A DNA stretch of 50,604 bases from Stramenopiles sp. TOSAG23-6 (Eukaryota). The stretch is from assembly GCA_900128565.1 (NCBI GenBank), contig LT635923.1, positions 1 through 50,604 on the forward strand. The letters run 5' to 3'. The translations under genes and the position numbers were made by a program. Shown one piece after another: positions 1 to 50,604 of the stretch (position 1 is its first letter; every line of letters begins with the position of its first letter). The notes under the pieces are model-generated. The model did not search any database and was not told where the DNA came from. It saw only the letters and a program-made list of their open reading frames with translations.

Positions 1-88
1 AAAATATTTCAAAAAAAAACTAAAATTTGTTAGGTACAAAATTTTTATAAAAAAATAAATTCGAATTTGAAAAAAAAATAAAACATAC
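1..88 (-). other. Intron-family element H (partial, runs off window end), left copy
   Basis: Mirror of 50517-50604; GTATGT donor, TACCTAAC. Confidence 0.7.
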
Positions 89-1464
89 ATGTAAGGACTT
101 CCACATCAGAAGATGCTGAATTTGTTCGAACTGATTTATTAAAAACTGAGATATCAAAACTACCAATTACACTAGGATTGAATAGGCTTGGTGCTGATAC
201 TTGACTTGAAGAATATTTAGAGTCTTTGTCTATATAGTCTATAGAATGATCTACACTAGAAGATTCAAATGCCGAACTTAAATTTTCTACCAATGGTGGA
301 TTTATATGAAGACAGTGCCACGTATGAATACTTCCATCTCCGGCCAAATCACGAGAAGAACCATGTATTGTGAAAAAATATTTCGAAAAAAAAACTAAAA
401 TTTGTTAGGTACAAAATTTCGTACGAAAAAAAAATTGAAATTTTGAAATTGCGAAAACGTACACGAATCATTTGAGGTTTATAATGATTACTACTGTCTG
501 TAACATCATCATCTTTATAATTATTTACGTTATTTTTCGTATTACTTTGAGTTAAGACTAATATCATATGATTAATAGAATTGATCCATGAACGCGCCTC
601 ACCGACTGTTTTTGCTCGGAGAGTCAATTTCTTACCATCAATATTCAGCACAAATGTGCCTTTCTTTTTTTCTTCATCTTGGCATGATAAAACACTAGTT
701 CCTCCACTACCATCTGCAAAATAAACATTTTTTATAGAACCGGATTTTTCTAATAAACGAAGATCAACTTGAGTTTTGGCATACGAAAATATTCCTCCAC
801 AGTATACTGTAGATTTCGTTAAAGACGCATGAGCCCGAAAGCGAAGTTGACAAAAACGTCGTTCCCAAGTAAGCATCCCATATCGCCAAGATCGTTTCCA
901 GAGAAAGCCTTTATTCAATATTTGTTCATGTGAAGACGTTTCAACATCTTTTTTCTCTGAGGGAGGACTATGAGACATGGAATTAGGGTTAGGGTTAGGG
1001 TTAGGCCGAAGATTTGTCCCGGATCCAAACCACTTGAAGCGTATACTTATTTTATGATCTAGATCACTTAGATTTTCTGATTTTTTATTTTTTTCTGAAT
1101 TTTTATTTACGTTTACATGCATTTCAATGATACATCGTTCGTAATCTCTACCATTAGCTGATAATTTAAACATCGGTCCTGATATTATTTGTGATTGAAG
1201 AATAGGTACTGAATGCGACATCATCGAATCTATACTATATTTTGTATTACTTTTAATGAGTTTGTTGTAATCATTATATGGTATAGTATGTGTAGTATTT
1301 GGTGATAATCTCGAAGGAATTAAAACACTAAAATATTCTGGCATTTCGTTTTTTTCTCCTTTCATTAGGGTTAGGGTTTTTTTTGTTGGTTGCATTGGCA
1401 TAGAAAAGCGTAACAAAGGAACTAGATCTCTTATTCTTTGTTTTTGTTTTCGTTTCAAAACCGT
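89..1464 (-). CDS. PH-domain protein, internal exons 1464-463 and 362-89 (5' and 3' incomplete), left copy
   Basis: ILNKGFLWKRSW..WERRFCQL..FVLNIDGKKLTLRAKTVGEARSWINSI is a pleckstrin-homology signature; removing 363-462 joins QMIR|GSSRDLAGDG in frame. Confidence 0.75.
363..462 (-). other. Intron-family element G (100 nt, GT...AT), left copy
   Basis: Mirror of 50143-50242. Confidence 0.7.
983..1005 (+). repeat. Interstitial telomere-like (TTAGGG)3-TTAGG tract inside a coding exon (encodes PNPNPNP on the minus strand)
   Basis: Read directly: ttagggttagggttagggttagg. Confidence 0.85.
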
Positions 1465-1557
1465 ATGTATTTTGGAAAAATATTTGAAATATTTTTCGTT
1501 AGGTACAAAATTTCGTACGAAAAAAAAACTTCGAATTTGAAAAAAAATAAAACATAC
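1465..1557 (-). other. Intron-family element F (93 nt, GT...AT) between the JMJD5 exon and the PH-gene exon, left copy
   Basis: Mirror of 49048-49140. Confidence 0.65.
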
Positions 1558-2686
1558 ATGCATTCACATGAACAGTAGTAGCATCCGATCCAGTGTCAGT
1601 TGGTAACAGAGCACTACAAAGAGATGGCTGTATAATATCTTCTTTTAAAAATGGTATTTGATCAAATAAAGGATGCTGAGCTAGATAGGCACATTGAGTA
1701 TTATCAATTGAACATTTTGAAAAACGTCCACAACTTTCACTTGGAATTACATGGTTTGTAATAAAGTCGGACAGAGTCATCACTTTTTGAGCCCAGCTAT
1801 TAGATAAATATGTTTGTGTGTTATCAGCTTTATTACATACTTCTACAGGGACAATTCTATCACCAGCTACTTTCTTTAGATATGATGCATCAGACCATAA
1901 ATGTTTACTGCCAGTTTTGAGCGCTGGCCACTCAGACAAACTACCTGTGATTATAACAGGAGTGGTTGACTTCATAAAATTTTCTTTAAACTCAGAAATT
2001 GTCATTTTCTGAATTCCGTCATTCGTTCTAAAAGGGACACGACTTATTGGTGAAACATACTTGGATTTACTCCCACGAACCCATAATGGTGTTGACTCTT
2101 TCAGCACTTTACGTTTTACATTACAACTAGATGAGTGAATTTCTGGACAACTATCAATCGTTTCGTTTGTAGGGTTAGGGTTTTGAGTATCATGAGGGTT
2201 GTTTAACTGAACTGCTTTGGATGCCTTTGATATAATATCTTTAGCCATTAAATTCCAATGCGGTCCACCTCGAAGTAACGCTAAATCAATTGCTCTCAGT
2301 GCAGCTCTGCCACCATCAATAGAACCATTTGAGGCTAAGAAACTTGACTCGGCCCACTGGATCGAGGCAAAACTATAGGCGCCGAGCCATGCGCAACGAT
2401 GTTGCATCGTGACTGCTATACCTGCATCGTCATTCATTTCCATTGTACCAATTGCTTCAAATGTTGAATCTCTGGTTAGATCAGCCAAACGTTCGGCCTC
2501 GCGCCGTGTAAAGTCAGAGCTTCCCACTAAATTAGCCTTTTTCAGTGCTTCAGCTGTTTGGACTAAAAGTTTCGCAGTGTTTACACCACCTTCCTTTTGA
2601 AGTTGATAAATAAGCTTTCGAGATGGCGATACAGTTGATGATTCAAAGGAAGCTTCTGCAAGCATCTTGTTCAGAACAGGATCCAT
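1558..2686 (-). CDS. KDM8: JmjC hydroxylase JMJD5/KDM8-like, N-terminal exon only (catalytic half absent), left copy
   Basis: ALRAIDLALLRGGP, PVIITGSLSEWPAL..W..YLKKVAGDRIVPVEV, YLAQHPLFDQIPFLKEDI, ending VHVNA just before the expected WFGP..HxD; first ATG at 2686. Confidence 0.8.
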
Positions 2687-2962
2687 TTTGAATGATAATT
2701 TTGTTAAGGACAATAAATAGTTATCGTCCCTCTACGACATTACGTATTGGATTATAGGGTTTTGGGCGTAGTCTCAAACAAGTTAAGCTGACTCATGATA
2801 CCCGGTACACATACAGTAGCGCGAATTTCGAATTTGTGACCGACACATGCAACAACAAACAGTCGAGTACTACTACGGCTAGTACTTACAATTATATCAA
2901 TTATTGAGAGAGACTGTATATTTTTTAGAAATATAAGGACTTGTATAGTGCTCTATTAAATA

Positions 2963-3442
2963 ATGACTGCAATGAATCGCCCATTTCAGATTGCAAGTGC
3001 ATACTACAGACAGGCACCAGGAAGATTAACACATCAGCAAACTGTCACTCGCTTGTACCGCCACTCTCTGAAGTTGATGATGAGTTGGGCTGGTGACCGT
3101 GAGTTGATTTGCGACGAAGCTGATAAAATCCGAGCTCAATTTGATTCTTATAAATCATACGACCCATCTTCTGGTGCTGTGAAACGTGCTATTCGTGAAG
3201 GTAATGAAAAGTTGGCATATTACACTCATCCTGATAAGTACACGATTCCATATCTTCCTGGAGGCTCAAAGTTCATGCGTAATGCCCCACCACCGCTTGA
3301 AGCATGTTTTCCAGATGGCATACCTGATGACGTCGCAAAGTCTGTTAGCTCTGTAGAATGTCACCCAGATGGTATCCCTTCAACTATTAGATCGGGAAAT
3401 CAAAGAATATTGATTGATGCAATGGCCAAGGAATTAAAGTAG
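2963..3442 (+). CDS. NDUFB9: NADH:ubiquinone oxidoreductase subunit B9 (B22; LYR family)
   Basis: LTHQQTVTRLYRHSLK..SW (LYR motif) and HPDKYTIPYLPGGSKFMRNAPPP. Confidence 0.9.
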   Translation: MTAMNRPFQIASAYYRQAPGRLTHQQTVTRLYRHSLKLMMSWAGDRELICDEADKIRAQFDSYKSYDPSSGAVKRAIREGNEKLAYYTHPDKYTIPYLPGGSKFMRNAPPPLEACFPDGIPDDVAKSVSSVECHPDGIPSTIRSGNQRILIDAMAKELK

Positions 3443-3613
3443 TTAGTTGTCTCAGTCAACAATAAGAAAAAATAAATCACAAAGACAATGTCAAAATAAA
3501 AATAATTTCTTTTTATTTTGAATAAATCAACGATAAAATATACTTTATCACTATTTAGCATATTATTGTAACCGTATATGTATTGTCAGTTATTTATAAC
3601 GTCATGACTATTA

Positions 3614-4336
3614 CTATTGCCTATTTAAAAACCAATATTGGCGATTGTCACCCGCGCCGCCATCATCAATCCAAACCATACCTTCACGAGTCAACATCAT
3701 CAATGCTTGCTCTGCGCGACTCTTGGACCAATTCAAATTTTTCTTTATCATCAATGTATCAATGTATCCTCTTTCATGTGCTAAACTTATTAATGCCGTG
3801 TGATCTACGTTCAATTCCACCGGAACCGAACAAATCATTGTGCTACTTCCAGCTGATAGCAGACTAAAGCCAGCACCAAGTATTTTCATTTTGCTGACTG
3901 CAGTTTTAATGTCATCCACGCTTACAGCTGCTGCTTTGCTTCCTCTCATTTTCAAAAGTAACTTGTGAAGATCATCCACAGATATCAGTCCACCGTTTCG
4001 TGGTCTAGTAGAAACACATACATCAAGAATTTGAACTCCAAGCTCATAATAAAAGTCATTTGAACCTAAGAGCTCTGCCCAGAAGCCTTTATTTGACGCA
4101 AGAGGATCAACCCCAATAGATGAACACATTTTCTGGAATTGCATGCGGAACTCTGGGTCTTGATTGATAGATTTCTTGTGCTTTAAAGCGAATTTTTCTA
4201 AGTTACTTTTAAATTCTGTCAAAGTATTCGCTGCATGTGTCATTAACTCCTTCCGCATGGCAGTTCCCCTGGCTTTGAATTGACTATCCTGATTTCTACG
4301 TTGTATCAAACCTGCTCGACCTATACGTCGCCTCAT
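3614..4336 (-). CDS. SNF8: ESCRT-II subunit SNF8/VPS22/EAP30
   Basis: MRRRIG, LEKFALKHK..I..DPEFR.QFQKMC.SIGVDPLASNKGFWAELLG..DFYYELGVQI, SVPVELN.DH, EGMVWIDD, YWF. Confidence 0.95.
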   Translation of the reverse strand: MRRRIGRAGLIQRRNQDSQFKARGTAMRKELMTHAANTLTEFKSNLEKFALKHKKSINQDPEFRMQFQKMCSSIGVDPLASNKGFWAELLGSNDFYYELGVQILDVCVSTRPRNGGLISVDDLHKLLLKMRGSKAAAVSVDDIKTAVSKMKILGAGFSLLSAGSSTMICSVPVELNVDHTALISLAHERGYIDTLMIKKNLNWSKSRAEQALMMLTREGMVWIDDGGAGDNRQYWFLNRQ

Positions 4337-4684
4337 GATTAATGTGAATTCTATTTATAATCAATAATTTTGAAATATGATGGAACAGGAAAGTTTTCCT
4401 CTCACTCTGCAAGTACCTACGTACCGTCAAGACTTAAAAAAAGAGCTTTCGTGAAGAAGTCGAACTTCGAAGTGTCAATGGAAGTCAAAAATAGAATGAT
4501 AGAACACGAAAATTTTCTTTTTTTTTTGAAACCGTCAAAATTATTGTGACTACTACGGTACTACTCTCTACTATATCAGCTTTAGTATCAAGTCATTGGA
4601 GAATCTGATCAAAATTCTTCTTCATTAACTCTTATCCAAAGCGGAAATAAATCTGTTTTCATCGTGAAATAACTCACAGCCTTT

Positions 4685-6144
4685 ATGAGTAGTACTAATC
4701 TTTCTGCTAAAGGCATAGGCAATGAAAGTGGAATTCACCAAGAGCAAAAGGTGGTTGATACTCCTTCAATAAAACGTACCTCAAGTCATGACTCTTCAAT
4801 AAATCGTACCTCAAGTCATGACTCTTTATCTGATACACCAATGTGTAATATACAGTATGATACATCTACAGCTACAGCAATTTGTGAATTATGCGCTGCA
4901 GCAGACAGAGGGAAACAAATCGTTGATAACGTAAATGCTTCGTTTTTATACGGCGACGACCCTGTGCGTTTATCTGAAGGTCGTCGAGCTATCAATTACT
5001 GGAAATCCCGGCTTCAAAAGTACACCGGCCAAATAGCTTCCTCTTTATTACCCTCAATTGATGCAGTAAGTGTGTCAGGATTACCATCGACAGTTCGCGA
5101 GCAAAGACGTGTACTTGTTGAAGTAAGTACACTTTTAGAAGACAGATTGAAAAGGCATTACGATAGTATTGAAGCATTTTGTGAACTATTAGATTCGGAA
5201 ACTAACAAATTTACGTGGGAAAACTTGATGCTTGAAGCTCAAACACGTATCAAGAATCGACATGTACAAGATGAAGAGGAATCATTGGAGTGTTCAACGA
5301 GTTCAATACCTCTGCCACCCATCCCAGCCGCAGCTGAAGTCCCACTAACACCTCATTCCCGAGAACAAGATTCCATGTCGTATAAAAAGACTACTACAAA
5401 TATAAGTGATGTAGTTAGTCCTAGTAAACCTACTACATTAAACATCAATAATTCCAATGCGTTGAAAATCAAGGGTAATGATGCATTACGCAATGGTCAA
5501 CCTCAAGTAGCGATTAACTTTTATACAAAAGCGTTGGAGCTGTCCCCAAATGGTCCTGATTCTCATATTTTCTTTTCAAATAGAGCTGCTGCTCAGATGT
5601 ATCTTTTACATTACAAAAAAGCTATTTTTGATTGTCGTGCGGCACTTCGGTTAAAACCTAGGTTTGCTAAAGCTCATGCACGATTAGGTACAGCTCATTA
5701 CAATTTAAGAGAGTTTCATAATGCGATAACAGCATACGAAAAAGCTTTAGTATATGTCCGTTTTCATTAATTTTTTTCCTAAAGGTTTTTTTTTTCTTGA
5801 AAATTTCATACCTAACGATTTTTTTCACTAAAACATTTTTTTTCATAATACAGGATCCTTCATTGATATCTGCCAGAACTAATCTAAATGCAGCTCGTAA
5901 TCAACTACAACATCAAAATACTCGTACTAAAGGAAATGATAAGACTACAAATAAAATTCCACATGTATCAGATTCTAATTCTTCGTTAAACGATTTTAGA
6001 GACAATCTAAGCGATGCTTTTACCCATACAACACAGAAAGCAGTAAAATGGGGGGAAAATGTATACAATAAAATAATGACTGACGAACCTGACTACACTT
6101 CTAAATCGAATGACGGAAATCATCACTCAAAAAAAATCCTATGA
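4685..6144 (+). CDS. TPR-repeat protein (SGTA/Sgt2-like TPR triplet); exons 4685-5755 and 5854-6144; true C-terminus uncertain
   Basis: LKIKGNDAL..AINFYTKALELSP..IFFSNRAAA..AIFDCRAALRLKPRFAKAHARLG.AHY..AITAYEKALVY|DPS; splicing completes the third TPR and capping helix. Confidence 0.85.
5756..5853 (+). other. Intron-family element A (98 nt, GT...AG), the canonical member that fixes the family register
   Basis: GTCCGTTTTC...TACCTAAC(5809-5816)...TTCATAATACAG; phase 0; removes an in-frame stop. Confidence 0.9.
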
Positions 6145-6470
6145 AGATTTAGTCTATGCTTTGGAATCAGAAAGGAAAAAACGTTCTGAATTAGAATTAG
6201 AAAATAGTCGTTTAAGAAAAATTAGAATTAGAAAATAGTTAGAAAATAGTCGTTTAAGAAAAATTGATGGAGGCAAAAGACAAAAAATATTCATTTAAAG
6301 AGTAAATAATATATCCTGGTCGCACTTTCCATAAAGTTAATACAAAAAGGAATATTGTCATGGAGGGATAAGCAAACTCTAAAACTTCCATTGTGCGAAA
6401 TTTATTAAAGATTCAATTTCAAATTTGTCATCCATATAATAAATGCATGAAAACCAAAAGTATATACAAG

Positions 6471-6546
6471 TGTTTTTATTTTACCTATAGTATTGAATAA
6501 TAACACATTGTTTTTATTTTACCTATAGTATTGAATAATAACACAT
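6471..6546. repeat. Exact 38-bp tandem duplication in the convergent intergenic region
   Basis: tgtttttattttacctatagtattgaataataacacat x2. Confidence 0.9.
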
Positions 6547-6565
6547 TTGAAGAATTATAATGCAC

Positions 6566-8300
6566 TTATAAAAGTTGCTTCGGAGTCCTTGGAAAACTTG
6601 ATGATACTGTACCATGTTCATTGCGAAATCCTGGAGTTCTTTTAGCTCTACGACGAAAATTCGCAAATCGATGTTTTAAAACTCGAGGGCGCTTTGGAGT
6701 TTTTAATGACGATTGCTCTGAGATATTTCGTGAAGGTGTCACTGTAGTAGTATGTTTCTTTAAATTATCAATTTGTTTGCTATTATTATTTCGTGACATT
6801 TCATCCAATGTCTTTCTGCCATTTATTGATATTTTATTATTTCGTGACATTTCATCCAATGTCTTTCTGCCATTTATTGGTATTTTCTGACAATTTGTAA
6901 ATGGTGGATTATTATTTCGTGACACTTTGTGCAATTTTGGAATAGCACAATTTTTTTTATTATTATTTTCTACTTTTTGAACATTAGAAAAATCTCCAGA
7001 TTTCCTTGAATTACGAAACTGTGAATTTGTAGAAATATTTCTGCTGTTATTCATTGTATTCGTATTGTTTCTATTATTGATTAACTTTCGAGCTCTACAT
7101 GGTGACGGTGTCAATGTTGCATCGCGAACTCGAGATCTTTTCCGTAATAGCGATGTCACTGAATATTGTGAAGGGGTTTTATTTACATTACGATTTGGTG
7201 TTTTATTAAAATGTCTTTGGCTTTTACTAACAGACATTTGACTTGGATTGATGCCTCTGCGAGATACAGATAACAAATTTGACGATTGTCTTTGTACCAT
7301 TTGATGTGGTGATTGTCTTNGTACCATTTGATGTGGTGATTGTCTTTGAAACTCTTGAATATTTCTATTCATTCTACTTGAAGACATCATTCTACGAGAT
7401 GGAGTGAATATGTTTTGTGTTTTCCGGAATGAATTTTTCTCAGAGCCTTGGGAAGATAGTATTGTATCAGATAGAGCTACTGGGGTACGAAATTGAGTAG
7501 AGAAAGAAGCATTATTTGGATTATAATGATTATTTTTTGGTGTTGTTGCTATATATTTCTCTTTCTCTTGAGAGGAGTCTGTGACGTCATTTTTGTTCAT
7601 GTTTATCAAATAGGATTTATTTTTTGGTGTGTTACTCTTATTGAAGAGTTGTTTTATTCTCTTTCGACCACCCAAAGTATTGAGTGGTTGTTGACTTGTA
7701 CATTGTCTGGTGTCACGTTTTGTGAGAAAATATTTCCAAAAAAAATATCGTTAGGTACACAATTACGTACGAAAACAACATCTGAATTTTAAATTTATGA
7801 TAAACACGCACACGTTGCCGTACTGAGAGTGAGGATTTATTAATAGGATGATTCGATACTGAAGCATTTTGAGCTTGCGCTTGGAGAGATTTCGTTTTCG
7901 TCTCGAGTTGTTCCTGATATTTTTTTAACTCTGAATTTTCTTTACTCAATTTGGATTTTTCCTTCTCAAGATGAGCCAAATACAACGCAACCTGCTTTTG
8001 CTGGAACTCGCGGATTTCTAATACACCGGCCTCTATAGTTTCTGGATTACCAAGGACTTTTCGAGAAACCTCATCTGGTACATCTGAAGAACCTAAGTTG
8101 ATGAACATACAAGAAGCAACATCACATACCTGACATCGGTTTTTCTGGTAGTAGTTGGAGTTTAAACACTTTTTGCAAATAAAGTGCTTACAACTTGTTA
8201 CAAATATATTTGAAAGACAAGATATTTCTAAAAAGCAAACGTTGCAACGCTGTGCATAGTTAGAAGTACTTACATGATCTTTGATTTTTCGTACAGTCAT
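6566..8300 (-). CDS. RING + coiled-coil + S/T/N/R-rich tail protein, RNF212/Zip3-like; exons 8300-7812 and 7714-6566
   Basis: CNVCF..IFVTSCKHFICKKCL..CQVC RING, then IREFQQKQ and a coiled coil as in the RNF212/Zip3/HEI10 family; removing 7715-7811 joins VRQR|DTRQC in frame. Confidence 0.65.
7715..7811 (-). other. Intron-family element E (97 nt, GT...GT), left copy
   Basis: Mirror of 42794-42890. Confidence 0.7.
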
Positions 8301-8670
8301 TTAGTAGTAATTGTTTAAAGAGAAGGGACTAGCGTTGAATAATTCTGATTGTTTCAATACTATGGTCGCTATCACAGTCCACGAATGATTTCTTCATGTA
8401 TTCATCTGTATCTCTTTGTCATACAGAGTATGTACCTTCCAGTTCTTGCTTACTTAGAATGACCTTGAAGTCGAAGAATATAGAACAATTGAGGCTGTTG
8501 TAGATTACGTGGTACCCGTATTATAAATAGCGACTGTGGTACATGACTTCAAGAATCAGAGAAAATGGGAGAAAATGACAGCGAAAATAATTCGCGATTA
8601 TTATTTCGATTTAGGGTTAGGGTTTAGTCAAAGTCGGGAAGAGAAAAAAAATATTTTGATTATTATTTAA

Positions 8671-11600
8671 TTATTTATTTCTTTTGTTTGGTATAAAATA
8701 TTCTGTAGTTAAATGCATCATTACTTCCCTTTTCTCTTCCTTGGATATAGTACTGGTTTCAATACCATCATATGATGCACCAAGTGGAAGCTTAGGATCA
8801 AGTGCAGGCGGCAACAATTCACTAGTATTTCTTGGACTTTCTACCTCAAAATTCCCTTTTTCGTCAATATCTCTTTCGTAAGGAAGAAGAAACGTTTTAG
8901 TATTGTATATAACATTTGAAACATTTCCAGATTTCTGATCACTAAGAATATTACTTAATTGGTCTTTGAACGTTTCTAGTTCAATGCTTGAAGTTGTCAC
9001 AAAGTCGGTAGGCCAAATATCTTTGGATTCTTTGCTTTTATATAAGTCACTTTTTAACTGAAAAGGTGCAACATTATTCTCATTATTTACAGCTTGTGAT
9101 ACATTTATCGCACTTTTGAATTGGCGTTTCAATAACATGTTCGTAATTTCAGAAACTAAATGTATATCGGCTTCGTCATTTCCATTGAGGCACAATTCTA
9201 TTAATTTTTTTCCACCGCTTACTTGCCCAGATATACTGCGCTTGATAACATCATGAAATGCTACGCAAGCGCTTCTTCCAACTTTATTTCGACGAAGTTT
9301 CATTGACCTCAAATTCCCATTGATACCTAAAGATCGCGCAAGAGCAGCTGCGCCTCCATTGCCGATATAATTGTCATCTAGATCAATTTCCTGTAAATGA
9401 TTACTTCTGTAATCTCCTAGAACTTTGGAAAATGCACGTGCACCTTTGTCGCCAATATTATTATTAGACAATCGCAAAATTTCTAATTTACCCCACTCGC
9501 TACTTAAACCTTTTGCAAGTCCGGTAGCACCCTTGTCACTGATACAATTGTTGCTTATATCCAGAATACGAAGGGTGTACGTCCCCGAAAGAGCTCTGCC
9601 AAGTCTTGAGCCTCCTATATCACCAACATTGGCATTACTGAGCTGTAGCTCTATTAACTTTGATTGCCCTGTGCGTAAACCATCCGCGAGTGCATGAGCC
9701 GCCGCATCGCCACCGTAACAGCCATCGATGAATAAATGCTGAATCGAATGACCTGATCCAGATCGAATGGCTCTACTTATTGCGCAAATTCCTTTGCACC
9801 CAAATCGACCATTACCCACAGCTAAAGAAGTCAGCGAAGGATGCTTAGTTTCTTGTATAGCTGCTGCAATTGATGTAAGTCCTGCATTCCCAATATAAGT
9901 ATTATAGAGCAACAATGTTTTTACATTACATGAACTTATTTTAGATTCCGTTTTTTTAGCTGATATGTCTCCACTGTTATCATTAGTACCTTTCCTTTCT
10001 ATAGACGATATATCCTCATTGTTATTAGCAGTTCCTTTCCGTAATATAGAAGCCAATACATTAGCATCAGATGGAGTTAAGAAGGAAGAATCAATCACCA
10101 AATGCTGAGCCACACTAAAAATATCATCTAGTTCTCTTATATTTAGTATACGCTGAGGCAACCTACAAGTGCCAACTGTCTTTGCCCTATGCAAAGCAAT
10201 CATTAGTTCAATAGGTTGCTCTAGTTCGTGCCTTTCTGCAATTTCAGGAATTTCTCCAAGTGGATCCCAATCAAGAAATTGTGGCGAACGATGCTTCCAA
10301 TAACAAATGCTTTGTTTAACAAACCTGGTTAGTTTTGAAGCTGCGCGATTCTTAGTCCTTGTAATCATGATATTTTTGTATTCTATCCATGCACTAAAGC
10401 AACGAGTCAAAAGACCTCCAACAGAACGACGGAATCTTCGCTTCACTTCCAACATTTTTTCTGTAAATATTTTCCACAGATTGAATGTCGTATGTATTTC
10501 CCTATTACGCATTCGTTTTAAGAATGCTCCGGCCTTGCTATCATTGAGCTCATCTCTGCGTTCTTCTTGCAATGTAATTACATTTTCTTTCCACTCGTCA
10601 AACATACCTTGTAATGTAGTATTTGCATATTTCCGACATATACGTTCGTATCGCCGCTGCCATTCTATCATTTCTATCCACTTTATCCAACCTAAACGCT
10701 TGATACCATCTCTAGACTGTAGTATAAGTTTTCGAGTATTTTGTAGAATATCTATTCTTTTCATACGCATTCGATCTTTGGCTTTGTTTCTTCCAAACCA
10801 TCCACGAAGAATTCGTTGAATCTCCCGACTGTACCAATGGCGGAACATTAAGTGGCGCGCATTAGACATACGAATCATACACTGTATCTGTCGAGCTTTA
10901 ATATGTTTTTTAAATAATATGCGCATCAGGTAACCTCTAATAAGTTGTTGTAGAGGAATTATACACTGGTTTTCAGCATCTATTTGTTGGCCATAAAAAT
11001 CGTACGCTAATGTGTACACTTGACCTCTTGCACGAGAATTATAGGCGTCATAGTGAAACGCCATTGTAGCAGCATACTGAGACTGTTCTTCCAAAGGTAC
11101 CGCCCAGCAACAATCTGCAAATTCCGCCCACTGCTGTGCACTGAAGTCCGTACCATACGCATGATGACATTTCATTGCCTGTTGCATACTATCAGCTGCC
11201 AAATGAAAGAAACGTCTTCTATAATACCGTTTTCCTCGATCCCACCACCTATCAGGATCACTAAGCCATGTTTTAAGAGGTTTCCGATACCCAGGAGGCT
11301 TTAAGCGATAGAAGGCACTCTCAAAGGATTCTCGAATCCCAATCCGTTCTTCGGGTCCTGCTTTGGTAATATCATCACCATATTTTGCAGATATTTTCAT
11401 TTGAAGAACTCGAGATAATTGAAGTAAAAGATCGCCTTCTGAAAGACCAGTAGGTGGATCATCTAGTATGTATGTAATGTACTCTAATGCACGTCCAAGT
11501 TCTTTCAACTGTATTAAGCATACGGCGGCTAAATAAATTGCTTCATTAATTTTGGCAAAATCTTCAAAGTTTTCTATAATTTTCCCAAGAAGTTTCGCTG

Positions 11601-12684
11601 CATCCTTAAATGCACCCCAACGTATATATACCTCAGAAACTTCTAAAAGTACTTCTGGATTTGTAAAATTTTCTATATGTTTCATGGCAGAAGTATATGC
11701 AACAAAAGCTTGTTGAATTAAGGATCTTTTTCTATTTTCTATTGTGTCTGCGTCTTTCCACAAGCGCATGCAGCATGATCCAAGTTTGCGACTTGAGTTG
11801 GCATTGCTTTGGCCGAATTCATGTGCTAGTGTCAAATGTTTTATACAGCTCTCAGTAGATTCTACTGTACCAAGCTTAGCTTCTACCATTCCAAGTCGCC
11901 TTGCCGTACTTCCATAGGATGCTTGCATTTTTGGAAATATATTATTTCGAAGCTCTACTTTTTCGGAAACAGGAACTTCGGGGTCATCGAACTGGGCACG
12001 AAATATATCAAGTTTTTTTCCCTGTCTTTCTAACTGTTCTTTTAATTTATGCCGGAGTGCTTCCTGTGCTCTTTTCTTAAAGAATGACACTGGTTCTAGT
12101 TTAAAGTTAGGAGGTGGTGGTGCATTATCTGATTCATCGATGACTTTTACTTGTTCCGTTCCACTGTTTCGGAAGTCTGAGAATACAAAACGTCTCTTTG
12201 GAGCTGAAACTGAAACTTTTGCTGCTTGGGAGAGTGTGTCTTCAACTTCAGAGTGACTCGATTCTTCTGCTTTTGCCTCTGAACGAAATCGCTCTTCCTC
12301 GCGTTTGATGAATTCTATATCTTCATCCAACTCTATGTCTGAGTCTGACTTCCTTTCATTTCCAACACTAAGTCTATTACTTTTGTTAAGGTCGTCATTT
12401 TTGTTACTTAGCTCAGACAAATTGCCTCTATTTTTCTTCTTTACTTTTTTTGATTTTGCAGATACCGACCTTCTCTTTCGACTCCTTGATTTACTCCTTG
12501 ATTTACTCCTTGATTTACTTCTCGATCGATTCCGGGTTTTCTTCCTTGATTTCCTTTTTTTCATTGACTCTTTTCTTGCTTTTGTTTGCTTCCTTTTAAC
12601 GCTGTTTATCACTACTGTCGAATCCTTCTCATTTGTCGCGGTTATTTTACCCCGACCTGACTTGTCTGTAGGTGATATCTCCAT
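8671..12684 (-). CDS. Large protein: RS/K-rich N-terminus, TPR-like repeats, IQ motifs, SFI1-like F..W repeats, ribonuclease-inhibitor-type LRRs
   Basis: Single ~1337-aa ORF from first ATG; IQ: LQQLIRGYLMR, IQCMIRMSNAR, IQRILRGWFGR; LRR: LRILDISNNCISDKGATGLA, LEILRLSNNNIGDKGA, LQEIDLDDNYIGNGGA. Confidence 0.85.
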   Translation of the reverse strand: MEISPTDKSGRGKITATNEKDSTVVINSVKRKQTKARKESMKKRKSRKKTRNRSRSKSRSKSRSKSRSRKRRSVSAKSKKVKKKNRGNLSELSNKNDDLNKSNRLSVGNERKSDSDIELDEDIEFIKREEERFRSEAKAEESSHSEVEDTLSQAAKVSVSAPKRRFVFSDFRNSGTEQVKVIDESDNAPPPPNFKLEPVSFFKKRAQEALRHKLKEQLERQGKKLDIFRAQFDDPEVPVSEKVELRNNIFPKMQASYGSTARRLGMVEAKLGTVESTESCIKHLTLAHEFGQSNANSSRKLGSCCMRLWKDADTIENRKRSLIQQAFVAYTSAMKHIENFTNPEVLLEVSEVYIRWGAFKDAAKLLGKIIENFEDFAKINEAIYLAAVCLIQLKELGRALEYITYILDDPPTGLSEGDLLLQLSRVLQMKISAKYGDDITKAGPEERIGIRESFESAFYRLKPPGYRKPLKTWLSDPDRWWDRGKRYYRRRFFHLAADSMQQAMKCHHAYGTDFSAQQWAEFADCCWAVPLEEQSQYAATMAFHYDAYNSRARGQVYTLAYDFYGQQIDAENQCIIPLQQLIRGYLMRILFKKHIKARQIQCMIRMSNARHLMFRHWYSREIQRILRGWFGRNKAKDRMRMKRIDILQNTRKLILQSRDGIKRLGWIKWIEMIEWQRRYERICRKYANTTLQGMFDEWKENVITLQEERRDELNDSKAGAFLKRMRNREIHTTFNLWKIFTEKMLEVKRRFRRSVGGLLTRCFSAWIEYKNIMITRTKNRAASKLTRFVKQSICYWKHRSPQFLDWDPLGEIPEIAERHELEQPIELMIALHRAKTVGTCRLPQRILNIRELDDIFSVAQHLVIDSSFLTPSDANVLASILRKGTANNNEDISSIERKGTNDNSGDISAKKTESKISSCNVKTLLLYNTYIGNAGLTSIAAAIQETKHPSLTSLAVGNGRFGCKGICAISRAIRSGSGHSIQHLFIDGCYGGDAAAHALADGLRTGQSKLIELQLSNANVGDIGGSRLGRALSGTYTLRILDISNNCISDKGATGLAKGLSSEWGKLEILRLSNNNIGDKGARAFSKVLGDYRSNHLQEIDLDDNYIGNGGAAALARSLGINGNLRSMKLRRNKVGRSACVAFHDVIKRSISGQVSGGKKLIELCLNGNDEADIHLVSEITNMLLKRQFKSAINVSQAVNNENNVAPFQLKSDLYKSKESKDIWPTDFVTTSSIELETFKDQLSNILSDQKSGNVSNVIYNTKTFLLPYERDIDEKGNFEVESPRNTSELLPPALDPKLPLGASYDGIETSTISKEEKREVMMHLTTEYFIPNKRNK

Positions 12685-13004
12685 ATCCACGTTCAAAATT
12701 GCTTACTATAGAAACATTATAAGTGAGTCATTATTTCAATAGATATCGCATACTCATGTAGTAATATTTTGGGTAATTACCAGTAGTCTATTTAATTGCC
12801 AATCAATGAAGTGATCTTAGAAGTGATCTTAGATTCTGACCGCAAAAAAAAACAGTTACAGAAACACAGAAGAAACGCTCGAAAAAAACGTCTATCACCA
12901 AGATACGGACTATACGTACTATAGTAGTTATACGGATAGTATTTGTATTAATAGGAGTGGTAGCTTTTATTTATTGGACAGAGATATTATTGAAATCTGC
13001 GAGC

Positions 13005-13463
13005 ATGGAACTTACTGAAATAATTGAAGCTACGTGGGATTGTATCGCAGTTAAAGGTAGTAGAACAGTTGAAGCCGAGGACATTTGTAAAGGATTACGT
13101 GCTCTTTGTAAATTTGGAGGTTTTACAACTGAAAAGGATTTACAGGAAATTAAGAATCAACAGAAGTTTTCAAAATCGGACTTTATATCAATTATGAATA
13201 AGAGAATATCTTGTGCTCCACCGAACTTTTCCGAGTTTTTAGCAAGGCAAAATAATCCACTGAACAAGATAGATCCAGATGGGACCAATAAACTGACTGG
13301 GAAGCAACTTCAAGAAATACTTTGTTCCATGGGAAATAATTTGTCCCCCAGAGAAGTAAGTAACTTCTACAAATATATAGGATTTCAAGATCCAGGGGGG
13401 AATTTTGTTGATAAGGATAGACTATTTAAATCTGTAAAGCAATATCTCGTAAAATCTCTATAA
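13005..13463 (+). CDS. Divergent calmodulin/centrin/light-chain-like EF-hand protein
   Basis: ~152 aa from first ATG; IDPDGTNKLTGKQLQEILCSMGNNLSPREV and FSKSDFISIM resemble calmodulin-family EF hands. Confidence 0.7.
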   Translation: MELTEIIEATWDCIAVKGSRTVEAEDICKGLRALCKFGGFTTEKDLQEIKNQQKFSKSDFISIMNKRISCAPPNFSEFLARQNNPLNKIDPDGTNKLTGKQLQEILCSMGNNLSPREVSNFYKYIGFQDPGGNFVDKDRLFKSVKQYLVKSL

Positions 13464-13560
13464 ATGTGTACAATATAAGTGTATTTGTTTTTAGTTGATA
13501 TCATACTTGATTTATTTGTTTAAAACTATGATATGCTGCTAAAATTGACATCCTCTAATA

Positions 13561-14931
13561 CTATCCGTCTTCGTCATCACATCTAATACCATTATCGTCA
13601 TCACTATTATTAGCATCATCATCACTTGCACTAGCATTATCATCACTTGTATTTTCATCACTTGCACTAGCATTATCATCACTTGTATTTTCATCACTTA
13701 TATTAGCATTTTCATCACTTGTATTAGCGTCATCATCACTTGTATTAGCATCATCACTATTATTAGAATCATTGTCACTTGTATTAGCATCATCACTATT
13801 ACTACCATCATCATCACTTGCGCTAGCATCATCATCACTTGCGCTAGCATCATCATCACTTGCGCTAGCATCATTATCACTTGCACTGTCACTACTACTA
13901 CCACTATTGCTATCTGTATTTATTTTCATATCACCAATAATTTCATTTTCACTATCGCTACTTGAGCTATTATTATTACCACTTGCGCTAGCTTCATCAT
14001 TATCACTTGCACTGTCAATACTACTACCACTATTGCTATCAGCATTTATTTTCATATCACCAATAATTTCATTTTCACTATTTTCACTATCACTATTGCC
14101 ACTACTAGAAACACTTCCAGATTTGTCACATCCAACCGAATTCAAAACATTTTGGGTACTTTTTTTTGGAAAATGTCTACGAACAAGGTTTTTTCTCTTC
14201 TCTTCTAGCGCGGAGTATACTGAGCAATCATGTGCTTTTGAAGCTTCACCAAGGAGGCGTTGAATACGAAGCAATTTACCAAATGCATCTGGTGCTTTAC
14301 TTGAGTTATTAGGATTAGAGGTATTAGGGTTAGGGGTATAATCTACTGCTGTACTTGAGTTTGAGAGGGATGATTTCGATATATTATCTAGTACTACCAA
14401 AGGAGATTCCTTTATTCGCTTTTTTGAACTATCACCAGAGTTCTCACAACGTGTACTTCTTGTCAATTCAGAATTAGGGTTAGGGTTACTTCTTGTCAAT
14501 TCGGAATTTCGACGTTTCAACCTTCGCCGCCGAGGATTTTTTTGAAGTGTTTTGGAAACGGATGTGTTGAGTCCATTTTCAGTGCGTATGTGTCGTAGGC
14601 TGTGTACATTATGATGAATGCGTTGAAGCACGAACTCGTTTTTCGTCGAGTCAAAGACGAGAATGCAGTCACCAGTAGTTGGAGAATTCATCTGACCAGT
14701 CGTTTTCACTTCATCATGCCTTCCTTTTAAAACATTTTTTCCCCATTCTACATCAGTCTGTTTTTGCCGAAGTCTAATTGATGTTGGCTCTTCAGTGGAT
14801 ACACTCTCCGGTTTACATTGGTAACGGAAAGTAAAATATTTGGTTGCATCAGTACTAGTAGTCTTATCCAAAGCACTCCTGCTATCTCCATGAAAGAACG
14901 AATCACCAATCCGAACGCGATACTTTGTCAT
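13561..14931 (-). CDS. EAF: ELL-associated factor (EAF) domain protein with long acidic Ser/Asp repeat tail
   Basis: YRVRIGDSF, YFTFRYQCKPESV, DCILVFD..EFVLQRI..LRHIR match the EAF N-terminal domain; first ATG at 14931. Confidence 0.75.
   Translation of the reverse strand: MTKYRVRIGDSFFHGDSRSALDKTTSTDATKYFTFRYQCKPESVSTEEPTSIRLRQKQTDVEWGKNVLKGRHDEVKTTGQMNSPTTGDCILVFDSTKNEFVLQRIHHNVHSLRHIRTENGLNTSVSKTLQKNPRRRRLKRRNSELTRSNPNPNSELTRSTRCENSGDSSKKRIKESPLVVLDNISKSSLSNSSTAVDYTPNPNTSNPNNSSKAPDAFGKLLRIQRLLGEASKAHDCSVYSALEEKRKNLVRRHFPKKSTQNVLNSVGCDKSGSVSSSGNSDSENSENEIIGDMKINADSNSGSSIDSASDNDEASASGNNNSSSSDSENEIIGDMKINTDSNSGSSSDSASDNDASASDDDASASDDDASASDDDGSNSDDANTSDNDSNNSDDANTSDDDANTSDENANISDENTSDDNASASDENTSDDNASASDDDANNSDDDNGIRCDDEDG
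13580..14090 (-). repeat. Coding tandem repeats (21-bp ASASDDD/ANTSDDD units; duplicated SDSENEIIGDMKIN block)
   Basis: Visible in DNA and translation. Confidence 0.85.
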
Positions 14932-15118
14932 TACACGCACGTGCCAAAGTTATTACACCAAATACATGCTTGACTTTTATGGAATGTATTAGGCTTGTAT
15001 GTCTACCTATACTCGAAAAGTGAGTTTACCACACACAGATATTAAATAGTACAACTATACAAGTAGAAGTCTTGACGACGTCACGACGAGGTATCTCAGA
15101 AAATTTGACGCGTGTTAT

Positions 15119-15194
15119 CCTAACCCTAAACCCTAACCCTACCTACAATGTCATTGATTGGCCCGAAAAAATCGTCGTATTAGGGTTAGGGTTA
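15119..15194. promoter_or_regulatory. Two oppositely oriented telo-box/telomere-like tracts flanking a CCAAT box in the EAF/DNAJB12 divergent intergenic region
   Basis: cctaaccctaaaccctaaccct (15119-15140) ... gattgg ... ttagggttagggtta (15180-15194); function inferred from position only. Confidence 0.45.
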
Positions 15195-15317
15195 CGTAGG
15201 CTTCTTCGCTTCTTCTCACCACCACCACCACCACCGGGACAACAATATTCCTTACTTCAACTTTCATCAATTATATTATATGTAATGAGATAAATAGTTA
15301 CAAAGAGTCTTTTTACA

Positions 15318-16424
15318 ATGAGTGATTTTGATCGCGATCAATCTTCAAAATGTCGCCTCATAGGTCAATCGGCTTTAAATTCTGGAAACTTTGACAAAGC
15401 AATAAAGTTCTTTGAAAAGTCTGAACGTCTGTGTCCTTTGCCAGGAACTCAAGAACTTCTCACTAAAGCCCGTAAACGTGAGCCTCCACAGAGTAGTGCG
15501 TCATCGGGAGCATCTACTGCACAGCAGCGGTCAACAAAGAAGTCTAGTAGTGGTCCACAACGTAGTAAAACTCATGGATCCTACAGACCTGAACAAGAAA
15601 CTATAGCAAAAGAAATCAACTCTCATACTGATTATTATAAAATCTTGGGTGTCCCAAGAAATGCCGCAGATAATGTTATAAAGAAAGCATACCGAAAACT
15701 TTCCATGAAAGTGCACCCCGACAAGAACAAAGCACCTTCCGCAGAGCTAGCTTTCAAGAATGTTTCAGCTGCTTATGCAACACTTATAGATCCAGAAAAA
15801 CGAAAAAAATATGACAGATATGGGACTGACAATCCTGTTCGATCATATCGTCGTGGAGGTGGTGGAAGTCAAGAGTACATGGATCCTGAAGATATATTTA
15901 ATATGTTTTTTAATGGTGGGGGGCCTAGATTTGTTCACAGACAACGTGGACAGAGAAGAAACCCTCACCATAATAATGTTCAAGGACTCGGTTTAGGTCA
16001 ACTTATTCATTTTCTTCCTTTATTAATGTTATTCGTCATGTCGTGGTTTTCTCTCCCTTTTGATCAACCTCAGCAATCATATTCTTTTATCCAACAAAAT
16101 GATTATGTGTATCCATATCGTACGAAACGGGGTATCCATTTCTACGTGTCTGATAGAACAAAAAATAAAATGGAAAGTTCGCATTATGCGAGAAAAATTT
16201 CGAATTTGGTAGAACAGGATTATTTAAGAGATCTTCAAGGAAAATGCTATAGTCAGAAACAAGAGAAACGGCAAATGATAATGAGAGCACAACGAATGCG
16301 ATCTGTAAAGAAGAGAGAAACTTTGTTAAAAAAAGCTAGATCTCTATCTCTTAGTCATTGTTCGACTCTTAACAAACTTTTTGGGAAAAAAGAACAACAC
16401 TGGGATTATATCTCAGGGGGTTGA
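15318..16424 (+). CDS. DNAJB12: ER-membrane J-domain co-chaperone DNAJB12/DNAJB14-like
   Basis: N-terminal TPR-like helix, J domain [44 protein letters not shown] segment, C-terminal [15 protein letters not shown]. Confidence 0.92.
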
Positions 16425-16580
16425 ATGTGTCTAGTGGTGAGGCGATCCGTATGTAGGAGTAGTACATATGCCTTTACTATTGTAGATGTTTTTTAAATTA
16501 CAATAAATTTCAATATGTAGTAACAGTTTTATTATATCCATTACTCTTGCTTGTTTGAGGGTGTTTGTTTTAATATTAGA

Positions 16581-16835
16581 TTACTCACTTTGTCGACGAA
16601 ATATAATTTTTTTAGTTGACTGACCAAAGTATTTACAGTTTCCGCTGCTATCCTTATTGAAAATAGCTGATGTACCAATAACTGGCTCATATTTTCCTAC
16701 TAACCACTGGCCACTCACCTGAACACGAGGTGCTTCAGTGTCAAGATCGAGAAACTCATACGGGCCTGAAATTAAACTTTTATCTACTGAACTATCAAAT
16801 TCTACGATTAAATAAGCTTCATCTTGAGAAGCCAT
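16581..16835 (-). CDS. GTF3C6: TFIIIC subunit 6 (GTF3C6)-like small protein
   Basis: YLIVEF..LDLDTEAPRVQVSGQWLVGKYEPVIGTSAIF..STKKIIF matches the TFIIIC_sub6 pattern; first ATG at 16835. Confidence 0.7.
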   Translation of the reverse strand: MASQDEAYLIVEFDSSVDKSLISGPYEFLDLDTEAPRVQVSGQWLVGKYEPVIGTSAIFNKDSSGNCKYFGQSTKKIIFRRQSE

Positions 16836-17295
16836 TCCAAAGAAAAGCTTATAATGCACCTATCGAAGACAAATAAATAAGGACTTTAAATGATAGAGAC
16901 AATGCCTTTGGAATTTTATAATTATTAGAGATTTTAATTCTCTCAAGATTTCTCTCTCTACAGTTCCTTCTTCTTTTTTTTGACCACGGGTCTCAAAAAA
17001 AGGCGCCGTCGGCCGTCAGTATTTTTCGTGTTTTTTCCTCATCTAGAATGAGTTCGACTTCCTCGTTTCACGAAACAATTCAAACAATTCCATCAAGAGA
17101 ATTCACTCAGCCATTTTTCATTCACTCAGCCACAAACCTGCAAAAAACCGAAAATCCTTATTTATATACATCAAACGACACTATATATACAATAATTTTT
17201 CAGCCAATTTAATTTTTAATTTTTTTAATTTTATTTAATTTCAAATGTCATTATCAGCATACGCAGCATGAAAAGGATCCGCAGTATCCATGCTA

Positions 17296-18795
17296 TCATC
17301 CTCCCGGAAGCCGGAAGGTTGCTTCTTCTGAAGCAGGTATAGCATGAACGATGGCCATACTTGCTAAATCTTTACCACAATAATCTACAATTGATGCATC
17401 TAAAACTAAATCATCCTTTTCGTGTTTGTTCTTCCAACACATTTTATCTCGTTGGAGGGGGTACAATGTACTAGTCGTAGACTCATACCATTTGTCTTTA
17501 TCATGCATTGTCATGTGAAGAGTTGGATGATCCTCTCTAGGATTCTTTGCCAAAAAAAAGAAGCGGAACTCCATACTAGTCCGCTCAAATTTTTTAGATG
17601 ATGACTTTTCCAATATTTCTGTATCCATAATTGGTAAAGCAGAATGCTGCTCATATGCAGTAAAAAATAGGTAACCTTGGCCCTTGGTCAAGTTAGAAAA
17701 TACTATATTTACTAATTCGTCGTCACAATCTTGATACCCACCAGGCTCTAGTGGACCACATCCGACGTTATTTCTTCTCATGCCGAGAGGTTGGACAGTC
17801 ATTACATTGTCAAGAGTAGTCCAAAAGTTTGCCATTTCAAGAGCAACAAAGAACTTTTGATTGTCATCAAAGACCAGCCTATCAACACATTGCTCATAAT
17901 GATTTCTGAGATTCACCTCGAAGAGATCATTATGGATAGCAATGAAACTATTATCAGTCCGAGGTTCTACGGAACATTGTGTAAGACTTTCTACAGGACT
18001 AAGTGCTCTAAAATTATGCTTTAGTTTTTCAACGAAACTATCAACGCTTGTCTCAACAGATACCGTATATCTTGTATCACCACCCTTTGTATAATGCTGA
18101 TAAAAATTTGCTATTATTCCAGTTCCTGCTTCTCTGAATGTTAATGACGCATTTCTAAACATACACGATAGTCTTTGAATCTTCTCAATATCTGTTTTCC
18201 CATTGTTGGGAAAAGGTTTTACGTTATCGATTAAAACTGCTCTGAGTTCAGAAAACCACTGACAATCATCAGACCGCGAGCACTCAGCTTCATCATACTC
18301 ATCACACAACCCAATAAATCCCTTTTTCGGCCAACAATGTGGTACACTATCAATTATTTGATTTTCTATCACTTCCCAAATTTTTTGTCTATTGTTAACT
18401 TCTTGTGCGCCCGTCGACGTAGAATGTGACGGAGGCGGAGATAATTCTATTTGATCGAAAGCTTCTTTGGGAACTTGGACTCCTGTATATCCATCATGAA
18501 AAAGAGATCTCCTACTTAAAGTATCGAAATCTATTTTGCTCATCTGGACTTCCTTTGTTAAATCGATAGGTATATCACCATTATCAAGTGCTTCCCCGAT
18601 TGCAGTGGGTTCGCAAGCATAACCGTATGGACTATTTCCTTCTTGTGGATGTGCTTCTTTCAGTTGAATTGGATTTAGCATAGGAAGTCTATCTGAAAAA
18701 TATTGTGGAAAATCTTTTGTTGCTGCCGCACAAACAGCCAATAAGAAAAAGCTGACTATATAAACATGGATATTTATCAGTTTTTCCAACGACAT
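17296..18795 (-). CDS. Signal-peptide protein with CmcJ/AsaB/NvfI-like Fe(II)/2OG oxygenase motifs
   Basis: Hydrophobic N-terminus; IHND (HxD), NFWTTL..QPLG, LTKGQGYLF, HSA, RTSMEFRFFF in family order (recognised by eye). Confidence 0.55.
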   Translation of the reverse strand: MSLEKLINIHVYIVSFFLLAVCAAATKDFPQYFSDRLPMLNPIQLKEAHPQEGNSPYGYACEPTAIGEALDNGDIPIDLTKEVQMSKIDFDTLSRRSLFHDGYTGVQVPKEAFDQIELSPPPSHSTSTGAQEVNNRQKIWEVIENQIIDSVPHCWPKKGFIGLCDEYDEAECSRSDDCQWFSELRAVLIDNVKPFPNNGKTDIEKIQRLSCMFRNASLTFREAGTGIIANFYQHYTKGGDTRYTVSVETSVDSFVEKLKHNFRALSPVESLTQCSVEPRTDNSFIAIHNDLFEVNLRNHYEQCVDRLVFDDNQKFFVALEMANFWTTLDNVMTVQPLGMRRNNVGCGPLEPGGYQDCDDELVNIVFSNLTKGQGYLFFTAYEQHSALPIMDTEILEKSSSKKFERTSMEFRFFFLAKNPREDHPTLHMTMHDKDKWYESTTSTLYPLQRDKMCWKNKHEKDDLVLDASIVDYCGKDLASMAIVHAIPASEEATFRLPGG

Positions 18796-19001
18796 ATTGA
18801 AATTTTTGGTCAGCCAGCAGAGTTGTAGATACAGGGATAAGGTACCGCAATGTTAAAGTTTAAATATCCGAAATCTCAAATCGAAATCAAATCAAATCCC
18901 TTACTTATTTTATTTGATATTTCGTGCGAAAGTCATCACAGTTAGTACCCGGTACACTGAAAATTTTGAGACACAATTGAATTTTTTTTTTGTTATTCAA
19001 C

Positions 19002-20649
19002 ATGATGTTTGGTGCAAGTACACTTGCTATTAGACTTGCATCACGACAAAAGTCACAAATGAGGCAATATAAACGGGAAAGGCCGTACAAGAAGCGTCGA
19101 CCTCGTCCGCAAATGCGCGTGTCTTCAGGAAATCATGTGGAAAAGGGTTTGTCAAAAAAGGGTTTAACAAAACAGGGTTTGAGTTTGACAAAACAGGGTT
19201 TAGTTACTTTAATCAAAAACACGTTTGGTTTTAGTGACTGCGATATAACATATACGAGATATACAAAGATTGTGAATAATGGTGGTTCTATGGAGCTAAA
19301 ATGTTGTTGTATGTGTGTAGGGTTATCGAAAAGTGTAAAGAATGTATTTTCTGTAAAACATTTACAAAACGGGGTTCGAAGGGAAAAAGCTTGGGGAATG
19401 CTGGAGAATCAAGCAGCACTAGCTATGTCCGCAATTATACGAGAAAAAACAGATTTCCGTTTTGCGAAAACGATAACTAAAGAATACTGCCATAAGCATC
19501 AGATATCCGTAAACCAGTCACATAATGCTCAAAATGGTATTTATGAGGTTTGTGTCTCGACTTCGAACTGTTTTGGAAGGGTACATTGTCCTCTGAAACA
19601 CGTTGCTATTGGCGGTTCTGGGTATAAGGAAAAGCTTATAAATTTAGCTTGCGTGAAGATGTTGACCAAATTGATACAAAATGAACCGTATAATCCGAGT
19701 CCATCATTACAGCACTATAAACATTGGAGCTACTACATTATGTTAGCAGTAAAACAAAAAGAAAAAAATGAAAGCATAAGAGGAAATTCAGTTCAGCAAG
19801 TTCGAAAGTCGATAGACATCCCTTTAGAGTATACAAAGAAATCTTTAAAAAAGGTAGATATGCCAACACCAAACGTTCTGACATATATATATAAAGCAAT
19901 AGATAATTGTCAATACCAAGGCGATGCTCCAACTATAGTACGTTTTCATATCAATTTGAATGTAATTTTTTTTTTCGTATGAAATTTTGTACCTAACGAA
20001 TTTTTTTTCGAAATATTTTTTCAGAATCCATGCGGATATTTGGATGTATTGTGAGGAAGAAGCTGTGGACGTCATTCCGTCAAAAAATAAACTTAATAAA
20101 TATATTCGGTATTTGATTTGGAAAGATGTACTCGAAAAGGTTTCATTCCAACATGAAAATAAATTTGGATTACGCAGAACTGCCGGAGTTGATAAATGTG
20201 AAGAAAATAATTCGTTTTTGGACAGAACTGCCGGAGTTGATAAATGTGAAGAAAATAATTCGTTTTTGGATAGCCCTGAGAATAAAAATTGCCGAAGTCA
20301 TGATGATAGTGATATGAGTACAAGCAATGATGATAGTGATGTGAGTACAAGCGATGATGATAGTGATGTGAGTACAAGCGATGATGATGATTTACCATTA
20401 AGACAAAGGAAAACAAGAAATGATTATGGTTTAACATTAAGACAAAAGAAAACAAGAAATGATTATGGTTTAACATCAAGACAAAAGAAAACAAGAAATG
20501 ATTATGATTTACCATCAAGACAAAAGAAAACAAGAAATGATTATGATTTAAGACAAAAGAAAAACAGATCTGACAAGAGTAAGTTACACATTGAAAGATC
20601 ACAACACTTCAGTCGCTTGGATAAAGATCCCAACAATTTTTTAATATAA
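19002..20649 (+). CDS. Putative nucleic-acid-binding protein (dsRBD-like segments, H15/winged-helix-like segment, repeat tail); exons 19002-19937 and 20032-20649
   Basis: Two ORFs joined in frame (APTI|ADIW) by removing 19938-20031; domain calls are weak pattern matches. Confidence 0.6.
19938..20031 (+). other. Intron-family element B (94 nt, GT...AT)
   Basis: GTACGTTTTC...TACCTAAC(19990-19997)...TTCAGAATCCAT; phase 0; the AG at 20023-20024 is out of frame with the nearby GT donors. Confidence 0.72.
20174..20565 (+). repeat. Coding tandem repeats: 48-bp x2 (RTAGVDKCEENNSFLD), 27-bp x3 (STSDDDSDV), ~39-bp x4-5 (RQKKTRNDY)
   Basis: Visible in DNA and translation. Confidence 0.9.
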
Positions 20650-20771
20650 CTAATAAAGCATATAAACTTATTTTTATAATTCGATAATAATTCTTACATT
20701 TTTATTATATGCTATTGATTTGTTTTTTACAATGTTTCGTACGTGCCAAGATAAAGGATTTTGAGAGACTT

Positions 20772-22505
20772 CTACACTTTTACATCTTGAGGACCTTCAT
20801 CTGCGGATGCGTCTAATAAATAATAAATTTTACCCTGGTCTGTCGTTTGATCTGGCAGATAACCGACTTCCTTTTGAATTGCATAACAAACGTAAACAGT
20901 ATCAACCGCACACAACACGATTTCCCCAACAAAGTGCATTACAAGATTGGCGATAGAACCAACGAATAACCCCGAAAACATACTCACAAACTCATTTGTT
21001 TCGGTGTTTCCAAAAAATATCATGCAAACTAGAGTAAACATTGGTATACTCATCGCATACATATACAACAGGAAAAACAAATAGAAAATTATGGGATGGG
21101 ACCAGTCTCCCCCATTATTTTCCAATGTGTTTAGACCAAGCTGATCATCACACCAAGCCCAAGCAGCTAATCCAATACCAAAAGAGACAGCATAGTTTCC
21201 CAACCAAACGACCATTTTGCCTGTAAAGCTAGTAACATATGCATCTTCTAGATGTTTCATAAGAACTGCATAAGAAAATTTTGCAGAGTTCCAGAAACTT
21301 TCTGATGTTATTGCATGGAATACAAGAACAAAACGTGAAATCGTATCGATTACATCGGCAAAGCAACAACATAGAAGCTTCAGAATAATAAATGGAGAAA
21401 TCCAAGCCATCTTACTTTGGGCAAATCTCCGCAAAATTTCGCATATAGCACAAACGCAGGAAGACACTGCAATTACTGGTAAGGATTTGCTAAATGCTAG
21501 CACAAATGAAGTAAGTGCAAGATGATCAGGCTCTTGATTGAAGCACCACGTACCAACTGACATAGATGTAATAAATAAAGAAGCGTGTTTTAAATAAAAT
21601 GCTGACCACATCAGAAGTCCGCCTATTATAATACCCAACCATGTAAACTTATTTTCAGTACCTGCTACACCGTCTTTGCATGTAACATTTACGCTTCGCG
21701 TAAGAAAAATCATCAAATTCACAAGTAATGCAAGAATTCCNAGATAAATCATCTGTACGGGTACAAGAACAAAAAACATGGTCGCACGTGCGAAGATCCC
21801 ACCTACAGCTTGTTCAAGAAAATGAGCAGCATTCAAAAACTTCTGCCTTCTCCAAACCACATAGACCAAATAAATTAACGAAATTGCAGAAACAATAGAA
21901 GCTGATGTATAATGTTCCTTATGGTAGAGATAACCTCCAAAACAGACTGCGCTGTAGTTTATAGATAATTAGATGACAGATTAGTAAAGTGTAGAGTATT
22001 GAAATAAGTGAGTGGCAATATTTTTGATTGAATTTAACATACATCCGAGTACAATTTGCGTAATTACTGTTCCGACGACGAAAAATGTAGCACAAGACTT
22101 CATCAATACCAACCAAAGTAAGGATACACCCACTACTCCAGCAATGAGCAGAGCAGGCACTTCAGGAGCTTTCCTGAAAAATGAGAATAAGGAGTATTCC
22201 TTTTTTTCCAGTCTTCTAGTAGTCTTTTTGTCGATGCATTTACAAATGTCCCGTACAACGTCAGCATTAGGTTTGAACATCTCAATAGGATATTCCTTTA
22301 GATAAGTGTTATTAGGGCAATTAATTATACGACTAGCATACGTTCCTGACGTATTTGCAGATATAAATACATATACAGTCAAAGCAATTTCTGCCAACAC
22401 GGTCAACACAAATAGTAACCCCCAGATTCTGTCAGGAACCCAAGCCGATGGTAGTCTCTCTTCATTAAGGAGAACTTTTGCTTGCAAATAAGGAACGTCT
22501 GCCAT
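20772..22505 (-). CDS. Choline transporter-like (CTL/SLC44/Pns1) membrane protein; exons 22505-22043 and 21946-20772, left copy
   Basis: Multi-TM; D..WGLLF, SKSLPVIA.SS, SRFVLVFHAITSESFWNSAK, AVDTVYVCYA match CTL-family motifs. Confidence 0.85.
21947..22042 (-). other. GT-AG intron (96 nt) unrelated in sequence to the family, left copy
   Basis: Mirror of 28563-28658. Confidence 0.75.
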
Positions 22506-22841
22506 AGTGTTTACGGAAGAGTAGCTTGATCAGAAATAGAACTTAGGATACTCGATTTATCAACTTTTAAATGTACATGCAACCCGTGGAAGATAATAAA
22601 GAAATGGTACCGTTGTCCGTGGGTACCATACCTACATAAATAGGTCCGTTACACGCCGGTCAAGTCAAGGAAATTCAAATCATCAACAACGAACATTTTT
22701 CTACACGAAATATGCTATGGACTAGGAAATTTGAACCAAATATAGCGATAGCTTGAAAAACGGTACCCAAAGAAACGGTCTCTAAAATATATAATAATGA
22801 TAATAATCATAATGTTTTCTTTGTTCATTTGATTTATTTTA

Positions 22842-25302
22842 CTAAAATTTAAAACCAGCTGTTCGATTTGGATGCATACTACGATTTTTCTTTTCGCCTC
22901 TTCTCTTATTTTTTTCTTTCTTCATACATTTATGCGCAGATCTAGCAGGGTTAATGATCACACCAGCTCTAGTATACACTTCTGGTTTAGTGGCTTCATC
23001 AGTCACTCTGGCTGTGTTAATTTCTCTACCCATCGACCTCCGAAGTGTTGCTTCATATTGTTCCCGAGAGGTAAACGGGTATGGTACACGACTAACTTTA
23101 TATCTTGCAGCTTTCTTGTCTCGTTTTTCTGATATTATGACTAAAGGGAGTTTTGCATCTTTTCGAACCGGATTTGTTTTACTTTTCTTTTTCATTTCAA
23201 TTTTACTACGTTTCGAGTTTTTCTTCGTGACTTTTGATCTTCGCTTTCGTTTTGGTTTTCTCGTAGTAACGCCGACACCAGTCCAATCACCCCACCCTTT
23301 TATTTTATTATCCTCGGCAATTACTTTATTTGATCCTTCAATCTCTTCCTTTTCTCTACGAAATTCTTCCTCTGCCATGGCACCAGCACCAGAAAAAGCA
23401 CGCTGTATGAGTTCCTTCTGTGAAAATCCTTCAGATCCTCCATTTGAAGCATTTGAAGCATTTGAAGCATTTGAAGCACTTTTTTGTGTGCAATTCGTCG
23501 TACGTTGAATTTTATTTTCTTTGATATTTCCAGCATTTTCAGCATCAATTTTCAAAAGTGCTTCTTTGACATTTAATCGTTTTTCCTTGTCATTACGAGA
23601 CTTCTCCTCACGCTCAACGCACCGCCTCTGACGTTTTGATGAATGAGTACTTTGTAACCACGGATTTTCTACCGATTCAATCACACCGCTGGCATCGTCA
23701 GTTTGTCGTGAAAGCTCCAACGGCCGTTTTCTGGTGGTCTTCTTGCCAAGAGGTTTCAAAACATCGCATTTATTTTCCGCCTTTTCTTTGTGATTATTTG
23801 ATTCTTCATTAATGTCACTGACAACACCAGTCTTAGTAGTATTTGTAACATCAGCTTTAGGGTTCGGGTTTTGGCCCCAACCCTTTCCTCCACGCTCACT
23901 TGCTGAAAGTACAACACTCTTTTTTTCTAATTCGGGTAGATGATCCGCCACAGAAATATCGCCCTCAAATTCAAAATTTGGTGTTTCGAATAAGTCTAAC
24001 ATATATTGTGAAAAAATACTTCAAATTTGTTTTTTGTTAGGTACAAAATTTCGTATGAAAAAAAACTAAATTCGAAATTGAAATGAAAACGTACTGGGAA
24101 TGATTTACACTTGTACAATTGGATGTATTTGCTGTGTCAATATTATCATTCATACGAATACGAATTCCATCACTCATCTGGATTTTCTTTAATTGTTGTC
24201 CATCGTTTCCAATAGCGTCAGCAATAAAAGCTTCGGCAGTAGCGTCACGTTTAGCATTTTTAATTGATGTTGATGATGATCCACCAAACGATCTACGAGA
24301 TATATTCTTGGCCTCTTCAAATATTTCCGGTTGTTTTCCTTTATTTATTTCGGAAAATTCAGCGAGAAGATTTTCAGCATTTTTCTTCGCAGCAGAACGT
24401 TGTTTCACCAAAGCTCGTTGCATAAATTTAAGCCCGAATAATCCTTTTTCTGGCATTTTTGTTTTACTATCATTTTCAATCTCGACAAGAATCTTCCGAG
24501 CTTTTTCTTCAAGAATTCGTTGCTGCTTTGGGACATTTTTTCCAGATGCTTCCGTCGAGGTTCCAGTAGGGTTAGGATTGTCTTCTTCTACATCACTATC
24601 ACTATCATCAGACTTCTTTTTACGACCAAGTATGTATTGTGAAAAAAAAAATGTTACGGAAAAAAAACGTTAGGTACAAAATTTTCTATGAAAAACTTAA
24701 AATTCATAATGATGAAAACGAACATTTTTGCGTGAAGCAATTCGCGTTGTCGCAATTCATCAAGAACAGCTTTCCGTGCATCATTACTATTCCCACCCCC
24801 ACGTTTTAACGTCTTCTTCATCCATTTCGAAGTATTTCGATGTTTCAATGTCATTCGAAGCTCTGCTCGTTTACGTGCTTCTTTTTCTTCCATTTCTCGT
24901 GCCATTTCCGGATTTGTTTCCCAGAGCAATTCACGTTCCTTTTCTGTTTTTTTAGCGTCTTGTCTTTTTCGTATTTTACGGAAAAGCTTAGATTTAATTT
25001 TTTTTGTACGCTTTAACTTTTGCTCTTCGTAAAACATAAGAGACCTCATCTTTTGCAACTCACGACGCCTAGATTCGATTTGTTTCGGAGTTAACGAATG
25101 AGCCTCAAAAAGCTCATCAGTCTCATCTTCCATCGCTTTTTTCTCATCGCTCATTCCAGTATGATCTAATATTGCAGCAACTTCACGTTCCATATCCGTA
25201 GTTGGTTCGAATTTCGTTCTTAAGGTTGCTGTAGACAATTTCTGTCTAGGTGCCTCATTCACACTCACAAAAGAAAGATGAGAAGATTGTCGATTTTTTT
25301 GT
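22842..25302 (-). CDS. UTP14: U3 snoRNA-associated protein UTP14, 5'-truncated at the palindrome axis; exons 25302-24724, 24631-24095, 24000-22842, left copy
   Basis: Mirror of 25303-27763. Confidence 0.9.
24001..24094 (-). other. Intron-family element D (94 nt, GT...AT), left copy
   Basis: Mirror of 26511-26604. Confidence 0.7.
24632..24723 (-). other. Intron-family element C (92 nt, GT...AT), left copy
   Basis: Mirror of 25882-25973. Confidence 0.72.
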
Positions 25303-27763
25303 ACAAAAAAATCGACAATCTTCTCATCTTTCTTTTGTGAGTGTGAATGAGGCACCTAGACAGAAATTGTCTACAGCAACCTTAAGAACGAAATTCGAAC
25401 CAACTACGGATATGGAACGTGAAGTTGCTGCAATATTAGATCATACTGGAATGAGCGATGAGAAAAAAGCGATGGAAGATGAGACTGATGAGCTTTTTGA
25501 GGCTCATTCGTTAACTCCGAAACAAATCGAATCTAGGCGTCGTGAGTTGCAAAAGATGAGGTCTCTTATGTTTTACGAAGAGCAAAAGTTAAAGCGTACA
25601 AAAAAAATTAAATCTAAGCTTTTCCGTAAAATACGAAAAAGACAAGACGCTAAAAAAACAGAAAAGGAACGTGAATTGCTCTGGGAAACAAATCCGGAAA
25701 TGGCACGAGAAATGGAAGAAAAAGAAGCACGTAAACGAGCAGAGCTTCGAATGACATTGAAACATCGAAATACTTCGAAATGGATGAAGAAGACGTTAAA
25801 ACGTGGGGGTGGGAATAGTAATGATGCACGGAAAGCTGTTCTTGATGAATTGCGACAACGCGAATTGCTTCACGCAAAAATGTTCGTTTTCATCATTATG
25901 AATTTTAAGTTTTTCATAGAAAATTTTGTACCTAACGTTTTTTTTCCGTAACATTTTTTTTTTCACAATACATACTTGGTCGTAAAAAGAAGTCTGATGA
26001 TAGTGATAGTGATGTAGAAGAAGACAATCCTAACCCTACTGGAACCTCGACGGAAGCATCTGGAAAAAATGTCCCAAAGCAGCAACGAATTCTTGAAGAA
26101 AAAGCTCGGAAGATTCTTGTCGAGATTGAAAATGATAGTAAAACAAAAATGCCAGAAAAAGGATTATTCGGGCTTAAATTTATGCAACGAGCTTTGGTGA
26201 AACAACGTTCTGCTGCGAAGAAAAATGCTGAAAATCTTCTCGCTGAATTTTCCGAAATAAATAAAGGAAAACAACCGGAAATATTTGAAGAGGCCAAGAA
26301 TATATCTCGTAGATCGTTTGGTGGATCATCATCAACATCAATTAAAAATGCTAAACGTGACGCTACTGCCGAAGCTTTTATTGCTGACGCTATTGGAAAC
26401 GATGGACAACAATTAAAGAAAATCCAGATGAGTGATGGAATTCGTATTCGTATGAATGATAATATTGACACAGCAAATACATCCAATTGTACAAGTGTAA
26501 ATCATTCCCAGTACGTTTTCATTTCAATTTCGAATTTAGTTTTTTTTCATACGAAATTTTGTACCTAACAAAAAACAAATTTGAAGTATTTTTTCACAAT
26601 ATATGTTAGACTTATTCGAAACACCAAATTTTGAATTTGAGGGCGATATTTCTGTGGCGGATCATCTACCCGAATTAGAAAAAAAGAGTGTTGTACTTTC
26701 AGCAAGTGAGCGTGGAGGAAAGGGTTGGGGCCAAAACCCGAACCCTAAAGCTGATGTTACAAATACTACTAAGACTGGTGTTGTCAGTGACATTAATGAA
26801 GAATCAAATAATCACAAAGAAAAGGCGGAAAATAAATGCGATGTTTTGAAACCTCTTGGCAAGAAGACCACCAGAAAACGGCCGTTGGAGCTTTCACGAC
26901 AAACTGACGATGCCAGCGGTGTGATTGAATCGGTAGAAAATCCGTGGTTACAAAGTACTCATTCATCAAAACGTCAGAGGCGGTGCGTTGAGCGTGAGGA
27001 GAAGTCTCGTAATGACAAGGAAAAACGATTAAATGTCAAAGAAGCACTTTTGAAAATTGATGCTGAAAATGCTGGAAATATCAAAGAAAATAAAATTCAA
27101 CGTACGACGAATTGCACACAAAAAAGTGCTTCAAATGCTTCAAATGCTTCAAATGCTTCAAATGGAGGATCTGAAGGATTTTCACAGAAGGAACTCATAC
27201 AGCGTGCTTTTTCTGGTGCTGGTGCCATGGCAGAGGAAGAATTTCGTAGAGAAAAGGAAGAGATTGAAGGATCAAATAAAGTAATTGCCGAGGATAATAA
27301 AATAAAAGGGTGGGGTGATTGGACTGGTGTCGGCGTTACTACGAGAAAACCAAAACGAAAGCGAAGATCAAAAGTCACGAAGAAAAACTCGAAACGTAGT
27401 AAAATTGAAATGAAAAAGAAAAGTAAAACAAATCCGGTTCGAAAAGATGCAAAACTCCCTTTAGTCATAATATCAGAAAAACGAGACAAGAAAGCTGCAA
27501 GATATAAAGTTAGTCGTGTACCATACCCGTTTACCTCTCGGGAACAATATGAAGCAACACTTCGGAGGTCGATGGGTAGAGAAATTAACACAGCCAGAGT
27601 GACTGATGAAGCCACTAAACCAGAAGTGTATACTAGAGCTGGTGTGATCATTAACCCTGCTAGATCTGCGCATAAATGTATGAAGAAAGAAAAAAATAAG
27701 AGAAGAGGCGAAAAGAAAAATCGTAGTATGCATCCAAATCGAACAGCTGGTTTTAAATTTTAG
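25303..27763 (+). CDS. UTP14: U3 snoRNA-associated protein UTP14, 5'-truncated; exons 25303-25881, 25974-26510, 26605-27763
   Basis: KNRQSSHLSF, MRSLMFYEEQKLKRTKKIKSK.FRKI, RAELRMTLKHRNTSKW, GLFGLKFMQRA, ENPWL, GWGDWTG, VIISEKRDKK..VPYPFTSREQYE are Utp14 hallmarks. Confidence 0.9.
25882..25973 (+). other. Intron-family element C (92 nt, GT...AT)
   Basis: GTTCGTTTTC...TACCTAAC(25929-25936)...TTCACAATACAT; phase 2; gives ELLHAKI-LGRKKKSDDSDSD; no AG between branch motif and end. Confidence 0.72.
26511..26604 (+). other. Intron-family element D (94 nt, GT...AT)
   Basis: GTACGTTTTC...TACCTAAC(26562-26569)...TTCACAATATAT; phase 2; gives NHSQ-LDLFE in frame. Confidence 0.7.
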
Positions 27764-28099
27764 TAAAATAAATCAAATGAACAAAGAAAACATTATGATT
27801 ATTATCATTATTATATATTTTAGAGACCGTTTCTTTGGGTACCGTTTTTCAAGCTATCGCTATATTTGGTTCAAATTTCCTAGTCCATAGCATATTTCGT
27901 GTAGAAAAATGTTCGTTGTTGATGATTTGAATTTCCTTGACTTGACCGGCGTGTAACGGACCTATTTATGTAGGTATGGTACCCACGGACAACGGTACCA
28001 TTTCTTTATTATCTTCCACGGGTTGCATGTACATTTAAAAGTTGATAAATCGAGTATCCTAAGTTCTATTTCTGATCAAGCTACTCTTCCGTAAACACT

Positions 28100-29833
28100 A
28101 TGGCAGACGTTCCTTATTTGCAAGCAAAAGTTCTCCTTAATGAAGAGAGACTACCATCGGCTTGGGTTCCTGACAGAATCTGGGGGTTACTATTTGTGTT
28201 GACCGTGTTGGCAGAAATTGCTTTGACTGTATATGTATTTATATCTGCAAATACGTCAGGAACGTATGCTAGTCGTATAATTAATTGCCCTAATAACACT
28301 TATCTAAAGGAATATCCTATTGAGATGTTCAAACCTAATGCTGACGTTGTACGGGACATTTGTAAATGCATCGACAAAAAGACTACTAGAAGACTGGAAA
28401 AAAAGGAATACTCCTTATTCTCATTTTTCAGGAAAGCTCCTGAAGTGCCTGCTCTGCTCATTGCTGGAGTAGTGGGTGTATCCTTACTTTGGTTGGTATT
28501 GATGAAGTCTTGTGCTACATTTTTCGTCGTCGGAACAGTAATTACGCAAATTGTACTCGGATGTATGTTAAATTCAATCAAAAATATTGCCACTCACTTA
28601 TTTCAATACTCTACACTTTACTAATCTGTCATCTAATTATCTATAAACTACAGCGCAGTCTGTTTTGGAGGTTATCTCTACCATAAGGAACATTATACAT
28701 CAGCTTCTATTGTTTCTGCAATTTCGTTAATTTATTTGGTCTATGTGGTTTGGAGAAGGCAGAAGTTTTTGAATGCTGCTCATTTTCTTGAACAAGCTGT
28801 AGGTGGGATCTTCGCACGTGCGACCATGTTTTTTGTTCTTGTACCCGTACAGATGATTTATCTNGGAATTCTTGCATTACTTGTGAATTTGATGATTTTT
28901 CTTACGCGAAGCGTAAATGTTACATGCAAAGACGGTGTAGCAGGTACTGAAAATAAGTTTACATGGTTGGGTATTATAATAGGCGGACTTCTGATGTGGT
29001 CAGCATTTTATTTAAAACACGCTTCTTTATTTATTACATCTATGTCAGTTGGTACGTGGTGCTTCAATCAAGAGCCTGATCATCTTGCACTTACTTCATT
29101 TGTGCTAGCATTTAGCAAATCCTTACCAGTAATTGCAGTGTCTTCCTGCGTTTGTGCTATATGCGAAATTTTGCGGAGATTTGCCCAAAGTAAGATGGCT
29201 TGGATTTCTCCATTTATTATTCTGAAGCTTCTATGTTGTTGCTTTGCCGATGTAATCGATACGATTTCACGTTTTGTTCTTGTATTCCATGCAATAACAT
29301 CAGAAAGTTTCTGGAACTCTGCAAAATTTTCTTATGCAGTTCTTATGAAACATCTAGAAGATGCATATGTTACTAGCTTTACAGGCAAAATGGTCGTTTG
29401 GTTGGGAAACTATGCTGTCTCTTTTGGTATTGGATTAGCTGCTTGGGCTTGGTGTGATGATCAGCTTGGTCTAAACACATTGGAAAATAATGGGGGAGAC
29501 TGGTCCCATCCCATAATTTTCTATTTGTTTTTCCTGTTGTATATGTATGCGATGAGTATACCAATGTTTACTCTAGTTTGCATGATATTTTTTGGAAACA
29601 CCGAAACAAATGAGTTTGTGAGTATGTTTTCGGGGTTATTCGTTGGTTCTATCGCCAATCTTGTAATGCACTTTGTTGGGGAAATCGTGTTGTGTGCGGT
29701 TGATACTGTTTACGTTTGTTATGCAATTCAAAAGGAAGTCGGTTATCTGCCAGATCAAACGACAGACCAGGGTAAAATTTATTATTTATTAGACGCATCC
29801 GCAGATGAAGGTCCTCAAGATGTAAAAGTGTAG
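28100..29833 (+). CDS. Choline transporter-like (CTL/SLC44) protein; exons 28100-28562 and 28659-29833, right copy
   Basis: Mirror of 20772-22505. Confidence 0.85.
28563..28658 (+). other. GT-AG intron (96 nt), non-family sequence
   Basis: GTATGT donor, TACTAAT (28619-28625), in-frame stop inside; only the second AG (CGCAG, 28658) restores frame: IVLG-F-CFGGYLY. Confidence 0.75.
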
Positions 29834-29955
29834 AAGTCTCTCAAAATCCTTTATCTTGGCACGTACGAAACATTGTAAAAAACAAATCAATAGCATATAA
29901 TAAAAATGTAAGAATTATTATCGAATTATAAAAATAAGTTTATATGCTTTATTAG

Positions 29956-31603
29956 TTATATTAAAAAATTGTTGGGATCTTTATCCAAGCGACTGAAGTG
30001 TTGTGATCTTTCAATGTGTAACTTACTCTTGTCAGATCTGTTTTTCTTTTGTCTTAAATCATAATCATTTCTTGTTTTCTTTTGTCTTGATGGTAAATCA
30101 TAATCATTTCTTGTTTTCTTTTGTCTTGATGTTAAACCATAATCATTTCTTGTTTTCTTTTGTCTTAATGTTAAACCATAATCATTTCTTGTTTTCCTTT
30201 GTCTTAATGGTAAATCATCATCATCGCTTGTACTCACATCACTATCATCATCGCTTGTACTCACATCACTATCATCATTGCTTGTACTCATATCACTATC
30301 ATCATGACTTCGGCAATTTTTATTCTCAGGGCTATCCAAAAACGAATTATTTTCTTCACATTTATCAACTCCGGCAGTTCTGTCCAAAAACGAATTATTT
30401 TCTTCACATTTATCAACTCCGGCAGTTCTGCGTAATCCAAATTTATTTTCATGTTGGAATGAAACCTTTTCGAGTACATCTTTCCAAATCAAATACCGAA
30501 TATATTTATTAAGTTTATTTTTTGACGGAATGACGTCCACAGCTTCTTCCTCACAATACATCCAAATATCCGCATGGATTCTGAAAAAATATTTCGAAAA
30601 AAAATTCGTTAGGTACAAAATTTCATACGAAAAAAAAAATTACATTCAAATTGATATGAAAACGTACTATAGTTGGAGCATCGCCTTGGTATTGACAATT
30701 ATCTATTGCTTTATATATATATGTCAGAACGTTTGGTGTTGGCATATCTACCTTTTTTAAAGATTTCTTTGTATACTCTAAAGGGATGTCTATCGACTTT
30801 CGAACTTGCTGAACTGAATTTCCTCTTATGCTTTCATTTTTTTCTTTTTGTTTTACTGCTAACATAATGTAGTAGCTCCAATGTTTATAGTGCTGTAATG
30901 ATGGACTCGGATTATACGGTTCATTTTGTATCAATTTGGTCAACATCTTCACGCAAGCTAAATTTATAAGCTTTTCCTTATACCCAGAACCGCCAATAGC
31001 AACGTGTTTCAGAGGACAATGTACCCTTCCAAAACAGTTCGAAGTCGAGACACAAACCTCATAAATACCATTTTGAGCATTATGTGACTGGTTTACGGAT
31101 ATCTGATGCTTATGGCAGTATTCTTTAGTTATCGTTTTCGCAAAACGGAAATCTGTTTTTTCTCGTATAATTGCGGACATAGCTAGTGCTGCTTGATTCT
31201 CCAGCATTCCCCAAGCTTTTTCCCTTCGAACCCCGTTTTGTAAATGTTTTACAGAAAATACATTCTTTACACTTTTCGATAACCCTACACACATACAACA
31301 ACATTTTAGCTCCATAGAACCACCATTATTCACAATCTTTGTATATCTCGTATATGTTATATCGCAGTCACTAAAACCAAACGTGTTTTTGATTAAAGTA
31401 ACTAAACCCTGTTTTGTCAAACTCAAACCCTGTTTTGTTAAACCCTTTTTTGACAAACCCTTTTCCACATGATTTCCTGAAGACACGCGCATTTGCGGAC
31501 GAGGTCGACGCTTCTTGTACGGCCTTTCCCGTTTATATTGCCTCATTTGTGACTTTTGTCGTGATGCAAGTCTAATAGCAAGTGTACTTGCACCAAACAT
31601 CAT
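29956..31603 (-). CDS. dsRBD-like/H15-like protein, right copy
   Basis: Mirror of 19002-20649. Confidence 0.6.
30574..30667 (-). other. Intron-family element B, right copy
   Basis: Mirror of 19938-20031. Confidence 0.72.
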
Positions 31604-31809
31604 GTTGAATAACAAAAAAAAAATTCAATTGTGTCTCAAAATTTTCAGTGTACCGGGTACTAACTGTGATGACTTTCGCACGAAATATCAAATAAAATAA
31701 GTAAGGGATTTGATTTGATTTCGATTTGAGATTTCGGATATTTAAACTTTAACATTGCGGTACCTTATCCCTGTATCTACAACTCTGCTGGCTGACCAAA
31801 AATTTCAAT

Positions 31810-33309
31810 ATGTCGTTGGAAAAACTGATAAATATCCATGTTTATATAGTCAGCTTTTTCTTATTGGCTGTTTGTGCGGCAGCAACAAAAGATTTTCCAC
31901 AATATTTTTCAGATAGACTTCCTATGCTAAATCCAATTCAACTGAAAGAAGCACATCCACAAGAAGGAAATAGTCCATACGGTTATGCTTGCGAACCCAC
32001 TGCAATCGGGGAAGCACTTGATAATGGTGATATACCTATCGATTTAACAAAGGAAGTCCAGATGAGCAAAATAGATTTCGATACTTTAAGTAGGAGATCT
32101 CTTTTTCATGATGGATATACAGGAGTCCAAGTTCCCAAAGAAGCTTTCGATCAAATAGAATTATCTCCGCCTCCGTCACATTCTACGTCGACGGGCGCAC
32201 AAGAAGTTAACAATAGACAAAAAATTTGGGAAGTGATAGAAAATCAAATAATTGATAGTGTACCACATTGTTGGCCGAAAAAGGGATTTATTGGGTTGTG
32301 TGATGAGTATGATGAAGCTGAGTGCTCGCGGTCTGATGATTGTCAGTGGTTTTCTGAACTCAGAGCAGTTTTAATCGATAACGTAAAACCTTTTCCCAAC
32401 AATGGGAAAACAGATATTGAGAAGATTCAAAGACTATCGTGTATGTTTAGAAATGCGTCATTAACATTCAGAGAAGCAGGAACTGGAATAATAGCAAATT
32501 TTTATCAGCATTATACAAAGGGTGGTGATACAAGATATACGGTATCTGTTGAGACAAGCGTTGATAGTTTCGTTGAAAAACTAAAGCATAATTTTAGAGC
32601 ACTTAGTCCTGTAGAAAGTCTTACACAATGTTCCGTAGAACCTCGGACTGATAATAGTTTCATTGCTATCCATAATGATCTCTTCGAGGTGAATCTCAGA
32701 AATCATTATGAGCAATGTGTTGATAGGCTGGTCTTTGATGACAATCAAAAGTTCTTTGTTGCTCTTGAAATGGCAAACTTTTGGACTACTCTTGACAATG
32801 TAATGACTGTCCAACCTCTCGGCATGAGAAGAAATAACGTCGGATGTGGTCCACTAGAGCCTGGTGGGTATCAAGATTGTGACGACGAATTAGTAAATAT
32901 AGTATTTTCTAACTTGACCAAGGGCCAAGGTTACCTATTTTTTACTGCATATGAGCAGCATTCTGCTTTACCAATTATGGATACAGAAATATTGGAAAAG
33001 TCATCATCTAAAAAATTTGAGCGGACTAGTATGGAGTTCCGCTTCTTTTTTTTGGCAAAGAATCCTAGAGAGGATCATCCAACTCTTCACATGACAATGC
33101 ATGATAAAGACAAATGGTATGAGTCTACGACTAGTACATTGTACCCCCTCCAACGAGATAAAATGTGTTGGAAGAACAAACACGAAAAGGATGATTTAGT
33201 TTTAGATGCATCAATTGTAGATTATTGTGGTAAAGATTTAGCAAGTATGGCCATCGTTCATGCTATACCTGCTTCAGAAGAAGCAACCTTCCGGCTTCCG
33301 GGAGGATGA
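31810..33309 (+). CDS. Signal-peptide CmcJ/AsaB-like oxygenase, right copy
   Basis: Mirror of 17296-18795. Confidence 0.55.
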   Translation: MSLEKLINIHVYIVSFFLLAVCAAATKDFPQYFSDRLPMLNPIQLKEAHPQEGNSPYGYACEPTAIGEALDNGDIPIDLTKEVQMSKIDFDTLSRRSLFHDGYTGVQVPKEAFDQIELSPPPSHSTSTGAQEVNNRQKIWEVIENQIIDSVPHCWPKKGFIGLCDEYDEAECSRSDDCQWFSELRAVLIDNVKPFPNNGKTDIEKIQRLSCMFRNASLTFREAGTGIIANFYQHYTKGGDTRYTVSVETSVDSFVEKLKHNFRALSPVESLTQCSVEPRTDNSFIAIHNDLFEVNLRNHYEQCVDRLVFDDNQKFFVALEMANFWTTLDNVMTVQPLGMRRNNVGCGPLEPGGYQDCDDELVNIVFSNLTKGQGYLFFTAYEQHSALPIMDTEILEKSSSKKFERTSMEFRFFFLAKNPREDHPTLHMTMHDKDKWYESTTSTLYPLQRDKMCWKNKHEKDDLVLDASIVDYCGKDLASMAIVHAIPASEEATFRLPGG

Positions 33310-33769
33310 TAGCATGGATACTGCGGATCCTTTTCATGCTGCGTATGCTGATAATGACATTTGAAATTAAATAAAATTAAAAAAATTAAAAATTAAATTG
33401 GCTGAAAAATTATTGTATATATAGTGTCGTTTGATGTATATAAATAAGGATTTTCGGTTTTTTGCAGGTTTGTGGCTGAGTGAATGAAAAATGGCTGAGT
33501 GAATTCTCTTGATGGAATTGTTTGAATTGTTTCGTGAAACGAGGAAGTCGAACTCATTCTAGATGAGGAAAAAACACGAAAAATACTGACGGCCGACGGC
33601 GCCTTTTTTTGAGACCCGTGGTCAAAAAAAAGAAGAAGGAACTGTAGAGAGAGAAATCTTGAGAGAATTAAAATCTCTAATAATTATAAAATTCCAAAGG
33701 CATTGTCTCTATCATTTAAAGTCCTTATTTATTTGTCTTCGATAGGTGCATTATAAGCTTTTCTTTGGA

Positions 33770-34024
33770 ATGGCTTCTCAAGATGAAGCTTATTTAATCG
33801 TAGAATTTGATAGTTCAGTAGATAAAAGTTTAATTTCAGGCCCGTATGAGTTTCTCGATCTTGACACTGAAGCACCTCGTGTTCAGGTGAGTGGCCAGTG
33901 GTTAGTAGGAAAATATGAGCCAGTTATTGGTACATCAGCTATTTTCAATAAGGATAGCAGCGGAAACTGTAAATACTTTGGTCAGTCAACTAAAAAAATT
34001 ATATTTCGTCGACAAAGTGAGTAA
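33770..34024 (+). CDS. GTF3C6: TFIIIC subunit 6-like, right copy
   Basis: Mirror of 16581-16835. Confidence 0.7.
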   Translation: MASQDEAYLIVEFDSSVDKSLISGPYEFLDLDTEAPRVQVSGQWLVGKYEPVIGTSAIFNKDSSGNCKYFGQSTKKIIFRRQSE

Positions 34025-34180
34025 TCTAATATTAAAACAAACACCCTCAAACAAGCAAGAGTAATGGATATAATAAAACTGTTACTACATATTGAAATTT
34101 ATTGTAATTTAAAAAACATCTACAATAGTAAAGGCATATGTACTACTCCTACATACGGATCGCCTCACCACTAGACACAT

Positions 34181-35287
34181 TCAACCCCCTGAGATATAAT
34201 CCCAGTGTTGTTCTTTTTTCCCAAAAAGTTTGTTAAGAGTCGAACAATGACTAAGAGATAGAGATCTAGCTTTTTTTAACAAAGTTTCTCTCTTCTTTAC
34301 AGATCGCATTCGTTGTGCTCTCATTATCATTTGCCGTTTCTCTTGTTTCTGACTATAGCATTTTCCTTGAAGATCTCTTAAATAATCCTGTTCTACCAAA
34401 TTCGAAATTTTTCTCGCATAATGCGAACTTTCCATTTTATTTTTTGTTCTATCAGACACGTAGAAATGGATACCCCGTTTCGTACGATATGGATACACAT
34501 AATCATTTTGTTGGATAAAAGAATATGATTGCTGAGGTTGATCAAAAGGGAGAGAAAACCACGACATGACGAATAACATTAATAAAGGAAGAAAATGAAT
34601 AAGTTGACCTAAACCGAGTCCTTGAACATTATTATGGTGAGGGTTTCTTCTCTGTCCACGTTGTCTGTGAACAAATCTAGGCCCCCCACCATTAAAAAAC
34701 ATATTAAATATATCTTCAGGATCCATGTACTCTTGACTTCCACCACCTCCACGACGATATGATCGAACAGGATTGTCAGTCCCATATCTGTCATATTTTT
34801 TTCGTTTTTCTGGATCTATAAGTGTTGCATAAGCAGCTGAAACATTCTTGAAAGCTAGCTCTGCGGAAGGTGCTTTGTTCTTGTCGGGGTGCACTTTCAT
34901 GGAAAGTTTTCGGTATGCTTTCTTTATAACATTATCTGCGGCATTTCTTGGGACACCCAAGATTTTATAATAATCAGTATGAGAGTTGATTTCTTTTGCT
35001 ATAGTTTCTTGTTCAGGTCTGTAGGATCCATGAGTTTTACTACGTTGTGGACCACTACTAGACTTCTTTGTTGACCGCTGCTGTGCAGTAGATGCTCCCG
35101 ATGACGCACTACTCTGTGGAGGCTCACGTTTACGGGCTTTAGTGAGAAGTTCTTGAGTTCCTGGCAAAGGACACAGACGTTCAGACTTTTCAAAGAACTT
35201 TATTGCTTTGTCAAAGTTTCCAGAATTTAAAGCCGATTGACCTATGAGGCGACATTTTGAAGATTGATCGCGATCAAAATCACTCAT
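34181..35287 (-). CDS. DNAJB12: DNAJB12/14-like co-chaperone, right copy
   Basis: Mirror of 15318-16424. Confidence 0.92.
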
Positions 35288-35673
35288 TGTAAAAAGACTC
35301 TTTGTAACTATTTATCTCATTACATATAATATAATTGATGAAAGTTGAAGTAAGGAATATTGTTGTCCCGGTGGTGGTGGTGGTGGTGAGAAGAAGCGAA
35401 GAAGCCTACGTAACCCTAACCCTAATACGACGATTTTTTCGGGCCAATCAATGACATTGTAGGTAGGGTTAGGGTTTAGGGTTAGGATAACACGCGTCAA
35501 ATTTTCTGAGATACCTCGTCGTGACGTCGTCAAGACTTCTACTTGTATAGTTGTACTATTTAATATCTGTGTGTGGTAAACTCACTTTTCGAGTATAGGT
35601 AGACATACAAGCCTAATACATTCCATAAAAGTCAAGCATGTATTTGGTGTAATAACTTTGGCACGTGCGTGTA

Positions 35674-37044
35674 ATGACAAAGTATCGCGTTCGGATTGGT
35701 GATTCGTTCTTTCATGGAGATAGCAGGAGTGCTTTGGATAAGACTACTAGTACTGATGCAACCAAATATTTTACTTTCCGTTACCAATGTAAACCGGAGA
35801 GTGTATCCACTGAAGAGCCAACATCAATTAGACTTCGGCAAAAACAGACTGATGTAGAATGGGGAAAAAATGTTTTAAAAGGAAGGCATGATGAAGTGAA
35901 AACGACTGGTCAGATGAATTCTCCAACTACTGGTGACTGCATTCTCGTCTTTGACTCGACGAAAAACGAGTTCGTGCTTCAACGCATTCATCATAATGTA
36001 CACAGCCTACGACACATACGCACTGAAAATGGACTCAACACATCCGTTTCCAAAACACTTCAAAAAAATCCTCGGCGGCGAAGGTTGAAACGTCGAAATT
36101 CCGAATTGACAAGAAGTAACCCTAACCCTAATTCTGAATTGACAAGAAGTACACGTTGTGAGAACTCTGGTGATAGTTCAAAAAAGCGAATAAAGGAATC
36201 TCCTTTGGTAGTACTAGATAATATATCGAAATCATCCCTCTCAAACTCAAGTACAGCAGTAGATTATACCCCTAACCCTAATACCTCTAATCCTAATAAC
36301 TCAAGTAAAGCACCAGATGCATTTGGTAAATTGCTTCGTATTCAACGCCTCCTTGGTGAAGCTTCAAAAGCACATGATTGCTCAGTATACTCCGCGCTAG
36401 AAGAGAAGAGAAAAAACCTTGTTCGTAGACATTTTCCAAAAAAAAGTACCCAAAATGTTTTGAATTCGGTTGGATGTGACAAATCTGGAAGTGTTTCTAG
36501 TAGTGGCAATAGTGATAGTGAAAATAGTGAAAATGAAATTATTGGTGATATGAAAATAAATGCTGATAGCAATAGTGGTAGTAGTATTGACAGTGCAAGT
36601 GATAATGATGAAGCTAGCGCAAGTGGTAATAATAATAGCTCAAGTAGCGATAGTGAAAATGAAATTATTGGTGATATGAAAATAAATACAGATAGCAATA
36701 GTGGTAGTAGTAGTGACAGTGCAAGTGATAATGATGCTAGCGCAAGTGATGATGATGCTAGCGCAAGTGATGATGATGCTAGCGCAAGTGATGATGATGG
36801 TAGTAATAGTGATGATGCTAATACAAGTGACAATGATTCTAATAATAGTGATGATGCTAATACAAGTGATGATGACGCTAATACAAGTGATGAAAATGCT
36901 AATATAAGTGATGAAAATACAAGTGATGATAATGCTAGTGCAAGTGATGAAAATACAAGTGATGATAATGCTAGTGCAAGTGATGATGATGCTAATAATA
37001 GTGATGACGATAATGGTATTAGATGTGATGACGAAGACGGATAG
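35674..37044 (+). CDS. EAF: EAF-domain protein, right copy
   Basis: Mirror of 13561-14931. Confidence 0.75.
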   Translation: MTKYRVRIGDSFFHGDSRSALDKTTSTDATKYFTFRYQCKPESVSTEEPTSIRLRQKQTDVEWGKNVLKGRHDEVKTTGQMNSPTTGDCILVFDSTKNEFVLQRIHHNVHSLRHIRTENGLNTSVSKTLQKNPRRRRLKRRNSELTRSNPNPNSELTRSTRCENSGDSSKKRIKESPLVVLDNISKSSLSNSSTAVDYTPNPNTSNPNNSSKAPDAFGKLLRIQRLLGEASKAHDCSVYSALEEKRKNLVRRHFPKKSTQNVLNSVGCDKSGSVSSSGNSDSENSENEIIGDMKINADSNSGSSIDSASDNDEASASGNNNSSSSDSENEIIGDMKINTDSNSGSSSDSASDNDASASDDDASASDDDASASDDDGSNSDDANTSDNDSNNSDDANTSDDDANTSDENANISDENTSDDNASASDENTSDDNASASDDDANNSDDDNGIRCDDEDG

Positions 37045-37141
37045 TATTAGAGGATGTCAATTTTAGCAGCATATCATAGTTTTAAACAAATAAATCAAGT
37101 ATGATATCAACTAAAAACAAATACACTTATATTGTACACAT

Positions 37142-37600
37142 TTATAGAGATTTTACGAGATATTGCTTTACAGATTTAAATAGTCTATCCTTATCAACAA
37201 AATTCCCCCCTGGATCTTGAAATCCTATATATTTGTAGAAGTTACTTACTTCTCTGGGGGACAAATTATTTCCCATGGAACAAAGTATTTCTTGAAGTTG
37301 CTTCCCAGTCAGTTTATTGGTCCCATCTGGATCTATCTTGTTCAGTGGATTATTTTGCCTTGCTAAAAACTCGGAAAAGTTCGGTGGAGCACAAGATATT
37401 CTCTTATTCATAATTGATATAAAGTCCGATTTTGAAAACTTCTGTTGATTCTTAATTTCCTGTAAATCCTTTTCAGTTGTAAAACCTCCAAATTTACAAA
37501 GAGCACGTAATCCTTTACAAATGTCCTCGGCTTCAACTGTTCTACTACCTTTAACTGCGATACAATCCCACGTAGCTTCAATTATTTCAGTAAGTTCCAT
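37142..37600 (-). CDS. Calmodulin-like EF-hand protein, right copy
   Basis: Mirror of 13005-13463. Confidence 0.7.
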   Translation of the reverse strand: MELTEIIEATWDCIAVKGSRTVEAEDICKGLRALCKFGGFTTEKDLQEIKNQQKFSKSDFISIMNKRISCAPPNFSEFLARQNNPLNKIDPDGTNKLTGKQLQEILCSMGNNLSPREVSNFYKYIGFQDPGGNFVDKDRLFKSVKQYLVKSL

Positions 37601-37920
37601 GCTCGCAGATTTCAATAATATCTCTGTCCAATAAATAAAAGCTACCACTCCTATTAATACAAATACTATCCGTATAACTACTATAGTACGTATAGTCCGT
37701 ATCTTGGTGATAGACGTTTTTTTCGAGCGTTTCTTCTGTGTTTCTGTAACTGTTTTTTTTTGCGGTCAGAATCTAAGATCACTTCTAAGATCACTTCATT
37801 GATTGGCAATTAAATAGACTACTGGTAATTACCCAAAATATTACTACATGAGTATGCGATATCTATTGAAATAATGACTCACTTATAATGTTTCTATAGT
37901 AAGCAATTTTGAACGTGGAT

Positions 37921-40900
37921 ATGGAGATATCACCTACAGACAAGTCAGGTCGGGGTAAAATAACCGCGACAAATGAGAAGGATTCGACAGTAGTGATAAA
38001 CAGCGTTAAAAGGAAGCAAACAAAAGCAAGAAAAGAGTCAATGAAAAAAAGGAAATCAAGGAAGAAAACCCGGAATCGATCGAGAAGTAAATCAAGGAGT
38101 AAATCAAGGAGTAAATCAAGGAGTCGAAAGAGAAGGTCGGTATCTGCAAAATCAAAAAAAGTAAAGAAGAAAAATAGAGGCAATTTGTCTGAGCTAAGTA
38201 ACAAAAATGACGACCTTAACAAAAGTAATAGACTTAGTGTTGGAAATGAAAGGAAGTCAGACTCAGACATAGAGTTGGATGAAGATATAGAATTCATCAA
38301 ACGCGAGGAAGAGCGATTTCGTTCAGAGGCAAAAGCAGAAGAATCGAGTCACTCTGAAGTTGAAGACACACTCTCCCAAGCAGCAAAAGTTTCAGTTTCA
38401 GCTCCAAAGAGACGTTTTGTATTCTCAGACTTCCGAAACAGTGGAACGGAACAAGTAAAAGTCATCGATGAATCAGATAATGCACCACCACCTCCTAACT
38501 TTAAACTAGAACCAGTGTCATTCTTTAAGAAAAGAGCACAGGAAGCACTCCGGCATAAATTAAAAGAACAGTTAGAAAGACAGGGAAAAAAACTTGATAT
38601 ATTTCGTGCCCAGTTCGATGACCCCGAAGTTCCTGTTTCCGAAAAAGTAGAGCTTCGAAATAATATATTTCCAAAAATGCAAGCATCCTATGGAAGTACG
38701 GCAAGGCGACTTGGAATGGTAGAAGCTAAGCTTGGTACAGTAGAATCTACTGAGAGCTGTATAAAACATTTGACACTAGCACATGAATTCGGCCAAAGCA
38801 ATGCCAACTCAAGTCGCAAACTTGGATCATGCTGCATGCGCTTGTGGAAAGACGCAGACACAATAGAAAATAGAAAAAGATCCTTAATTCAACAAGCTTT
38901 TGTTGCATATACTTCTGCCATGAAACATATAGAAAATTTTACAAATCCAGAAGTACTTTTAGAAGTTTCTGAGGTATATATACGTTGGGGTGCATTTAAG
39001 GATGCAGCGAAACTTCTTGGGAAAATTATAGAAAACTTTGAAGATTTTGCCAAAATTAATGAAGCAATTTATTTAGCCGCCGTATGCTTAATACAGTTGA
39101 AAGAACTTGGACGTGCATTAGAGTACATTACATACATACTAGATGATCCACCTACTGGTCTTTCAGAAGGCGATCTTTTACTTCAATTATCTCGAGTTCT
39201 TCAAATGAAAATATCTGCAAAATATGGTGATGATATTACCAAAGCAGGACCCGAAGAACGGATTGGGATTCGAGAATCCTTTGAGAGTGCCTTCTATCGC
39301 TTAAAGCCTCCTGGGTATCGGAAACCTCTTAAAACATGGCTTAGTGATCCTGATAGGTGGTGGGATCGAGGAAAACGGTATTATAGAAGACGTTTCTTTC
39401 ATTTGGCAGCTGATAGTATGCAACAGGCAATGAAATGTCATCATGCGTATGGTACGGACTTCAGTGCACAGCAGTGGGCGGAATTTGCAGATTGTTGCTG
39501 GGCGGTACCTTTGGAAGAACAGTCTCAGTATGCTGCTACAATGGCGTTTCACTATGACGCCTATAATTCTCGTGCAAGAGGTCAAGTGTACACATTAGCG
39601 TACGATTTTTATGGCCAACAAATAGATGCTGAAAACCAGTGTATAATTCCTCTACAACAACTTATTAGAGGTTACCTGATGCGCATATTATTTAAAAAAC
39701 ATATTAAAGCTCGACAGATACAGTGTATGATTCGTATGTCTAATGCGCGCCACTTAATGTTCCGCCATTGGTACAGTCGGGAGATTCAACGAATTCTTCG
39801 TGGATGGTTTGGAAGAAACAAAGCCAAAGATCGAATGCGTATGAAAAGAATAGATATTCTACAAAATACTCGAAAACTTATACTACAGTCTAGAGATGGT
39901 ATCAAGCGTTTAGGTTGGATAAAGTGGATAGAAATGATAGAATGGCAGCGGCGATACGAACGTATATGTCGGAAATATGCAAATACTACATTACAAGGTA
40001 TGTTTGACGAGTGGAAAGAAAATGTAATTACATTGCAAGAAGAACGCAGAGATGAGCTCAATGATAGCAAGGCCGGAGCATTCTTAAAACGAATGCGTAA
40101 TAGGGAAATACATACGACATTCAATCTGTGGAAAATATTTACAGAAAAAATGTTGGAAGTGAAGCGAAGATTCCGTCGTTCTGTTGGAGGTCTTTTGACT
40201 CGTTGCTTTAGTGCATGGATAGAATACAAAAATATCATGATTACAAGGACTAAGAATCGCGCAGCTTCAAAACTAACCAGGTTTGTTAAACAAAGCATTT
40301 GTTATTGGAAGCATCGTTCGCCACAATTTCTTGATTGGGATCCACTTGGAGAAATTCCTGAAATTGCAGAAAGGCACGAACTAGAGCAACCTATTGAACT
40401 AATGATTGCTTTGCATAGGGCAAAGACAGTTGGCACTTGTAGGTTGCCTCAGCGTATACTAAATATAAGAGAACTAGATGATATTTTTAGTGTGGCTCAG
40501 CATTTGGTGATTGATTCTTCCTTCTTAACTCCATCTGATGCTAATGTATTGGCTTCTATATTACGGAAAGGAACTGCTAATAACAATGAGGATATATCGT
40601 CTATAGAAAGGAAAGGTACTAATGATAACAGTGGAGACATATCAGCTAAAAAAACGGAATCTAAAATAAGTTCATGTAATGTAAAAACATTGTTGCTCTA
40701 TAATACTTATATTGGGAATGCAGGACTTACATCAATTGCAGCAGCTATACAAGAAACTAAGCATCCTTCGCTGACTTCTTTAGCTGTGGGTAATGGTCGA
40801 TTTGGGTGCAAAGGAATTTGCGCAATAAGTAGAGCCATTCGATCTGGATCAGGTCATTCGATTCAGCATTTATTCATCGATGGCTGTTACGGTGGCGATG

Positions 40901-41934
40901 CGGCGGCTCATGCACTCGCGGATGGTTTACGCACAGGGCAATCAAAGTTAATAGAGCTACAGCTCAGTAATGCCAATGTTGGTGATATAGGAGGCTCAAG
41001 ACTTGGCAGAGCTCTTTCGGGGACGTACACCCTTCGTATTCTGGATATAAGCAACAATTGTATCAGTGACAAGGGTGCTACCGGACTTGCAAAAGGTTTA
41101 AGTAGCGAGTGGGGTAAATTAGAAATTTTGCGATTGTCTAATAATAATATTGGCGACAAAGGTGCACGTGCATTTTCCAAAGTTCTAGGAGATTACAGAA
41201 GTAATCATTTACAGGAAATTGATCTAGATGACAATTATATCGGCAATGGAGGCGCAGCTGCTCTTGCGCGATCTTTAGGTATCAATGGGAATTTGAGGTC
41301 AATGAAACTTCGTCGAAATAAAGTTGGAAGAAGCGCTTGCGTAGCATTTCATGATGTTATCAAGCGCAGTATATCTGGGCAAGTAAGCGGTGGAAAAAAA
41401 TTAATAGAATTGTGCCTCAATGGAAATGACGAAGCCGATATACATTTAGTTTCTGAAATTACGAACATGTTATTGAAACGCCAATTCAAAAGTGCGATAA
41501 ATGTATCACAAGCTGTAAATAATGAGAATAATGTTGCACCTTTTCAGTTAAAAAGTGACTTATATAAAAGCAAAGAATCCAAAGATATTTGGCCTACCGA
41601 CTTTGTGACAACTTCAAGCATTGAACTAGAAACGTTCAAAGACCAATTAAGTAATATTCTTAGTGATCAGAAATCTGGAAATGTTTCAAATGTTATATAC
41701 AATACTAAAACGTTTCTTCTTCCTTACGAAAGAGATATTGACGAAAAAGGGAATTTTGAGGTAGAAAGTCCAAGAAATACTAGTGAATTGTTGCCGCCTG
41801 CACTTGATCCTAAGCTTCCACTTGGTGCATCATATGATGGTATTGAAACCAGTACTATATCCAAGGAAGAGAAAAGGGAAGTAATGATGCATTTAACTAC
41901 AGAATATTTTATACCAAACAAAAGAAATAAATAA
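37921..41934 (+). CDS. TPR-IQ-SFI1-like-LRR protein, right copy
   Basis: Mirror of 8671-12684. Confidence 0.85.
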   Translation: MEISPTDKSGRGKITATNEKDSTVVINSVKRKQTKARKESMKKRKSRKKTRNRSRSKSRSKSRSKSRSRKRRSVSAKSKKVKKKNRGNLSELSNKNDDLNKSNRLSVGNERKSDSDIELDEDIEFIKREEERFRSEAKAEESSHSEVEDTLSQAAKVSVSAPKRRFVFSDFRNSGTEQVKVIDESDNAPPPPNFKLEPVSFFKKRAQEALRHKLKEQLERQGKKLDIFRAQFDDPEVPVSEKVELRNNIFPKMQASYGSTARRLGMVEAKLGTVESTESCIKHLTLAHEFGQSNANSSRKLGSCCMRLWKDADTIENRKRSLIQQAFVAYTSAMKHIENFTNPEVLLEVSEVYIRWGAFKDAAKLLGKIIENFEDFAKINEAIYLAAVCLIQLKELGRALEYITYILDDPPTGLSEGDLLLQLSRVLQMKISAKYGDDITKAGPEERIGIRESFESAFYRLKPPGYRKPLKTWLSDPDRWWDRGKRYYRRRFFHLAADSMQQAMKCHHAYGTDFSAQQWAEFADCCWAVPLEEQSQYAATMAFHYDAYNSRARGQVYTLAYDFYGQQIDAENQCIIPLQQLIRGYLMRILFKKHIKARQIQCMIRMSNARHLMFRHWYSREIQRILRGWFGRNKAKDRMRMKRIDILQNTRKLILQSRDGIKRLGWIKWIEMIEWQRRYERICRKYANTTLQGMFDEWKENVITLQEERRDELNDSKAGAFLKRMRNREIHTTFNLWKIFTEKMLEVKRRFRRSVGGLLTRCFSAWIEYKNIMITRTKNRAASKLTRFVKQSICYWKHRSPQFLDWDPLGEIPEIAERHELEQPIELMIALHRAKTVGTCRLPQRILNIRELDDIFSVAQHLVIDSSFLTPSDANVLASILRKGTANNNEDISSIERKGTNDNSGDISAKKTESKISSCNVKTLLLYNTYIGNAGLTSIAAAIQETKHPSLTSLAVGNGRFGCKGICAISRAIRSGSGHSIQHLFIDGCYGGDAAAHALADGLRTGQSKLIELQLSNANVGDIGGSRLGRALSGTYTLRILDISNNCISDKGATGLAKGLSSEWGKLEILRLSNNNIGDKGARAFSKVLGDYRSNHLQEIDLDDNYIGNGGAAALARSLGINGNLRSMKLRRNKVGRSACVAFHDVIKRSISGQVSGGKKLIELCLNGNDEADIHLVSEITNMLLKRQFKSAINVSQAVNNENNVAPFQLKSDLYKSKESKDIWPTDFVTTSSIELETFKDQLSNILSDQKSGNVSNVIYNTKTFLLPYERDIDEKGNFEVESPRNTSELLPPALDPKLPLGASYDGIETSTISKEEKREVMMHLTTEYFIPNKRNK

Positions 41935-42304
41935 TTAAATAATAATCAAAATATTTTTTTTCTCTTCCCGACTTTGACTAAACCCTAACCCTAAATCGAA
42001 ATAATAATCGCGAATTATTTTCGCTGTCATTTTCTCCCATTTTCTCTGATTCTTGAAGTCATGTACCACAGTCGCTATTTATAATACGGGTACCACGTAA
42101 TCTACAACAGCCTCAATTGTTCTATATTCTTCGACTTCAAGGTCATTCTAAGTAAGCAAGAACTGGAAGGTACATACTCTGTATGACAAAGAGATACAGA
42201 TGAATACATGAAGAAATCATTCGTGGACTGTGATAGCGACCATAGTATTGAAACAATCAGAATTATTCAACGCTAGTCCCTTCTCTTTAAACAATTACTA
42301 CTAA

Positions 42305-44039
42305 ATGACTGTACGAAAAATCAAAGATCATGTAAGTACTTCTAACTATGCACAGCGTTGCAACGTTTGCTTTTTAGAAATATCTTGTCTTTCAAATATA
42401 TTTGTAACAAGTTGTAAGCACTTTATTTGCAAAAAGTGTTTAAACTCCAACTACTACCAGAAAAACCGATGTCAGGTATGTGATGTTGCTTCTTGTATGT
42501 TCATCAACTTAGGTTCTTCAGATGTACCAGATGAGGTTTCTCGAAAAGTCCTTGGTAATCCAGAAACTATAGAGGCCGGTGTATTAGAAATCCGCGAGTT
42601 CCAGCAAAAGCAGGTTGCGTTGTATTTGGCTCATCTTGAGAAGGAAAAATCCAAATTGAGTAAAGAAAATTCAGAGTTAAAAAAATATCAGGAACAACTC
42701 GAGACGAAAACGAAATCTCTCCAAGCGCAAGCTCAAAATGCTTCAGTATCGAATCATCCTATTAATAAATCCTCACTCTCAGTACGGCAACGTGTGCGTG
42801 TTTATCATAAATTTAAAATTCAGATGTTGTTTTCGTACGTAATTGTGTACCTAACGATATTTTTTTTGGAAATATTTTCTCACAAAACGTGACACCAGAC
42901 AATGTACAAGTCAACAACCACTCAATACTTTGGGTGGTCGAAAGAGAATAAAACAACTCTTCAATAAGAGTAACACACCAAAAAATAAATCCTATTTGAT
43001 AAACATGAACAAAAATGACGTCACAGACTCCTCTCAAGAGAAAGAGAAATATATAGCAACAACACCAAAAAATAATCATTATAATCCAAATAATGCTTCT
43101 TTCTCTACTCAATTTCGTACCCCAGTAGCTCTATCTGATACAATACTATCTTCCCAAGGCTCTGAGAAAAATTCATTCCGGAAAACACAAAACATATTCA
43201 CTCCATCTCGTAGAATGATGTCTTCAAGTAGAATGAATAGAAATATTCAAGAGTTTCAAAGACAATCACCACATCAAATGGTACNAAGACAATCACCACA
43301 TCAAATGGTACAAAGACAATCGTCAAATTTGTTATCTGTATCTCGCAGAGGCATCAATCCAAGTCAAATGTCTGTTAGTAAAAGCCAAAGACATTTTAAT
43401 AAAACACCAAATCGTAATGTAAATAAAACCCCTTCACAATATTCAGTGACATCGCTATTACGGAAAAGATCTCGAGTTCGCGATGCAACATTGACACCGT
43501 CACCATGTAGAGCTCGAAAGTTAATCAATAATAGAAACAATACGAATACAATGAATAACAGCAGAAATATTTCTACAAATTCACAGTTTCGTAATTCAAG
43601 GAAATCTGGAGATTTTTCTAATGTTCAAAAAGTAGAAAATAATAATAAAAAAAATTGTGCTATTCCAAAATTGCACAAAGTGTCACGAAATAATAATCCA
43701 CCATTTACAAATTGTCAGAAAATACCAATAAATGGCAGAAAGACATTGGATGAAATGTCACGAAATAATAAAATATCAATAAATGGCAGAAAGACATTGG
43801 ATGAAATGTCACGAAATAATAATAGCAAACAAATTGATAATTTAAAGAAACATACTACTACAGTGACACCTTCACGAAATATCTCAGAGCAATCGTCATT
43901 AAAAACTCCAAAGCGCCCTCGAGTTTTAAAACATCGATTTGCGAATTTTCGTCGTAGAGCTAAAAGAACTCCAGGATTTCGCAATGAACATGGTACAGTA
44001 TCATCAAGTTTTCCAAGGACTCCGAAGCAACTTTTATAA
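42305..44039 (+). CDS. RNF212/Zip3-like RING protein; exons 42305-42793 and 42891-44039, right copy
   Basis: Mirror of 6566-8300. Confidence 0.65.
42794..42890 (+). other. Intron-family element E (97 nt, GT...GT; AACGTG direct repeat spans both junctions)
   Basis: GTGCGTGTTT...TACCTAAC(42848-42855)...CTCACAAAACGT; phase 0; first downstream AG (42897-42898) is out of frame with the nearby GT donors. Confidence 0.7.
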
Positions 44040-44460
44040 GTGCATTATAATTCTTCAAATGTGTTATTATTCAATACTATAGGTAAAATAAAAACAATGT
44101 GTTATTATTCAATACTATAGGTAAAATAAAAACACTTGTATATACTTTTGGTTTTCATGCATTTATTATATGGATGACAAATTTGAAATTGAATCTTTAA
44201 TAAATTTCGCACAATGGAAGTTTTAGAGTTTGCTTATCCCTCCATGACAATATTCCTTTTTGTATTAACTTTATGGAAAGTGCGACCAGGATATATTATT
44301 TACTCTTTAAATGAATATTTTTTGTCTTTTGCCTCCATCAATTTTTCTTAAACGACTATTTTCTAACTATTTTCTAATTCTAATTTTTCTTAAACGACTA
44401 TTTTCTAATTCTAATTCAGAACGTTTTTTCCTTTCTGATTCCAAAGCATAGACTAAATCT

Positions 44461-45920
44461 TCATAGGATTTTTTTTGAGTGATGATTTCCGTCATTCGAT
44501 TTAGAAGTGTAGTCAGGTTCGTCAGTCATTATTTTATTGTATACATTTTCCCCCCATTTTACTGCTTTCTGTGTTGTATGGGTAAAAGCATCGCTTAGAT
44601 TGTCTCTAAAATCGTTTAACGAAGAATTAGAATCTGATACATGTGGAATTTTATTTGTAGTCTTATCATTTCCTTTAGTACGAGTATTTTGATGTTGTAG
44701 TTGATTACGAGCTGCATTTAGATTAGTTCTGGCAGATATCAATGAAGGATCCTGTATTATGAAAAAAAATGTTTTAGTGAAAAAAATCGTTAGGTATGAA
44801 ATTTTCAAGAAAAAAAAAACCTTTAGGAAAAAAATTAATGAAAACGGACATATACTAAAGCTTTTTCGTATGCTGTTATCGCATTATGAAACTCTCTTAA
44901 ATTGTAATGAGCTGTACCTAATCGTGCATGAGCTTTAGCAAACCTAGGTTTTAACCGAAGTGCCGCACGACAATCAAAAATAGCTTTTTTGTAATGTAAA
45001 AGATACATCTGAGCAGCAGCTCTATTTGAAAAGAAAATATGAGAATCAGGACCATTTGGGGACAGCTCCAACGCTTTTGTATAAAAGTTAATCGCTACTT
45101 GAGGTTGACCATTGCGTAATGCATCATTACCCTTGATTTTCAACGCATTGGAATTATTGATGTTTAATGTAGTAGGTTTACTAGGACTAACTACATCACT
45201 TATATTTGTAGTAGTCTTTTTATACGACATGGAATCTTGTTCTCGGGAATGAGGTGTTAGTGGGACTTCAGCTGCGGCTGGGATGGGTGGCAGAGGTATT
45301 GAACTCGTTGAACACTCCAATGATTCCTCTTCATCTTGTACATGTCGATTCTTGATACGTGTTTGAGCTTCAAGCATCAAGTTTTCCCACGTAAATTTGT
45401 TAGTTTCCGAATCTAATAGTTCACAAAATGCTTCAATACTATCGTAATGCCTTTTCAATCTGTCTTCTAAAAGTGTACTTACTTCAACAAGTACACGTCT
45501 TTGCTCGCGAACTGTCGATGGTAATCCTGACACACTTACTGCATCAATTGAGGGTAATAAAGAGGAAGCTATTTGGCCGGTGTACTTTTGAAGCCGGGAT
45601 TTCCAGTAATTGATAGCTCGACGACCTTCAGATAAACGCACAGGGTCGTCGCCGTATAAAAACGAAGCATTTACGTTATCAACGATTTGTTTCCCTCTGT
45701 CTGCTGCAGCGCATAATTCACAAATTGCTGTAGCTGTAGATGTATCATACTGTATATTACACATTGGTGTATCAGATAAAGAGTCATGACTTGAGGTACG
45801 ATTTATTGAAGAGTCATGACTTGAGGTACGTTTTATTGAAGGAGTATCAACCACCTTTTGCTCTTGGTGAATTCCACTTTCATTGCCTATGCCTTTAGCA
45901 GAAAGATTAGTACTACTCAT
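44461..45920 (-). CDS. TPR-repeat protein, right copy
   Basis: Mirror of 4685-6144. Confidence 0.85.
44752..44849 (-). other. Intron-family element A (GT-AG), right copy
   Basis: Mirror of 5756-5853. Confidence 0.9.
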
Positions 45921-46268
45921 AAAGGCTGTGAGTTATTTCACGATGAAAACAGATTTATTTCCGCTTTGGATAAGAGTTAATGAAGAAGAATTTTGATCAG
46001 ATTCTCCAATGACTTGATACTAAAGCTGATATAGTAGAGAGTAGTACCGTAGTAGTCACAATAATTTTGACGGTTTCAAAAAAAAAAGAAAATTTTCGTG
46101 TTCTATCATTCTATTTTTGACTTCCATTGACACTTCGAAGTTCGACTTCTTCACGAAAGCTCTTTTTTTAAGTCTTGACGGTACGTAGGTACTTGCAGAG
46201 TGAGAGGAAAACTTTCCTGTTCCATCATATTTCAAAATTATTGATTATAAATAGAATTCACATTAATC

Positions 46269-46991
46269 ATGAGGCGACGTATAGGTCGAGCAGGTTTGAT
46301 ACAACGTAGAAATCAGGATAGTCAATTCAAAGCCAGGGGAACTGCCATGCGGAAGGAGTTAATGACACATGCAGCGAATACTTTGACAGAATTTAAAAGT
46401 AACTTAGAAAAATTCGCTTTAAAGCACAAGAAATCTATCAATCAAGACCCAGAGTTCCGCATGCAATTCCAGAAAATGTGTTCATCTATTGGGGTTGATC
46501 CTCTTGCGTCAAATAAAGGCTTCTGGGCAGAGCTCTTAGGTTCAAATGACTTTTATTATGAGCTTGGAGTTCAAATTCTTGATGTATGTGTTTCTACTAG
46601 ACCACGAAACGGTGGACTGATATCTGTGGATGATCTTCACAAGTTACTTTTGAAAATGAGAGGAAGCAAAGCAGCAGCTGTAAGCGTGGATGACATTAAA
46701 ACTGCAGTCAGCAAAATGAAAATACTTGGTGCTGGCTTTAGTCTGCTATCAGCTGGAAGTAGCACAATGATTTGTTCGGTTCCGGTGGAATTGAACGTAG
46801 ATCACACGGCATTAATAAGTTTAGCACATGAAAGAGGATACATTGATACATTGATGATAAAGAAAAATTTGAATTGGTCCAAGAGTCGCGCAGAGCAAGC
46901 ATTGATGATGTTGACTCGTGAAGGTATGGTTTGGATTGATGATGGCGGCGCGGGTGACAATCGCCAATATTGGTTTTTAAATAGGCAATAG
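46269..46991 (+). CDS. SNF8: ESCRT-II SNF8/VPS22, right copy
   Basis: Mirror of 3614-4336. Confidence 0.95.
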   Translation: MRRRIGRAGLIQRRNQDSQFKARGTAMRKELMTHAANTLTEFKSNLEKFALKHKKSINQDPEFRMQFQKMCSSIGVDPLASNKGFWAELLGSNDFYYELGVQILDVCVSTRPRNGGLISVDDLHKLLLKMRGSKAAAVSVDDIKTAVSKMKILGAGFSLLSAGSSTMICSVPVELNVDHTALISLAHERGYIDTLMIKKNLNWSKSRAEQALMMLTREGMVWIDDGGAGDNRQYWFLNRQ

Positions 46992-47162
46992 TAATAGTCA
47001 TGACGTTATAAATAACTGACAATACATATACGGTTACAATAATATGCTAAATAGTGATAAAGTATATTTTATCGTTGATTTATTCAAAATAAAAAGAAAT
47101 TATTTTTATTTTGACATTGTCTTTGTGATTTATTTTTTCTTATTGTTGACTGAGACAACTAA

Positions 47163-47642
47163 CTACTTTAATTCCTTGGCCATTGCATCAATCAATATTC
47201 TTTGATTTCCCGATCTAATAGTTGAAGGGATACCATCTGGGTGACATTCTACAGAGCTAACAGACTTTGCGACGTCATCAGGTATGCCATCTGGAAAACA
47301 TGCTTCAAGCGGTGGTGGGGCATTACGCATGAACTTTGAGCCTCCAGGAAGATATGGAATCGTGTACTTATCAGGATGAGTGTAATATGCCAACTTTTCA
47401 TTACCTTCACGAATAGCACGTTTCACAGCACCAGAAGATGGGTCGTATGATTTATAAGAATCAAATTGAGCTCGGATTTTATCAGCTTCGTCGCAAATCA
47501 ACTCACGGTCACCAGCCCAACTCATCATCAACTTCAGAGAGTGGCGGTACAAGCGAGTGACAGTTTGCTGATGTGTTAATCTTCCTGGTGCCTGTCTGTA
47601 GTATGCACTTGCAATCTGAAATGGGCGATTCATTGCAGTCAT
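47163..47642 (-). CDS. NDUFB9: Complex I subunit NDUFB9, right copy
   Basis: Mirror of 2963-3442. Confidence 0.9.
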   Translation of the reverse strand: MTAMNRPFQIASAYYRQAPGRLTHQQTVTRLYRHSLKLMMSWAGDRELICDEADKIRAQFDSYKSYDPSSGAVKRAIREGNEKLAYYTHPDKYTIPYLPGGSKFMRNAPPPLEACFPDGIPDDVAKSVSSVECHPDGIPSTIRSGNQRILIDAMAKELK

Positions 47643-47918
47643 TATTTAATAGAGCACTATACAAGTCCTTATATTTCTAAAAAATATACAGTCTCTCTCA
47701 ATAATTGATATAATTGTAAGTACTAGCCGTAGTAGTACTCGACTGTTTGTTGTTGCATGTGTCGGTCACAAATTCGAAATTCGCGCTACTGTATGTGTAC
47801 CGGGTATCATGAGTCAGCTTAACTTGTTTGAGACTACGCCCAAAACCCTATAATCCAATACGTAATGTCGTAGAGGGACGATAACTATTTATTGTCCTTA
47901 ACAAAATTATCATTCAAA

Positions 47919-49047
47919 ATGGATCCTGTTCTGAACAAGATGCTTGCAGAAGCTTCCTTTGAATCATCAACTGTATCGCCATCTCGAAAGCTTATTTATC
48001 AACTTCAAAAGGAAGGTGGTGTAAACACTGCGAAACTTTTAGTCCAAACAGCTGAAGCACTGAAAAAGGCTAATTTAGTGGGAAGCTCTGACTTTACACG
48101 GCGCGAGGCCGAACGTTTGGCTGATCTAACCAGAGATTCAACATTTGAAGCAATTGGTACAATGGAAATGAATGACGATGCAGGTATAGCAGTCACGATG
48201 CAACATCGTTGCGCATGGCTCGGCGCCTATAGTTTTGCCTCGATCCAGTGGGCCGAGTCAAGTTTCTTAGCCTCAAATGGTTCTATTGATGGTGGCAGAG
48301 CTGCACTGAGAGCAATTGATTTAGCGTTACTTCGAGGTGGACCGCATTGGAATTTAATGGCTAAAGATATTATATCAAAGGCATCCAAAGCAGTTCAGTT
48401 AAACAACCCTCATGATACTCAAAACCCTAACCCTACAAACGAAACGATTGATAGTTGTCCAGAAATTCACTCATCTAGTTGTAATGTAAAACGTAAAGTG
48501 CTGAAAGAGTCAACACCATTATGGGTTCGTGGGAGTAAATCCAAGTATGTTTCACCAATAAGTCGTGTCCCTTTTAGAACGAATGACGGAATTCAGAAAA
48601 TGACAATTTCTGAGTTTAAAGAAAATTTTATGAAGTCAACCACTCCTGTTATAATCACAGGTAGTTTGTCTGAGTGGCCAGCGCTCAAAACTGGCAGTAA
48701 ACATTTATGGTCTGATGCATCATATCTAAAGAAAGTAGCTGGTGATAGAATTGTCCCTGTAGAAGTATGTAATAAAGCTGATAACACACAAACATATTTA
48801 TCTAATAGCTGGGCTCAAAAAGTGATGACTCTGTCCGACTTTATTACAAACCATGTAATTCCAAGTGAAAGTTGTGGACGTTTTTCAAAATGTTCAATTG
48901 ATAATACTCAATGTGCCTATCTAGCTCAGCATCCTTTATTTGATCAAATACCATTTTTAAAAGAAGATATTATACAGCCATCTCTTTGTAGTGCTCTGTT
49001 ACCAACTGACACTGGATCGGATGCTACTACTGTTCATGTGAATGCAT
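47919..49047 (+). CDS. KDM8: JMJD5/KDM8-like N-terminal exon, right copy
   Basis: Mirror of 1558-2686. Confidence 0.8.
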
Positions 49048-49140
49048 GTATGTTTTATTTTTTTTCAAATTCGAAGTTTTTTTTTCGTACGAAATTTTGT
49101 ACCTAACGAAAAATATTTCAAATATTTTTCCAAAATACAT
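49048..49140 (+). other. Intron-family element F (93 nt, GT...AT)
   Basis: GTATGTTTTA...TTTCGTACGAAA..TACCTAAC(49100-49107)...CCAAAATACAT; donor is phase 1 but the downstream long ORF needs phase 0. Confidence 0.65.
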
Positions 49141-50516
49141 ACGGTTTTGAAACGAAAACAAAAACAAAGAATAAGAGATCTAGTTCCTTTGTTACGCTTT
49201 TCTATGCCAATGCAACCAACAAAAAAAACCCTAACCCTAATGAAAGGAGAAAAAAACGAAATGCCAGAATATTTTAGTGTTTTAATTCCTTCGAGATTAT
49301 CACCAAATACTACACATACTATACCATATAATGATTACAACAAACTCATTAAAAGTAATACAAAATATAGTATAGATTCGATGATGTCGCATTCAGTACC
49401 TATTCTTCAATCACAAATAATATCAGGACCGATGTTTAAATTATCAGCTAATGGTAGAGATTACGAACGATGTATCATTGAAATGCATGTAAACGTAAAT
49501 AAAAATTCAGAAAAAAATAAAAAATCAGAAAATCTAAGTGATCTAGATCATAAAATAAGTATACGCTTCAAGTGGTTTGGATCCGGGACAAATCTTCGGC
49601 CTAACCCTAACCCTAACCCTAATTCCATGTCTCATAGTCCTCCCTCAGAGAAAAAAGATGTTGAAACGTCTTCACATGAACAAATATTGAATAAAGGCTT
49701 TCTCTGGAAACGATCTTGGCGATATGGGATGCTTACTTGGGAACGACGTTTTTGTCAACTTCGCTTTCGGGCTCATGCGTCTTTAACGAAATCTACAGTA
49801 TACTGTGGAGGAATATTTTCGTATGCCAAAACTCAAGTTGATCTTCGTTTATTAGAAAAATCCGGTTCTATAAAAAATGTTTATTTTGCAGATGGTAGTG
49901 GAGGAACTAGTGTTTTATCATGCCAAGATGAAGAAAAAAAGAAAGGCACATTTGTGCTGAATATTGATGGTAAGAAATTGACTCTCCGAGCAAAAACAGT
50001 CGGTGAGGCGCGTTCATGGATCAATTCTATTAATCATATGATATTAGTCTTAACTCAAAGTAATACGAAAAATAACGTAAATAATTATAAAGATGATGAT
50101 GTTACAGACAGTAGTAATCATTATAAACCTCAAATGATTCGTGTACGTTTTCGCAATTTCAAAATTTCAATTTTTTTTTCGTACGAAATTTTGTACCTAA
50201 CAAATTTTAGTTTTTTTTTCGAAATATTTTTTCACAATACATGGTTCTTCTCGTGATTTGGCCGGAGATGGAAGTATTCATACGTGGCACTGTCTTCATA
50301 TAAATCCACCATTGGTAGAAAATTTAAGTTCGGCATTTGAATCTTCTAGTGTAGATCATTCTATAGACTATATAGACAAAGACTCTAAATATTCTTCAAG
50401 TCAAGTATCAGCACCAAGCCTATTCAATCCTAGTGTAATTGGTAGTTTTGATATCTCAGTTTTTAATAAATCAGTTCGAACAAATTCAGCATCTTCTGAT
50501 GTGGAAGTCCTTACAT
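49141..50516 (+). CDS. PH-domain protein, internal exons 49141-50142 and 50243-50516, right copy
   Basis: Mirror of 89-1464. Confidence 0.75.
50143..50242 (+). other. Intron-family element G (100 nt, GT...AT)
   Basis: GTACGTTTTC...TACCTAAC(50194-50201)...TTCACAATACAT; phase 0; joins QMIR|GSSRD in frame. Confidence 0.7.
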
Positions 50517-50604
50517 GTATGTTTTATTTTTTTTTCAAATTCGAATTTATTTTTTTATAAAAATTTTGTACCTAACAAATTTTAGTTTTTTTTTGAAATA
50601 TTTT
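50517..50604 (+). other. Intron-family element H (partial; window ends inside it)
   Basis: GTATGTTTTA...TACCTAAC(50569-50576)...GAAATATTTT. Confidence 0.7.

Follow-up and report, generated by a model that had tools for sequence, protein, structure and literature searches.

Intron-like elements that mostly lack a terminal AG form a probable introner family in a marine, stramenopile-like genome

Organization of the locus

The window, that is, the whole stretch of DNA that was analysed (50,604 nt), is identical to its own reverse complement and forms a perfect palindrome, which leaves 25,302 nt of unique sequence. The palindrome is probably an artefact. The UTP14 gene meets its centre, where the 5' part of the gene is absent and the coding sequence is cut at approximately position 106 of the Pfam profile. 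The best named relatives of this UTP14 are those of oomycetes, Blastocystis, diatoms and brown algae, and the genome is marine and stramenopile-like. Within the 25.3 kb of unique sequence, eight related elements of 88-100 nt (the last of which, H, is cut by the contig end) are distributed over six genes, as listed below.

5756-5853, forward strand: element A, 98 nt, GT...AG, in a TPR gene (mirror copy at 44752-44849, reverse strand)
19938-20031, forward strand: element B, 94 nt, GT...AT, in an orphan gene (mirror copy at 30574-30667, reverse strand)
25304-27763, forward strand: UTP14 gene, three exons, which match positions 106-299, 311-426 and 407-727 of the Pfam Utp14 profile, respectively
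25882-25973, forward strand: element C, 92 nt, GT...AT, in UTP14
26511-26604, forward strand: element D, 94 nt, GT...AT, in UTP14
28563-28658, forward strand: the only plausible intron outside the family, 96 nt, GTATGT...TACTAAT...CAGCGCAG, in a choline-transporter-like gene
42794-42890, forward strand: element E, 97 nt, GT...GT, in a RING-finger gene
49048-49140, forward strand: element F, 93 nt, GT...AT, following an exon of a cupin (JmjC-like) gene
50143-50242, forward strand: element G, 100 nt, GT...AT, in a PH-domain gene
50517-50604, forward strand: element H, truncated at the window end after its first 88 nt, in the PH-domain gene, as for G

The first-pass annotation of this DNA had reported eight related elements, two of them interrupting UTP14. 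All eight are present and distinct, although A and B had been read in the mirror arm of the palindrome (their right-arm counterparts are given in brackets above), and the Pfam matches on three exons confirm the double interruption of UTP14.

Signals and boundaries of the elements

An nhmmer profile built from the eight copies recovers exactly those eight in the unique half, with E values from 3e-19 to 9e-8, and no further copy is found there at E<=10. A degenerate core pattern of 25 nt has 12 matches in the window, which are six copies counted twice through the palindrome mirror, and none in 100 shuffles. Pairwise identity among the eight copies is 61-83%, and the best-conserved blocks are the splice signals. 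The 5' splice site GTNYGT is present in every copy, position +5 being G and position +6 T in all eight, and the branch site TACCTAAC, also present in every copy, lies 34-42 nt before the element end and is followed by a run of T. The distance from the branch A to the element end is 35-42 nt, with 34 nt for F by hand count. The elements thus carry two features of canonical U2-type introns, namely a GT 5' site compatible with U1 and U6 and a CTRAY branch site with a pyrimidine tract. The resemblance of the family to introns with U2-type signals (GTNYGT, CTAAC and the T-run) in a stramenopile-like genome, as originally proposed, is therefore supported, the latter point by the relatives of UTP14. 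The third feature of a canonical U2-type GT-AG intron, an AG at the homologous 3' end, is found in A alone.

The alignment reproduces the consensus and the 3' ends described earlier: CAG in A, CAT in B, C, F and G, TAT in D and CGT in E. Among the visible ends (n=7, all from one contig of an assembly with a palindrome artefact), five are AT and one, that of E, is GT, and the AG of A occupies exactly the position that is homologous to the terminal T of the other copies. The assertion that most copies are devoid of an AG at this position holds at the DNA level.

When 25 nt of flanking sequence are included in the alignment, conservation begins at the GT and ends at ...ACAT, and the flanks are unrelated. 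Outside the element ends, the only recurrent bases are a T at -1 (6/8) and a purine at +1 (7/7). The final two bases of C (AT), the final three of F (CAT) and as many as five of E (AACGT) recur in the flank upstream of the element; the repeat is 1 nt in G and one of two bases in A, and B and D have none. The register of C is ambiguous in that GT-AT, TG-CA and AT-AC cuts give an identical mRNA. A uniform AT-AC register for the family was considered and rejected, as it is impossible in B, D, E and G and introduces a stop codon in A.

All eight copies are in the sense orientation relative to the host gene, and none is intergenic or antisense in the 25.3 kb. The probability of this arrangement is 0.004 if both orientations are equally frequent (50:50), and a sense-only distribution is what selection for splicing predicts. 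These sequence features mark the family as a probable introner, that is, a transposon-like mobile family of short spliceosomal introns, which would have spread into coding exons.

Reading frames on either side of the elements

With the cut placed at the element ends, open frames of 96-391 codons, none shorter than 96 codons on either side, are joined in all six of the copies A, B, C, D, E and G. In B, the joined frames comprise 319 and 205 codons; A is in frame in phase 0, and its upstream exon ends at position 28 of 34 of the TPR_1 profile. Because the frames rejoin in 6/6 copies, the unit is exactly the insert. The restoration of the frame had been put forward earlier in support of a cut at these ends; the frames do join, but the position of the cut cannot be located in this manner, since any insertion into an open reading frame restores the frame automatically once it is removed. 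F does not join two long frames: the match to the cupin domain breaks off at position 118 of the 252 in the profile, the frame past F closes after 45 codons, and the F junction may be a misjoin at the repeat.

The incomplete cupin domain and the early closure of the frame after F are features that would be expected if the elements stay in the mRNA, whether as MITE disruptions, as pseudogene or broken-allele copies, or partly as repeat misassembly in an amplified single-cell-type assembly. The out-of-frame CAG of B (described below) would also fit, and the palindrome that cuts UTP14 at position ~106 indicates that assembly or amplification artefacts are present. Retention is nevertheless improbable in view of the sense-only orientation without intergenic copies, the preferential conservation of the splice signals among copies that are only 61-83% identical, and the long open frames kept on either side of six copies. 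Two copies lie in UTP14, which is an essential gene in yeast. Additionally, independent seawater metagenome runs (DNA) contain 0.49-0.79 (49-79%) of the words sampled from the region, which argues against retention, and two metatranscriptome runs contain 0.23 and 0.15 of them; these values are shares of words and say nothing about expression, splicing or habitat.

AG acceptors near the element ends

The family donor combined with the first AG past the branch point keeps the frame in two copies only, A (offset 0 from the element end) and D (-18). The same combination shifts the frame in the other four, with the AG at -7 in B, +16 in C, +8 in E and -32, then +25, in G, so that canonical rules would break four genes, including UTP14. 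No AG is present between the branch site and the element end in C, E and F. In C, the first AGs are at +16 and +19, both out of frame with the family donor, and in E they are at +8 and +20, both out of frame with the donor at 0. The internal AG of G lies just 10 nt from the branch A, and G has no AG in frame with the donor at 0. B contains a strong-looking TTTTTTCAG (CAG) 7 nt before its end, which is out of frame, and the next AG, at +24, is in frame. In D, no AG past the branch point comes before the one at -18 (AAG), which is separated from the branch A by 18 nt; an acceptor ending at 26586 defines an in-frame GT-AG intron of 76 nt with the family donor, and its use would leave 18 extra nt in the mRNA.

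When GT and GC donors near the family donor are also considered, an in-frame, stop-free pair with an AG exists for every copy assessed. These pairs, given as donor and acceptor offsets, are A (0, 0), D (0, -18), E (+2 GC, +8) and B (0, +24) and, with weak donors, C (+4 GTTTTC, +16) and G (-2 or +4, +25). Most copies carry a second GT at +4, and a fixed rule that combines the +4 donor with the first AG was rejected, being in frame for C and G only. The list of pairs corrects the first-pass annotation on two copies that had been described as lacking an AG alternative with the first downstream AG: B has an in-frame AG 24 nt past its end with the same strong donor, and E has an in-frame GC-AG pair that uses a donor at +2 and the first downstream AG at +8. 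The alternatives of C, D and G had been said to require poorer donors, which is correct for C and G, whose donors are weak, but not for D, which is canonical with the family donor and the AG at -18.

The existence of these pairs is an argument for a reading in which the introners are spliced canonically through a nearby in-frame GT/GC donor and AG, at the cost of a few codons added or deleted, and in which the AT is only the transposon end. D would be fully canonical and E plausible, as its pair uses the first accessible AG, and the second GT at +4 offers another phase in most copies. A terminal AG is also nearly universal in U2-type splicing. Known introners co-opt a 3' site, and an Aureococcus family adds 12 nt to the transcript, according to Gozashti et al. 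2022 (PMC9860276). However, a separate rule would be required for each copy. The weak donors of C and G (GTTTTC and GTGTAC) would have to be preferred over the conserved GTNYGT that lies 2-4 nt away, and the strong CAG of B would have to be skipped. From the family donor, the offsets to the first downstream AG in C, E and G are 16, 8 and 25 nt, none of which is divisible by 3. Together with the alignment of junction C to the closest UTP14 relative (see below), these points make canonical splicing of the family rather unlikely, though well worth considering.

Skipping of AG sites is also a matter for a model with cuts at AU ends, which must explain why the CAG of B (-7) and the AAG of D (-18) would be passed over, given the use of AG in A.

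UTP14 junctions compared with relatives

The alignment of UTP14 orthologues across the junctions, which had been suggested as a check, is informative for C, whereas the region of UTP14 that surrounds junction D is not alignable with the relatives. At junction C, the model with the AT end gives a gapless alignment of ..HAKI/LGRKK.. (the slash marks the junction) with ..HQKIMGGKK.. of the relative P0001. Against the three closest relatives (P0001, P0002 and P0009), the AT-end model scores 372, 364 and 344, respectively, and the best AG model scores 348, 365 and 326. The AT-end model is thus ahead by 24 points against P0001, and one AG model is 1 point ahead against P0002. The three closest relatives modestly favour a junction at the element end of C, by a small margin. 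For junctions B, E and G, no relatives to align were found in the protein searches described below.

The resemblance of the flanks of C to the relatives would persist after a recent insertion, even if the flank were now intronic.

Searches for further copies and related proteins

The 25-nt family pattern has no match in the genome contigs or the viral contigs searched. Two matches in metagenome contigs (L001 and L002) were set aside as chance, as they have no other family feature in common. Among proteins from spliced transcripts of the same organism, a query with UTP14 exon 2 at near lengths returned none, and the upstream exon of the host gene of B likewise returned none; a query with UTP14 exon 1 at longer lengths returned relatives only, the best at 57% identity. 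The exon of the PH gene has no match among 1.84 billion representatives. The literature searched yielded no account of introns of a GT-AT family from stramenopiles, for which supplementary intron tables could be a source, and the main text of PMC5778133 contains nothing about splice sites.

Comparison with known intron systems

To our knowledge, the GT-AG rule is broken at scale in only a few lineages, namely Fritillaria, Amoebophrya, euglenids and diplonemids, each of which has transposon-derived introns. The closest likeness of the present family is to the introners of Micromonas, Aureococcus, Chrysochromulina, dinoflagellates and fungi, which are likewise many similar short introns in unrelated genes and positions, as outlined in portions of PMC9860276 and in sections 5-6 of PMC11282704. 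The same portions describe similarity that ends at the intron ends, splice signals carried by the element, sense-oriented copies and marine or aquatic hosts (PMC9860276; PMC11282704). Introner families described so far are GT/GC-AG introns in which a missing site is supplied by a target-site duplication, whereas the family here has AT at five of seven visible 3' ends and no consistent target-site duplication that supplies an AG. Introner surveys, as presented in a part of PMC12130899, take annotated introns as their starting point, and a family whose splice sites are unfamiliar is dropped unless RNA supports it. Because such surveys filter on annotation and splice sites, a GT-AT family such as this one would be missed.

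The MITE-derived introns of Fritillaria borealis are likewise transposon-derived with non-AG 3' ends; in the passages of PMC11282704 and PMC13326754 that concern them, they are species-specific, have AG-AC and AG-AT ends, and are removed by a modified major spliceosome with a duplicated, divergent U2AF. In contrast, the 5' GT, branch site and T-run of the elements described here are fully canonical, only the last base departs from the rule, and the host is a protist rather than a tunicate. Amoebophrya is, like the present host, a marine protist with repeated intronic elements; its elements are bordered by short direct repeats, and over 60% of its introns are non-canonical (PMC11282704, section 6). 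It differs in that both intron ends vary widely, terminal inverted repeats are present and U1 snRNA is apparently absent, whereas the 5' site here is a textbook target of U1 and U6.

GT-AT is among the commonest termini found in U12-type introns with non-canonical ends; these introns also include AT-AA and others and are known from Physarum; a transposon origin has been proposed for them, and their 3' site is set largely by the distance from the branch site, as stated in part of the preprint 10.1101/2020.10.12.336362. Removal by the minor spliceosome, or in an AT-AC register, would also accord with upstream exons that end in AT in C, F and H (5' side), where an AT...AC register yields the same mRNA. 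However, the G at +5 and T at +6 in 8/8 copies do not resemble the U12 consensus [G/A]TATCCTT given in the same part of that source (10.1101/2020.10.12.336362). No TCCTTRAC-like branch site is present within ~26 nt of the 3' end, the CTAAC being 34-42 nt away, a distance that is long for the minor spliceosome. Together with the failure of the AT-AC register in A, B, D, E and G noted above, these differences make a U12-type or AT-AC identity highly unlikely.

Removal without a spliceosome, either through an RNA structure that joins the ends, as in euglenids, or by DNA excision, as for ciliate IESs, is equally remote. The ends are weakly inverted (ATGTAT.../...ATACAT), but only in copies preceded by AT, and end complementarity is absent in B and D. 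Euglenid 'intermediate' introns do pair a GT start with a non-canonical end. Folding of the elements nevertheless reveals no common stable structure (z-scores from +0.3 to -2.4) and no end-joining stem in A, D and G, and the long T-run contrasts with the euglenid-type nonconventional intron, which has an end-joining structure and no polypyrimidine tract. The conserved GTNYGT, CTAAC and T-run are spliceosomal signals, and we know of no programmed DNA elimination in stramenopiles. An RNA family (Rfam) search of the window yielded nothing credible, with one lncRNA match at E 0.54 and no snRNA.

A model for removal at the element ends

From the signals and frames described above, the most economical reading is that the elements are removed at their own ends by a U2-type spliceosome, with a non-AG, mostly AT, 3' end; we regard the chances of this reading as evenly balanced. 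Transposon-derived introns whose ends are not GT/AG and which modified spliceosomes process are documented for Fritillaria and Amoebophrya (PMC11282704; PMC13326754), in favour of this reading. Each copy carries its own U2-type 5' splice site, branch site and U-rich tract, and the major spliceosome would remove exactly the inserted unit, from the GT through ...ACAT, 34-42 nt past the branch A. Cleavage in the second step would then follow AU (GU in E) rather than AG, the requirement for the terminal G being relaxed. A may have kept or acquired an AG at the homologous position, and D may use its internal in-frame AG. The more specific proposal, that the major spliceosome of a marine stramenopile does not need the terminal G and cuts these introners after AU or GU, with the element rather than an AG determining the position, is tentative and falls slightly short of an even chance.

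Few signals in eukaryotic gene expression vary as little as the terminal AG. If removal at the element ends is correct, this would be the first GU-AU-dominated population of U2-type introns and a natural system for the choice of the 3' splice site in the second step. A stramenopile family that keeps every canonical signal but the last base would cleanly separate what is required at the 3' splice site and point to changed second-step or U2AF-type factors. Such a family would also show that introner surveys based on GT-AG annotation miss whole families, and gene prediction that insists on AG would produce wrong models for most genes with introns in this organism and in its relatives in ocean metagenomes. 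If the copies instead use cryptic AG sites, the family would be an ordinary introner with imprecise co-option of the 3' site.

The element family accounts for eight of the nine intron candidates in the window. The ninth, at 28563-28658 in the choline-transporter-like gene, has two AGs spaced 5 nt apart and keeps the frame with the second, which suggests that the organism also has AG-ended introns.

Architecture and gene content of the window

The window is the exact reverse complement of itself, a perfect palindrome of 50,604 nt centred at 25302/25303; the unique sequence thus amounts to 25,302 nt, and every feature is present twice, mirrored. The centre cuts UTP14, and because the first in-frame residue past it matches position ~106 of the Pfam Utp14 profile, the 5' part of the gene is missing. 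In light of this truncation, the palindrome most likely reflects an inverted chimera created during amplification or assembly, not biology. Four single Ns are located at mirrored places (7320, 21741, 28864 and 43285), one of them within the RING-finger gene, in a short tandem peptide repeat.

The GC content is 32-40%, and the genes are eukaryotic, encoding UTP14, choline-transporter-like, DnaJ+DUF1977, EAF-like, LRR, RING-finger, TPR, EAP30/Vps22, complex-I LYR, cupin-like and PH-domain proteins. The best matches of the UTP14 fragment are two unnamed proteins (57% and 53% identity), followed by oomycetes (~50%) and then Blastocystis, diatoms and brown algae, which bears out the earlier description of the genome as stramenopile-like. 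Several of the long ORFs are orphans. Among 1.84 billion representatives, none matches the exon of the PH-domain gene (49240-50142) at E<=0.001; the upstream exon of the gene that hosts element B (19002-19937) has no match in a near-length protein search, and neither this exon nor the 499-aa ORF at 31810-33306 belongs to a Pfam family.

A family of eight intron-like elements

Eight related elements of approximately 95 nt interrupt six genes: A (a TPR gene), B (an orphan), C and D (UTP14), E (RING-finger), F (cupin, JmjC-like), and G and H (PH-domain). Direct inspection of the sequence confirmed the positions assigned in the first-pass annotation; those of A and B were right but lay in the mirror arm, and the right-arm positions are as follows.
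Element A: 44752-44849, minus strand
Element B: 30574-30667, minus strand

The eight copies are distinct, none being a mirror duplicate of another, share 61-83% identity, and are all sense to their host genes, with none intergenic or antisense. A degenerate 25-nt core pattern matches the window 12 times (six copies, doubled by the mirror) versus 0 in 100 shuffles, and a profile built from the eight copies recovers all eight in the unique arm, at E-values from 3e-19 to 9e-8, without any further hit at E<=10. The best-kept blocks are the 5' GTNYGT (8/8 for the GT, for G at +5 and for T at +6), TACCTAAC (8/8), and a T-run followed by CACAATACAT. In the flanked alignment, similarity does not extend beyond the GT on the 5' side or the last base on the 3' side. 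Seven 3' ends are visible, that of H lying off the window edge, and they read as previously described: CAG (A), CAT (B, C, F and G), TAT (D) and CGT (E).

The family pattern has no match in the genome-contig and viral-contig collections, and two metagenome-contig matches were dismissed as chance. Two metatranscriptome runs and several independent seawater DNA runs contain parts of the region. With the UTP14, B-host and PH-gene exons as queries, the protein databases, including an exhaustive representative set, returned no protein from this organism's transcripts.

Intron class and origin

Judged by their motifs, the 5' site and the putative branch site are U2-type. With 34-42 nt between branch and element end, the spacing is also long for the minor system. 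A U12-type assignment was rejected, as both motifs misfit the U12 consensus quoted in a Physarum paper (10.1101/2020.10.12.336362). A euglenid-type model is likewise unsupported because folding gave no common structure that brings the ends together. An Rfam search of the unique arm found no RNA family.

Transposon hallmarks are inconsistent across the family: the upstream flank of C, F and E repeats the last bases of the element (AT, CAT and AACGT, respectively), that of B and D does not, and the inverted ends are weak. A DNA transposon whose target duplication is short and AT-preferring would fit, and so would direct insertion of an intron unit. The family is an introner, a transposon-like family of putative spliceosomal introns, as described by Gozashti et al. 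(PMC9860276).

Candidate positions of the splice sites

When the cut is placed exactly at the element ends, open frames of 96-391 codons are joined in all six cases (A, B, C, D, E and G), with element lengths of 92-100 nt in two residue classes modulo 3. This was the strongest argument of the first-pass annotation. The 6/6 result stands, but the argument is weaker than it appears because any insertion into an ORF restores the frame when removed: frame restoration defines the insert as GT...AT and leaves the position of the spliceosomal cut unfixed.

Homology can be read across only two junctions, A and C. The exon upstream of A terminates at position 28/34 of the TPR_1 profile, and the residues past the AG start with DPS, which fits the end of a TPR motif. 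At C, the element-end model is gap-free through the junction against the three closest UTP14 relatives (P0001, P0002 and P0009), with ..HAKI/LGRKK.. in the window aligned to ..HQKIMGGKK.. in P0001 and ..HQKIMSRKN.. in P0002. When six splice models were scored over identical genomic limits, this model obtained 372/364/344 (P0001/P0002/P0009) and the best AG model 348/365/326, which suggests a modest preference for the element ends, with one tie or reversal; the resemblance of the flank to its relatives would persist even if the flank were now intronic, had the insertion been recent. The register at C is ambiguous, since GT-AT, TG-CA and AT-AC yield an identical mRNA. AT-AC was rejected: only a GT start suits all copies, and AT-AC in A creates a stop codon.

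AGs following the branch A, as offsets from the element end, and those in frame with the family donor at the element start (donor 0)
A: AG at 0; in frame, 0
B: AG at -7, +24, ...; in frame, +24 (the CAG at -7 is out of frame)
C: AG at +16, +19, +30, ...; in frame, +30 (third AG)
D: AG at -18, +5, +37; in frame, -18 (first AG, 18 nt from the branch A)
E: AG at +8, +20, +54; in frame, +54 (third AG)
G: AG at -32, +25, +32; in frame, none

Because of these offsets, canonical rules (best donor with first accessible AG) fit A and D and frameshift B, C, E and G. In D, use of the AG at -18 would define an ordinary GT-AG intron of 76 nt, with 18 additional nt kept in the mRNA, an alternative overlooked in the first-pass annotation. 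B, too, has an in-frame alternative with its family donor, the AG at +24, contrary to the earlier claim that its first downstream AG offers none; the internal CAG would be encountered before it. In-frame rescues are available for C (donor +4 GTTTTC with AG +16), E (donor +2 GCGTGT with AG +8) and G (donor -2 GTGTAC or +4, with AG +25).

Splicing at the element ends (AU or GU) in most copies is given about an even chance from the sequence. One rule would cover all copies with the conserved family donor in use, four genes including UTP14 would otherwise be frameshifted, C, E and F contain no AG between the branch site and the element end, the AG of A sits exactly at the position homologous to the others' end, and homology at C leans the same way. 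Against this stand the canonical rescue in every copy, the skipping of B's CAG and D's AAG although the spliceosome clearly can use AG, and a sample limited to one contig, which bears an artefact and shows seven 3' ends. The same rescues, clean in D, argue for idiosyncratic canonical sites chosen copy by copy, a possible but less probable reading. All other readings together take the remainder.

In B, the segment 20018-20031 (mirror 30574-30587) carries CAG in place of the family CAC, 7 nt before the end, a strong-looking, out-of-frame acceptor upstream of a 205-codon open frame. At F, the cupin (JmjC-like) domain (47919-49140) halts at profile position 118/252, exactly at the element; past it (49141-49275), the frame stays open for 45 codons, and this stretch resembles sequence upstream of the next gene. 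The gene may be truncated, or two repeat copies may have been misjoined in assembly.

The sole plausible intron found outside the family is 96 nt long (28563-28658, GTATGT...TACTAAT...AG) and lies in the choline-transporter-like gene. Its 3' end offers two AGs separated by 5 nt (CAGCGCAG), of which the second alone is in frame with the strong GTATGT donor; the first comes into frame if a weak GT donor at +4 is used.

Comparison with known systems

Transposon-derived introns with non-canonical ends occur in Fritillaria, Amoebophrya, some dinoflagellates and euglenids (PMC11282704), those of Fritillaria being tied to a duplicated, divergent U2AF (PMC13326754), and introner surveys drop families with unfamiliar splice sites unless RNA backs them (PMC12130899). 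In Physarum, GT-AT termini are a minority of U12-type introns (10.1101/2020.10.12.336362), whereas the present family carries U2-type signals. The literature search found no description of a GT-AT-dominated U2-type family and no report of one in stramenopiles. If confirmed, the family would be such a variant of known introners; if not, the case would reduce to an ordinary introner whose 3' site is imprecise.

A telomere-like motif

The motif (CCCTAA)2-3, with <=1 mismatch allowed, has 26 occurrences in the window, a mirrored pair for each of 13 sites, versus 0.17 expected, including the following positions.
Telomere-like motif: 26028, 26737, 35414, 35464-35487 (minus strand), 36120, 36270, 41983, 48425, 49229, 49599-49621

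Read against the ORFs, the sites are sense-oriented to the nearest gene. Some lie directly 5' of start codons, a placement reminiscent of the plant telo-box, and others are in frame within ORFs, where they give NPNP runs in the UTP14, EAF-like, cupin and PH genes.

What the first reader, a model, noticed from the sequence alone, without database searches (positions are those of the whole stretch)
28563..28658. Fixed intron geometry suggests 3' splice sites are measured from the branch point rather than found by scanning to the first AG
Seen: distances from donor G to branch A are 59, 58, 53, 57, 60, 58, 57, 58 nt (A-H). Distances from branch A to the 3' end are 38, 35, 38, 36, 36, 34, 42 nt (A-G). 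The CTL-gene intron is unrelated in sequence yet has the same architecture (61 and 34 nt; 96 nt total). Its frame is restored only if the good-looking TACAG 29 nt from the branch is skipped for CGCAG at 34 nt. B, D and G also contain an AG between the branch motif and the inferred end. Known: the canonical model takes the first AG downstream of the branch point. Inference: a ruler-like mechanism (about 34 nt minimum) would explain tolerance of non-AG ends and would reflect the machinery, not just repeat ancestry.
Basis: partly seen in the sequence, partly recalled or inferred. Interest (0 to 1): 0.7.

Follow-up and report, generated by a model that had tools for sequence, protein, structure and literature searches.

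The report
Repeat introns ending without AG
Eight of the nine introns here are copies of one repeated intron, which explains their matching layout, and most of them seem to end without the usual AG signal at a conserved end motif rather than at a measured distance from the branch point.

Summary
The measurements are right. I reproduced every distance: donor to branch 53-61 nt, branch to 3' end 34-42 nt, and extra AGs at 10, 18, 28 and 29 nt.

- Eight introns are copies of one roughly 95-nt repeat family (nhmmer E 7e-5 to 3e-19). Their shared layout is inherited, so the window holds only two independent intron lineages.
- A fixed count from the branch A is excluded. The in-frame distances fall in three classes modulo 3.
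- The family's last 17 columns are as conserved as its donor and branch site (0.87, against 0.57 in the spacers). This points to a sequence-defined end.
- The CTL case, a CAG at 34 nt used over a CAG at 29 nt, fits the published competition between closely spaced AGs. An in-frame alternative that uses the first AG also exists.

"First AG after the branch" does fail. With the conserved donors it keeps the reading frame in 2 of 7 introns. The homologous register does so in 7 of 7 and ends in CAT (4), CGT (1) or CAG (2). Homologue alignments support three junctions: U1 (non-AG), T and CTL.

No RNA evidence was obtained.

The parts
28563..28658 (+). CTL-gene intron, 96 nt, phase 1. It is GTATGT...TACTAAT...TACAG-CGCAG and is unrelated to the repeat family. 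The mirror copy is at 21947-22042 on the minus strand.
   Evidence: Removing 96 nt gives 32 residues between QIVLG and RRQKF, the same spacing as homologue P0002. Local alignment score is 1036, against 1026 for the 87-nt alternative. Not hit by the family profile.
28619..28625 (+). Best branch-site candidate TACTAAT, with branch A at 28624. A weaker CTAAT lies at 28633-28637.
   Evidence: Read from the sequence; positions. The match to the yeast TACTAAC consensus is recalled, not tested.
28649..28658 (+). Two CAGs 5 nt apart. TACAG ends at 28653 (29 nt from the branch A, out of frame with the GTATGT donor). CGCAG ends at 28658 (34 nt, in frame).
28100..28562 (+). CTL exon 1, from the ATG to the donor.
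   Evidence: It aligns to the N-terminal part of P0002, read by eye.
28659..29833 (+). CTL exon 2, holding the Pfam Choline_transpo domain.
   Evidence: PF04515, E 3e-28. (P0001 at 99% identity, P0002 at 42%).
25882..25973 (+). Family copy U1 in UTP14, 92 nt, GTTCGT...CCTAAC...ACAT. Distances 53/38 nt, no AG in the tail. The same mRNA results if the borders are read 2 nt to the left (AT...AC).
   Evidence: The spliced product LHAK-I-LGR aligns without gaps to LHRA-I-MNR (P0005) and LHRT-I-LNR (P0006). This register scores best of six tested for P0005 and P0006 and ties one shifted register (a+6) for P0011.
26511..26604 (+). Family copy U2 in UTP14, 94 nt, GTACGT...ATAT. Distances 57/36 nt. An AAG at 18 nt is also in frame.
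   Evidence: The junction lies in a part of UTP14 that does not align to homologues.
30574..30667 (-). Family copy M, 94 nt, GTACGT...CCAT. Distances 58/35 nt. A T-run plus CAG at 28 nt is out of frame.
   Evidence: The host gene has no homologue in 1.84 billion representatives, so only reading-frame continuity supports the junction.
42794..42890 (+). Family copy R in a RING-finger gene, 97 nt, GTGCGT...ACGT. Distances 60/36 nt, no AG in the tail. The 5' flank also ends in ACGT.
44752..44849 (-). Family copy T in a TPR gene, 98 nt, GTCCGT...ACAG. Distances 59/38 nt. This is the one family copy that ends in AG, at the homologous register.
   Evidence: The spliced AYEKALVY|DPSLISARTNL aligns without gaps to TPR repeats of P0016, P0017, P0018 and P0022.
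49048..49140 (+). Family copy C after a truncated JmjC (Cupin_8) reading frame, 93 nt, GTATGT...ACAT. Distances 58/34 nt. The 3' flank does not continue the JmjC domain.
50143..50242 (+). Family copy P1 in a PH-domain gene, 100 nt, GTACGT...ACAT. Distances 57/42 nt. A TAG at 10 nt is out of frame.
50517..50604 (+). Family copy P2, cut off by the window end. Donor GTATGT at 50517, branch A at 50575 (58 nt).
   Evidence: (E 7e-5).

Best explanation
The matching layout comes mainly from ancestry. Eight of the nine introns in the 25-kb arm are diverged copies (mean 72% pairwise identity) of one introner-like element of about 95 nt. It sits in sense orientation inside unrelated genes and carries its own GTNYGT donor, (T)ACCTAAC branch site and a conserved 3' module (T-run, then CACAATACAT).

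The ninth intron (CTL) is an ordinary, unrelated intron of similar size with GTATGT, TACTAAT and CAG.

In the family the 3' cut lies at the end of the conserved terminal motif, 34-42 nt after the branch A. It moves with that motif when the spacer changes length. The acceptor is therefore defined by local sequence within a branch-distal zone, not by a counted distance.

The terminal dinucleotide there is AT in five copies, GT in one and AG in one. So exon ligation in this organism most likely tolerates a non-AG end (inferred).

Nearer AGs are passed over for reasons that are partly ordinary:
- 10 nt is too close to the branch.
- In CTL, two CAGs 5 nt apart compete, and only the distal one gives a readable message.

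Shown: repeat-family membership, the distances, reading-frame continuity, and agreement of three junctions with homologues. Inferred: that the non-AG copies are really spliced at that register, and the branch A itself.
For: Family. nhmmer finds exactly 8 copies in the arm (E 3e-19 to 7e-5) and nothing in the CTL intron. Mean pairwise identity is 0.72.

Junction register. With the aligned donor and the aligned 3' register, 6 of 6 copies that have both flanks join their two long reading frames. Chance for that is (1/3)^6, about 0.0014 by my arithmetic.

Junctions checked against homologues.
- U1: gapless LHAK-I-LGR against LHRA-I-MNR and LHRT-I-LNR. Scores are 298/92/103 against P0005/P0006/P0011. 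That is the highest of six registers for P0005 and P0006 and tied with a+6 for P0011. The in-frame AG at 68 nt gives 274/76/93.
- T: a gapless TPR repeat across the CAG junction.
- CTL: the same 32-residue spacing as P0002.

First-AG model. It keeps the frame in 2 of 7 introns.

Against a fixed count. In-frame distances fall in classes 2,0,2,0,2,0 and 1 modulo 3.

Conservation. The terminal 17 columns score 0.87, the spacers 0.57.

Structure. No conserved RNA structure could set the site (0 pairs). The CTL tail does not fold better than shuffles (z +1.15).

Literature.
- AGs closer than 12-15 nt to the branch are bypassed, and closely spaced AGs compete (PMC1431707, passages).
- Yeast second-step factors favour sites 12 or 21 nt or more from the branch, and their loss activates HAU and BG sites (PMC11651659, passages).
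Against: - No RNA evidence. The near-identical database proteins P0001 and P0014 have unspliced reading-frame lengths.
- For U2, M, R and P1 the junction rests on reading frame only, which fixes it modulo 3. In U2 an AAG at 18 nt is in frame and in M a GAG at 59 nt is in frame.
- M's host gene has no homologue at all.
- Score differences between U1 registers are small (4-24 units), and a+6 ties for P0011.
- U1's product is equally explained by AT...AC borders.
- Copy C does not restore its gene.
- The contig is a palindromic artefact, so other local rearrangements cannot be excluded.
- With one independent intron, a machinery-level distance preference is not excluded.
Confidence: 0.55

Rival explanations
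1. The spliceosome of this organism cannot use, or strongly disfavours, any site nearer than about 30-34 nt to the branch. It then ligates at the first acceptable site in a window of about 34-42 nt with little regard for AG. The geometry would reflect the machinery as well as ancestry.
For: All inferred cuts lie 34-42 nt from the branch A. All bypassed AGs lie at 10, 18, 28 and 29 nt. Two of them (M at 28, CTL at 29) are good T-rich CAG sites at a distance that scanning would normally accept. The unrelated CTL intron falls in the same window. In yeast, dedicated factors promote branch-distal sites (PMC11651659, passages).
Against: - Only two informative cases. CTL's AGs are 5 nt apart, inside the published competition range (PMC1431707). 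M's gene is an orphan.
- U2's AAG at 18 nt is in frame and cannot be called bypassed.
- A window cannot pick the exact bond. The conserved terminal motif suggests that sequence does that.
- A strict count is excluded by the modulo-3 classes.
- Seven of the eight distances are inherited.
Confidence: 0.2
2. The family copies are removed by a diverged minor (U12-type-like) spliceosome. That system is known to accept non-AG ends and to place the 3' cut relative to the branch site.
For: - U12-type introns tolerate varied ends. [quoted passage not shown]
- The family has a long conserved 5' motif (first 12 columns 0.88).
- Its ACCTAAC branch motif resembles TTCCTTAAC in 6 of 9 positions, by my own comparison.
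Against: - The 5' end is GTAYGT, with G at +5 and T at +6, not RTATCCTT.
- The branch lies 34-42 nt from the end, not about 10-15 nt.
- No snRNA gene is in the arm and no genome is held, so the machinery cannot be checked.
Confidence: 0.07
3. The non-AG copies are not cleanly spliced. They would be recent insertions, pseudogene debris, or products of amplification and assembly errors, and the apparent frame-restoring register would be misleading.
For: The contig is an artificial-looking perfect palindrome. Both of its ends fall inside a family copy. Copy C joins a truncated JmjC frame to an unrelated frame. M's gene has no homologue. No transcript was seen.
Against: - 6 of 6 two-flank copies restore long frames at one homologous register.
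- UTP14, normally essential (recalled), carries two copies. Its spliced product aligns to homologues across U1.
- Copies are 61-84% identical pairwise, so they are not fresh insertions.
- The same G-to-T difference at the same position in five copies is not a plausible sequencing error.
Confidence: 0.1

Closest known systems
Introner elements: repeated, transposon-like intron families in Micromonas, Aureococcus, dinoflagellates and others. Sources: PMC4540971 (search listing and start of abstract only); PMC12130899 (passages).
   Same: Many sequence-similar introns sit in unrelated genes, in sense orientation, each carrying its own splice signals. Here they make up 8 of 9 introns in 25 kb.
   Different: No consistent terminal inverted repeat or target-site duplication was seen in the flanks. 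R (ACGT/ACGT) and C (CAT/CAT) show short matches only. The curation in PMC12130899 lists accepted 3' ends as AG and AC. Here the inferred ends are mostly AT. Genome-wide copy number is unknown.
Constrained branch-point-to-AG distances in intron-poor eukaryotes (Irimia and Roy 2008, PMC2483917; abstract and passages).
   Same: Strong GTAYGT and CTAAC signals and a narrow branch-to-end range in a compact, intron-poor genome.
   Different: The published preferred distances are short: 2-10 nt in several yeasts, and about 20-35 nt as a broad peak in Ostreococcus. All end in AG. Here the range is 34-42 nt, mostly non-AG, and seven of the eight values are inherited from one element.
Yeast second-step factors Slu7, Prp18, Prp22 and Fyv6 (PMC11651659, passages; PMC10711555, search listing and start of abstract).
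   Same: There is a protein-based preference for branch-distal sites, at 12 or 21 nt or more. Non-YAG sites, including HAU (the CAT seen here), can be ligated when fidelity is relaxed.
   Different: In yeast the non-YAG sites appear in mutants and are mostly branch-proximal. Here the non-AG sites would be the normal, branch-distal ones. The factor content of this organism is unknown.
Mammalian scanning model and its exceptions (PMC1431707, passages; it cites Smith 1989 and 1993 and Chua and Reed 2001, which I did not read).
   Same: AGs under 12-15 nt from the branch are bypassed (P1, 10 nt). Closely spaced AGs compete (CTL, 5 nt apart).
   Different: It does not explain cuts at CAT or CGT, nor the bypass of M's CAG at 28 nt for a non-AG site 7 nt further on.
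U12-type introns, including Physarum's expanded set (bioRxiv 10.1101/2020.10.12.336362, passages). Distance-based 3' choice in U12 introns is recalled from Dietrich et al. 2001, not read.
   Same: This is the textbook case of a 3' cut placed relative to the branch with a relaxed end dinucleotide. GT-AT occurs.
   Different: The donor motif and the branch-to-end distance do not fit (see the membership test).
Non-canonical introns of the tunicate Fritillaria borealis (PMC13326754, abstract only).
   Same: A natural lineage in which most introns escape GT/AG yet are removed by the major spliceosome, with altered 3'-end readers (U2AF paralogues).
   Different: That lineage is an animal, and there both ends are non-canonical. 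Here the 5' end is strictly GT and the branch site is strong.

Membership tests
Major-spliceosome (U2-type) intron with yeast-like signals | 5' end GTAYGT-like | tested here: met
   9 of 9 introns start with GTNYGT: GTATGT x3, GTACGT x3, GTTCGT, GTGCGT, GTCCGT.
Major-spliceosome (U2-type) intron with yeast-like signals | CTAAC/CTAAT branch motif upstream of the 3' end | tested here: met
   CCTAAC is present in 8 of 8 family copies and TACTAAT in CTL. The branch A itself is predicted, not mapped.
Major-spliceosome (U2-type) intron with yeast-like signals | 3' end YAG | tested here: not met
   Met in CTL and T only. At the frame-restoring homologous register, U1, U2, M, C and P1 end in AT and R ends in GT. 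U1 and R have no AG in the tail.
Major-spliceosome (U2-type) intron with yeast-like signals | Removal restores the coding frame and the protein | tested here: met
   The frame is restored in 7 of 7 introns that have both flanks and continuing frames. Homologue alignment supports 3 of them. Copy C fails. No RNA evidence.
Introner / introner-like element family | Many sequence-similar introns in unrelated genes | tested here: met
   8 copies across the UTP14, orphan, RING, TPR, JmjC and PH-domain genes, with nhmmer E 3e-19 to 7e-5. Similarity extends through the spacers (0.57), beyond the splice signals.
Introner / introner-like element family | Transposon hallmarks (terminal inverted repeats, target-site duplication) | tested here: inconclusive
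   Flanks compared by eye. Matches occur only in R (ACGT) and C (CAT), with a 2-nt AT in U1. An internal 12-nt palindrome TTTCGTACGAAA is present.
Introner / introner-like element family | High copy number genome-wide; presence/absence between strains | not testable with these tools
   No genome is held. Two metagenome scans found nothing from this organism.
U12-type (minor) intron | 5' motif RTATCCTT | tested here: not met
   The consensus is GTACGTTTTCAT, with G at +5 and T at +6.
U12-type (minor) intron | Branch motif TTCCTTRAC about 10-15 nt from the 3' end | tested here: not met
   The motif is GTACCTAAC and the distance is 34-42 nt.
U12-type (minor) intron | Minor snRNAs present in the genome | not testable with these tools
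   No Rfam match in the arm. No genome is held.
Ruler mechanism (3' cut at a fixed count from the branch A) | One constant branch-to-end distance across introns | tested here: not met
   The distances are 38, 36, 35, 36, 38, 42 and 34 nt. Allowing shifts of 3 nt, they still fall in three classes modulo 3.
Ruler mechanism (3' cut at a fixed count from the branch A) | End sequence free to vary | tested here: not met
   The last 17 alignment columns are conserved at 0.87, against 0.57 in the spacers. Only seven related copies were compared, so the test is weak.
Lineage-wide constrained branch-to-3' distance (Irimia and Roy type) | Narrow distance distribution among unrelated introns | tested here: inconclusive
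   The window holds only two independent intron lineages, the family and CTL.

The most novel reading that the evidence does not exclude
An uncultured marine eukaryote routinely ligates exons at a branch-distal site that lacks AG (mostly CAU|, about 34-42 nt after a strong CCUAAC branch site). That relaxed second step has let a GT...AT introner family spread into about half of its genes. It would be a natural counterpart of the yeast prp18 and fyv6 low-fidelity state, but used as the normal mode.
Probability: 0.35. Interest if true: 0.75.

Novelty: new variant of a known kind. Interest (0 to 1): 0.5.

Why it matters
How the spliceosome picks the 3' bond is still debated, because the YAG signal is so short. 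A wild organism whose main intron family has a textbook donor and branch site but ends in AT would show that AG recognition can be relaxed in nature while the first-step signals stay strict. It would also give a handle on which second-step factors or U2AF-like readers set that fidelity, and on how relaxed acceptor rules help introner families spread.

The specific ruler idea matters less. A fixed count is excluded here, and distance preferences are already known from yeasts and from U12-type introns.

Public RNA runs that hold part of this stretch exist, so a direct test looks feasible.

Tried and rejected
- Read laying. The RNA runs' shares (0.22 and 0.16 of sampled words, one sample) therefore give no evidence on splicing or expression.
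- Whole genome. None is held.
- Metagenome contigs. A CTL-protein scan found no relative. A 17-nt family motif gave 64 loci, and 0 of 64 had family-like flanks on inspection.
- Protein database.
  - CTL exon 2 gave 2 hits. P0001 is 99% identical but has the length of an unspliced frame.
  - UTP14 exon 3 gave 10 distant hits and none near-identical.
  - The TPR exon gave P0014, 100% identical and again the length of an unspliced frame.
  - No transcript-derived protein spanning a junction was found.
- Exon 1 of the orphan gene that hosts M. 0 hits among 1.84 billion representatives, so that junction could not be checked.
- Structure. RNAalifold on 7 copies gave 0 pairs. Single-sequence folds gave no significant masking of the bypassed AGs: CTL z +1.15 and +1.68; M z -1.15, where a local hairpin puts the CAG in a stem and the junction in the loop, but 32 of 200 shuffles fold as well.
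- Taxon. The protein atlas gave only generic eukaryotic SNF8 clusters. The best named UTP14 hits were two oomycetes, which is a weak hint of a stramenopile.
- Earlier findings. There were none for this genome or this sequence.
- Rfam and tRNA scans of the arm found nothing.
- Re-reading the family as AT...AC introns (borders 2 nt to the left) was considered and rejected. It fits only U1 and C and the 5' end of P2, and it creates a stop in T.
- DNA-level excision like ciliate internal eliminated sequences (IESs) was considered and rejected. There are no TA-bounded ends, the splice signals are clear and the standard genetic code applies.
- Literature searches for this organism's introns and for GT-AT introns found no description of such a family. 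They cover only the held library.
Full report
WHAT THE WINDOW IS

The 50,604-base window is a perfect palindrome. It has 0 mismatches to its own reverse complement, its centre is at 25302/25303, and its four Ns are placed symmetrically. Every feature is therefore present twice, and I worked on the right arm (25303-50604).

The arm is compact (GC about 0.32-0.40) and holds about 14 gene models by my count. They include UTP14, a choline-transporter-like (CTL) gene, a DnaJ, EAF, EAP30/SNF8, a LYR protein, a JmjC/Cupin_8 frame, and RING, TPR, LRR and PH-domain proteins.

No genome is held for it. Two seawater-metagenome runs from one study hold 0.77 and 0.54 of its sampled words. The best named UTP14 relatives were two oomycetes, a weak hint at a stramenopile.

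THE OBSERVATION

Every number in the finding reproduces.

|---|---|---|---|---|---|
| T | A | 44849-44752 (minus) | 98 | 59 | 38 |
| M | B | 30667-30574 (minus) | 94 | 58 | 35 |
| U1 | C | 25882-25973 | 92 | 53 | 38 |
| U2 | D | 26511-26604 | 94 | 57 | 36 |
| R | E | 42794-42890 | 97 | 60 | 36 |
| C | F | 49048-49140 | 93 | 58 | 34 |
| P1 | G | 50143-50242 | 100 | 57 | 42 |
| P2 | H | donor 50517, cut by the window end | - | 58 | - |
| CTL | - | 28563-28658 | 96 | 61 | 34 |

- CTL has CAGs ending at 28653 and 28658.
- Extra AGs lie in M (28 nt), U2 (18 nt) and P1 (10 nt).
- A profile of the family finds exactly these eight copies in the arm (E 3e-19 to 7e-5) and does not touch the CTL intron.

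ARE THE JUNCTIONS REAL?

No RNA evidence could be obtained. I used proteins instead.

- CTL. Removing 96 nt gives 32 residues between QIVLG and RRQKF, as in the 42%-identical homologue P0002. The score is 1036. GTATGT joined to the first AG gives 30 stops. A weak donor GTTAAA at 28567 joined to the first AG (87 nt) is in frame and scores 1026. It is disfavoured mainly by donor quality.
- U1. The product LHAK-I-LGR aligns without gaps to LHRA-I-MNR (P0005) and LHRT-I-LNR (P0006).
  - This register scores 298/92/103 against P0005, P0006 and P0011. That is the best of six registers for the first two and tied with a+6 for the third. The nearest in-frame AG (68 nt) scores 274/76/93.
  - U1 has no AG in its tail, and the first AG downstream is out of frame. 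So this intron, in a normally essential gene, has no usable AG.
  - Because its 5' flank ends in AT, GT...AT and AT...AC borders give the same message.
- T. The spliced AYEKALVY|DPSLISARTNL aligns without gaps to TPR repeats of several proteins. T is the one family copy that ends in CAG, and it does so at the register homologous to the others' CAT.
- U2, M, R and P1. Only reading-frame continuity is available.
  - At the aligned donor and the aligned 3' register, 6 of 6 two-flank copies join their long frames. Chance for that is about 0.0014 by my arithmetic.
  - M's gene has no homologue in 1.84 billion representatives.
  - U2's junction lies in a region that does not align.
- Copy C does not rejoin its gene. 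The JmjC frame ends about 45 codons later, and the long downstream frame is a different one.

TESTING THE TWO MODELS

First AG after the branch. With the conserved donors this keeps the frame in 2 of 7 introns (T, and U2's AAG at 18 nt). It fails in M (28), CTL (29), P1 (10), U1 (54) and R (44).

Ruler. The in-frame distances are 38, 36, 35, 36, 38 and 42 in the family and 34 in CTL.
- Reading frame fixes each distance only modulo 3. Even so, they fall in classes 2,0,2,0,2,0 and 1, so no single count from the homologous branch A can place the cut.
- The cut travels with the terminal motif when the spacer changes length. P1 has an extra stretch and C is shorter.
- That motif (T-run, then CACAATACAT) is conserved at 0.87. 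The donor scores 0.88 and the branch region 0.91, while both spacers score 0.57.
- No conserved RNA structure exists that could set the site (0 pairs).
- The bypassed AGs are not significantly masked by structure.

WHAT IT MOST LIKELY IS

- The layout of A-H is inherited from one introner-like element. CTL is one unrelated intron of similar size.
- The acceptor in the family is defined by a conserved end motif within a branch-distal zone.
- Its end is AT in five copies, GT in one and AG in one. Exon ligation without AG is therefore the simplest reading. It is inferred, and U1 is the best-supported case.
- The bypassed AGs are partly ordinary. An AG 10 nt from the branch is too close, and CTL's two CAGs are 5 nt apart. 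Both are published exceptions to scanning (PMC1431707, passages).
- M's CAG at 28 nt, passed over for a CAT 7 nt further on, is the one case that a minimum-distance rule would explain better. It sits in an orphan gene.

COMPARISON WITH WHAT IS KNOWN

- Narrow branch-to-AG distances with strong signals are known in intron-poor lineages, at shorter distances and with AG (PMC2483917, passages).
- Yeast Slu7, Prp18, Prp22 and Fyv6 promote sites 12 or 21 nt or more from the branch. Their loss activates HAU and BG sites (PMC11651659, passages). So a CAU acceptor is chemically possible for the major spliceosome.
- U12-type introns are the classical case of relaxed ends, and GT-AT occurs in Physarum (bioRxiv 10.1101/2020.10.12.336362, passages). 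The donor motif and the distance here do not fit that class.
- Fritillaria shows that a lineage can move most of its introns away from GT/AG by changing the 3'-end readers (PMC13326754, abstract).
- Introner surveys list AG and AC as accepted 3' ends (PMC12130899, passage).
- My searches of the held library found no family with a strict GT and CTAAC and an AT end. That is not proof that none is in print.

VERDICT

- The ruler is not supported. A fixed count is excluded.
- The rejection of first-AG scanning is supported.
- The notable residue is a probable GT...AT introner family, which needs RNA confirmation.

Noticed in passing
window 1-50604 (centre 25302/25303): The whole window is a perfect inverted duplication, with 0 mismatches and symmetric Ns at 7320, 21741, 28864 and 43285. 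The centre cuts the UTP14 gene. It looks like an amplification or assembly artefact (a hairpin-type chimera) rather than biology.
   Followed up: partly
window 47919-49250: The JmjC/Cupin_8 frame covers only profile positions 3-118 of 252 and stops at family copy C. The rest of the domain is not downstream. Read 2 nt further on, the 3' flank would give W-F-stop. This may be a truncated gene, or a chimeric join inside the repeated intron.
   Followed up: partly
window 50517-50604 and its mirror 1-88: Both contig ends fall inside a copy of the intron family, as expected if the assembly broke at a high-copy repeat.
   Followed up: no
family copies, e.g. window 50180-50191: The element holds an internal 12-nt perfect palindrome TTTCGTACGAAA just upstream of the branch motif. 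GTAC recurs in the donor, the middle and the branch site. Its meaning is unknown.
   Followed up: no
window 42790-42793 and 42887-42890; 49045-49047 and 49138-49140: In copies R and C the last 4 and 3 exon bases before the donor (ACGT, CAT) equal the last bases of the intron. This could be a remnant target-site duplication or an insertion-site preference. Other copies do not show it.
   Followed up: partly
window 29956-31603 (minus strand): A two-exon gene of about 517 codons, host of copy M, has no detectable homologue among 1.84 billion cluster representatives. Its second exon holds 39-nt and 27-nt tandem repeats (30041-30310).
   Followed up: partly
window 36520-37050: There is a long array of 21-nt and related repeats encoding an acidic D/S/N-rich tail in the EAF-domain gene.
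   Followed up: no
window 28864: An N sits inside CTL exon 2. The 99%-identical database protein P0001 has L at that residue.
   Followed up: no
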